Of a stretch of 40,326 nucleotides of DNA, positions 1 to 40,326 are shown piece after piece. The stretch lies in IMG/VR virus record IMGVR_UViG_2531839665_000018; one strand, given 5' to 3'. Positions within the stretch are counted from its first letter, which is position 1. Each line of letters opens with the position of its first letter. The notes under the pieces were generated by a model. The model was not told where the DNA came from, searched no databases, and saw only the letters and a list, made by a program, of their open reading frames with translations. A program made the translations under genes and the position numbers. The stretch is from a virus. Its lineage: Duplodnaviria; Heunggongvirae; Uroviricota; Caudoviricetes.

Positions 1-993
1 CTAATCGATGGACAGTTTATGGACACTTTCAGCCAGCGGATTAAAGTTGATCGCGTCCTGTAAAAAGTCCGGCGAAAAATGAGCGTACGTCATTGTTTGC
101 TGAATCGTTGCGTGCCCCAGGATTCGTTGCAACGTAACAATATTTCCGCCATTCATCATAAAGTGTGTGGCAAATGTATGACGCATGACATGCGTAGCCT
201 GCCCCTTCGGCAAATCCGGTTTCACCTCCTGAAGAATCTCCCGGAACTTCAGATAATCAACCTGATACAATAACCCCGTTCGACGGGTTTTAATCAGAGG
301 CACGACCGAATCCGCCACAGGAACCGAACGGGATTTTCCGTTTTTGGTGTTAAAGAACGTCACCCGGTTGCCAACGATATGCTCTCCACGTAGTTCCGAT
401 GCTTCACTCCATCGGGCACCAGTAGAAAGACACAGAATGGCAACACGACGCGCATCACCCTCCAGTCGCTCAAGAAGCCGTTCAATCTCATCATCAGAAA
501 GAAAGGCCATCTCTGTGTTCTGAACTTTCAGTTTTCGTATACCGCGTACAGGGTTCGCGTTGTGAAAGACCTCAGCTTCAATCAGCACCGTGAACATGGT
601 AGACAGTACGCATAAGTCACGATTAATACTGGACGGCATTAATCCGGCCTGTAATTTCTCTGACCGATATTCAAGCATAAATTTTCGCGTCATCTGACTG
701 GCGCGAGGATCTCCCATTTCACGAACAACCTTCCCTAGCCTAACCCTGTAGCTATCCCCGTAAGCCTGATTACGCCCATCAAGCATCCACCACGCATCAA
801 GCAGCTCTGATAATCGCCGCTGATCAGCTGGCTTAGCCTGCCATGGCTTGTCATGAAAGTTCTGTAACACATACTTCTCAAACTCCTGAGCCTTTGATTT
901 CAGGGCAAAGATTTTTCGAACCCGCTTTCCTTCCGCCCCCTGCGGTCTGACATCGACCTGATAACGTCCGTCTTTGAGTTGCTTAATCGACAT
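1..993 (-). CDS. int: Phage integrase, tyrosine recombinase (P2 Int-like)
   Basis: 331-aa product starting MSIKQLKDGRYQVDVRPQG, the typical N-terminus of P2-family integrases; C-terminal region has the R..H..R..Y catalytic-type residues (HVMRHTFATHF, TYAHF). The track ORF extends 5 codons further upstream to a TTG at 1008. Confidence 0.9.
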   Translation of the reverse strand: MSIKQLKDGRYQVDVRPQGAEGKRVRKIFALKSKAQEFEKYVLQNFHDKPWQAKPADQRRLSELLDAWWMLDGRNQAYGDSYRVRLGKVVREMGDPRASQMTRKFMLEYRSEKLQAGLMPSSINRDLCVLSTMFTVLIEAEVFHNANPVRGIRKLKVQNTEMAFLSDDEIERLLERLEGDARRVAILCLSTGARWSEASELRGEHIVGNRVTFFNTKNGKSRSVPVADSVVPLIKTRRTGLLYQVDYLKFREILQEVKPDLPKGQATHVMRHTFATHFMMNGGNIVTLQRILGHATIQQTMTYAHFSPDFLQDAINFNPLAESVHKLSID

Positions 994-1062
994 GATTAGC
1001 CCCTCCAACGGATAAATTAACTAAACACTCCTTGCGATATGTAATTCGCTCAATGTGTAGAG

Positions 1063-1404
1063 TCAGCCAACATTGCGGCCTGATCGGGGTGATTTTTGGG
1101 TAATACCGATTGAAACCTGATCGCCCTCCGACTGAATAGATCCATCAAGAGAGAGAGCCGGAGCAATCTGCCCGGCGACAGGTAGCGTCTTATCTTTTAT
1201 TAGCCACAGCATGTATTTTTCAAAGCGATCGACTTGCAGAACCGCCTCAACGATTTTTGCTCTAGCGTTCTTTTGCCCCGATTCGTAATTCCTTATGGTT
1301 GCCAAAGACAACCCAGTAATATCCGCAAACTGCTTTTGTGTTAACCCTTCCGCCTTACGTATCTGACGTAACTTTTTTGCATAGTCTATTGACAAGATAA
1401 CCAT
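1063..1404 (-). CDS. Immunity repressor (P2 C / 186 CI-type, HTH_XRE)
   Basis: HTH segment LTQKQFADITGLSLATIRNYESGQ; same strand as int and directly upstream of it; divergent from the early operon. Start chosen at the third Met (MVILSIDYAKK); starts at 1437 or 1458 are possible. Confidence 0.7.
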   Translation of the reverse strand: MVILSIDYAKKLRQIRKAEGLTQKQFADITGLSLATIRNYESGQKNARAKIVEAVLQVDRFEKYMLWLIKDKTLPVAGQIAPALSLDGSIQSEGDQVSIGITQKSPRSGRNVG

Positions 1405-1450
1405 TTGAGTATTAACCTCTCGCACAAAGATAACCATTTGGTTATCTTTA
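1389..1450 (+). promoter_or_regulatory. Lysis/lysogeny switch region: candidate early promoter (-35 TTGACA 1389-1394, -10 TATTAA 1410-1415) flanked by direct repeats GATAACCATTTG (1396-1407, 1429-1440); second repeat sits in a 9-6-9 inverted repeat AAAGATAAC-N6-GTTATCTTT (1427-1450)
   Basis: Motifs read directly from sequence between the repressor start and the first early gene. Arrangement (two direct repeats bracketing the -10) matches the P2 operator paradigm. Confidence 0.45.
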
Positions 1451-1508
1451 CAAGCCAAAACAAACCATCACAAGGCGCGACAAGCGCACCAACGCAAGAG
1501 GATAACAA

Positions 1509-2030
1509 ATGCGGGACTTCATTGCCGATAAAGAGTTATCTGACCACCAACCACTTCAGGAAAGTGACGCACTCAGCGGATCCATTGATGCCGCCAACGA
1601 CGACGAACACGAAGAAAACAAGAAAAAGCGTTCCTACAAAAAAGGAGCGACTTTACGGCTGGATGGTCCGATCGCCGGGCTTTGCTCTCTGGAAAAAGGC
1701 GCGGCATATATTGGGCTAACAAAATCTGCACTGCGCGTAGCCATTCATCGCGGTCAAATGCCGGGACACAAGACGCGCACAAACCCGGAAGATGAAAACT
1801 CAGACGGAGTATGGTGGTTTAACGCCAAAGAGTGGGACAAGTTGGCTGATGAGCTACCAGAGCACGAGCCCCCAGAATGGCACAACTGGAAAAGTTACTG
1901 GACGTATGACCGCCAGAAAAGGAAGTTCTCTCCAGCTAATAAAGAAGACTGCCAGACCATTAACGGTAAGCGAGTTTATACAGGCAGAAGCTCAAAACTG
2001 AACCAACTCAGAAACAACAGAGGCAACTAA
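1509..2030 (+). CDS. Cox/Apl-like early DNA-binding protein with N- and C-terminal extensions
   Basis: First gene of the early operon; RBS AAGAGGA before ATG; central segment AAYIGLTKSALRVAIHRGQMP...GVWWFNAKEW resembles the Cox HTH core, but the 173-aa length is about twice that of Cox/Apl. Confidence 0.45.
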   Translation: MRDFIADKELSDHQPLQESDALSGSIDAANDDEHEENKKKRSYKKGATLRLDGPIAGLCSLEKGAAYIGLTKSALRVAIHRGQMPGHKTRTNPEDENSDGVWWFNAKEWDKLADELPEHEPPEWHNWKSYWTYDRQKRKFSPANKEDCQTINGKRVYTGRSSKLNQLRNNRGN

Positions 2031-2034
2031 TCGT

Positions 2035-2457
2035 ATGAAAACAAACACGTCAGATTTCACAATAACTATTTCAAAAAATGACCAAGCATTAATTGATAAC
2101 CTGAAATACCTTGCGGAAAAACATAATAACGGACGAATTGCAATTAATTTACGACACATCACAGGAGTAACAATTGTAACCAGTTACTGGCATCTATATC
2201 TAATCGCTAAATCAGTACTGGAAAACAAAGATTCTGTTGTCAATGGAAGAGATGTAGATACTCTTCCTGCACAAATCAAACCGATAGCCTATCAATTGCG
2301 TAATCGTTTTAAAAATGAAGGTGGGATTATATTTGACTTTCCCGCAGCTGTAGCCGTGAGCTTCTCTCGGGAGGATATACTTCACTCATTTCGTTTTGCT
2401 CTATCAGGTGACGAGACATTATGGCAGCTAGAAGATGCCGGGAGCAGCCCGGCATAA
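2035..2457 (+). CDS. Hypothetical protein (AT-rich accessory gene)
   Basis: 140-aa ORF in a locally AT-rich segment; no recognisable motif. Confidence 0.5.
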   Translation: MKTNTSDFTITISKNDQALIDNLKYLAEKHNNGRIAINLRHITGVTIVTSYWHLYLIAKSVLENKDSVVNGRDVDTLPAQIKPIAYQLRNRFKNEGGIIFDFPAAVAVSFSREDILHSFRFALSGDETLWQLEDAGSSPA

Positions 2458-2463
2458 ATCAAA

Positions 2464-2655
2464 TTAAAAATCAACCAGTTGTGTGACAGGTGGGTATTTA
2501 CGCTGAATTTTGTCAGTTACTAACGCCAGTAATATATGAATCTCTGCGTTTAATGCGTCTTTATCACCCGTCGTTTTTACCCTAGGAGGGTTAATGTTAT
2601 CCAGAGCAGCACTAAGGTCACTCAACAAATTAACAACTTTTTTATCTTCTGACAT
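2464..2655 (-). CDS. Hypothetical small protein, convergent with the upstream gene
   Basis: 63-aa ORF on the opposite strand with a good RBS (GAGG, 5 nt spacer, ATG); stop codons of the two genes are 6 bp apart. Confidence 0.4.
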   Translation of the reverse strand: MSEDKKVVNLLSDLSAALDNINPPRVKTTGDKDALNAEIHILLALVTDKIQRKYPPVTQLVDF

Positions 2656-2790
2656 GAAAACCTCTAAACAATTTAATTAAACATAAGCCAGGACCTGAAC
2701 CGGCCAGTCCAAGTCCTAGACACACAAAAAATACCACAAATCAATACAAGGTGACACGAGTACACCTTACCGAAGGTACAGAGTTTTAAT

Positions 2791-3141
2791 ATGAAACTAC
2801 AGCGCAATTCTTCACAGCCGCGCTTCCGCAACGGTGCGGAACGCCACGCTAACCGTTTCGCTACCAGTGCATCACGTAGCAACTCTCGCTACAGCCTGAG
2901 CGAAACACACGCAACGCCGGATGGCTACCCAGTAAAACAAATCGGCGAGCATACCTGGCTGATTGAGAAAGCTGGAATTGTGGTCCACAAATGCCCACGC
3001 AATCCGTTTACCGGAAACCGCATTTTTGCATTGAGCTGTGGCGACAATCAGTTTGGGCAGGATTTCACATTATACGAAGCACTTCGCACGGTTGATCGTC
3101 TGCTTCGCGGGCAAAGTTTTATTAAACAGGCTGATTTATAA
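2791..3141 (+). CDS. Hypothetical early protein
   Basis: 116-aa ORF in the early operon; no recognisable motif. Confidence 0.5.
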   Translation: MKLQRNSSQPRFRNGAERHANRFATSASRSNSRYSLSETHATPDGYPVKQIGEHTWLIEKAGIVVHKCPRNPFTGNRIFALSCGDNQFGQDFTLYEALRTVDRLLRGQSFIKQADL

Positions 3142-3151
3142 CGGGTGCTTT

Positions 3152-3439
3152 ATGACCAAAGACCATGCACAAGGTGTATTTATCCGTTTTATTGATTTTC
3201 GCGGTGAACTGTTATTACGTGCATCCGCTATTGACGGAGTGACTCCGGCGGGTAAAAACGGAGCCGACGAAGCCACTTACGTTTATCTGAACGGCACGCG
3301 ACTGCTTGTGGAACTTCCGTACCAGACCGTACGAGAAATCATTAGCGAAGCTGAAAAGGCACGCCAAGTTAATGGCGATGAACCCTATATCGAAATTATT
3401 TGTATGGATTCAGAAGCTGAAATTCAGAAAGCAGATTAA
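3152..3439 (+). CDS. Hypothetical early protein
   Basis: Internal ATG at 3152 of the track ORF 3038..3439 chosen because it follows the stop of the upstream gene; 95 aa. Confidence 0.45.
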   Translation: MTKDHAQGVFIRFIDFRGELLLRASAIDGVTPAGKNGADEATYVYLNGTRLLVELPYQTVREIISEAEKARQVNGDEPYIEIICMDSEAEIQKAD

Positions 3440-3450
3440 AGGGCGTTGCG

Positions 3451-3693
3451 ATGGGCAAAGAATATAAAACTCTCATTAATAAAGCACTTGAGCGTTTTTA
3501 TTTTCGCTTAAGTGCATCAGGCGCTCATGCTGAACGTGCAGCCCGTGACTCATTGACCAGGGCAATCCGGAGTCTGTATGACGTGGCTTTTTACGCTGAT
3601 GATCTGGATGCACTTAACGAACTTTCCGAGCTGATCTGTGCCGCAGAATGCGGGGAACATATTGAACCGTATAAGCTGGGGAATATTGCATGA
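3451..3693 (+). CDS. Hypothetical early protein
   Basis: 80-aa ORF, same strand, tightly packed in the early operon. Confidence 0.5.
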   Translation: MGKEYKTLINKALERFYFRLSASGAHAERAARDSLTRAIRSLYDVAFYADDLDALNELSELICAAECGEHIEPYKLGNIA

Positions 3694-3803
3694 GTATATT
3701 TATCTCATGGCTTGTTCTGATTATTTCGGTGGCCTGCGCCATTGGGATTATGCGAATTATTCATTCAGTAAAAAAGATTGAACGCTTTTTCACTGGTGAA
3801 TAA
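3690..3803 (+). CDS. Putative small membrane protein (37 aa), not in the ORF track
   Basis: ATG overlaps the upstream stop (ATGA); product MSIFISWLVLIISVACAIGIMRIIHSVKKIERFFTGE has one hydrophobic helix. Below the 60-aa track cut-off. Confidence 0.3.
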   Translation: MSIFISWLVLIISVACAIGIMRIIHSVKKIERFFTGE

Positions 3804-3896
3804 CGATACAAATAAAACATCAAATTAAATAAGAAAACGTGAAAACCATCCGTATTAACGGGGGTATTCGCACACGCAAATAACGGAGATACAAAA

Positions 3897-4307
3897 ATGC
3901 ACGCAAAAGAAGAAGGTATCATCAGAGCACTGAAAGAAATTTCAAAGACAGAAAACGAAGTAGCGAAAAAAGCCGTGGCAAATGCACATATGGACGTCGC
4001 AACCCACACACTGATAGTCGCAAGAGTCACGGCAGAAGCAGCCGAAATTATCGCAAAACAGGATGCTGAACTGGCGGTTCTCAGAACACAACCAGTCACC
4101 GGACTGGATTTGTCTAACACCGGACGCCTTATTTACACAATTGGCTCGGAGCTACAGCGATACACCATTATCGCCGGATTACAGGATAAATACCTGATCA
4201 CTCCTCACCCCATAAGGGAATCAGAGATTCTGACAAATCTCCGCCTGATAGAGCGCTCTCAAGTTGCATTCATTGATGACGCCCAACACACCGTATTTAA
4301 CGCATAG
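3897..4307 (+). CDS. Hypothetical early protein
   Basis: 136-aa ORF. Confidence 0.5.
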   Translation: MHAKEEGIIRALKEISKTENEVAKKAVANAHMDVATHTLIVARVTAEAAEIIAKQDAELAVLRTQPVTGLDLSNTGRLIYTIGSELQRYTIIAGLQDKYLITPHPIRESEILTNLRLIERSQVAFIDDAQHTVFNA

Positions 4308-4330
4308 GGTTACTGGACAAAGGGGGCGCA

Positions 4331-4534
4331 ATGGCAATTAAGCGTTTTTCCGTCATTCGTTTCACCTCCAGAGGGCGTGAATACGAAGTTGACGAACGGC
4401 TGATTAAAACGATCGACCGTCACCGTTCGCAACCTGACGCGCATCACATTTATCTCACTGACGACACTTACTTCTGCGCCACCAACGTGGTGCAGGTGAA
4501 TCTTATCAGACTGGTACAGGAGTCACGCAGATGA
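4331..4534 (+). CDS. Hypothetical early protein
   Basis: 67-aa ORF; stop overlaps the start of the next ORF. Confidence 0.4.
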   Translation: MAIKRFSVIRFTSRGREYEVDERLIKTIDRHRSQPDAHHIYLTDDTYFCATNVVQVNLIRLVQESRR

Positions 4535-4776
4535 CCATTCTGGACTACATCGCCGCCAATCCGGGTTGTAGCGGTGGAGAAATCGCCGCAGCACTGAATA
4601 CCCCAACCACAGCCATTAATGCGGAGTTACGCCGACTCTGGCGCAGCGGTTCAGTCATAAGAAAAGAGCGCAAAACAGGTGGTCGCTTTTCTTACCAGGT
4701 AAACCCGATGCAGTTCGGGTGTGGCAACCCGCTTACTCACTTGTTTAACCAGCTACTGAAGGAAGCCAGAGCATGA
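4531..4776 (+). CDS. Putative winged-helix DNA-binding protein
   Basis: 81 aa; N-terminal MTILDYIAANPGCSGGEIAAALNTPTTAINAELRRLWRSGSV looks like a wHTH; translationally coupled to neighbours. Confidence 0.45.
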   Translation: MTILDYIAANPGCSGGEIAAALNTPTTAINAELRRLWRSGSVIRKERKTGGRFSYQVNPMQFGCGNPLTHLFNQLLKEARA

Positions 4777-5072
4777 GCACCATCAACCACCAGGAACTAC
4801 GCGAACTGGCGACTGACCTGCAACGAATGGCAACGCATCAAAAATTACTGGCGTTTCGCGCAATGCTCTCGCCGTCTGCTGTGCTGGCACTGCTGGATGA
4901 GCTGGAGCACGCCAGAACCATGGCTCCAGCCATTCGCCTGACGCTCCATCATGAAATCGCTGATTTCTGCGCAACGCTGGGTTCACCTGGCGAACCGGAA
5001 ACACCGGAAGCAATACAGCGCGAGTTATTACAACGCATCAATAACGTTTTTGATTTTTTCCTTAACCAGTAA
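4773..5072 (+). CDS. Hypothetical early protein
   Basis: 99-aa ORF, start overlaps the upstream stop. Confidence 0.45.
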   Translation: MSTINHQELRELATDLQRMATHQKLLAFRAMLSPSAVLALLDELEHARTMAPAIRLTLHHEIADFCATLGSPGEPETPEAIQRELLQRINNVFDFFLNQ

Positions 5073-5083
5073 GGGATCGCAGC

Positions 5084-5287
5084 ATGAACAAAAAGACCTG
5101 GTTTCGCGCATACATGTGGGCGCTGGTATGCGTCCTCGTTTCTCTCATTCTGTATGCAGGACTACTCCCCCGAATGATTTCATCAGACAGCTCCTTCCTG
5201 GTATTGCTGGGCATTTTCATTGCCATGCTGTACCCGGCAGGCGTTGTTCGCCTTTTCAGTAAGTACATCAAGGAAATCAAACAATGA
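5084..5287 (+). CDS. Small membrane protein (two predicted TM helices)
   Basis: 67 aa, two hydrophobic stretches; stop overlaps the start of the SPFH gene (ATGA). Confidence 0.5.
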   Translation: MNKKTWFRAYMWALVCVLVSLILYAGLLPRMISSDSSFLVLLGIFIAMLYPAGVVRLFSKYIKEIKQ

Positions 5288-6114
5288 AGAAACTCAAACT
5301 CTTTCAGATTATCCCGCTTTTTGCCGCCATCCTGCTGGTTGGTTGCGATCGCGTTGAGCCAGGTAATGTGGGCATCAAAGTCAACAAACTGGGCGACGAC
5401 AAAGGCGTCGGCGAAGTGGTTGGCGTTGGCCGCTACTGGACTGGCTGGAATACCGAGGTTTACATCTTCCCGACCTTCAAACAAATGAAGACCTACGATG
5501 AGCCGTTCAGCTTCCAGATGAGTGACGGCACAACCATCGGCTATCACATCGGTGTGGCCTACAAGGTTGAACCATCAAAAGTTACTACAGTGTTTCAGAC
5601 CTACCGCAAAGGCGTGGATGACATTACCGACACTGACCTGCGCCAGAAGATCGCCGATGCACTCAACCGACTGGCCAGCAAAATGACCACCGACAAATTT
5701 ATCGACGGCGGGAAATCTGAACTACTGGATGCAGCTCTTAAAGACATTCAGGAGGAAATGACACCCATCGGCATTCAGGTAATGAGCCTCTCTTATGTCG
5801 GTAAACCGGAATATCCGCCAACCGTTATCGACAGCATTAACGCCAAAGTCACGGCAAACCAGAAAACCCTGCAACGCGAACAGGAAGTCAAGCAACGCGA
5901 AGCAGAAGCCAACATGTTGCGCGCAGAAGCTGCCGGACAGGCTGATGCCATTCGCACAAAAGCCCAGGCTGAAGCCGACGCCATTCGTTTACGCGGCGAA
6001 GCTCTGCGCCAGAATCCCGGCGTTATGGAGCTGGAAGCAATCAACAAATGGAACGGCACGCTGCCGCAATACATGACCAGCAACACCGCTGTTCCGTTTG
6101 TTCCGGTGAAGTAA
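5284..6114 (+). CDS. SPFH/band-7 (stomatin/HflK-like) domain lipoprotein
   Basis: Lipoprotein signal peptide with lipobox LLVGC; C-terminal Ala/Glu/Gln/Arg-rich coiled-coil-like tail (QREQEVKQREAEANMLRAEAAGQADAIRTKAQAEADAIRLRGE) typical of SPFH proteins. Family call made by eye, no HMM. Confidence 0.7.
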   Translation: MKKLKLFQIIPLFAAILLVGCDRVEPGNVGIKVNKLGDDKGVGEVVGVGRYWTGWNTEVYIFPTFKQMKTYDEPFSFQMSDGTTIGYHIGVAYKVEPSKVTTVFQTYRKGVDDITDTDLRQKIADALNRLASKMTTDKFIDGGKSELLDAALKDIQEEMTPIGIQVMSLSYVGKPEYPPTVIDSINAKVTANQKTLQREQEVKQREAEANMLRAEAAGQADAIRTKAQAEADAIRLRGEALRQNPGVMELEAINKWNGTLPQYMTSNTAVPFVPVK

Positions 6115-6120
6115 TTAAAC

Positions 6121-6166
6121 CCGGCCAGTGAAAATCGCTGGCCGGAGCAGTATCAGGATTTTTTTA
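6121..6166 (+). terminator. Candidate intrinsic terminator after the SPFH gene
   Basis: CCGGCCAG / CTGGCCGG 8-bp stem with 9-nt loop, then a T-run at 6159-6165 (13 nt from the stem, so marginal). Confidence 0.35.
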
Positions 6167-6282
6167 GTATGCCGTTCTCACAAAAAAACCGCTTGCCATG
6201 CCGCAATCAGTCAGGTTACATTTCCGCTGCACCTCATAAAACGGGTGCCGGGATTCTCAACCCGATACAGAGCAAAGCGCAT

Positions 6283-6303
6283 AACCGCGCAAGCGGTTTT
6301 TTT
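6283..6303 (+). terminator. Candidate intrinsic terminator (GNRA-type loop)
   Basis: AACCGC-GCAA-GCGGTT stem-loop followed by seven T. Confidence 0.4.
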
Positions 6304-6482
6304 GTGCGTACTGTATTGCCACGTCTTTTTCGCGTCAGAATTATGGCGGGGCGTACGGGGCCGACTTCGGTCGGGCCGGATTCTTTGCTCTCCGGTGTTG
6401 AGAACCCTGTACGTCTCGCCACCCCGAGATTCTCAACTCTGGATGGTGAGTTATTTCTATCACCGAGCAAAGAGGCCACACC

Positions 6483-6713
6483 ATGGCAGACCGCAAACAG
6501 CACCGCGCTATCGCGGAGCGTCGTCACATCCAGACTGAAATCAACCGCAGACTTTCCCGCGCATCACGCGTCGCGCAAATCATGCACATCAATATGCTGC
6601 ATGAGCGCAGCCACGCACTATCAAACATTTATTCCGCCTCTGTTTTCAGCTATCTGGCGGATGATCTGCACGAGCTTCAACAGCTCATCCAGCAGCAAAA
6701 CAAACTCCATTAA
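6483..6713 (+). CDS. Hypothetical protein
   Basis: 76-aa ORF with RBS AGAGG upstream. Confidence 0.45.
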   Translation: MADRKQHRAIAERRHIQTEINRRLSRASRVAQIMHINMLHERSHALSNIYSASVFSYLADDLHELQQLIQQQNKLH

Positions 6714-6785
6714 TTCCTGTTCCGGGCCTTTCCTGCACCTTGCGGCGGGAGGCCTTCGCACATCTGTAACAAGAGGATTGCCGCA

Positions 6786-7151
6786 ATGATTCTCGCCAAC
6801 GACTTTCTTGAATACCTGCTCGACACAGAACGTGATCTTGCCGCTCGCGTGCGTGATCGTTATGACATGTACCTGAAATCCCTGCCTGTACCGCAGCTCG
6901 CTAACGGAAAGATTGTTATTGATGGTCGCTACATGATTGACAGCCACGAGGGAAATTACAGGCTTTACCGCATTGAAGGTGGCACCCCGTCCGTTATTGG
7001 CATTTACCAGCGCCCATCCTCTGCAATCGTCGATGTGATTGCCGACAGCATCCGCATCACACATCGCCATGCCGACACAGAAGACACCGTGCTGGAAATT
7101 CAGCGGCTGGCTACAGTCTGCCGCGACACCCTGAATGGCATGACGAAGTAA
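6786..7151 (+). CDS. Hypothetical protein upstream of A
   Basis: 121-aa ORF immediately before the replication gene. Confidence 0.5.
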   Translation: MILANDFLEYLLDTERDLAARVRDRYDMYLKSLPVPQLANGKIVIDGRYMIDSHEGNYRLYRIEGGTPSVIGIYQRPSSAIVDVIADSIRITHRHADTEDTVLEIQRLATVCRDTLNGMTK

Positions 7152-7157
7152 ATCACT

Positions 7158-9980
7158 ATGACGGCAGAGTACATCAGGGACTGGCAACAACCGCGCCACG
7201 CAGTGGGGCGTGAAGGAACGGGGATCCCCGCTCCTGAATCCGCGCTTTCCTCCTGGCTGGATGCTTACCGGGTAGAGAACGAGCGCCGCCAGGAAATGGC
7301 TGACGCGGCGTTCTCCGCCACACCGCTGGGCAACCTGATTAATAAAAGCCTGGACGCACAGGAAAAGCAGGACAAAACCATCACACTGGCCAGAGAAGCC
7401 AGAAAACAGGCACGCGGTGCGGTGGATGAAGCCATGGCCTCGCTGCGCCTGCTGCCGTCCTATCTGCGCGATCCGCTTATTCGCCACCTCTCCTTCCTGC
7501 GCAAAAAACAGGAAGCCGATCGCCGGAAAGGCAAAAAGAGCTGGCAGGCGGAACGCTATGCACGCGGAACCCTGCGCAAAATATTGGAACGTCTGGCCCG
7601 CACTGACGGACGCTGGCTGACTCCGGGTTATCGCTCCCTTGCCGGACGTGAACGTCTGGACGATTTACTTTACCTGCCGCAGCTCAACAAACACCAGATA
7701 CAGACACTGGCCGTCATGACGGCGGCAATGTTCAGCAGCACCTTCGAAAAACTCTGCGATGGCTTTGGCGCGACCGATGGCGAGCTGACCATGGATATAA
7801 CGCTGAAGGCGTATCAGCTGCTGGCTCGCATGGCGTTACATCTGCACACAGTGCCTCCGCATTATGACGCACTGACAACAGACAAAGACCGGAGGAACGA
7901 ACCGGACACAGAACTGCTGCCGGGTGCAATCCTTCGCCTGACCTGTGCGGACTGGTGGAAACGCAAATTGTGGCTTTTACGTTGCGAATGGAGAGAGGAA
8001 CAACTCCGCGCTGCCTGTCTGGTTTCCAGAAAAACATCCCCCTATCTGAGTCAGGATGCATTAAGTGAATTTCGCGCACAGCGCGAGAAAACACGCGATT
8101 TCCTGAAAAGTTTCATGCTGGAAAATGAAGACGGGTTCACGATTGATCTCGAGACAGTGTATTACGCGGGAGTAAGTAACCCGGTTCACCGTAAGGCAGA
8201 AATGATGGCCACCATGAAGGGGCTGGAACTTCTGGCCGAAGCCCGTGGCGACAAAGCGGTGTTTCTGACTGTCACCTGCCCGTCAAAATACCACGCTACA
8301 ACAGAGAACGGTCATCCGAATCCCAAATGGAACGGGGCCACCATGCGCGACTCCAGCGATTACCTGGTTAACACGTTTTTTGCGGCGGTCCGCAAGAAAC
8401 TGAACCGCGACGGCCTGCGCTGGTATGGCATCCGCACGGTGGAGCCTCACCATGACGGCACCGTGCACTGGCATATGATGGTCTTTGCTCATCCGGAAGA
8501 AATCGACACCATTGTGTCCCACACCCGCGATATTGCCATTCAGGAAGATCGTCACGAGCTGGGCGATGATATTACTCCGCGCTTTAAGGCGGAGTATGTC
8601 GACGGCTCAAAAGGCACGCCAACCAGCTACATCGCCACCTACATCGGAAAAAACCTGGACAGCCGCGCCGTGGATGGCATCGACCCGAAAACAGGCAAAC
8701 CACGCGTTGACCACGAAACCGGAAAATCAATGACCGAGAGCGTGGAACGCGCCATTGGCTGGGCGCGCCTTCACCGGGTCCGCCAGTTCCAGTTCTTTGG
8801 CATCCCCTCCCGTCAGGTGTGGCGTGAACTGCGTCGCCTTGCCAGCCAGATGGCACGCAACCCGGAAGGCCCGCAACGGCTGAAGGATGACGCAATGGAT
8901 GCGGTTCTTGCTGCCGCTGATGCCGGATGTTTTGCCACCTACATTGAGAAACAGGGAGGCGTACTTGTTCCACGCAAGGACTACCTGATTCGCACCGCCT
9001 ACGACCTCGCAGATGAGCTGAACGATTACGGCGAACAGAGCGTACAGATTTACGGGATCTGGTCACCACTCATCGGGGAATCCTCCCGTGTGTGCACGCA
9101 CCCGGATAACTGGAAGCTGGTAAGACGTAAACCGGGAGTAGAAGACAGCGCCCGCGAAAATGGTTTTGACCTTCAGGGCGGCCCTGCCGCCCCTTGGACT
9201 CGTGGCAATAACTGTCCCCGTGTACAGGAAACGGACAACAACGGGGCAGAACAGCCGGAAGAACGGCCAGCACCGTGGCCGCAGCTCCCTGACGGCGTTG
9301 AAGTGAACGAATGGATGCGCTCACTGAAACGGCACGAACGCCGGGCGCTGATGCGTTCGCTTCGTGACAAACAGGCAAAAAACAGCAGTGATGAAATGCA
9401 GAGCTGGACACAGAGCCGCAAACAGCAGCGGCCTTTGCCTGATAACCACGAATTACTCGCTAAAGAATGGCGGGAGTCTGCCGAATCTCTCGGCCTGCAT
9501 ATCGGTGAACAGCAGATGCAGCACCTGCTACGGGGCGGCAGCCTGTACGTTGACGGCAGCATCATTGCACCGCAGGGATATGAAATTGTACGCAAACCGG
9601 ATACCCGCCCGGACAGCCGAATCACGCAGCTCTGGCAGCACCTGAGCCGTAATCACGGCGTAAGCAGCACGGAGATCCGCCATAACCCGGTCGCCAGCTA
9701 TCTGGCACAGCTGGGGGCATCAGACCCCGGAGCCGCCGCACGCCTGGCATCCGCACTTCAGCAGGACCAGAACACCATGAAAACACCCGTTACCGTGCTT
9801 TCTGACATGCTGCGCGCCATCCGCGGCGCAGAGCACGCACAGAGAATCAGTGAAACCACTGAACGCGCCAGCCGCAAAGCAGACCTGCTGCAGGGTGGCC
9901 TGACCAGTGGAAACAAAAAACAGACAGAAACGGGACTCACGAATCCCGTAAATGAGCAAAAAACGCGCAGCGATATATGA
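7158..9980 (+). CDS. A: Rolling-circle replication initiation endonuclease (P2 gpA family) with a ~200-aa C-terminal extension
   Basis: Conserved HUH-type core: VEPHHDGTVHWHMMVFAHPEE and tyrosine-bearing SYIATYIGKNL; 940 aa, longer than typical A proteins. Confidence 0.85.
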   Translation: MTAEYIRDWQQPRHAVGREGTGIPAPESALSSWLDAYRVENERRQEMADAAFSATPLGNLINKSLDAQEKQDKTITLAREARKQARGAVDEAMASLRLLPSYLRDPLIRHLSFLRKKQEADRRKGKKSWQAERYARGTLRKILERLARTDGRWLTPGYRSLAGRERLDDLLYLPQLNKHQIQTLAVMTAAMFSSTFEKLCDGFGATDGELTMDITLKAYQLLARMALHLHTVPPHYDALTTDKDRRNEPDTELLPGAILRLTCADWWKRKLWLLRCEWREEQLRAACLVSRKTSPYLSQDALSEFRAQREKTRDFLKSFMLENEDGFTIDLETVYYAGVSNPVHRKAEMMATMKGLELLAEARGDKAVFLTVTCPSKYHATTENGHPNPKWNGATMRDSSDYLVNTFFAAVRKKLNRDGLRWYGIRTVEPHHDGTVHWHMMVFAHPEEIDTIVSHTRDIAIQEDRHELGDDITPRFKAEYVDGSKGTPTSYIATYIGKNLDSRAVDGIDPKTGKPRVDHETGKSMTESVERAIGWARLHRVRQFQFFGIPSRQVWRELRRLASQMARNPEGPQRLKDDAMDAVLAAADAGCFATYIEKQGGVLVPRKDYLIRTAYDLADELNDYGEQSVQIYGIWSPLIGESSRVCTHPDNWKLVRRKPGVEDSARENGFDLQGGPAAPWTRGNNCPRVQETDNNGAEQPEERPAPWPQLPDGVEVNEWMRSLKRHERRALMRSLRDKQAKNSSDEMQSWTQSRKQQRPLPDNHELLAKEWRESAESLGLHIGEQQMQHLLRGGSLYVDGSIIAPQGYEIVRKPDTRPDSRITQLWQHLSRNHGVSSTEIRHNPVASYLAQLGASDPGAAARLASALQQDQNTMKTPVTVLSDMLRAIRGAEHAQRISETTERASRKADLLQGGLTSGNKKQTETGLTNPVNEQKTRSDI

Positions 9981-10028
9981 AGCGCGCACAAAACAGGCAA
10001 AAACGGGATTTCAGAATCCCGTAAACGA
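9913..10028. repeat. Two ~42-bp direct repeats (9913-9956, 9987-10028), each with a 6-bp inverted repeat ACGGGA-N8-TCCCGT
   Basis: Read directly; copy 1 is inside the 3' end of A, copy 2 is intergenic just upstream of the ParM-like gene. Confidence 0.6.
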
Positions 10029-10056
10029 TTAATTAATCAACATAAGGAAAAGCGAC

Positions 10057-11016
10057 ATGAAAATTTGTATCGACGACGGCTCCACCAACATCAAGCTGGC
10101 ATGGACTGAGAACGGCGAACGCCGCAACGCCATCAGCCCGAACAGCTTCAAGTCGGAATGGTCTGCGCCGTTCGGTGGCACGCAGCCCGCGAACTACATG
10201 CTTGATGGCGTGCGCTATGGTTTTGATCCGGTCAGCGATCGCTTTGTCCAGACGACCGACACGCAATACCAATACAGTGATGTGAATGTCATTGCCATTC
10301 ATCACGCGCTGGTCAAATCAGGCATCACGCCACAGGAGGTGGATGTGGTTGTTACCCTGCCACTGAGCGAGTATTTCGACACAAACGCACAGCCGGACAT
10401 AGCCAACATCAACCGCAAAAAAGCGAACGTTATGCGCCCGGTGGAGTACCAGAACGGCGAAGCATTCACTATCCGTAACGTGCGGGTTATGCCTGAATCC
10501 ATTCCGGCTGGCTTTAAGGCACTGGCTGACATGAGTCCGTTTGAATCCCTGCTGATTGTGGATTTGGGCGGAACCACGCTGGATGTGGCAAAGGTTCAGG
10601 GGCAGCTGGCAGGTATCAGCCAGGTGTTTTGCGATCCACACGTAGGCGTTTCCCTGATGGCTGATGCCGTGCTGTCGGTGATGGCCACTAACGGTATGCG
10701 TACCAGTCACCACATCGCCAATACCATTATTGAGCACCGTCACGATGAAGCCTGGCTGCGCCAGCACATTCACAATGACGCGCATTACAACAGCCTGATG
10801 GCGGTTATTCGTGAAAAGGAGGAGACACTGAAACAACGAGTGATCCGCGCGCTGGCGGGTTTTTCCGGTTACGGGCGGGTGATGGTTGTCGGTGGAGGGG
10901 CGGAGATTGTGGCACCCGCTATCCGCGAAGCCTGCGGAGTTAATGCGACTTTCATCACGGACGGGGTGCCACAGTTTGCTCTGGTTAATGGGCTGTACGC
11001 AATGAACAAGGAGTAA
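10057..11016 (+). CDS. parM: ParM/StbA-family actin-like segregation ATPase
   Basis: Characteristic motifs along the whole length: IDDGSTNIKLAW, ISPNSFKSEW, YSDVNVIAIHHAL, VMPESIPAG, LLIVDLGGTTLD, FSGYGRVMVVGGGAE, LVNGLY. Confidence 0.85.
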   Translation: MKICIDDGSTNIKLAWTENGERRNAISPNSFKSEWSAPFGGTQPANYMLDGVRYGFDPVSDRFVQTTDTQYQYSDVNVIAIHHALVKSGITPQEVDVVVTLPLSEYFDTNAQPDIANINRKKANVMRPVEYQNGEAFTIRNVRVMPESIPAGFKALADMSPFESLLIVDLGGTTLDVAKVQGQLAGISQVFCDPHVGVSLMADAVLSVMATNGMRTSHHIANTIIEHRHDEAWLRQHIHNDAHYNSLMAVIREKEETLKQRVIRALAGFSGYGRVMVVGGGAEIVAPAIREACGVNATFITDGVPQFALVNGLYAMNKE

Positions 11017-11020
11017 ACCA

Positions 11021-11332
11021 ATGACGACACCAACCAGAAGAATAAGTTTCTATCTGAAGCCAGCTGCCGTCAAGAACGAAGGAGAAGCATGCGCCTGGCT
11101 GGACAGCCTTACACCAGAAGCCCGCAAAAGCGGCCAACGCGTGGCTTTTCTGGCCGGGCTGGCACTTCTGAAGACGAATCCGGCAGAGGCTTACCGACTG
11201 GCCGCATGGGCTGATGATGAGATGTTACCTGTGACACAAATCAGCTCAAAAAAGTTTGACGCACAGTCTGCACCAGTGGCTAAGATAACCAGCCAGATGG
11301 CTGGGAATATCCGGGCGTTATTTCCTGAGTAA
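11021..11332 (+). CDS. parR: ParR-like partition adaptor
   Basis: 103-aa ORF 4 bp downstream of parM; N-terminal pattern RRISFYLKP...LDSL...LAGLALL resembles ParR; call also rests on synteny. Confidence 0.55.
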   Translation: MTTPTRRISFYLKPAAVKNEGEACAWLDSLTPEARKSGQRVAFLAGLALLKTNPAEAYRLAAWADDEMLPVTQISSKKFDAQSAPVAKITSQMAGNIRALFPE

Positions 11333-11460
11333 AAGCATCTGCGCGAAAAATGCTCACATTTATAGAAACAGTATCATTCCATTTGGCGCACTTACTTCAA
11401 TAATCGATCTGTTAAACAAATAGATTGTCTATTATCTATCGATTAAAACGATCAATTATC

Positions 11461-11488
11461 TTGACAGTAATGTGCCTTTTTGTAAGAT
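11461..11488 (+). promoter_or_regulatory. Candidate sigma70 promoter (-35 TTGACA, 16-nt spacer, -10 TAAGAT) with GATC overlapping the -10
   Basis: Read directly; AT-rich upstream region with further GATC sites at about 11406 and 11450. Confidence 0.4.
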
Positions 11489-11696
11489 CGTTCGCATTGT
11501 GAGCGACAAGATAATTGCGCGGCATTGTCCATGCAAAACGCCCCAATAGCAGCAACTATTGGGGCGTAGAACTCGGTCGGACTCACTTAACCTGATATGC
11601 GTGCCTTCCGAAGTAAATCAAAATGTGCGTCGTATATTTTATTGCTTACACGCACCTCTGTAAAGGCACGCATATTTTTCCTATGAGGTAAATAAA

Positions 11697-11966
11697 GTGC
11701 GGGCTAAAACAGGTATTTGCAAGAACCCTCATCGTTATAACCCAACATTTCTGTCTCTCCCTGAATATCAAGGACAAGAAGGTCGGCACAAATGCGCTGC
11801 CTGTGCTTTTGAGCTAGGCATAAAAGATGCGCTTGAAGGACGCGCTATGGCTCAGAATGATTTAGTTTTAGCTAACATTCCGTTTAGCCAGGCTGGAACT
11901 GTAAGGCACAGAGATGCTTATGAAGCATATGTTCGTGGTTGGCGATTAATACACAGCAACAATTGA
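11697..11966 (+). CDS. Hypothetical small Cys/His-containing protein
   Basis: 89-aa ORF, GTG start with RBS GAGG; Cys/His cluster CKNPH...HKCAACAFE; followed directly by a strong terminator. Confidence 0.4.
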   Translation: MRAKTGICKNPHRYNPTFLSLPEYQGQEGRHKCAACAFELGIKDALEGRAMAQNDLVLANIPFSQAGTVRHRDAYEAYVRGWRLIHSNN

Positions 11967-11973
11967 TATTTTT

Positions 11974-11999
11974 AAAGCGCCGATAAGGCGCTTTTTTTT
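11974..11999 (+). terminator. Intrinsic terminator
   Basis: AAAGCGCC-GATAA-GGCGCTTT stem-loop followed by TTTTT. Confidence 0.6.
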
Positions 12000-12160
12000 G
12001 TTTGCACGATAGTGCACAAGTTTGCACAATTTTTTTGAACGACTTTTTGTACTTCCGGCCCGCGTGGCGGCTGGATCCGTCAAGGATCCGTACGTGCACA
12101 AAAAACACGTTTTTTCTACGCGCAGGTGACGGGGGAACAGCCCGCGTTTCAGGGGGTAAA
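12000..12160. other. Candidate cos/packaging region
   Basis: Position (between the accessory region and the 3' end of portal gene Q) matches P2/186 cos; repeats TTTGCAC x3, GGATCCGT x2, palindrome AAAAAACACGTTTTTT; G-rich segment CGCAGGTGACGGGGGAACAGC (12121-12141) loosely resembles the P2-family cohesive-end motif as recalled from memory. Exact cos not identified. Confidence 0.25.
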
Positions 12161-12452
12161 TAGCATTCCCTGAACGATGTCGCAGCGACACAACAGAATG
12201 GCTGTATTTCTCACGCTGAGCGTGAAAAAGGCGTGAGGGCTTTTGATTTGATGGGGTGAAAGGTAAGGCCGTCAAAATCGCACTGAGGCGGCGAGAACAT
12301 ACAGTCAACGCGGTGGGATTGCGTAAGAGTCTGACCGTCGATGGTGGCGATAAACTGGAAGGCGTCGTGAAATTATCTGACTGATACAGGAGCTGGAGAG
12401 TCGGGGCATAAATTTTTTATGCCCCGGCGAAGCAGCAGACAAGCGAAGCGCG

Positions 12453-13499
12453 TCAGGATGTGGGCTGGGTGTCTAACAGTGCGTAAGGGTTAAAGCGGAT
12501 CACCTCTTCGCCAAGCCAGTCATTGATGTGCTTCATGGCCTCCATGACGGGCATCAGCTCGTTAATTGCGTAAACCCGCGCAGCCTTCTCCACATCACCA
12601 AACGCACTTTTTTCGCCCGGCATCGCCCCCATCAGTTGCGGCGGAACGCGGTGCGCAGCCAGCACATCATCACGGGATGCCGCCTTAACATTCATGAACT
12701 CATCCTTTGCGGTGATCTGCTGGAACGGCAAAATTTGCACCCCCTCTTTGCCCCCGTTGGGCGCATGAATGAGCACGTTTTTAAACGCACCGCCACCACG
12801 TGCACCCTGTAGCGTTTCTTTCAGGGAGTCCATGCTTTCGCGGTTTACCTGCGCTGCACCGATGTAGATGATGCACCCGGCGTGGGATCCATTGTCGTAA
12901 TACAGTTTTCTGAACATGTCCGCCGAATGAGACAGGCTGGCCGAGAGTAATGCGCCGAGATATTCCGGCATGCCGTAAATTTCCTGGTTAATGTCCGGAT
13001 TCATCAGGTGGCACACTTTGCCAGGGCGAAACTGAAACGCGTCCTTGCCATCCTGCACATACCACCATGATTCAAGATCGCTTCCGCGTCGCATGTATTT
13101 CGCCAGTGCGTGCCGTAATTTAAGTGGTTCGCCGAGCATATTGCTCCGAAGCTCAAGGAATGCGTTACCGAACACAAACCAGTCCAGCGCCAGCGCCGAG
13201 AAATCCTGCCGGGAAAGCAGCGGGTGCGGGATGTAGCAACCGAGCAATACATTGCGCTTAAAGTAAAGCGCAGACTGATGCCAGGACGTTTGCCGGGCGG
13301 CTCTTGCCAGACCGTACCAGTCCACCGGGGTTTCATACCACCGCCCGTTATCAGCACAGTACATATTGTCCAGCAGGTCATGCCCGGTCAGGCGATAAGG
13401 ACCATCAAATGTGAATGCACTGAGCGATGATTCTTTCCTGAGCGCATCAGCGAGATCAATGCGTGAACTCATGCGCACTTTTTTATTTTTTCTGCTCAT
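12453..13499 (-). CDS. Q: Capsid portal protein (P2 gpQ family)
   Basis: 348 aa; position and strand (leftward, paired with terminase P) as in P2. Confidence 0.85.
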   Translation of the reverse strand: MSRKNKKVRMSSRIDLADALRKESSLSAFTFDGPYRLTGHDLLDNMYCADNGRWYETPVDWYGLARAARQTSWHQSALYFKRNVLLGCYIPHPLLSRQDFSALALDWFVFGNAFLELRSNMLGEPLKLRHALAKYMRRGSDLESWWYVQDGKDAFQFRPGKVCHLMNPDINQEIYGMPEYLGALLSASLSHSADMFRKLYYDNGSHAGCIIYIGAAQVNRESMDSLKETLQGARGGGAFKNVLIHAPNGGKEGVQILPFQQITAKDEFMNVKAASRDDVLAAHRVPPQLMGAMPGEKSAFGDVEKAARVYAINELMPVMEAMKHINDWLGEEVIRFNPYALLDTQPTS

Positions 13500-15250
13500 C
13501 AGAACTCCATAACCGTGAAACGCTCGTTTTCTCCTTCGCCGCCAATTGGTTCGTTAATGACAGCAAGCATGGTTGCCCACGCAAGGTCGCCGTGGCTGAT
13601 CCCCCTCGCGCGGTCCGTTTCGTAAGTGATAAAGCCGCCCGGTGTTTTCACCTTACGCACGGCGTTAAAGGCCGCGACCAGCTCGCGTTCGGCGCGATCG
13701 TATTCCCACCGTCCGGCACGCATTATTTGCAGCATTTTCAGTACCAGCGACCGTTTTGATGACAGCGTGAAGGTGTACGGAATAGCGGCAGGGAAAAACC
13801 GCTTCACTATCTGATAAACAGCCTCCCCGTTCCCGCCCGTCACATCAATGCCGATGTGTTCCACGTTGTAGCGACACGTGAACTCTTCAATGACTCTGGC
13901 CTGTTCTTCAAACTCCAGCCCCTGAACGCGTCGCGTCTCCACCGTTCGAAAACGGCCACCAGGAACAGCCGGAGGAACCACCACGGACACAGCGCCGCTG
14001 TCCCCGTTGCCACTGCTGCCGTTTGCGTCATACCCAATCCATACCGGACGATTCCCCATCGGGCGGGGAGCAAAAGGTTTCCAGTCTTTCCAGTCGTCGT
14101 ATCCGTCAACACCGCAGCCAATCAGGATATTCAGGTTAAATGCCGATTCCCCTTCGCGAACAAACTCACACATATAGAGATTGAGGAACTCGTCTTCGGT
14201 GTTTTCATCACGGATTTCGTCAATATCGGTGTGTTTCCAGCCGTGATTAACCACATCTTCCAGCGTGACAATTTGCCGCCACGTCCGGTCAGGGCAGATA
14301 AGCCCGTTATGCAGCGTTTTCCAGTCCACAGAAAAACGCTGGCGTTTATGCGAGGCCTTTTTCTCGTTCCAGCGGTCGCCGTTCCAGTAGGCGTATGCCT
14401 CGTGCGTTTCGGTGGATGGCGTGGAGAAGTAGGTGCGCCGCAGTCCGCTGAGGGTTGCCATAGCGCCAGCCACCTTGCGCAGTTCGGCAAAGCGACTGAC
14501 CCAGAAAAATTCATCAAAATAAAAATTGCCCGTATAGGACTGTGCCGACGCAGCAGAAGTGCCGAGAAAATGCAGCTCTGCGCCGTTTGAGAGGATGATT
14601 TTATCGCCCCCTTTCAGCTCCACATCAACTTCAGCCGCGGCCTTCTGAATAATGCTTTTAAACTGGAACGCCTGACGACGCGACGCAGACAAAAAAATCT
14701 GGTTACGCTGGTAAGGTTGCGCCACATCGTCACGCAGCGCCATCAGCAGTGCTTCCTGTGCAAAATACCAGGTCGCCCCAATCTGTCGGGATTTCAGGAT
14801 CATCCTGTTACGTATCCCGGCTTCCCTGCAAAGGGTCAGGGAGTCAAACCAGCCCCGCTGATGCCACTCCAGCCTGCTGATGATTTTTTCCCGCAGTGCG
14901 GCAATCTGTTCCGGCGTGAAATGATTTTTGAGTTTTTTCGCCCGGCCTTTCTTTCCTGTGGCCGTCGCATCCGGCTGGCCATCATGCAGTTTTTTAAGCT
15001 GCCGGGTCAGCAGGTCTATTTCCTTGAAGTCACCACCTGTTTTATTCTGTTTTTCAGTGAGCTGGATGAGGCGCGCATCGATGGACTGCGTGACACGCTG
15101 CACGGGTGGCGTTTCATCCCACTGGTCGCGTTTTTTCCACGCATAAATCGTGTTCGGGTTTATTCCCATCAGACGTGATATTTCTGCGGGCGGATAACCC
15201 TGCCAGTAAAGTTGCCGCGCACGCTGGCGCACAAAAGCGTCCTGAATCAT
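13499..15250 (-). CDS. P: Terminase large subunit, ATPase (P2 gpP family)
   Basis: 583 aa, N-terminus MIQDAFVRQRARQLYWQGYPPAEISRLMGI; overlaps the Q start; divergent from O. Confidence 0.9.
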   Translation of the reverse strand: MIQDAFVRQRARQLYWQGYPPAEISRLMGINPNTIYAWKKRDQWDETPPVQRVTQSIDARLIQLTEKQNKTGGDFKEIDLLTRQLKKLHDGQPDATATGKKGRAKKLKNHFTPEQIAALREKIISRLEWHQRGWFDSLTLCREAGIRNRMILKSRQIGATWYFAQEALLMALRDDVAQPYQRNQIFLSASRRQAFQFKSIIQKAAAEVDVELKGGDKIILSNGAELHFLGTSAASAQSYTGNFYFDEFFWVSRFAELRKVAGAMATLSGLRRTYFSTPSTETHEAYAYWNGDRWNEKKASHKRQRFSVDWKTLHNGLICPDRTWRQIVTLEDVVNHGWKHTDIDEIRDENTEDEFLNLYMCEFVREGESAFNLNILIGCGVDGYDDWKDWKPFAPRPMGNRPVWIGYDANGSSGNGDSGAVSVVVPPAVPGGRFRTVETRRVQGLEFEEQARVIEEFTCRYNVEHIGIDVTGGNGEAVYQIVKRFFPAAIPYTFTLSSKRSLVLKMLQIMRAGRWEYDRAERELVAAFNAVRKVKTPGGFITYETDRARGISHGDLAWATMLAVINEPIGGEGENERFTVMEF

Positions 15251-15404
15251 TGCTCCCCCTGAGTAATTACAGGAAGATTACCCGCGCGCGAAACTGTTCT
15301 CCTTAACCCCCTGTTCTGGCCGTTTTCTTACAACAAAAGCCCTTTGTATCAGCCTGTTACGCTTTGCCATCATGACTGAAGAACCAGTCAGAGGGGCAAA
15401 AACT
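15251..15404. promoter_or_regulatory. Divergent late promoter region (P-Q leftward, O onward rightward)
   Basis: Inferred from P2-family architecture; no exact activator-site motif identified. Confidence 0.3.
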
Positions 15405-16241
15405 ATGGCTAATGAAAAAAAGACATCCCGCAAAAAGTTTCGCGTGGCTGTCTCCGGTGTAACGGCAGACGGGCGCGAAATCAACGGCGACATGCTGAAA
15501 GCTGCCGCCACCAGTTATAACCCGTCCGTTTATGGTGCACGTGTGAATATTGAGCACATCCTGTCACCACTCCCCGGTAGCGAGTTTTCCGCTATGGGCG
15601 ATGTTGTGGGGTTGAGCACCGAAGACATAACCGATGGCCCGCTGGCAGGCCGCACGGCACTGTATGCCGAAATTGAGCCGACCGCTCGCATGATGTCCCT
15701 GCTTAACGATGGTAAAAAAATTTACTCCAGTATTGAGCTGGAACCACAGTCAACCATCACGGGAGGCCCTTACCTGCGCGGGCTGGCAATGACCGACACC
15801 CCTGCCAGCCTGGGCACGGAACGTCTGGCCTTTGCGGCACAACAACGTATGCAACTGATGACATTCAACTGTCAGCAGGGAGACGTGGCGATGTTTACCG
15901 CCGCTATGGAGTCAGAACTTATCGAACTCACCGAACAACGTCAGGAAGAAGGCACCCAGTGGTTTAACCGCGTTATGGGGATTATTGGCCGTGGCCGCAA
16001 AGCGGATGACGCCAGTTTCTCCCGTATTCAGGAAGCGGTGGAAGGTGTCGCAACGTCACAGGCCGACATTATCGACCGTTTTAATGTGCTGGAAACCCGC
16101 CATCAGCAGGACAGCCAGAAAATCACTTTACTGACCACAGAGCTGACAGCACTGAAGGAAAAACTGCGCACGCAGGACGGCGATCCGCAGAACCGGTTCA
16201 CCGCAACGGGCGCAGCCTCCGATCAACTGGCTGACTTCTGA
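15405..16241 (+). CDS. O: Capsid scaffolding protein (P2 gpO family)
   Basis: Position between P and N; start placed at the internal Met (MANEKKTSRKK) with RBS GAGGGG; track ORF begins at 15372. Confidence 0.8.
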   Translation: MANEKKTSRKKFRVAVSGVTADGREINGDMLKAAATSYNPSVYGARVNIEHILSPLPGSEFSAMGDVVGLSTEDITDGPLAGRTALYAEIEPTARMMSLLNDGKKIYSSIELEPQSTITGGPYLRGLAMTDTPASLGTERLAFAAQQRMQLMTFNCQQGDVAMFTAAMESELIELTEQRQEEGTQWFNRVMGIIGRGRKADDASFSRIQEAVEGVATSQADIIDRFNVLETRHQQDSQKITLLTTELTALKEKLRTQDGDPQNRFTATGAASDQLADF

Positions 16242-16264
16242 TAAGACAAAGGAGCAAATTTTTT

Positions 16265-17317
16265 ATGAATCTGGTGATGTCAGATATTACCCGCAACAAG
16301 CTGGGTTGCTATATGGCGCAGCAGGTGTCGCTTAACAACATCCCGGTATCTGCACTGGTATCGCGATTTACCGTGGAACCCTCGGTGCAGCAGCGTTTTG
16401 AAAACGCAGTAAAGGAGAGCACTGAATTTACAAAAAAAATTAACGTGTTCGGTGTGACCGACCAGAAAGGCGAAAAAATCCTCCTGGACACCACAGGACC
16501 GATTGCGCGCACGAATACCAGTTATGACGGCACAAAACGCCGTAACCCGAATAACGTGGTTGATCTGAAAAACCGCAAATATCAGTGCGAACAGGTGAAC
16601 TACGACACGTTTATTTCGTATCCGCAGCTTGATGCCTGGGCGGCACACCCTGATTTTCAGTCACGCGTCAGCACACAGATTGCCCGGCAGGTGGCGCTTG
16701 ACCGCATCATGATCGGTTTCAACGGCACGTCTCACGCGGATGAGTCCAACTTCAGCACCAACAAGCTGCTTCAGGACGTTAACGTGGGATGGCTGGAGCA
16801 CATCAGAACCGACGCCAGCGAGCGCGTAATGAATGACGTGACGCTGACCTCCCGCAACATGGACAACACCGTGGCGCACGCGGGTAAGTATGCGAACGCT
16901 GATGCACTGGTACAGGACGCGCGCTCATCCCTGCTGGATGAATGGCACAAGGAAGCTGACGACCTCGTGGTGATTATGGGGCGCAACCTGTTTAACTCGC
17001 TGCGTCTGCCCGTGCTGAACAGCATCAGCGGCCAGAATCCCAATGCGGAATTACTTGCCGGACAGCTCATCCTGTCATCGCGCGCCATTGGCGGACTGGA
17101 TGTATTCCTTGCGCCGTTCTTCCCGGATTCAACGATGCTGATCACCTCGTTCAACAACCTGTCGATTTACTGGCAGAAAGGAACAATGCGTCGCCTGATG
17201 AAAGACGAGCCGGAATACAACCGCATCGCCACCTACCAGTCCATCAATGACGCTTATGTCGTTGAAGACTATGGCAAGTGCGCGATGGTCACTGGCCTGA
17301 AGTTCGCCGACAGCTAA
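16265..17317 (+). CDS. N: Major capsid protein (P2 gpN family)
   Basis: 350 aa, position after O. Confidence 0.85.
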   Translation: MNLVMSDITRNKLGCYMAQQVSLNNIPVSALVSRFTVEPSVQQRFENAVKESTEFTKKINVFGVTDQKGEKILLDTTGPIARTNTSYDGTKRRNPNNVVDLKNRKYQCEQVNYDTFISYPQLDAWAAHPDFQSRVSTQIARQVALDRIMIGFNGTSHADESNFSTNKLLQDVNVGWLEHIRTDASERVMNDVTLTSRNMDNTVAHAGKYANADALVQDARSSLLDEWHKEADDLVVIMGRNLFNSLRLPVLNSISGQNPNAELLAGQLILSSRAIGGLDVFLAPFFPDSTMLITSFNNLSIYWQKGTMRRLMKDEPEYNRIATYQSINDAYVVEDYGKCAMVTGLKFADS

Positions 17318-17362
17318 TCAACTCACGGCGGGCATCATGCCCGCCTGTAACGGAGAGAAAAA

Positions 17363-18163
17363 ATGATTACTCCTGCACAGCAACACTGGCAGAACGTGAT
17401 GGCACAGCGCGCAGGCCGGGCGAATGAAGGCGTGGACCACGCCGCGCGTACCGCGCATGAAGAGGTGCTGTATCGTCTGCGTCTGGCACAGGCCCGACTT
17501 AAGGGCGTACAGGCCAGAAGCGCGAAAGCCGCCATCAAAAAAGAGTTGTTGCCGGACTTTTCCGGCTGGATTGAGGGAACGCTGGAGGCTGACGGCGGGC
17601 AGCAGGATGAAGTGATTGCCACGCTGATGGTGTGGGCAATTGACTGCGGCGATCTTCCGCTGGCGCTGCGTATTGGTGCGTATGTGGTCCGTCACAACCT
17701 CATCATGCCGGATAACTTTGGCCGTACTGCTGCCACGGTACTGACCGAAGAAATCTGTAATCCGGTACTGACGCAGGCCGGGACGGATGCCGACGCGGAT
17801 TTGTCCGCCTTTATCGAACCACTGGACACCCTCCGGGAGATTGTCACCGACCAGGACATGCCGGACGAAGTGCGCGCCAAATTATGCAAGGCGTGCGCCT
17901 TTGCCCGTCGTGGCCTGACCGATGCGGACAGCATGGCCTCATCACTGAAGCTGCTGCGCGAAGCGATGCACCTGAACCCGAACGCAGGTGTGAAACGCGA
18001 GATTGCAACCCTTTCCCGCGCCCTGAAAAAAGCCGATTCCGCAGCCGCACCAGAAGATGCCAGCACACCGCAGGCGCAGGACGAAAGCAGCAAAAGTAAA
18101 AAGACAACGCGGAAGCCTGCAACACGAAAAACCACCGCGACGCAGAAGGCGAAGCGCGGTTAA
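17363..18163 (+). CDS. M: Terminase small/endonuclease subunit (P2 gpM family)
   Basis: 266 aa with basic C-terminal tail; synteny. Confidence 0.8.
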   Translation: MITPAQQHWQNVMAQRAGRANEGVDHAARTAHEEVLYRLRLAQARLKGVQARSAKAAIKKELLPDFSGWIEGTLEADGGQQDEVIATLMVWAIDCGDLPLALRIGAYVVRHNLIMPDNFGRTAATVLTEEICNPVLTQAGTDADADLSAFIEPLDTLREIVTDQDMPDEVRAKLCKACAFARRGLTDADSMASSLKLLREAMHLNPNAGVKREIATLSRALKKADSAAAPEDASTPQAQDESSKSKKTTRKPATRKTTATQKAKRG

Positions 18164-18255
18164 CGACTGACCCCGTCAGCGGGCGGCGTGCGCGGTGTTC
18201 CGGTTTGACTCCGTGACCGTTTACACCGCACACCCACCGCCCGATTTTTTCAGGA

Positions 18256-18759
18256 GTGAACCCCATGAGTATGGTTGCCAGAACCAACCCCGGCCCCGCA
18301 GAGGACGACATCACCGATACCGATGATGGTGATACCCGTATTTCAGCGGGCGCATTCTGGCCGGATATTGTGCTGCGTGAGCTGCGTCTGGCGATACGAC
18401 TGCCGGGCCGTGTGACCACCTCCCGCCTGCTGCATACCGCCACCGGGGCCGTGGCACACGTTACCCGCGAGCTGGAAGCGTGGCAGCAGGAACAGCAGGC
18501 GGCTGGCCATCAGACGCTGGCCGATGTTCCGGCACCCGTAATTAACGGAGAAAGCGTCAATCTCTGGCGCTGGCGTAATGCTGTTTATACCGCCACACGC
18601 GCCCTGATTCTGGAGCGTTACCGCGATGCGGACACAACGGACAAGGGCGACCGCCGGGCGGACGCACTGGATATACAGACATCGGATTTGTGGCGCGATG
18701 TGAGCTGGGCCATCTCTGACATTCTGTGCCGCCCGCGAATCTTTGCGGAGTTGTGCTGA
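18256..18759 (+). CDS. L: Head completion/stabilization protein (P2 gpL family)
   Basis: 167 aa; synteny after M. Confidence 0.8.
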   Translation: MNPMSMVARTNPGPAEDDITDTDDGDTRISAGAFWPDIVLRELRLAIRLPGRVTTSRLLHTATGAVAHVTRELEAWQQEQQAAGHQTLADVPAPVINGESVNLWRWRNAVYTATRALILERYRDADTTDKGDRRADALDIQTSDLWRDVSWAISDILCRPRIFAELC

Positions 18760-18959
18760 TGAAAGTGAAGGCACTGGAAGGCGACACCGTGGATTCGCTC
18801 TGTTTCCGGTACTACGGCACGACGCAGGGCGTCACCGAAAAGGTGCTGGATGCCAACCCCGGACTCTGTCAGCAGGTATTTCTGGACGCCGGGCAGGAAG
18901 TGGAGATGCCGGAGCCGGAGAAGAAGAAACGAGAAATGATTCAGTTGTGGGGGGAGTAG
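18759..18959 (+). CDS. X: Tail protein X (LysM-like)
   Basis: Internal ATG of track ORF 18726..18959, overlapping the L stop; 66 aa (MKVKALEGDTVDSLCFRYYG...). Confidence 0.7.
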   Translation: MKVKALEGDTVDSLCFRYYGTTQGVTEKVLDANPGLCQQVFLDAGQEVEMPEPEKKKREMIQLWGE

Positions 18960-18961
18960 CA

Positions 18962-19285
18962 GTGAGCACCATTCAAACAGGGATCACAGAGCAGGTTATT
19001 GCATGGCTCTTTGACCACCTGCCAACGGTGTATGCAGTAGGCGCGGCGGTCAGCATTTCCGCGCTGATGAGTCTTTATGACGGACGAACACTGGTTCAGA
19101 CCGTAACGGGATCGCTGGCGTGCGGCGTTCTTGCCATGGCCGTGGCCGGGTCGTTGCGCTTCTTCGGGTTTCCTGAAGATGCCGTGACGTTTATCGGCGC
19201 ATCAATCGGTTTTATGGGGGCAGAGAAAGCACGCGACAAGGTTATTGCGGCCTTTAATCGCAGGGTGAAGGAGAAGGACGAATGA
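18962..19285 (+). CDS. Putative holin
   Basis: GTG start with RBS GGGGAG immediately after the X stop; hydrophobic segments (VIAWLFDHLPTVYAVGAAVSISALM, LACGVLAMAVAGSL); immediately precedes the endolysin. Confidence 0.55.
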   Translation: MSTIQTGITEQVIAWLFDHLPTVYAVGAAVSISALMSLYDGRTLVQTVTGSLACGVLAMAVAGSLRFFGFPEDAVTFIGASIGFMGAEKARDKVIAAFNRRVKEKDE

Positions 19286-19674
19286 GCAACACATTTAAAT
19301 TCAGCAGCCGGAGCGAAAAGAATTTGCAGGGCGTAAATCCTGATCTGGTGAAAGTGACCCGACGGGCACTGGAAATCTCGGAAGTGGATTTTGGTATCAC
19401 CGAAGGGTTGCGCAGCCGTTACCGCCAGAAGCAACTTGTGGCCACAGGTAAGAGCCAGACCATGAACAGCCGCCACCTTACGGGGCATGCCGTGGATGTT
19501 GTGGCTTATGTCGGCAGCCAGGTGTCATGGGAATGGCCGCTGTACGAAAAAATCGCAGCAGCATTCAGACAGGCCAGCCGGGAGCTGAATATTCCGGTGG
19601 AATGGGGCGGCGACTGGAAGACCCTGAAAGACGGACCGCATTTTCAGTTGCCACACGGAGCCTATCCGGCATGA
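19282..19674 (+). CDS. Endolysin, peptidase M15-type (zinc D-Ala-D-Ala carboxypeptidase-like)
   Basis: SRHLTGHAVDV motif (His..Asp zinc ligands); position in the lysis cassette. Confidence 0.7.
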   Translation: MSNTFKFSSRSEKNLQGVNPDLVKVTRRALEISEVDFGITEGLRSRYRQKQLVATGKSQTMNSRHLTGHAVDVVAYVGSQVSWEWPLYEKIAAAFRQASRELNIPVEWGGDWKTLKDGPHFQLPHGAYPA

Positions 19675-20078
19675 AGCTCTGGCCCACGCTTGGCGTCGCT
19701 TTCCTTCTGATTGCCGCATGGGGAACATCCATGCGTCTGTCGTGGTCGCTGGGCAGGGAGAACGCCAGAAACGAAGCGCAGGCCAGCGCCCTGAAAAGTA
19801 CCGTCGACACCCTGAATATCATCAGCACCGGGGTACAGGATATGCAGCAGGTGCTGGCGCAACTCCGCGTGGAAAATCAACAGCGAAATCAGGACGGAGA
19901 GGCCAGACGTGAACAGCTACGCAACGATATTGCAAAAGATGAATGCGCCCACGCTTTGCCTGACGCTCGTTTTACTGACAGGCTGCGCAGGCACGCAGAA
20001 CGCGCCACGGCCAGCGCCGTCAGTCCGGCTTATACCGCAGACGCTGATCATACCGGTAACGCCTCCCCCCTTCCCTGA
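19671..20078 (+). CDS. i-spanin (Rz / LysB-like)
   Basis: Internal ATG of track ORF 19527..20078; N-terminal TM segment then charged coiled-coil-like region. Confidence 0.55.
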   Translation: MKLWPTLGVAFLLIAAWGTSMRLSWSLGRENARNEAQASALKSTVDTLNIISTGVQDMQQVLAQLRVENQQRNQDGEARREQLRNDIAKDECAHALPDARFTDRLRRHAERATASAVSPAYTADADHTGNASPLP

Positions 20079-20229
20079 CACTCCCACATGGGGAAATCTC
20101 GGTATATGGGGCGACCGCCTTCTGGATGCACTGGAAACCTGTAACGCGGATAAACGGGCCATTGAATTACTGGAACAGCGCAGGCTGCAACGACTGAACA
20201 ACGAGGATAACAACCATGCTGAAAACTGA
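19939..20229 (+). CDS. o-spanin lipoprotein (Rz1 / LysC-like), partly overlapping the i-spanin
   Basis: Signal peptide with lipobox LLTGC, proline-rich mature part; different frame from the i-spanin, as for P2 lysB/lysC. Confidence 0.55.
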   Translation: MNAPTLCLTLVLLTGCAGTQNAPRPAPSVRLIPQTLIIPVTPPPFPDTPTWGNLGIWGDRLLDALETCNADKRAIELLEQRRLQRLNNEDNNHAEN

Positions 20230-20683
20230 TTCCCTGCGTGAAGCCATGACCCGTTCATGCCGATGGTGTCAGGCCAACCCGGAAAAATTCACCATTTTCG
20301 TGGAGAGCGGCAACATTGAAACGACCGGAGAAACCCCATCGTTTGTTTACCGCTATCAGATGGTGATGTTTGTCATGGATTACGCCGGGGAGCTGGACGA
20401 CCTCACGCTGCCGCTGCTGGCGTGGTTATCCGAAAATCAGCCACAGTTGTTGCTCAACCCTGAGCGTAATCAGGACATCAAATTTTCCGCCGTTATCAAT
20501 GACGATGACAGCGCCGATCTCCTGTTTACGCTCCCCCTGCGGGAACGCGTTCGCATCACGCGCAGCAGTCAGGGCACACCGCAGGCAGAACACCTGCCGG
20601 AGCCAAAACCCCGCCTGCCATCTTCCGAAGGCGACTGGTCGCATGTATTCCAGGATGTGACGTGGGGTGAAAGCGATGGATAA
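20216..20683 (+). CDS. R: Tail completion protein (P2 gpR family)
   Basis: 155 aa; synteny. Confidence 0.75.
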   Translation: MLKTDSLREAMTRSCRWCQANPEKFTIFVESGNIETTGETPSFVYRYQMVMFVMDYAGELDDLTLPLLAWLSENQPQLLLNPERNQDIKFSAVINDDDSADLLFTLPLRERVRITRSSQGTPQAEHLPEPKPRLPSSEGDWSHVFQDVTWGESDG

Positions 20684-21311
20684 GGCATTCACCCGCGTGG
20701 ATGAAACCTTTGAGGCCATCCGCGACAGCCTGAATCAGCAGGCCATCAATAACATCGCCAGAAAGCTGGCACAGGATTTACGCCGCGCCCAGCAGGCGCG
20801 CATCCGGTCACAGAAAGCGCCGGACGGGACCGCATGGACACCACGCAGACGCCGCGTAACCCGGATACAGGAACGCATTCGCTTTATCTGGAATAACGAA
20901 GCACGCACGCTGAAAAACTGGCATCACGACACGGGGAAATACGGGCGAACCATTACCGGGTGGGATGAGGATAAAAACAATATCCGCACGTTTTACCGGG
21001 ATGACATCGACCGTTTTCTGGAAATACGCACCCGGCGCATCAACCAGGACAGCACAAAGCGCGTCCCCATGTTCGTAAAACTGCGCACCGCCCGCTACCT
21101 GAAAGCCCGTGCAGATGCTTCCGGTGTGACGGTGGGTTACAGCGGCGTGGCCGCACGTATTGCCCGCGTTCATCAGTTCGGTGAGCGCGATCAGGTTGCG
21201 CCGGGCATTTTCACCGATTACCCGGTACGTGAGCTGTTGGGCATCAGTCAGGCAGATGAACGTCTGATTTATAACACGGTGCTGGGCCGGATTGCGGAGG
21301 CTGTACGGTGA
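20676..21311 (+). CDS. S: Tail completion/virion morphogenesis protein (P2 gpS family)
   Basis: ATG at 20676 overlapping the R stop (track ORF starts at GTG 20667); synteny. Confidence 0.7.
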   Translation: MDKAFTRVDETFEAIRDSLNQQAINNIARKLAQDLRRAQQARIRSQKAPDGTAWTPRRRRVTRIQERIRFIWNNEARTLKNWHHDTGKYGRTITGWDEDKNNIRTFYRDDIDRFLEIRTRRINQDSTKRVPMFVKLRTARYLKARADASGVTVGYSGVAARIARVHQFGERDQVAPGIFTDYPVRELLGISQADERLIYNTVLGRIAEAVR

Positions 21312-21889
21312 GCGCAGAACTCATGCGACTGCTGAGCAATATCATCCGCACCGGGATCATCTCTGAAGTTGACGAGAAGTCCTGGCGCGTGCGCGTTCGC
21401 AGCGGCGAACTGGAAACAGGCTGGCTGCGCTGGAACACCACGCGCGCGGGAGCCTTCAATGTGTGGCTGCCGCCATCACCAGGCGAACAGGTGGTAATTG
21501 CCTGCATTGGCGGCAACCCGGAAACCGCCATGATAATTGGCAGCCTGTGGAGTGATGCCAGTCCGGCCCCCGGCAAAAGCCTGAAAGAAATCGTGGTCAG
21601 CGCGCCGGATGGCGCGGTGTTCCGCTACGACGCGGACGCAGGCGCACTGAGCGCCAGCGGCATGAAAACGGCCACTTTGCAGGCATCCGTCAGCGTGAAA
21701 CTGGATACGCCCGTCGTGGAATGCACAGACCTTCTGAGAACGGCGACGCTTGACGTCACAAAAGGAGGAAAGATGAGCGGCAATATCACGCACAGCGGCG
21801 GCGACTTCACCTCAAACGGCATCACAGTGCATACGCATAAACACGGTGGCGTTAAAGGTGGCAGCGATTCGACAGGAGGCCCGCAGTGA
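21308..21889 (+). CDS. V: Baseplate spike/assembly protein (P2 gpV family)
   Basis: 193 aa, Gly-rich C-terminus; synteny. Confidence 0.8.
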   Translation: MSAELMRLLSNIIRTGIISEVDEKSWRVRVRSGELETGWLRWNTTRAGAFNVWLPPSPGEQVVIACIGGNPETAMIIGSLWSDASPAPGKSLKEIVVSAPDGAVFRYDADAGALSASGMKTATLQASVSVKLDTPVVECTDLLRTATLDVTKGGKMSGNITHSGGDFTSNGITVHTHKHGGVKGGSDSTGGPQ

Positions 21890-22236
21890 CAACCCGCTAC
21901 ACAGGAATGAACCCGGACGGGACGGGAAACCTGAACGATATGGAGCACCTGAAACAGTCAGTCAGGGATATCCTGACCACCCCGCTGGCAAGCCGGGTTA
22001 TGCGACGGGAATATGGCAGCCTTGTGCCTGATTTGATTGACGAACCCATGAATAACACAACTCGTCTGCAATGCATGAGTGCTGCCGTGATTGCGCTGAC
22101 ACGATGGGAACCCCGCATTGCCCTGGACGCCATCGACGTTGTCTGGAAGGCAGGAGGCCGCGCCGGGGTGACGCTGTCGGGCACTGTCATGCAGACCATG
22201 CAGAATGTTGAATTAACCATCACGCTGAGAGAGTAA
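21886..22236 (+). CDS. W: Baseplate wedge protein (P2 gpW / gp25-like)
   Basis: 116 aa; synteny. Confidence 0.8.
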   Translation: MTTRYTGMNPDGTGNLNDMEHLKQSVRDILTTPLASRVMRREYGSLVPDLIDEPMNNTTRLQCMSAAVIALTRWEPRIALDAIDVVWKAGGRAGVTLSGTVMQTMQNVELTITLRE

Positions 22237-22239
22237 ATC

Positions 22240-23136
22240 ATGCCTGCTGTTGACCTTTCCCAGTTACCGGAACCCGCCATCATCGCGGAGCCTGATTTTG
22301 AGGCAATTCTGGCTGACACAAAGGCCATGATGATTGCGTCCTATCCTGCCGAACAGCGTGAAGCCGTCTCCGCCGCGCTGGAGCTGGAATCAGAACCCCT
22401 GAACGTTATCGCTCAAACCATGTCTTTTCGTGAAATGCTGTTACGCCAGCGGGTTAACGAGGGCGCACGCGCCTGCATGTTAAGCCACGGTTCAGGGACA
22501 AACCTGGACAACCTCGCGGGCAATATGAACACAAAGCGCCTGGTTATCACTCCGGCAACGGATACCACCGACGCGGTGATGGAGAGCGACACCTCGCTGA
22601 GATTGCGGGCGCAACGGGCGTATGACGGCCTGAGTGTTGCTGGCCCGTCAGGTGCATACGAGTATTTTGCACGCAGCGCCAGCGGTCTGGTGCGTGATGC
22701 GCGGGCCATCAGCCCGTCTCCGGCCTGTGTGACGGTTTCCATCCTGTCCACTGAAGGCGACGGCACAGCAACGGAGGCGTTGCTTAATACCGTTCGCGCC
22801 GTTCTGAATGCAGAGGATACCCGCCCGGTGGCCGACCGCCTGACCGTACAGAGCGCCAGAATCGTGACATGGCGGCTGAATGCAAAACTGTACTTTTACC
22901 CCGGCCCGGAATCCGAACCTATTCTGGCCGCGGCAGAATCGTCATTCAGGAAGTGGCTGGCTGAGCAGGGGCTTATCGGTCAGGACGTGGCGTTGTCCGC
23001 CATTGCTGCCGCACTGCATGTGCACGGTGTGCAACGCGTGGAGATAATCGAACCCACACAGAATATGGCCATCAGCGACATACAGGCGGCGCGCTGTGAG
23101 TCATTCACCATCAGCGAAGGTGGGCGCAATGAGTAA
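22240..23136 (+). CDS. J: Baseplate assembly protein (P2 gpJ family)
   Basis: 298 aa; synteny. Confidence 0.8.
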   Translation: MPAVDLSQLPEPAIIAEPDFEAILADTKAMMIASYPAEQREAVSAALELESEPLNVIAQTMSFREMLLRQRVNEGARACMLSHGSGTNLDNLAGNMNTKRLVITPATDTTDAVMESDTSLRLRAQRAYDGLSVAGPSGAYEYFARSASGLVRDARAISPSPACVTVSILSTEGDGTATEALLNTVRAVLNAEDTRPVADRLTVQSARIVTWRLNAKLYFYPGPESEPILAAAESSFRKWLAEQGLIGQDVALSAIAAALHVHGVQRVEIIEPTQNMAISDIQAARCESFTISEGGRNE

Positions 23137-23659
23137 TTCGTTGTTACCACCATCAGCCAGCAATTTCATGCGTTGTGCCGAAGCCGTCGGAACACGCATT
23201 ACAGACATTCCGGTAGACCTCAACACACTGTGGTCGCCGGATACCTGCCCGGTGCATCTGCTGCCCTATCTCGCCTGGGCATTTTCCGTTGACCGCTGGG
23301 ATCGCAACTGGCCGGAAGAGACAAAGCGACAGGTTATTCGTGATGCATGGCTGATACACCGACACAAAGGGACCATCAGCGCACTGCGCAGGGCCATTGA
23401 GCCGCTGGGATACCTCATTCGCGTGTCTGAATGGTGGGAGTTCGGCGGAGAACCGGGAACATTTACCGTTGAAGTCGGCACACTGGACAGTGGCGTGACG
23501 GAGGAAATGTATCTGGAAATGGAGCGGTTGATTGCTGATGCCCGTCCGGTCAGCCGCCACATGACAGGGCTGAATATCATTCAGGAAATTCCGGGGGATA
23601 TTTTCGCAGCGGCGGCAACTTATGACGGTGAAGTTATTACCATTTATCCGGACGATTAA
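23129..23659 (+). CDS. I: Baseplate/tail protein (P2 gpI family)
   Basis: Internal ATG of track ORF 23096..23659, overlapping the J stop; synteny. Confidence 0.75.
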   Translation: MSNSLLPPSASNFMRCAEAVGTRITDIPVDLNTLWSPDTCPVHLLPYLAWAFSVDRWDRNWPEETKRQVIRDAWLIHRHKGTISALRRAIEPLGYLIRVSEWWEFGGEPGTFTVEVGTLDSGVTEEMYLEMERLIADARPVSRHMTGLNIIQEIPGDIFAAAATYDGEVITIYPDD

Positions 23660-23661
23660 GC

Positions 23662-25764
23662 ATGAGTACCACAACACGAAAATTTAAAACCGTTATCACC
23701 GATACGGGTGCAAAAAAATTAGCTCAGGCAGCCGCGCCAGATGGTAAGCCTGTCCGCCTGACTCATATGGCCGTGGGCGACGGTGGCGGCACGTTGCCCA
23801 CACCAGACAGTAAGCAGACCCGTCTGGTGCATGAGGTGTGGCGACACACTGTTAATCGCGTCATCCTGGACGCAACACATCAGAACCGCATTATTGCGGA
23901 GCTGGTTATTCCTCCTGAAGCGGGCGGATTCTGGATCCGGGAAATTGGTGTATTTGATGAGCACGGCGATTTAATCGCGGCGGGCAATACTGCCGAAAGT
24001 TACAAGCCAACCGTTGCCGAGGGGTCCGGACGTGCACAAACATTTCGCACCATTCTAACCGTATCCAGCACTGCCAGCGTGGCGCTTACCGTGGATAACA
24101 CCATGGTGATGGCCACAGTGGATTACGTGGATGACAAACTGAAAGAGCATGAACAGTCACGACGTCACCCGGATGCCTCGCTGACCGCAAAAGGCTTTGT
24201 TCAACTCAGTAGCGCCACTAACAGCGATTCTGAAACGCTGGCCGCAACGCCGAAAGCGGTTAAGGCCGCGTATGACCTGGCTAACGGAAAATATACCGCT
24301 CAGGACGCCACGACGGCACGAAAAGGGATAGTCCAGCTCAGCAGTGCAACCAACAGCACGTCTGAAACGCTGGCAGCGACACCAAAAGCGGTTAAGGCGG
24401 TAATGGATGAAACGAACAAGAAAGCCCCATTAAACAGCCCGGCACTGACCGGAACGCCAACAACACCAACTGCACAACAGGGAACGAATAATACCCAAAT
24501 CGCAAGCACGGCTTTCGTTATGGCCGCGATTGCCGCACTTGTAGACTCTTCACCTGACGCACTGAACACGCTGAACGAGCTGGCGGCGGCGCTGGGCAAC
24601 GACCCGAATTTTGCGACCACCATGACTAACGCGCTTGCGGGTAAGCAACCGAAAGATGCCACCCTGACGGCGCTGGCCGGGCTTGCTACTGCGGCAGACA
24701 GGTTTCCGTATTTTACGGGGAATGATGTCGCCAGCCTGGCAACTCTGACAAAAGTAGGGCGGGATATTCTTGCGAAATCGACCGTTGCCGCCGTTATCGA
24801 ATACCTCGGTTTACAGGAAACGGTAAATCAGGCTTCTGGCGCATTACAGAAAAACCAGAACGGCGCAGATATTCCGGGGAAAGATACCTTCACCAAAAAT
24901 ATTGGTGCCTGCCGCGCATATAGCTCATGGCTGAATATTGGTGGCGATAGTCAGGTCTGGACAACCGCGCAATTTATTTCGTGGCTGGAGAGTCAGGGAG
25001 CATTTAACCATCCTTACTGGATGTGCAAAGGCTCATGGGCTTATGCAAATAATAAGGTCATTACAGATACAGGTTGCGGAAATATTTGTCTTGCAGGTGC
25101 TGTGGTAGAAGTTATTGGCACTCGCGGCGCAATGACCATACGCGTTACCACGCCGAGCACGTCCAGCGGTGGCGGAATTACTAACGCTCAATTCACTTAT
25201 ATTAATCATGGTGATGCTTATGCTCCTGGCTGGCGACGAGACTACAACACGAAAAATCAACAACCTGCATTTGCTTTAGGGCAAACAGGAAGCACTGTCG
25301 GAAATGATAAAGCTGTTGGCTGGAACTGGAATAGCGGGGTCTATAACGCAAACATTGGTGGCGCATCGACATTAATCCTCCACTTCAATATGAATACGGG
25401 GAGCTGCCCTGCTGTACAGTTCCGCGTGAATTACAGGAACGGCGGTATTTTTTATCGTTCAGCGCGTGATGGTTATGGATTTGAGGCTGACTGGTCAGAG
25501 TTTTACACCACGACCCGCAAACCCTCTGCGGGAGATGTTGGTGCATACACGCAGGCAGAATGTAACTCAAGGTTTATTACAGGTATTCGCCTTGGCGGTC
25601 TGTCATCTGTTCAGACATGGAATGGCCCCGGCTGGTCTGACAGGTCAGGTTATGTCGTTACGGGTTCAGTTAACGGAAACCGTGATGAATTAATTGATAC
25701 AACTCAGGCAAGGCCAATTCAGTATTGCATTAATGGAACGTGGTATAACGCGGGGAGTATTTAA
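23662..25764 (+). CDS. H: Tail fiber protein (P2 gpH family); C-terminal ~315 aa encoded inside the invertible segment
   Basis: 700 aa; tandem repeats VQLSSATNS.SETLAATPKAVKA; C-terminus ends INGTWYNAGSI, shared with the alternative C-terminus on the opposite strand. Confidence 0.85.
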   Translation: MSTTTRKFKTVITDTGAKKLAQAAAPDGKPVRLTHMAVGDGGGTLPTPDSKQTRLVHEVWRHTVNRVILDATHQNRIIAELVIPPEAGGFWIREIGVFDEHGDLIAAGNTAESYKPTVAEGSGRAQTFRTILTVSSTASVALTVDNTMVMATVDYVDDKLKEHEQSRRHPDASLTAKGFVQLSSATNSDSETLAATPKAVKAAYDLANGKYTAQDATTARKGIVQLSSATNSTSETLAATPKAVKAVMDETNKKAPLNSPALTGTPTTPTAQQGTNNTQIASTAFVMAAIAALVDSSPDALNTLNELAAALGNDPNFATTMTNALAGKQPKDATLTALAGLATAADRFPYFTGNDVASLATLTKVGRDILAKSTVAAVIEYLGLQETVNQASGALQKNQNGADIPGKDTFTKNIGACRAYSSWLNIGGDSQVWTTAQFISWLESQGAFNHPYWMCKGSWAYANNKVITDTGCGNICLAGAVVEVIGTRGAMTIRVTTPSTSSGGGITNAQFTYINHGDAYAPGWRRDYNTKNQQPAFALGQTGSTVGNDKAVGWNWNSGVYNANIGGASTLILHFNMNTGSCPAVQFRVNYRNGGIFYRSARDGYGFEADWSEFYTTTRKPSAGDVGAYTQAECNSRFITGIRLGGLSSVQTWNGPGWSDRSGYVVTGSVNGNRDELIDTTQARPIQYCINGTWYNAGSI
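24794..24819. other. Left crossover site of the invertible segment (gix/cix/hix-like, inside H)
   Basis: TTATCGAATACCTCGGTTTACAGGAA, close to the gix consensus as recalled; first part of a ~73-bp perfect inverted repeat (24803-24875 versus 28041-28113). Confidence 0.6.
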
Positions 25765-25766
25765 TT

Positions 25767-26300
25767 ATGATGCACTTAAAAAATATTACTGCTGGCAACC
25801 CTAAAACAAAAGAGCAATACCAGCTAACGAAACAATTTAACATCAAATGGCTTTATACAGAGGATGGGAAAAACTGGTATGAGGAACAAAAGAACTTTCA
25901 GCCTGATACGTTGAAAATGGTCTATGACCACAACGACGTTATTATTTGTATTGAAAAGGATGTTTCAGCAATTAATCCAGAAGGCGCAAGCGTCGTTGAG
26001 GTTCCAGATATTACAGCAAATCGCCGGGCTGATATTTCGGGTAAATGGATGTTCAAAGATGGCGTAGTGATAAAGCGAACTTATACCGAGGAGGAACAGA
26101 GGCAGCAGGCAGAGAATGAAAAGCAAAGCCTGTTGCAACTTGTCAGGGATAAAACCCAGCTATGGGACTCACAGCTACGGCTGGGCATCATTTCCGACGA
26201 GAATAAACAAAAATTAACCGAGTGGATGCTCTATGCGCAGAAAGTCGAATCCACAGACACCTCCAGCCTGCCAGTAACATTTCCCGAACAACCTGAATGA
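25767..26300 (+). CDS. G: Tail fiber assembly protein (gpG/Tfa family)
   Basis: 177 aa; N-terminal half nearly identical to the oppositely oriented copy at 26329..26856. Confidence 0.8.
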   Translation: MMHLKNITAGNPKTKEQYQLTKQFNIKWLYTEDGKNWYEEQKNFQPDTLKMVYDHNDVIICIEKDVSAINPEGASVVEVPDITANRRADISGKWMFKDGVVIKRTYTEEEQRQQAENEKQSLLQLVRDKTQLWDSQLRLGIISDENKQKLTEWMLYAQKVESTDTSSLPVTFPEQPE

Positions 26301-26328
26301 GACAAGGCCCGATAGCGGGCCTTAATTT

Positions 26329-26856
26329 TTATTCAGGCTTTTGTGGCCATTCAGGATTTGCCGTATCCACACGGCTGACCAGAACACTGTAGCGTTCCCA
26401 TGCTTCCAGTCGTGTGCGTTCCTCATCCGTTGCCATATTCAGCCTGACAGCGCGTTCCAGTGGCTGAATAACGCTTTCTGCTTCGGAAAGTAACGCGGCC
26501 TTTTGTGATTCGGCCTGTTGTTGCTGTTCATCTGCCGTATAAATCCGTTTAACCACAGCTCCGTCCTTAAACATCCACTTACCGGAATCATCGGCCCGAC
26601 GATTGGCTGTTATATCGGGGACTTCAACAACGCTAAAGCCTTCAGGATTAAGTGTGGAGGCATCTTTAGTGATGGCTACAATAATATTATTTTCATCGTA
26701 AACAATCTTTATTGTGTCTGGCTGAAAATTCTTTACCTCTTCATACCAGTTCTTCCCGTCTTCAGAGTAAAGCCAGATAACTCCGTGCTTCTTTGTTAAC
26801 TCATACTGTTCCGGTGTTTTAGCATTACCAATTTTTATGTTCTTTAAGTGGATCAT
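26329..26856 (-). CDS. Alternative tail fiber assembly protein (G'), inside the invertible segment
   Basis: 175 aa, conserved N-terminus and divergent C-terminus relative to G; opposite strand. Confidence 0.8.
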
Positions 26857-26857
26857 A

Positions 26858-28096
26858 TTAAACGCTCGCTACATTATACCATGTGCCATTTATATACTTT
26901 TGAACGGGTCTGTAATAAACACCAGCTATATTATCGGCAGAATTGGACCCTGTATCCTGAACATTTATACCAGACAATACATGACCTGAAGGGCACTGGA
27001 AGTTCCATGTTTGCCAGTTGTTCACACCATAATATTGCTGTGAGCCAAGCCGAACATCTTTCACATATCGGGAATCAATGTTATCCCAGTTGCTTGGTTG
27101 TATCTGACCGTTTACAGCAAATATCACCGAGTTATCTGTATTTCGCTGACTATAGAAATGCCAGCCTGAATCATCACCAAGCTCTGCAACAGTTGGTCTT
27201 GACGAATTTCCCCACAAGTTAAATGATGCATTACGGGCAGCGGTATTTGCACTTGAAAGTGTGAAGAACTTACTTTCCCCAGCCTGAATACCCTTTAATG
27301 ATCTTGCTGAACCATTTATAAAGCGGAATACATGCACACCATTAGCATAAGCATCCAGCACCCCATCACCATTTTGTTTAAACCCGGTATCGTTATCTCC
27401 TAAAACTATTGAATTTCCACCCAGGGCATTAGCCGTTCCAATCCCCAGATTTCCGCTAAAAATGGCATTAATACCGAATATTGAGTGAGAACAATAAAAC
27501 CCTCGCCCATTGTTAAAATCCAGAATGGCTTGTGCGTTCGTGCTTTCTGTCGCGGGATTAGTTGCTCCCCACTTATATGTTGTTTGACCGACGGTATAAT
27601 CCTGAGTTGGAACAATAACCGTTAGCCCTTCTTCAGCAGAAACCCGCACAGGAAAAGCCCTGCCTTCAACGTAAAAAACGCTGCATACATCATCTTCTTT
27701 AAGGCTTGTTACAATGGAATGGATTGCGCGCTCATTAGTCTGATATGTCGAAAAATAACCTGCCGCATATGAACCACGATCAGTCCAGCCACCAGGCATT
27801 ACCATTCCATTGAATTCGCAGTTATTCATTTCGTAATTACCATCGGCAGATGTGGTCGTTATAATCACTCTGGAAGCCAGCTCGCCAGTGCTGCCTGTGG
27901 AACGCCGGAAAATAACTGGATACCACTTTCCACCAACTGCATTAGACGGCGCATTAAATGCGTACTGCTGCATTCCTTTTTTCTTATCCACCTCGCCTTT
28001 GCTGTAAACATTAATGTTACTCAGGAAGCGATCCTTATCAGGAATATCTGCGCCGTTCTGGTTTTTCTGTAATGCGCCAGAAGCCTGATTTACCGT
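26858..28096 (-). CDS. Alternative tail-fiber C-terminal segment (promoterless; would fuse to the H N-terminus after inversion)
   Basis: Reading frame is open from the right crossover site through the track ORF 26858..27991; ends [11 protein letters not shown] like H. Confidence 0.7.
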
Positions 28097-28122
28097 TTCC
28101 TGTAAACCGAGGTTTTAGATAA
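28097..28122. other. Right crossover site of the invertible segment (gix/cix-like)
   Basis: Reverse complement reads TTATCTAAAACCTCGGTTTACAGGAA; lies just upstream of the invertase gene. Confidence 0.6.
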
Positions 28123-28158
28123 TGGCCGTTTCCGGCCTGCATGGCATGATTTGCGCTT

Positions 28159-28776
28159 TTGGACGGGAGATTCAGTGTGCTGATTGGTTATGTAAGGGTA
28201 TCAACAAATGACCAGAATACAGACCTGCAACGAAACGCTCTTGTTTGTGCAGGATGTGAACAAATATTTGAAGATAAATTAAGCGGGACAAAGACAGACC
28301 GACCGGGATTAAAACGCGCTTTAAAGCGGCTTCAAAAAGGTGACACGCTGGTTGTCTGGAAACTGGATCGCCTCGGGCGAAGCATGAAACATCTGATTTC
28401 TCTCGTCGGGGAACTACGGGAGCGAGGGATTAATTTTCGCAGTCTGACCGACAGCATAGATACATCTTCTCCAATGGGGCGTTTTTTCTTCCACGTTATG
28501 GGTGCCCTGGCTGAAATGGAACGTGAATTAATTGTTGAACGTACACTGGCCGGACTGGCGGCAGCGCGCGCACGGGGGCGCACAGGCGGACGTCGCCCGA
28601 AGCTGACAAAAGAACAGCATGAGCAAATAGCTAGGCTGATCAAAAACGGTCATGACAGGAAACAACTGGCGATCATTTACGACATCGGCATATCGACAAT
28701 TTATCGTTATCACCCTGTAGGCGATATACAGGCTGAAGAAACAACCAGGCAGACTCAGGAAAATGAAAACCGCTAA
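28159..28776 (+). CDS. Serine DNA invertase (Hin/Gin/Cin/Pin family)
   Basis: Resolvase N-terminal catalytic region GYVRVSTNDQ...DTLVVWKLDRLGRSMKHL and C-terminal HTH; adjacent to the invertible segment. The track start is a TTG; a nearby GTG (VLIGYVRVST) is the more likely start. Confidence 0.9.
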   Translation: MDGRFSVLIGYVRVSTNDQNTDLQRNALVCAGCEQIFEDKLSGTKTDRPGLKRALKRLQKGDTLVVWKLDRLGRSMKHLISLVGELRERGINFRSLTDSIDTSSPMGRFFFHVMGALAEMERELIVERTLAGLAAARARGRTGGRRPKLTKEQHEQIARLIKNGHDRKQLAIIYDIGISTIYRYHPVGDIQAEETTRQTQENENR

Positions 28777-28801
28777 TCTGACCATTAGCGGTTTTGCGTT
28801 A
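28770..28801. terminator. Candidate bidirectional terminator between invertase and U
   Basis: CCGCTAAT-N6-ATTAGCGG stem with T-runs on both strands; coordinates +/-2 bp. Confidence 0.4.
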
Positions 28802-28802
28802 A

Positions 28803-29297
28803 TCAAAACAGCCCTTTAACGGAGCTGGCCGCGCTGTTAAGGGATGATGTGACCTTATCTTTGAAGCCGGACAGCATATCACTGAACGATGAGGATTGCA
28901 GGCGCTCCCGCAAATCCTCATCACAGCGTTCAAGGGTCAGTGAAAATTCTATCTTTTTCGCCTTACCGTAGCGATCAAACTCGGAACGGGTCGTATTCGT
29001 TCCGGTCAGGACATACATGCCGTAAATCTGCCCGACGCCATCAATCAAAGGCCAGGGTCGTCCTGTATACGCCTGCGTGGTCAGCAGCGACAGCGACACT
29101 TCGCCACCTGTAATTTCAGGATAAAGCACACCAGAAAGAACGATGCGATCATCACCTGCACCGATATACTGCCAGCTTGCTGAACGGTTAACGCGTTCAT
29201 TTTTCACATGCCGCCAGCTTTTGTTTTGCTGTAACTGCTGATGCGGCAGCGTGCGCAGCTCAAAAACAAACATGCCGTAGATCATCATCATGGCCAT
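28803..29297 (-). CDS. U: Tail protein (P2 gpU family)
   Basis: 164 aa; adjacent to the tape-measure gene on the same strand. Confidence 0.8.
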   Translation of the reverse strand: MAMMMIYGMFVFELRTLPHQQLQQNKSWRHVKNERVNRSASWQYIGAGDDRIVLSGVLYPEITGGEVSLSLLTTQAYTGRPWPLIDGVGQIYGMYVLTGTNTTRSEFDRYGKAKKIEFSLTLERCDEDLRERLQSSSFSDMLSGFKDKVTSSLNSAASSVKGLF

Positions 29298-29303
29298 GAC
29301 TCC

Positions 29304-32120
29304 TCAATCTTTATCGTAAAAACTGCCACGCCCAGCACGGGCGCGCCGTTCCATTTCTGCCCTGACCATTTCACCGACCAGTTTCGCCAGTTCGCGGGGA
29401 TTCTGCGTAACAACGTTATGCAGATGAACATGAATTTCACCGCCAAATCCGGAGGCAACAGTCTCCCGGTTACGGGAAGTTGCAGGAACTGATGCCACTG
29501 GCGATCGTATGGCCTCTGCCACCGGGCGGGAGCTGGCCGCAACAACAGGGACCAGCGCCGGAGGCAGCGGAGCCGGAACCACAGGTGTGATATTAATTGC
29601 GGGGGCAGGCTTACTGACCTGCGCAATCTTCCGCTCCTGCCACTCCCCACGAACAGCAAGTGCGCGGGGCAGGTTCTTAAAGACAATATCGCCGGGGCCA
29701 ATGCGTTTTTTCGTCTCATCAACCAGCTTACCTGTGTTATCAGCAATTTTGCTGAGTCTGCGTAGCGTCCCGGTATTGCTGTCTGTGAGCGGTTTGTTGT
29801 CTTTGGGTTTATCACCTCCGGTGCCATTGCCATTTTCCACAGGCTTCGGCGGATTGATTTTCGCCAGGTCCCCCTGAAGCAAGGCAACCTTGTCCTGAAG
29901 AATGGCCGCACGCTGTGCGTCTTCGATTTTCTTGCGCGCCCTTTCCGCTTCATCCGGAAGCACACCGAGCTTTTCAAGTATCCACGCCAGCGTATCCAGC
30001 AACATTTTTGCAGGTGTCAGAACAAGTTGTAACGCACCACCAAGAACGTTACCGAATATCTCGCCAGCACTGGTACATTTATCCAGCGTTTCCTTGCTGG
30101 ACTCCATCGGTGACAGCAGCGATTTAAACCAGTTAAACACCTGGCTTATCCCGCTTCCGATTGCGTCAAAAACAGGACCAAACCGTTCAAAGGTTTCGCG
30201 CAACGGGGCCAGCCGCTCCATAATCCCACTGAACACCCCGGCAAAAAATGCCCTGATTGGGTCCCAGTATTTCCAGATAAGAATGGCAGCTCCGGCAAGC
30301 GCAGCCACGATAAGACCAACCGGACTGAACAGCGCCCCGATAGCGCCCCCCAGTAACGAAACGGAACCCGTCACCATTCCCCATAGTGCTGGCAGAACCC
30401 TGACAGCATTCATTGATCCGGTCAGGAGGGAAAAACCAAGACGCAGTTTTGCCAGCGGGCCAGCAAGCACACCAATAGCCAGCGGCAACGAGCCAACCGT
30501 TGCAGTCATTGCCAGCAGTGCACCGCCTGCAATCAGTAGCTGGCGCGTCAGTGCGGGATGGGCCTGCGCCAGCGCCGTCACCTTTGATACCACACGCGTG
30601 AGCCACTGCGTGACAGAACGCAGCGGACCGTCAATCAGATCTGCAATGCGGATGCGCAACCCTTCCCATGCACTGCTGAGTGATTTCAGATCGCCGTCAA
30701 GGTTGTTGGCCATAACCTTTGCCGTGCGTTCAGCCTCACCGCGCGCGCCTTCAAGTTCTTTTCTCAGTTTGGGTAAGGAGCCGTCACCTGCCGCATCAAC
30801 GAGGGCCATAAATGATGTGAAAGCCTCTTCTCCGGCAATGTCCTTAAAGAACGATACCCGGTCAACTTCCCCGTATTTGCGGGTAGCTTTATAAAGGTCA
30901 GCCAGCACATCCTCCATCGGGCGCATTTTGCCCCCGGCATCCGAGACAGACACGCCAAGCTCTTTCAGCGCCTCTGCTGCCGCCTTTGGCGGTGATGCCA
31001 GACGAGCCAGGCTGGCACGCATTGCCGTACCAGCATCACTCCCCGTGATACCCATATTCGCCAGCACGCCCGCCATCGCTGCGGCCTGCTCCAGCGATAT
31101 TCCCAGCTTACCCGCCACCGGACCTGCATATTTCATGGTTTCACCCAGTGCGCGAAGGTCAGTGTTGGTACGGGTAAACGCTGCGGTGAGTGTGTCGCCG
31201 ACCCGGTCCATCTGGTCAGCAGAAAGACCGAACTGCGTCAGAATATTTGAGCCAATATCCGCCGTCTCACCGAGGTCCATACCGCCAGCCGTTGCCATGC
31301 TCAGTACGCCAGGGAGCGCAGCCTGAATGGCCTGTGGTGTGAAGCCAGCCATTGCAAGAAATGCCTGCCCACTGGCGGCATCGCCTGCGGTGAACTGCGT
31401 TTCAGAGCCAAGTTTTAACGCCTGCTCACGCAGCGCCTTAAACTGCGGGCTGTTTTTGTCGATTCGCGTCAGTGCCTGAACGCGGGACATCTCTTTCCCG
31501 AACCCGATCGCAGGCTGCAAAAAACGCCCGGCAGCATAGCCGCCCGCCGCTGCCGCACCAATTGCCAGCGCACCACCTGTTTTCAGTTTTCCCGCTGTTT
31601 CCTGCGCGCGCGAATACCGCTCACGCGCCTGCGTTACACGCGCAAGCGCCTGCCGTTCGCGTTCAAGCTGGTTGTTGTACTGTTCGGTGCGTCTGATGGC
31701 CTGCTGGATGGTGTTATCGCTGCCTGTCAGGGAAATGCCGTGGCGTTTCAGCTCTCCGCCAATCTCCCGCATTTTCTGAATTTCCCGTGTGCGCGATTCA
31801 TTCAGGCGTTCAAGCCGGGTGCTTAACTGCTGCATCAGCTTTTGTTGTTTTTCGCTGAGCACTGTACCCGTGCGTTGTAACTGATTAAGGGCGTTAAGCT
31901 GGCGTCGTGCTTTCACGATACCCGCATCCGCTTTACTGACAGCGTCGCGGGCGCGCTCAAATGAACGCGCCTGACGCTCGAGATTTTTGATCGCCCCCTG
32001 CGTTCGCTGGATGGAGTCACCAAACTGCCCCATCAGGCGGCGGGCGTTTTCGGCAGGCCGGGTCAGCCTGTCAACGGCGCTGAAAGCGACCCGGATATCA
32101 AGAGTCTTCATTGTCTGCAT
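29304..32120 (-). CDS. T: Tail tape measure protein (P2 gpT family)
   Basis: About 940 aa, coiled-coil N-terminal half then Gly/Ala-rich hydrophobic segments; start taken at an internal Met (track start 32147). Confidence 0.85.
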   Translation of the reverse strand: MQTMKTLDIRVAFSAVDRLTRPAENARRLMGQFGDSIQRTQGAIKNLERQARSFERARDAVSKADAGIVKARRQLNALNQLQRTGTVLSEKQQKLMQQLSTRLERLNESRTREIQKMREIGGELKRHGISLTGSDNTIQQAIRRTEQYNNQLERERQALARVTQARERYSRAQETAGKLKTGGALAIGAAAAGGYAAGRFLQPAIGFGKEMSRVQALTRIDKNSPQFKALREQALKLGSETQFTAGDAASGQAFLAMAGFTPQAIQAALPGVLSMATAGGMDLGETADIGSNILTQFGLSADQMDRVGDTLTAAFTRTNTDLRALGETMKYAGPVAGKLGISLEQAAAMAGVLANMGITGSDAGTAMRASLARLASPPKAAAEALKELGVSVSDAGGKMRPMEDVLADLYKATRKYGEVDRVSFFKDIAGEEAFTSFMALVDAAGDGSLPKLRKELEGARGEAERTAKVMANNLDGDLKSLSSAWEGLRIRIADLIDGPLRSVTQWLTRVVSKVTALAQAHPALTRQLLIAGGALLAMTATVGSLPLAIGVLAGPLAKLRLGFSLLTGSMNAVRVLPALWGMVTGSVSLLGGAIGALFSPVGLIVAALAGAAILIWKYWDPIRAFFAGVFSGIMERLAPLRETFERFGPVFDAIGSGISQVFNWFKSLLSPMESSKETLDKCTSAGEIFGNVLGGALQLVLTPAKMLLDTLAWILEKLGVLPDEAERARKKIEDAQRAAILQDKVALLQGDLAKINPPKPVENGNGTGGDKPKDNKPLTDSNTGTLRRLSKIADNTGKLVDETKKRIGPGDIVFKNLPRALAVRGEWQERKIAQVSKPAPAINITPVVPAPLPPALVPVVAASSRPVAEAIRSPVASVPATSRNRETVASGFGGEIHVHLHNVVTQNPRELAKLVGEMVRAEMERRARAGRGSFYDKD

Positions 32121-32627
32121 TCCCGCTGCGAAGTGCCGCCCGCTCACGCCAGCTAACCACTTCGCCGGGCGTCATCATGAAGATTTCGGCGGGCGACCAG
32201 TTAAAAATAACGGCAATATCTGCCACAAAGTCTTCTATGTGCTCAAAGCACACAACCGTGATCAGGCTTCCGTCGCCTGTTCGTTCTTCCCGCCAGAGTC
32301 CGCACCGCTCAAAAAATTTACGGCAACCACACATAACTGAATAAAGTCACGGGATGCCATTTTTTTGATCGTCACTTCATCCAGTCGCGGTGATGTCACG
32401 CGTGACAGCAGCGTAAACATGGATTCCGCTTTCAGATTCAGCACATCAGACAGCGACAAATCTCGCAGAGATCCAGCCTGCTCAATAGCCCCGGTGATCT
32501 CCACATACGTGATTTTTTCGCCGCCTCGCTCAATTGGTTGGGTAAGTTTTACGCCACGCTCACTGGTTTCTTTCACAGTGTCAGCAACTACCGTGTTTTC
32601 GGTATCGATGTTTTTCGTCTCTTTCAT
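32098..32627 (-). CDS. Tail assembly chaperone E+E' made by programmed -1 frameshift (slippery T_TTT_TTG at 32310-32316, minus strand)
   Basis: E frame reads AAT TTT TTG (..VNFL..); the -1 frame continues as FFERCG..., which is the track ORF 32098..32334. Frames checked codon by codon. Confidence 0.6.
32262..32627 (-). CDS. E: Tail assembly chaperone (P2 gpE family)
   Basis: ORF between the tube gene and tape measure, containing the slippery heptamer near its 3' end. Confidence 0.75.
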   Translation of the reverse strand: MKETKNIDTENTVVADTVKETSERGVKLTQPIERGGEKITYVEITGAIEQAGSLRDLSLSDVLNLKAESMFTLLSRVTSPRLDEVTIKKMASRDFIQLCVVAVNFLSGADSGGKNEQATEA

Positions 32628-32681
32628 CAGGAAACTCCTTTCAGTCAGAGGCGACGCACTGCGCCGCCTGCATATTACTTA

Positions 32682-33194
32682 TCAGCCAAGCCCAAGCGCG
32701 GAACGGATGCGATCGGGCACAATGTCCTTGCCGTCCTTCCGGTAAATGAAGTTCAGCAGGTCAATCTCCCACAGCGGGCGATCGTTAACGCTCAGCTTGT
32801 AGTAGGTGTTTTTAATGGCGTAAGAGTGTGATGTGGCTTCGCCCTGTTTGGCTTCCCCCATATCAATTTCCGTCACACGTCCGCGCATTTCGACTTCATA
32901 CAGGTCGCTTTCTGCATCGGTGTAGTATTCACCCGCAAAACGCAGCAGCGTGCCGTCAATCGTGCCGCCATACTTAAGGAACAGCTCACGAACTGCGCCC
33001 CCCATGACAAAGCTCGCATCAAGCGCGGAGTCGTCCAGACCGAGATCAATACTTACCGCACCCATCATGCCACCACCCCGGTAGCTGTCGGTTTTGCGCG
33101 TCAGCTTAGGCAGAGTGACGGACGTCACCTTACCCACTTCGTTTTCACCATCCACAAACAGCGTAAAAAAGCGAAGATGTTTTGGCACAGCCAT
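32682..33194 (-). CDS. FII: Major tail tube protein (P2 gpFII family)
   Basis: 170 aa; immediately downstream of the sheath gene on the same strand. Confidence 0.85.
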   Translation of the reverse strand: MAVPKHLRFFTLFVDGENEVGKVTSVTLPKLTRKTDSYRGGGMMGAVSIDLGLDDSALDASFVMGGAVRELFLKYGGTIDGTLLRFAGEYYTDAESDLYEVEMRGRVTEIDMGEAKQGEATSHSYAIKNTYYKLSVNDRPLWEIDLLNFIYRKDGKDIVPDRIRSALGLG

Positions 33195-34378
33195 CAGGCA
33201 CCTCCCAGCACCGCAAATGCGGGTTCAAAGTATTCATCAGTAAACGTCTGGTAAAGCTCCATATCTTCCAGCGGGGGAACAGGCGTATATTTGTAGCGAA
33301 TACGCACACGCCCCTGACGTAAATCCGTGGTGCTGTTATCCACCACGTCATACCAGCACTCCGCGCCAATCAGTTTCCCGGCAGTAACCAGTGAATCCAG
33401 TTTTGCCCTGATGGCACTGATAACATCCTTCACGTTCGCAGGCGTCAGTGGACTGTCGATGGTTTCAAACTGCGCTTCCGCAATTGAATCAGCCAACACC
33501 TGTGCGGTTCGGGTATACACCTCAAAGATGTAGGCGTTCGTTTCCGGTGTGCGGTTGCCCCAGAAGCGGAACCCGTTGCGACGAATAATGGTCGTGATTT
33601 CTTTGTTGTTGAGGCTGTTGGCATCACTGTCTTCGGCCTGCAACGACCAGAACACATGCCTGGACATCCCCAGCACATTTTTAACCGGAACGTTGGACAG
33701 CGATTTGTGCCAGCCCTGTTCATGGTCAATGTACGCACGGAGGCCGCACGCATAGGCAGGCGCGGGGAACGTTTCGTTTTTGCCACTTTTGGGGTTGTAG
33801 GCGATGAAGTCCGGCCATAAGAGCATCACCTCACGTTCGTTGAATTTCTGGCGGTAGGTAATCGCCTCAGCCATCGTGTTACAGCCGTGACATGAGGCAT
33901 ACACAAACGCGCGCAGTTTACCTGCAATCACGCACAGGGATTTTGTTACAGCCTCCGTGTCCAGCTCCGGCGCGGCCAGAATACGCGGACGGTATCCGAT
34001 GCTTTCATCCTGCTCTGCAACAAGCAGCGCATACATCCCCGTATAGCTGCCGTCATCCTCAGAACCACCGATAACCAGTTGATCCTGCGTCTTTCCGTCT
34101 TCTTCTTTGTGTTCAGCCACGCGAACGACGATTACCTTTGTGCTCACCTGGTCTGCAATGGCCTTAAGCGCACGATAAAGCGTCCCCGTTGTCCCGCATT
34201 TTCCCAGCACGTCATTGACGCGGGTCAGCAGTGTGGGCTTGTTCAGCGGGAACAGCTTCGCGTCCGCATCATCCGCCGTTGCCACGATACCGATAACGCT
34301 GGAATCAACATCGTTAATCGCAGTTACCAGGTCGGTATTTTCCGTAACACGGGCACCATGAAAACGAGTTTCACTCAT
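33194..34378 (-). CDS. FI: Tail sheath protein (P2 gpFI family)
   Basis: 394 aa; synteny with FII-E-T-U. Confidence 0.85.
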   Translation of the reverse strand: MSETRFHGARVTENTDLVTAINDVDSSVIGIVATADDADAKLFPLNKPTLLTRVNDVLGKCGTTGTLYRALKAIADQVSTKVIVVRVAEHKEEDGKTQDQLVIGGSEDDGSYTGMYALLVAEQDESIGYRPRILAAPELDTEAVTKSLCVIAGKLRAFVYASCHGCNTMAEAITYRQKFNEREVMLLWPDFIAYNPKSGKNETFPAPAYACGLRAYIDHEQGWHKSLSNVPVKNVLGMSRHVFWSLQAEDSDANSLNNKEITTIIRRNGFRFWGNRTPETNAYIFEVYTRTAQVLADSIAEAQFETIDSPLTPANVKDVISAIRAKLDSLVTAGKLIGAECWYDVVDNSTTDLRQGRVRIRYKYTPVPPLEDMELYQTFTDEYFEPAFAVLGGA

Positions 34379-34535
34379 AGCTTCAGCCCCTTGTATCCGT
34401 TAAATGATTCGGCAACAATCATCACCCACCACGCGCGCAATCTCACCCCTGCGCCATTCTCCCGCCACGGCGACAACAAAAAGCAGTAACCCCCTCCGCA
34501 CGCACATGCGACCATGCCGCACAGGGAGGGAACAG

Positions 34536-35645
34536 ATGACCGACACCACCATGCAATTGCTCAGTCAGGGCACAGACCCCGTGAAAATGCCGGATTTTGA
34601 TATTCTCGCCGAGGGTAAAACGCTGTCCGGCGTGGCAGAACGCCTGATGAGCCTGTCACTGACCGACAACCGGGGATTTGAGGCGGACCAGCTCACCATC
34701 ACGCTGGATGATGCCGATGGCCAGTTGCAGCTACCGCCACGGGGCGCGCGTCTGACGGTTCTCATTGGCTGGAAAGGGGAACCGCTGACAGAAAAAGGCA
34801 CTTACATTGTTGATGAAATCGCTCACGAAGGACCGCCGGACAGGCTGACTGTTTCAGCCAGAAGCGCAGATTTTCGGGATGAATTTAATGTTAAACGTGA
34901 GGCGTCCTGGCATGATGTGACCGTTGAACGTGTGGTATCCGCCATCGCTCATCGGTACGGCCTGAAACCGCAAATCAGCGAAATGCTGATGGATATCGAA
35001 ATCGACCACGCCGACCAGACTGAAGAAAGCGACATGTCCTTCCTTACGCGCATGGCGGAAATGCTGGGCGCAATCACCACGGTAAAAAGCGGTAATCTGT
35101 TATTCATCATGCCCGGCGGTGGCGTGAACGCACAGGGCCAGCCGTTGCCATCGTTCGCCATCACACGCAGCAGCGGCGATCGCCATCAGTTCCGCATTGC
35201 TGACCGCGAGGCGTATACGGGGGTACGCGCTTACTGGCTTGATCTTAATTACGGGAAAAAGAAAAAAGTCAGCGTGAAACGCCGCAAACCGCCAAAACCC
35301 AAAAAGGAGAAAAGCAGCAGCCGTGAAGGTGATTATATGGAAGGCGCGGAAGGCAATGTGTTTGTGTTACGCAAGACTTATCAGAACGAGCAGGCAGCAA
35401 GACGCGCAGCGGCGGCAAAGTGGCAGCAGCTACAACGCGGAGCCGCATCATTTTCCATCACGCTGGCGCGTGGACGTGCAGAACTCTACCCCGAAATGCA
35501 TGGCACGGTAACAGGATTTAAAAGCGAGATTGATAATCAGGACTGGATTATTGCGAAAGCCGAGCACACCATTGATAACAGCGGCTTTACCACACAGCTT
35601 GAGCTTGAGGCAAAAATCCCGGAATGGATAGCAGAAACAGAGTGA
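34536..35645 (+). CDS. D: Tail protein D (P2 gpD family)
   Basis: Start at the internal Met with strong RBS GGAGG (track ORF starts at 34404); 369 aa. Confidence 0.8.
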   Translation: MTDTTMQLLSQGTDPVKMPDFDILAEGKTLSGVAERLMSLSLTDNRGFEADQLTITLDDADGQLQLPPRGARLTVLIGWKGEPLTEKGTYIVDEIAHEGPPDRLTVSARSADFRDEFNVKREASWHDVTVERVVSAIAHRYGLKPQISEMLMDIEIDHADQTEESDMSFLTRMAEMLGAITTVKSGNLLFIMPGGGVNAQGQPLPSFAITRSSGDRHQFRIADREAYTGVRAYWLDLNYGKKKKVSVKRRKPPKPKKEKSSSREGDYMEGAEGNVFVLRKTYQNEQAARRAAAAKWQQLQRGAASFSITLARGRAELYPEMHGTVTGFKSEIDNQDWIIAKAEHTIDNSGFTTQLELEAKIPEWIAETE

Positions 35646-35765
35646 GCAACTTAGACATATTAGCTCAAACTTAAACTGGCAAGTTTACAGTATAGAATTA
35701 AACATAAACGACGGTCCGCTCCGTGTCAGAAGCGGACTTTGTCATCCCTATGTAAGGTTGATTGC

Positions 35766-36788
35766 TTAATACGCATTTAATTTAAATTTGTATTTGCCTT
35801 CTATGTAATGGATAAATTCAATTATGCTTTTTTCTATCGCATCTAATATATGAATATATCCATCCCGATTTAAGGTCCTATCCAATTCAAAGTGATGAAC
35901 TATCCCATGTCTATATTGTATGATTTCAGAAATTCGATTCTCAAGAAAATCAACTGATTTTCCAATTCTTTTTTTCTTATAAAGAATCGCTCTCACATCT
36001 ATATCCAGCCACTCTTTATATGCTTTGTTTAGGTGGGTTAAGTTTTGAAAAGTGTAATTTCTTGCAATAACACTTTCTATTGAAATATTTCCTTTCTCTA
36101 TCTCAAGCAGAATATCAAAATCAACTTTTTGCTTATACGATGTTCTTTTTGCTATTGCGAAAGGATCGTACTTTATAAGTATTTGAAAAGCTCTAGAGAA
36201 AAAGTATTCAAACATAGCAACCGCAAAAGGTACTAATCCATTATATATAACTCTACTGGGATCCATACATTGCATGTAATCAAAGTATTCGGATAAGCCG
36301 CCATCTTCCGGTAGGTTTAATTTAATAGAAGGTTCAGGTAAGGCATGTTTAACAGCGGAAATCTCATGATGGACATGATTAAATATTGAAGAAATGCCAC
36401 GACTGATCGGACTACTAGAATCCTTCCATAGAGGAGCGTACCTATTTTTCCCATAATCACCTATAAGTGTTCCACCAAAAAGACTCCTTGCGCCTTTTAG
36501 AACATCATTAAGCATTTTTACATCATGCCAACTAGCGCTATATAAATTACGCACATGCAATGCCCATTTATTACCAGATATGTGTAATTCGTCATTTGAA
36601 ACAGGATATATATCAGCCGAAACTCCATCTGTAGATTTGAAGTCCGTATCATCAAACCAAGAGTAATTCAACGTTCCTTGGGGCCATTCCCACAAATGTT
36701 TACACCTTTTAAAACCTAAATTTTCAAGGTAATTTTTAAGTTCGTTTCTAGTTGCTTTTTTAGGGTACAGCGTTATATCTCTTCCCAT
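35766..36788 (-). CDS. Hypothetical 340-aa protein in an AT-rich insert; C-terminal Rx4H HEPN-like motif
   Basis: Strongly AT-rich compared with flanking D and ogr; opposite strand; motif RHGIVHH near the C-terminus; no other recognisable domain. Confidence 0.55.
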   Translation of the reverse strand: MGRDITLYPKKATRNELKNYLENLGFKRCKHLWEWPQGTLNYSWFDDTDFKSTDGVSADIYPVSNDELHISGNKWALHVRNLYSASWHDVKMLNDVLKGARSLFGGTLIGDYGKNRYAPLWKDSSSPISRGISSIFNHVHHEISAVKHALPEPSIKLNLPEDGGLSEYFDYMQCMDPSRVIYNGLVPFAVAMFEYFFSRAFQILIKYDPFAIAKRTSYKQKVDFDILLEIEKGNISIESVIARNYTFQNLTHLNKAYKEWLDIDVRAILYKKKRIGKSVDFLENRISEIIQYRHGIVHHFELDRTLNRDGYIHILDAIEKSIIEFIHYIEGKYKFKLNAY

Positions 36789-36979
36789 GCTTTATTCACC
36801 TGATATACAATATTTTAAATTTTAACTATTATGAACGTATGAATTTTCACATTGGATGTATGGAAGTTCAACAACTATTGAAAGTTCAATTTTCACTCTT
36901 CGCACAGAGCGAGCTGTTAGTTGGAATTAGGGATCGTACAATCTAGAATAGCGGCAACACCACGTTAAGGGAGGTCGCT

Positions 36980-37240
36980 ATGTTCCGTTGTCCGCTTTGT
37001 GGCGCATCTGCCCGTATCCGCACAAGTCGTCCGGAAAATGATTCAAACACCGTGCGGCAAAAGTATTACCAGTGTAACAATCTGGAATGCGGCGTATGCT
37101 TCTCAACACTGGAAGCTTTCCATAAATTCACATCGAAACACGCCTCCGGCGTTCACTCTTCAGAAGGTATCCCGTGGCATGAGCTACCAGCTTCACACAG
37201 GGGAAACAATCAGATGAGTTTGCCTTTACCTCAGAATTAA
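36980..37240 (+). CDS. ogr: Late gene transcriptional activator, zinc finger (Ogr/Delta family)
   Basis: MFRCPLCGASARIRTSR...YYQCNNLECGVCF has the C-x2-C...C-x4-C pattern and N-terminus typical of Ogr; strong RBS AGGGAGG. Confidence 0.8.
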   Translation: MFRCPLCGASARIRTSRPENDSNTVRQKYYQCNNLECGVCFSTLEAFHKFTSKHASGVHSSEGIPWHELPASHRGNNQMSLPLPQN

Positions 37241-37430
37241 CAAGCAGAATTGCCGGAGTAACAAAAAAGCGATAGATTACGCGCGGGTGCCTTTCGGCTG
37301 ATGGTCGGAGGGAATACCCGAAGGCCAGATGTGGAAAGGCCCCGGAAAACACTTTTGTTTAACCGAGGCCCTAACCGTCTACCCTAAGCAAGTGAAAGGT
37401 TAGCGCCTCTCCGGAAAAGGAGCAAGTGCT

Positions 37431-37571
37431 ATGTCGCAAAAATCGCTTACAGCCATCACGTTCTGCGTGACGGTAATCCTCATCATCTGGATGTTGCACG
37501 GTTCGCTGTGCGAAATACGGATGAGTTTCTGGGGAGCGGAGTTTGCGGCGTTCTTACAGTGTAAGCAGTAA
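37431..37571 (+). CDS. Hok/Gef-family type I toxin
   Basis: 46-aa product with one TM helix then the family signature SLCEIR and EFAAF; RBS AGGAG; not in the ORF track (under 60 aa). Confidence 0.6.
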   Translation: MSQKSLTAITFCVTVILIIWMLHGSLCEIRMSFWGAEFAAFLQCKQ

Positions 37572-37832
37572 GGAAACCGCGACGGGGGAGTAATCCCCCG
37601 TCAATCGGTTGCCAGGGTAAGGTCGATAAGGCACCCTATCTCACGGCTCTAAATGCAAAAATTCCATGAAACTGTGGGATTTTTGCATCACTACTGATAC
37701 AGATCTGCCCTTCTATATGTCTCACTCTATACCAGCTAATCAATTGACACTTATCAATAAAAAAAAATCTGATAAAATCAAAATGTTTTGTAACAAATAT
37801 CAACTCGTATTGATCCAAAGGAGGCGGATTAC

Positions 37833-38165
37833 ATGGCATTAATCAAATGTCCTGAATGCCAGAAAGAGGTGAGCGATTCAGCATTGTATTGCCCTGCTTG
37901 CGGTAAACAAATAAAAAAACTTAAGCGTTCATTTTTTGGAAAGCTCATTAAGTGGATATTTATATTATTTAATATTTTTATGATCTATACGCTTTTAGTT
38001 GGACTGGGAGGCACTAGTGAAATAATAAATAATGCTACATCCGATGCCGAAAAAGCCGGTGCAGTTATTGGTACAGGCTTAGGTTTAATTACCATTGGAA
38101 GTTTATGGGTTATTGGCGATATCATTATCGGAATTTTAGTATTTCTTACTAAACCAAAAGGATAA
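37833..38165 (+). CDS. Zinc-ribbon membrane protein
   Basis: N-terminal CPEC...CPAC zinc ribbon followed by two hydrophobic helices; AT-rich. Confidence 0.5.
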   Translation: MALIKCPECQKEVSDSALYCPACGKQIKKLKRSFFGKLIKWIFILFNIFMIYTLLVGLGGTSEIINNATSDAEKAGAVIGTGLGLITIGSLWVIGDIIIGILVFLTKPKG

Positions 38166-38169
38166 CAAA

Positions 38170-39063
38170 ATGAAAAATATAATTTTTTCTATAGGTGCAT
38201 CATTTATATCAATTAGTGTACTGCCTGTTCACGCAGCAACTGAACATAATAACTTCAATGCAGTACTCCAGTGCCGAGCAATAGAAAATAATAAAGACAG
38301 ACTTTCTTGTTACGATAAGTCAATACAACCGACTCGAACGAAAGTTGCTGAAAAATTCGAAAGCAGAGATCAATGCCCTGATGAGAAAGATGATGACAGA
38401 CGTTTATCTTGTTATGATCGTTTTTTTTCTCCAACATTTACTCCATCTGTAAACTCAAAATCTAAAACGGAAAAGCCAGTAACAACAGAGGCTCAGCAAC
38501 CAAATCTTTCTGAGATATCTAAATGCCGAGCAGAAAATGATAAAGAAGCCAGACTAAACTGCTACGATAAACTATTCCCACAGGATAAAGCTGTTCAAGC
38601 TGAATCAAAATTAGAGAAAGCCAAAGATGTAGGAAAATGGCACACATCCATTACTACATCGCCAATTGATGATTCGAAAAATGTAATTTTATCGTTAGAA
38701 AGTGATGATTATATCAGAACTCCATTTGGAGAAGCGGTTACTCCCACTCTGTTTATAGCTTGCCGAGAAAAGAAAACCGAAGTATTTCTTAGTTGGGATG
38801 TATATTTAGGCCTTGAACAAACCAGCATGCTTTATCGTCTTGATAAACAGAAAGCAGTTGAGCGAAACTGGCTAGTATCTACAGATACAAAGGCTGTTTT
38901 TTATAAAGGTAATGACATTGATTTCATCCGAAAACTAGCCAACTCAAACAAAATGTATACAAAAATAACTCCTTATAATGAGAGCCCTGTAAGTGCAACT
39001 TTCAATTTAAACGGCCTGTCAAACGCGCTAAAACCACTTCAAGCTGCTTGTAACTGGAAATAG
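38170..39063 (+). CDS. Secreted repeat protein (three RLSCYD-type repeats)
   Basis: N-terminal signal peptide; repeats DRLSCYDKSI / RRLSCYDRFF / ARLNCYDKLF; AT-rich. Confidence 0.5.
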   Translation: MKNIIFSIGASFISISVLPVHAATEHNNFNAVLQCRAIENNKDRLSCYDKSIQPTRTKVAEKFESRDQCPDEKDDDRRLSCYDRFFSPTFTPSVNSKSKTEKPVTTEAQQPNLSEISKCRAENDKEARLNCYDKLFPQDKAVQAESKLEKAKDVGKWHTSITTSPIDDSKNVILSLESDDYIRTPFGEAVTPTLFIACREKKTEVFLSWDVYLGLEQTSMLYRLDKQKAVERNWLVSTDTKAVFYKGNDIDFIRKLANSNKMYTKITPYNESPVSATFNLNGLSNALKPLQAACNWK

Positions 39064-39330
39064 CATAAATCATGTGGCTTAGCCACAATCACAGATAACA
39101 CAAAGCCCGTGAAAACGGGCTTTGTGTTATCTGTAACTCGAAAATGTGGTCACTACGTGGACACGTGCTGATATAAATCCTTTTATATCAATAAATTAAA
39201 TCATCATTTTTTTCATCAACAAGGATTTTCACGTTTGTGTTACCTGTATGAGACGAGAGTTAACCGGACAAGTGTGCCATAATCTCGCGGCCAGGCATAC
39301 TTGCGAAGATTTCAGGTATAAGGATACGTA

Positions 39331-40326
39331 ATGATACAACCTATTTCCGGCCCTCCTCCTGGGCAACCACCAGGTCAGGGAGATAACCTGCCGTCTGGCG
39401 CGGGCAATCAGCCTTTATCCAGTCAGCAACGTACTTCGCTGGAAAGCTTAATGACGAAAGTGACCTCACTGACGCAACAACAAAGAGCAGAACTGTGGGC
39501 GGGTATCAGGCACGATATTGGTCTGTCGGGAGATTCACCGCTGCTTTCGCGTCACTTCCCTGCCGCTGAGCATAATCTGGCGCAACGTCTGCTGGCCGCG
39601 CAAAAAAGCCATTCTGCCCGCCAGCTTTTAGCGCAATTAGGGGAGTATTTACGTCTGGGGAATAATCGTCAGGCGGTCACGGATTATATCCGTCATAACT
39701 TTGGTCAGACGCCGCTGAATCAGCTCTCACCGGAGCAATTAAAAACCATTCTCACCCTGTTGCAGGAAGGGAAGATGGTTATTCCGCAACCACAGCAGCG
39801 CGAGGCGACCGACCGTCCTTTATTACCGGCGGAGCACAATGCGCTAAAACAGCTGGTGACCAAACTTGCGGCGGCAACGGGGGAACCCAGCAAACAGATC
39901 TGGCAATCGATGCTGGAACTTTCCGGGGTGAAAGATGGCGAGTTAATTCCAGCGAAACTGTTTAACCATCTGGTGACCTGGTTGCAGGCGCGCCAGACGT
40001 TAAGCCAGCAAAATACGCCGACGCTGGAATCACTACAGATGGCGCTAAAACAACCTTTAGATGCCAGTGAACTGGCGGCGTTATCGGCATATATCCAGCA
40101 AAAATATGGCCTTTCTGCGCAATCATCGCTTTCTTCTGCCCAGGCCGAGGATATTCTTAATCAGCTTTATCAACGGCGGGTTAAAGGGATTGATCCGCGT
40201 GATATGCAACCGCTGCTTAATCCTTTTCCACCGATGATGGACACGTTGCAAAATATGGCAACGCGTCCCGCGCTGTGGATACTGTTAGTCGCGATTATCC
40301 TGATGCTGGTCTGGCTGGTTCGTTAG
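39331..40326 (+). CDS. flk: Flk-like flagellar regulator (C-terminal membrane anchor)
   Basis: N-terminus MIQPISGPPPGQPPGQG and a C-terminal hydrophobic anchor (ALWILLVAIILMLVWLV) match my recollection of enterobacterial Flk; not checked against a database. Confidence 0.55.
   Translation: MIQPISGPPPGQPPGQGDNLPSGAGNQPLSSQQRTSLESLMTKVTSLTQQQRAELWAGIRHDIGLSGDSPLLSRHFPAAEHNLAQRLLAAQKSHSARQLLAQLGEYLRLGNNRQAVTDYIRHNFGQTPLNQLSPEQLKTILTLLQEGKMVIPQPQQREATDRPLLPAEHNALKQLVTKLAAATGEPSKQIWQSMLELSGVKDGELIPAKLFNHLVTWLQARQTLSQQNTPTLESLQMALKQPLDASELAALSAYIQQKYGLSAQSSLSSAQAEDILNQLYQRRVKGIDPRDMQPLLNPFPPMMDTLQNMATRPALWILLVAIILMLVWLVR

Follow-up and report, generated by a model that had tools for sequence, protein, structure and literature searches.

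P2-like phages normally carry the tail gene D and the late-gene activator gene ogr side by side, and the presence of an additional gene between them in an Escherichia coli prophage raises the question of what this gene encodes, how it is accommodated at the site and what its product might do. The window, by which we mean the whole 40,326-nt stretch of DNA that was analysed, is a P2-like (Peduoviridae) E. coli prophage, and the record 'Escherichia phage 500465-2' is 99.8% identical to it over the queried region. A preliminary description made from the letters of this DNA had reported a 340-aa minus-strand ORF between the two late genes, and we confirmed this arrangement at the following positions.

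34536..35645, plus strand: gpD (tail / late control D), PF05954, E = 2.8e-17
35766..36788, minus strand: the cargo ORF, 340 aa, ATG start, RefSeq WP_000532200.1
36980..37240, plus strand: ogr, the zinc-finger late-gene activator, PF04606, E = 5.1e-14

The true start of gpD is probably at 34536, which gives the 366-aa RefSeq form of the protein, and not at the mechanical ORF start at 34404. The cargo ORF is read towards D and away from the ogr promoter. In the empty form of the site, 42 bp separate D from ogr (P88, strain MSI001), and the same gap was found in the majority of the ~1,560 E. coli genomes that carry D and ogr of this type, in keeping with the description of the two genes as normally adjacent. 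Reference P2 has a gap of 81 bp that contains the annotated ogr promoter. The GC content is 0.335 in the cargo ORF (GC3 0.261) and 0.346 across the 35646-36979 spacer, compared to 0.547 in gpD, 0.483 in ogr and 0.527 in the remaining prophage, so that the ORF is indeed far more AT-rich than its neighbours. Elsewhere in the same prophage, the classical gpA-gpQ hotspot is occupied by a ParM partition gene, a hok/sok module adjoins ogr, and PADLOC matched none of the 10 accessory ORFs that were screened.

In the cargo protein, which is encoded on the minus strand, a linker helix joins an α/β domain at the N-terminus to a HEPN domain at the C-terminus.

36453..36788, minus strand: N-terminal α/β domain outside known families, residues ~1-112
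35769..36296, minus strand: predicted C-terminal all-helical HEPN domain of the RiboL-PSP-HEPN clade, residues ~165-340 (~165-335)
35895..35912, minus strand: catalytic-type Rx4H motif R293-H-G-I-V-H298, as judged by conservation across 75 homologs

The HEPN domain had first been suggested by a single stretch, RHGIVHH (residues 293-299), which fits the Rx4-6H pattern of HEPN RNases. Shuffled versions of the cargo protein contain on average 2.0 matches to this pattern, with at least one match in 89% of shuffles, and the protein itself has a second match, RDGYIH, at residue 308. Since shuffles match by chance this often, the bare pattern carries no weight, and the motif gains meaning solely through conservation, profile and fold evidence. 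A homolog search returned 295 matches, with 64-99% identity among the matches listed, and an exhaustive search of 50%-identity cluster representatives found 284 at E≤1e-3, matching over the full length down to ~22% identity. We aligned 75 of the latter, at 19-62% identity, and found only four invariant columns: E194, F247, R293 and H298. H294 is conserved in 93% of these homologs and Q248 in more than 90%. E194, F247 and Q248 may pack near R293 and H298 at the active site. A polar residue directly after the motif arginine, here the histidine found in 93%, is the signature of catalytically active HEPN families.

Profile comparisons pointed in the same direction. PF18735 (HEPN_RiboL-PSP) matches 50 of the 75 relatives at E≤0.01 (best E = 4.3e-10), and a precomputed match is present in most close homologs. 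The cargo protein itself scores 22.5 bits against a gathering cut-off of 28.4, over 161 of the 191 profile positions. Its C-terminal domain is predicted to fold as an all-α helical bundle like solved HEPN domains, with resemblances that also include AbiA, RnlA and the prophage protein HepS. A Foldseek comparison, which the preliminary description had proposed, gave no match at E≤1e-3 for the cargo protein against PDB and BFVD, and PDB sequence searches with close and diverse family profiles returned chance-level syntaxin matches or none. Taken as a sequence-based assignment, the C-terminal half of the cargo protein is a HEPN domain that belongs to the RiboL-PSP-HEPN clade and retains an intact Rx4H motif. 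The original call was thus right, on the grounds of the invariant R293 and H298 and of the PF18735 matches in 50 of 75 relatives and not of the motif pattern that had prompted it. RNase activity and dimerisation are probable by analogy with other HEPN proteins. The 2013 HEPN survey describes the RiboL-PSP-HEPN clade as catalytically active and as distant kin of AbiD/AbiF (Anantharaman 2013), and according to a 2023 review PF18735 is the type of HEPN domain found in four validated defence systems, namely PD-T4-2, PD-T4-5, PD-T7-3 and ApeA.

With the HEPN domain spanning residues ~165-335, the part of the protein that lacks a family shrinks from the ~280 N-terminal residues originally proposed to the first ~160 aa only. 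The N-domain has no match in any family library, and a profile search with this domain alone recovered nothing beyond truncated family members, so that no second architecture came to light. It is nevertheless strongly conserved. The N-terminal MGRD is invariant among 28 close homologs, and the most conserved block of the protein is formed by residues 101-120 (F104-G-G, D111, G113, N115-R-Y), in the N-domain and the loop that follows it, with S86, D89 and N94 also conserved ahead of this block. Part of the block lies within the only low-confidence loop of the structure model. The E. coli copy shares 56-72% identity with copies from Bacteroidota, Spirochaetia or Patescibacteria. Such strong conservation of the N-domain is unlike what would be expected of a surface that recognises fast-evolving phage proteins. 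The domain may be a dedicated regulatory or sensing module, the sensor role being a guess.

The same conservation could be read differently, with the HEPN fold serving as a ligand- or nucleotide-binding or scaffold module and the activity residing in the N-domain as an unrecognised enzyme. The protein would then not be an RNase at all. Conservation is indeed strongest in the N-domain (FGG..D.G.NRY, residues 104-117), this block falls partly in a low-confidence loop, as mobile catalytic or binding loops often do, and the domain has no assignable family. However, the R and H of the Rx4H motif are invariant and a polar residue follows the R, as in active HEPN families, and the N-domain never occurs without this HEPN domain and never with another partner. 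We therefore regard a non-RNase function as very unlikely.

The gene is accompanied by its own candidate control elements, which delimit a transferable unit.

35714..36906, minus strand: horizontally transferred module of promoter region, ORF and terminator, drawn from blastn limits
35714..35737, minus strand: terminator-like hairpin with a 9-bp stem (6 GC pairs), 29 nt past the stop codon
36843..36882, minus strand: putative cargo promoter, TTGAAC (36871-36866), 17-nt spacer, TGt-GAAAAT (-10 at 36848-36843)

A ribosome-binding site, AGGTGA, lies 7 nt before the ATG. The promoter-like element is sigma-70-like and has no P2 late promoter context. It is overlapped by the palindrome TTCAATAGTTGTTGAA (36882-36867), and the ~118 nt before the ATG that include it are kept in Hafnia, Mixta, Pantoea and one viral contig. 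It scores 8/12, below the threshold of the consensus scanner, and for this reason we treat the promoter as inferred. The hairpin folds at -23.9 kcal/mol (z = -4.1), and 0 of 200 shuffles were as stable; it points towards the gpD end and might terminate transcription in both directions. Copies of the gene together with its promoter region and terminator were found in Hafnia, Mixta, Pantoea and phage contigs, where they lie in other surroundings and have 77-84% nucleotide identity. The blastn homology begins at 36903-36907 in four other loci and ends at 35713-35775 in five, which places the transferred unit at ~35714-36906. The horizontal acquisition that had been proposed from base composition is upheld by the drop in GC, by the empty site of most relatives and by the presence of the same module elsewhere. 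A promoter-like element, a terminator, deviant GC and a site that is empty in most relatives are the marks of a moron, and on this sequence evidence the cargo gene is a self-contained single-gene 'moron' with a putative promoter.

We next consider how the gene and its relatives are distributed. In E. coli, the cargo gene is present in 65 of 5,426 complete genomes, in single copy and always in the order D-cargo-ogr, and the exact protein sequence occurs on at least 1000 public contigs. Relatives at 51-88% identity were found in at least 32 species representatives; the count is a minimum, as the scan relied on two peptides specific to the family. They fall in the Gamma-, Beta- and Deltaproteobacteria, Bacteroidota, Spirochaetia, Acidobacteriota, Patescibacteria, Latescibacterota and Cyanobacteria. 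The family is rare yet extends over many phyla. The chromosomal spread is wide and only 7 viral loci were found. In the comparison of positions that the preliminary description had proposed, the relatives proved to occupy varied sites. The Pseudomonas copy lies in an integrative element with an integrase, AlpA and DUF927, the Pantoea copy in a lambdoid prophage near a SIR2 gene, one viral copy (contig L028) adjoins tail-fibre genes in a Z/fun-like region, and a third phage contig has its copy beside umuDC. Solo chromosomal copies in Shewanella and in one metagenome genome have housekeeping neighbours, none of them defence genes. Truncated copies of the cargo gene exist in complete genomes.

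Among 134 pooled neighbours within 3 kb in other bacteria, there are strong matches to ThsA (3 proteins), HamB, type I R-M, CBASS cyclase, RT_VI, LmuA and AriA, together with several PADLOC PDC candidates, integrases and transposases. At the level of association, neighbours of this kind are typical of a mobile defence gene. The family itself escaped the detection tools and the literature that we consulted: PADLOC returned 0 families at E≤1 for the cargo protein and three single chance-level matches, none recurrent, for its 75 relatives, NCBIfam and PHROGs gave no useful match to the cargo protein, a literature search by accession numbers and Pfam names found no paper treating the family, and the accessible part of the DefensePredictor supplements contains no family member. 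Because no PADLOC system model matches, we place the family on a separate branch. The gene thus stands as uncharacterised, as first stated, and its status as a candidate anti-phage or toxin gene is supported by the defence-system neighbours and by the defence-like alternative cargo described below.

A toxin carried on mobile elements could also serve addiction. It would be paired with a hidden antitoxin, for example an antisense transcript, a small RNA or a factor supplied by the host, and its main role would be to stabilise the carrier prophage or mobile element and not to block phages. Its carriage on mobile elements, the hok/sok module already beside ogr and the truncated copies, which suggest a cost, are consistent with such a role. 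We looked for a partner in several ways. All-vs-all clustering of neighbours across 36 loci revealed no conserved neighbour family, and the cassette holds no conserved small ORF, MNT or other antitoxin-like ORF. A 27-aa ORF upstream (36905..36822) was rejected on its absent conservation in Hafnia, and similarly placed upstream genes in Shewanella (201 aa) and in a metagenome (233 aa) proved mutually unrelated. No tandem repeats, and hence no ToxI-like array, occur within 35500-37300, Rfam has no match inside the cassette, and the fold of the 5' UTR is no different from that of shuffles. Besides this missing partner, the many solo chromosomal copies have nothing to stabilise. These data make an addiction role distinctly unlikely.

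The site itself was then surveyed across E. coli with a query comprising D, the cargo gene and ogr, which matched 1,563 of the 5,426 complete genomes. A sample spread over the ranks of these matches showed that, of the sites with both flanks, ~60% were empty (span ~1,658 bp) and ~40% held other cargo. The HEPN gene, with its 65 genomes, is the commonest of the counted cargos. The alternatives are listed here, with genome numbers where counted.

500-aa PIN_4 protein: 59 genomes
221-aa hypothetical protein: 58 genomes
DUF3800 protein: 36 genomes
DUF2971 protein, a strong match to the PADLOC candidate PDC-S31 (E = 5e-27): 16 genomes
ComF-like PRTase resembling the PsyrT C-terminus, with a 185-aa protein
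SEC-C motif protein
132-aa hypothetical protein

These are unrelated genes that occur in either orientation. Judged by its gene content, the D-ogr junction is a small recurrent cargo hotspot whose alternative cargo is defence-like. The preliminary description had called the position non-classical, and it does lie outside the gpA-gpQ and Z/fun regions, with the qualification that it is a recurrent cargo site. The site is not listed in two large surveys of P2 hotspots, and the 'third hotspot' of one preprint may cover it.

The position of the gene could also point to a function that serves the phage itself, such as shut-off of host RNA, processing of late transcripts, antisense tuning of D or ogr, or counter-defence. 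The gene is flanked by a late gene and by the activator of the late genes, it is convergent with D, and an arm of the cassette provides the -35 element for ogr. Against such a function, most related prophages with the same D and ogr have no gene there, the other alleles are unrelated genes in either orientation, most members of the family are found outside phages (7 viral loci), and the cargo gene has its own putative sigma-70-like promoter with no P2 late promoter context. A phage-serving role is accordingly one that we hold to be highly improbable.

Conserved sequence flanks the exchangeable cargo on both sides.

35646..35713, plus strand: left arm, after the D stop codon, AACTTAGA-nnnATTAGCTCAr..., common to all cargo alleles
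36907..36979, plus strand: right arm, before ogr, CAGTTGGAGTCTGAGC, 6-7 nt, then AACTTAGAAT

The left arm runs from AACTTAGA to TGCATTAGCYCAG and continues with further sequence, and its minus strand at 35663-35678 matches the right-arm motif. The two arms are imperfect mutual inverted repeats (36 nt and 29 nt at 72% in L019). A direct repeat of ~8 bp (AATCTAGA), whose second copy is held by the right arm, brackets the whole cassette and is present as a single copy in the empty site. The right arm also places TTGGAA (36921), 17 nt and TAGAAT (36949) before ogr, with the allele form TTGGAr-17-TAGAAT; this is probably the ogr promoter, by comparison with the annotated P_ogr of phage P2. The arms may represent an old palindromic spacer that received morons centrally, with deletion between the direct repeats giving rise to the 42-bp form, or they may reflect a site-specific or transposon-like exchange mechanism. 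To our knowledge, they have no convincing match to dif/Xer or integron attC core sites. Judging by eye, such arms may also be present in Hafnia, but blastn homology there ends at the gene module.

Together, these observations led us to a model in which the cargo gene encodes a latent single-protein HEPN RNase that is activated by infection and stops translation, as an abortive-infection system of the prophage. By analogy with known HEPN effectors, we give this model slightly better than even chances. A P2-like temperate phage would have acquired the gene at the recurrent gpD-ogr cargo site, and the two-domain cytoplasmic protein would be made in the lysogen and held inactive, with the conserved N-domain gating the HEPN RNase. 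The RNase would probably be dimeric with a composite active site, as other HEPN enzymes are. A signal arising from infection by another phage would lift the gate, the RNase would cleave an essential RNA, be it mRNA, rRNA or the anticodon loops of tRNAs, and translation would halt. The infection would then abort, which would protect the lysogen population and hence the prophage. Of these steps, the control of the RNase by its N-domain, the triggering signal, the choice of RNA target and the abortion of the infection are suggestions that may apply.

A bolder version of the model is conceivable, though on balance we find it unlikely. Here, the protein represents a gated HEPN RNase of a new type. 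Its N-domain (FGG..D.G.NRY), a hitherto unrecognised module of near-universal conservation, would respond to a conserved sign of infection, either cellular or a small molecule, and not to a phage-specific protein. A conserved signal of this kind would explain the 56-72% identity across E. coli, Bacteroidota, Spirochaetia and Patescibacteria. In addition, D-ogr would be a dedicated cassette-exchange site, with inverted-repeat arms of ~70 bp and an 8-bp direct repeat as the traces of an undescribed mechanism, site-specific or transposon-like, by which single-gene defence cargo is swapped.

If the abortive-infection model were confirmed, a compact single-gene system of ~1.2 kb would be added to the prophage-borne defences, from a family that escapes current detection tools although the exact protein is found on at least 1000 contigs. 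The N-domain would represent a new type of regulatory module among HEPN RNases, and its trigger could reveal a general feature of infection that is sensed by such proteins. The D-ogr junction is a third, small cargo site of P2-like phages, in which at least 8 alternative cargos occupy the same conserved arms. Its cargos are cheap candidates for defence screening and offer a tractable case of accessory-gene swapping in temperate phages.

Comparison with known systems helps to place the cargo gene. It resembles the P2 morons old/tin (gpA-gpQ) and Z/fun (tail-fibre), which are likewise AT-rich accessory genes, dispensable for phage growth and interchangeable as cargo, and it shares their lysogenic-conversion and phage-exclusion type of cargo. 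The D-ogr site differs from the gpA-gpQ and Z/fun hotspots. Toxin-antitoxin systems with HEPN or RNase toxins are built differently. The type VII HEPN/MNT pair HepT/MntA includes an MNT nucleotidyltransferase, whereas the cargo gene has none adjacent or fused, and the type VII HEPN domain is ~130 aa, compared to a cargo HEPN domain of ~170 aa with an extra N-terminal domain. Unlike type III (ToxIN-like) systems, the cargo gene has no tandem repeat RNA-antitoxin array.

Within its own clade, the cargo HEPN domain belongs with the PF18735 proteins PD-T4-2_B, PD-T4-5, PD-T7-3 and ApeA. The PADLOC v2 models of PD-T4-2, PD-T4-5, PD-T7-3, ApeA, AbiD-F-J and all other systems in that library match neither the cargo protein nor its 75 relatives, and PD-T4-2 is a two-gene system, in contrast to the solo cargo gene. 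Pairwise comparison with the validated RiboL-PSP-like HEPN protein WP_014639476.1 gave no significant similarity. The usual context of RiboL-PSP-HEPN domains, fusion to an endoRNase L-PSP domain or an operon with ParB (Anantharaman 2013), is absent from the cargo family; ParB was not among the top neighbour families of the 36 loci, bearing in mind that this context is usual and not a strict criterion.

Two single-protein systems come closest in design. HepS, from the Gifsy-1 prophage of Salmonella, is a single-HEPN Abi protein that acts as a tRNA anticodon nuclease and senses a siphovirus tail-tip protein (Sargen et al., Nature 2026, PMC13043305). It has 218 aa, compared to 340 aa and a separate N-terminal α/β domain in the cargo protein, and we found no sequence-level similarity between the two. 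Unlike HepS, the cargo protein has an N-domain that appears too conserved to be a sensor of variable phage proteins. DS-11 is a defence system made of one CBS + HEPN protein, neither of whose domains is dispensable for defence (DefensePredictor, PMC13092281). The cargo protein follows the same architectural logic in joining a putative regulatory or ligand-binding domain at its N-terminus to a HEPN domain at its C-terminus, and differs in that its N-domain is not a CBS domain (no Pfam match). In conclusion, HEPN effectors in prophage morons are already known, and what is new here is an unstudied family and its N-terminal domain.

The site between tail gene D and the late activator gene ogr, where the window carries the HEPN gene, is filled by alternative cargo of one or two genes in other E. 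coli prophages. The positions concerned are these.

L015, 1472-2974: alternative D-ogr cargo
L016, 1369-2154: alternative D-ogr cargo
L017, 1480-2627: alternative D-ogr cargo
L018, 1338-2507: alternative D-ogr cargo
L019, 1637-2776: alternative D-ogr cargo
L020, 1441-2106: alternative D-ogr cargo
L002, 2917-3315: alternative D-ogr cargo
Window, 35646-35713 and 36907-36979: arms of the D-ogr cargo site

Among the alternatives at this junction are PIN_4 (59 genomes), a 221-aa hypothetical protein (58 genomes), DUF3800 (36 genomes) and DUF2971, equivalent to PDC-S31 (16 genomes), as well as a SEC-C motif protein, a 132-aa hypothetical protein and a two-gene cargo that pairs a PsyrT-resembling ComF-like PRTase with a 185-aa protein. 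Most of these alternative genes are candidate defence genes. All cargo alleles (window, L002 and L015-L020) have in common arms of ~70-100 bp, which are imperfect inverted repeats of one another. An ~8-bp direct repeat, AACTTAGA, flanks the pair of arms on both sides; the empty site, where D and ogr lie 42 bp apart without cargo, has one copy of it. The right arm provides a -35 element for the probable ogr promoter. No recombinase was found in the cassettes of the cargo alleles compared.

The HEPN gene also occurs on other contigs. It adjoins umuDC on the viral contig L027 (1171-2858), while on a second viral contig, L028 (1-3036), it adjoins duplicated C-termini of tail fibres and genes for tail-fibre assembly, in a layout that resembles an invertible segment and at a position equivalent to Z/fun. 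Of 36 loci, 4 (L034, L044, L050 and L012) have a SIR2/ThsA-like gene close to the HEPN gene; it lies 98-143 bp upstream in two of them, at a distance of 1.3 kb in a third, and 6 kb away in the Pantoea locus. The two may represent single-gene defence modules that are repeatedly co-located. An identical copy of the HEPN gene (100% identity) is carried by a 4.2-kb contig, L031 (DEQA01000038.1), binned to the Firmicutes MAG 'Planococcaceae bacterium UBA3378'. The contig, which also encodes a gpD of the E. coli type (99%) and a homolog of ogr (74%), is almost certainly mis-binned enterobacterial prophage DNA.

Truncated copies from complete or long assemblies retain the N-terminal part alone.

P0298, Pseudomonas sp. 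15A4: truncated copy, 203 aa
P0313, Geovibrio thiophilus: truncated copy, 240 aa
P0303: truncated copy, 203 aa

These sequences suggest that the predicted RNase half is now and then inactivated.

Since none of the 10 accessory ORFs of the window prophage matched PADLOC, the prophage has no evident defence candidate other than the HEPN gene. The interval from replication gene A to portal Q, a classical defence hotspot of P2, is occupied here by a ParM/StbA plasmid-partition gene (window 10057-11016) instead of a defence system. Just beyond ogr we observed a hok/sok-type toxin-antitoxin module, which nearly all related prophages have; its sok antitoxin RNA match (E=1.4e-7) is clipped at the edge of the range searched. 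The stretch from hok to flk contains a second AT-rich island, with a GC of 0.32-0.40.

Window 37285-37571: hok/sok-type module
Window 37431-37571: Hok/Gef ORF, 46 aa
Window 37551-39350: hok-flk AT-rich island
Window 37833-38165: zinc-ribbon membrane protein, in the island
Window 38170-39063: VasI/TagO-like protein, type VI secretion-associated, in the island

Across window 28803-35645, D lies on the plus strand and tail genes FI, FII, E, T and U on the minus strand. The true start of D is probably 34536, with the mechanical ORF start at 34404 over-extended. In P2, FI, FII, E, T, U and D are all co-directional, whereas in the window prophage D is opposite in strand to the others and therefore forms, together with ogr, a separate divergent unit.

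Follow-up and report, generated by a model that had tools for sequence, protein, structure and literature searches.

The window analysed here is a stretch of 40,326 nucleotides of viral DNA (Caudoviricetes; IMG/VR record IMGVR_UViG_2531839665_000018). Towards its right end, a small toxin gene of the Hok/Gef family follows ogr and is embedded in a series of predicted RNA elements. Two further genes and an attachment site lie downstream. The features that we discuss are given in order of position, with the strand in brackets.

36980–37240 (+): ogr/Delta-like zinc-finger late-gene activator (Pfam PF04606 Ogr_Delta, 52.4 bits; RefSeq)
37250–37278 (+): putative hok promoter, with −35 TTGCCG at 37250–37255, a 17-nt spacer and −10 TAGATT at 37273–37278
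37285–37642 (+): predicted full-length hok mRNA of ~358 nt (minimum free energy, MFE, −160.1 kcal/mol; z −7.38)
37285–37299 (+): tac-like 5′ element GGGUGCCUUUCGGCU, which pairs with 37621–37636 in the MFE fold
37329–37403 (+): 24-codon leader ORF of uncertain status, with its stop codon, UAG, at the foot of the SD hairpin
37335–37345 (+): ucb-like internal partner AAAGGCCCCGG of the 5′ element, whose pairing excludes the fbi pairing
37389 to ~37333 (−): predicted Sok-like RNA of ~56 nt (fold z −3.9)
37397–37425 (−): predicted Sok-like promoter, with −35 TTGCTC at 37425–37420, a 17-nt spacer and −10 TAACCT at 37402–37397
37401–37433 (+): hairpin in which the SD and start codon of hok are buried (helix 7, 94.7% of cells paired)
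37431–37571 (+): hok CDS, a 46-aa ORF with the translation MSQKSLTAITFCVTVILIIWMLHGSLCEIRMSFWGAEFAAFLQCKQ
37581–37602 (+): stable 3′ hairpin of 9 bp with a GUAA loop (helix 14, 98.8% paired)
37621–37636 (+): fbi-like 3′ element GGUCGAUAAGGCACCC, which pairs with 37285–37299
37653–37688 (+): 15-bp A/T-rich hairpin without U-tract (z −4.8), the first feature of the variable cargo segment
37833–38165 (+): zinc-ribbon membrane protein, phage cargo (Pfam Zn_Ribbon_1; PHROG 6586)
38170–39063 (+): TagO/VasI-like protein, phage cargo (Pfam VasI; PHROG 1848)
39210–39229 (+): attR core TTTTCATCAACAAGGATTTT in the first codons of pdxB, exactly where homology to K-12 resumes

The initial annotation had proposed a toxin of 46 aa with an SLCEIR motif and a transmembrane helix. 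Both are real: SLCEIR forms residues 25–30, and residues 6–23 read as a hydrophobic stretch. The protein matches the Pfam profile HOK_GEF (PF01848) with 30.1 bits, above the gathering score of 22 (E 3.7e-7; 38 of the 42 profile positions covered), and PHROG 251 (‘MokW-like host killing’) with E 2.5e-23. Both matches are far above chance. When the protein is aligned with HokA, HokB and HokC of K-12, as had been suggested as a check, C12, T14, E28 and A39 are invariant. These conserved Cys/Thr/Glu/Ala positions, the length class of ~50 aa and the N-terminal hydrophobic helix are those of the Hok family. Among the named proteins, HokA of K-12 is closest (41% identity), and the best NCBIfam match is the HokA equivalog NF007290, whose cut-off of 89 is not reached with 35.8 bits. 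By these scores, the 46-aa Hok is a relative of HokA and not a HokA equivalog. Compared with the copy of phage P88, the gene has five synonymous and no non-synonymous differences; dN/dS is 0–0.57 overall and 0.06–0.57 against more distant copies, which shows purifying selection on the peptide. Searching viral contigs with a degenerate DNA pattern for SLCEIR returned the same sublineage and chance matches, and no distant homologues.

The ORF had also been described as unannotated, which does not hold. An identical ORF is present in RefSeq as WP_000078920.1 (‘Hok/Gef family protein’), and gp52 of phage P88 is noted as ‘hok/gef family protein’; the element is of a known kind and already annotated. 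It is also widespread. With megablast, we found the 501-bp region in 1,592 of 5,426 complete E. coli genomes, and with blastn the hok locus in 1,750 of the 5,426, with up to nine copies per genome. About 30% of the E. coli genomes carry the lineage, which is maintained on a large number of independent mobile elements. Relatives at 75–88% identity have lom or J as neighbours when they are in lambdoid prophages, and others are on plasmids (IncI1, IncF). Using a lineage-specific 23-mer and one genome per species, we detected only Salmonella enterica and two assemblies labelled as Firmicutes. The latter are a Planococcaceae MAG (DEQA01000038.1) and Vagococcus sp. (NZ_JBQPOM010000071.1), which contain DNA with 99% and 95% identity, respectively, to the present P2-like prophage region of E. 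coli; this prophage DNA is probably due to contamination or mis-binning.

To describe the RNA, we used an alignment of 29 non-redundant homologues with 73–100% identity. The hexamers of the putative hok promoter are found in their commonest forms in 19 of the 29 and as near variants in the others, and the 17-nt spacer is present in 28. The geometry resembles that of K-12 hokB and hokC, in which 6 nt separate a −10-like box from the conserved GGGTGC start; this 5′ motif is shared with the hokB/mokB/sokB, hokC/mokC/sokC and hokA loci of K-12. Neither this promoter nor the Sok-like promoter was called by the promoter scan. Both are weak by consensus, the hok promoter agreeing with it at 8 of 12 positions and falling below the scan threshold.

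The long leader that had been noted upstream of the ORF is part of a strongly folded mRNA (z about −7.4) which, together with the Pfam and PHROG 251 matches, bears out the proposed type I toxin of the Hok/Gef family and its long, structured leader. When the structure is projected on the 29 homologues, 93.1% of the cells are paired, compared to 38–45% in slid controls. Furthermore, compensatory changes are found at 27 pairs, compared to 13.2 in shuffles, and none of 500 shuffles reaches the observed number. The 5′ and 3′ ends are joined by a tac/fbi closing helix of 15 bp (across the 29 homologues, pairing is 93.1% in helix 1 and 98.6% in helix 2); this helix is mostly invariant, so that its support comes from conservation, and covariation is limited. 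In all phages compared, the conserved part of the module ends with the fbi-like element. In the RNAalifold consensus, the 5′ end pairs instead with the internal AAAGGCCCCG at 37336–37345 (columns 69–79 with 120–129), and this pairing becomes the MFE structure in silico when the 3′ 38 nt are removed. In these folding models, the 5′ end would alternate between the extreme 3′ end (closed form) and the internal box (open form).

Two hairpins flank the start and the end of the coding sequence. The hok SD, AAGGAG at 37417–37422, lies 8 nt before the AUG and pairs with an anti-SD, CUCUCC; both the SD and its spacing are conserved among the homologues. Downstream of the ORF, the perfect hairpin that had been noted earlier is present, and one extra G-C pair extends its stem to 9 bp at 37581–37602; four of the nine pairs have compensatory changes. 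The terminator scan found no canonical terminator after fbi in the window. The A/T-rich hairpin at 37653–37688 could possibly be the 3′ boundary of hok transcription. This hairpin is common to PhiR44_2 and Shae_phiSM, whereas P88 and CD45 have a canonical terminator instead.

An antisense Sok-like RNA had been expected in the leader. We found a conserved putative promoter on the minus strand, at a position like that of sokB, which agrees with this expectation, although the promoter is weak by consensus and the Rfam match of the region is below the gathering score. The −35 box is conserved in 24 of the 29 homologues, the spacer in 28 and the −10 box in 28. The layout is that of the curated K-12 sokB (TTGCCG-17-TAAGAT-7 nt-+1 G), and alignment with sokB puts the predicted start at 37389. 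The predicted RNA consists of a single-stranded 5′ tail that varies between lineages, a conserved hairpin and a UUU tail. It would span −42 to −98 from the hok AUG, and the promoter and RNA of K-12 sokB (−48 to −104) and sokC (−49 to −107) are at the same distance; the lengths are likewise similar (~56 nt compared to 57 nt for sokB and 59 nt for sokC). The Rfam family sok (RF01794) matches 37285–37444 (+) with 51.9 bits (E 1.2e-10), below its gathering score of 59; the common 46-aa lineage is therefore left unannotated by Rfam. The alignment is full-length and on the sense strand, from the 5′ end of the hok mRNA to about the hok AUG, and RF01794 as built thus seems to describe the strand of the hok leader. 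In E. coli JNEC-KY174, two tandem hok cassettes follow ogr (positions 1190–1330 and 1660–1800 of the extracted locus). Their identity to the window copy is 73% and 89%, and their Sok 5′ tails differ, which is consistent with specificities that do not cross-react.

Taken together, we are confident that the locus is a complete hok/sok-type cassette of ~390 bp, which begins with the promoter (37250) and ends with fbi (37636), of a HokA-related 46-aa sublineage (PHROG 251). It can be compared to several known systems. In the canonical mechanism, the mutually exclusive tac/fbi and tac/ucb pairings are the hallmark of hok mRNAs (PMC9841398). Like hok/sok of plasmid R1 (parB), the present locus combines a small Hok/Gef membrane toxin, an mRNA closed by a 5′–3′ tac/fbi helix (PMC9841398), an alternative pairing of tac with an internal box, a 3′ hairpin followed by ~40 nt that carry fbi, and a short antisense RNA, predicted here, from a promoter inside the leader. 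The hairpin at 37581–37602 corresponds in position to the one at the 3′ end of the truncated, active hok mRNA of R1. The present Hok has 46 aa compared to 52 in R1, and its carrier is a P2-like prophage, not a plasmid. With the K-12 hok loci, the cassette shares the leader hairpin GGCCCCG...CCGAGGCC; the K-12 loci are at fixed chromosomal sites, whereas the present locus is mobile. A prophage-borne hok/sok has also been described on the Stx2 prophage Sp5 of E. coli O157:H7 Sakai, where toxicity of hokW-sokW, a type I toxin–antitoxin system, and its neutralisation by the sRNA were shown experimentally (PMC8621323). The present cassette resembles it as a prophage-borne type I system and is known from its sequence. 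The link to HokW is through the family name of PHROG 251, from which the present gene has its label ‘MokW-like host killing’ in phage annotations; HokW itself has 51 aa and belongs to a lambdoid phage, in contrast to 46 aa and a P2-like prophage here. In lambdoid prophages, the 46-aa lineage is represented by copies of its own.

The best-supported reading is, with high probability, that of a live hok/sok-type cassette that works as in R1 except for the mok step. By analogy with R1 hok/sok (PMC9841398), the full-length hok mRNA would be stable and untranslatable. Slow trimming of the 3′ end to the hairpin at 37581–37602 would strip fbi from the mRNA, upon which the 5′ end would switch to the internal box and the leader would refold. 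The short-lived Sok-like RNA (37389 to ~37333) would pair with the hok leader and lead to its decay; cells that no longer make Sok would be killed or arrested as Hok inserts into the inner membrane.

The benefit for the phage is likely to be prophage retention, exclusion of other phages or lysis timing. We consider it possible, if clearly the less probable case, that the main role of an active cassette is an abortive-infection type of phage defence or the timing of lysis and release, and not prophage stabilisation. Such a role would fit with hok/sok being implicated in phage defence and with hokW-sokW of Sp5, which facilitates phage release (PMC8621323). It would also fit with the position of the module among variable cargo, beside a HEPN-like gene and other morons. 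However, the sequence does not discriminate between these roles, and the literature on P2 defence hotspots names neither hok nor the interval between ogr and att. Searches of the literature that combined hok with P88 or with P2 hotspots returned nothing specific.

The HEPN-like gene is a 340-aa ORF between gpD and ogr (35766–36788, −), with a weak match to RiboL-PSP HEPN (22.5 bits, below the cut-off). The CD45 prophage has an unrelated gene of 666 nt in the same place; the interval between gpD and ogr is therefore another variable slot, and the ORF is possibly a defence gene.

The step in which the cassette differs from known systems is the translation of mok. In R1, translation of mok up to the hok SD is mandatory for the synthesis of Hok (PMC9841398), and in the K-12 loci mok ORFs are annotated. 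Here, the overlapping frame at the mok position is open for 58 codons and contains no AUG, GUG or UUG before +77. An in-frame extension of hok is blocked by the UAG at 37401, and the position homologous to the start of mokB and mokC reads CUAACCG. The 29 homologues have no conserved alternative either: the stops and starts of the overlapping frame shift across the lineage, and about ten homologues have ORFs of 61–87 aa with different starts. Judged by its reading frames, the cassette departs from the textbook system and from R1, with no mok frame either at the corresponding position or anywhere else in the window, and none conserved in the lineage.

Two candidate substitutes for mok were rejected. 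The 24-codon leader ORF is present in only 5 of the 29 homologues; its terminating UAG is invariant, yet this UAG is also part of the Sok −10 box. The GUG at 37392, just outside the predicted Sok complement, is not the equivalent of the mok start, which the alignment with hokB and hokC puts ~20 nt further upstream. We also considered a model in which the SD is released independently of mok. In the partition function, the probability that the SD is unpaired is 0.00 in the full-length RNA and 0.15 in the truncated RNA, and it returns to 0.00 when the Sok-complementary region of the truncated RNA is blocked. The direction of this change fits most homologues but the effect is small, and the model therefore does not explain activation. 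It is a tentative idea that the 46-aa lineage is naturally mok-less. Translation would then be gated either by the SD hairpin together with a leader refolding that Sok reverses, or by termination of the leader ORF at the invariant UAG.

The missing mok frame might also mean that the cassette is translationally silent or decaying. Hok would then never be made without mok, and the RNA elements would persist by recent common descent. The lack of a usable mok start, the stops that shift in the mok frame across relatives and the requirement for mok translation in R1 (PMC9841398) fit with a silent copy, as does the SD, which is ~85% paired even in the model of the truncated RNA. In addition, one plasmid copy, that of E. 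albertii, is clearly broken. However, purifying selection acts on Hok even between copies with up to 25% difference in their DNA, the strong SD and its spacing are conserved, and the RNA helices contain compensatory changes. The lineage has moreover been kept on many independent mobile elements and is present in about 30% of the E. coli genomes. We thus consider a silent cassette unlikely, and retain the reading of a live one.

We then examined the genomic location. The initial annotation had placed hok between ogr and host-like genes. The upstream side of this is correct, as ogr is a conserved phage gene directly before the hok module. The downstream genes, however, are phage cargo, and the ogr-hok-ZnR-TagO end is common to phage PhiR44_2 and C. 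rodentium Shae_phiSM. The TagO/VasI-like protein is of a type associated with type VI secretion, and PHROG 6586 and 1848 have no known function. The hok module is found inside the circular genome record of phage P88. Furthermore, hok follows ogr in P2-like prophages between dmsA and serS (CD45, an ST131 strain), in a prophage that adjoins a tRNA-Leu gene and in a prophage at pdxB; since hok follows ogr at three att sites, it travels with the phage. By these comparisons, the cassette is phage-borne cargo of a P88-like (P2-family) E. coli prophage.

A comparison with an uninterrupted attB locus had been suggested, and this locus in K-12, where pdxB and flk are adjacent and the interval contains neither hok nor the two cargo genes, places attR at 39210–39229. 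Strain 503025 has a repeat of the attR-core 20-mer where pdxB meets the integrase; in the window, the 20-mer occurs once. By this comparison, the true right end of the insertion is at 39210–39229, 1.6 kb downstream of hok, and both cargo genes (37833–39063) therefore lie inside the element. The initial annotation had offered two options for hok, either the first host gene after attR or a module at the end of the prophage. The first fails, as hok is in the P88 genome and absent from the pdxB-flk interval of K-12; of the second, carriage by the prophage stands, while the position at the boundary does not. That hok is a host gene whose chromosomal locus merely abuts the prophage, to which its position after ogr as the last recognisable P2 core gene and the end of P88 homology ~70 bp after the ORF might point, is highly improbable in view of the circular P88 record, the three different chromosomal sites, the empty K-12 interval with the att core at 39210–39229, and PhiR44_2 and Shae_phiSM, which carry hok along with both downstream genes.

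Homology to P88, CD45 and a Salmonella prophage ends at ~37642–37644, directly after the fbi-like element, and the cargo downstream of hok differs between phages. Thus, hok is a discrete cassette that is followed by a variable slot. An att core of the serS type was sought in the window as an explanation for the breakpoint at 37642 and none was found; the breakpoint is the end of the hok module. Many predicted proviruses in IMG/VR end exactly at the hok stop codon, with the pattern 53 nt from the contig end. This trimming at gene boundaries removes the hok 3′ UTR, including the hairpin and the fbi element, and the cargo up to attR.

The prophage itself is, by its sequence matches, a mosaic. Positions 1–24834 of the window match the CD45 prophage (98%), which lies between dmsA and serS with the att core AAAGCGCCCGCAGGCGCTTT, and the integrase (1–993, −) is 100% identical to that of CD45. 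For positions 28178–40326, the match (97%) is to the prophage at pdxB in strain 503025, and that prophage has a clearly different integrase. As a CD45-type integrase is combined with a pdxB-type attR, the integrase does not fit the attR core. In K-12 coordinates, the serS and pdxB sites are inverted relative to each other. A chromosomal inversion, by recombination of two resident prophages, and a swap of the integrase module would both fit. The integration lies within the first codons of pdxB (39210–39232), and attL is outside the window. At attL of strain 503025 (9040–9100 of its locus), a TTA of the phage replaces the GTG start of K-12 pdxB, and the RefSeq pdxB of this strain is 24 nt shorter, starting from an internal ATG. 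In the early region of the prophage, at 6229–6426 (+), we found Rfam isrK (63.1 bits) beside a C4 antisense RNA (78.5 bits).

For the most part, our analysis has little significance beyond a correct annotation. It moves attR to 39210–39229 and away from hok, and it describes hok and the variable slot downstream of it as a cargo region of P88-like phages. With regard to annotation tools, Rfam misses the Sok-like RNA and the tac and fbi elements of a common lineage, and provirus callers truncate the cassette at the stop codon of hok. If experiments confirm it, the lack of mok could be of interest to specialists in the regulation of type I toxin–antitoxin systems.
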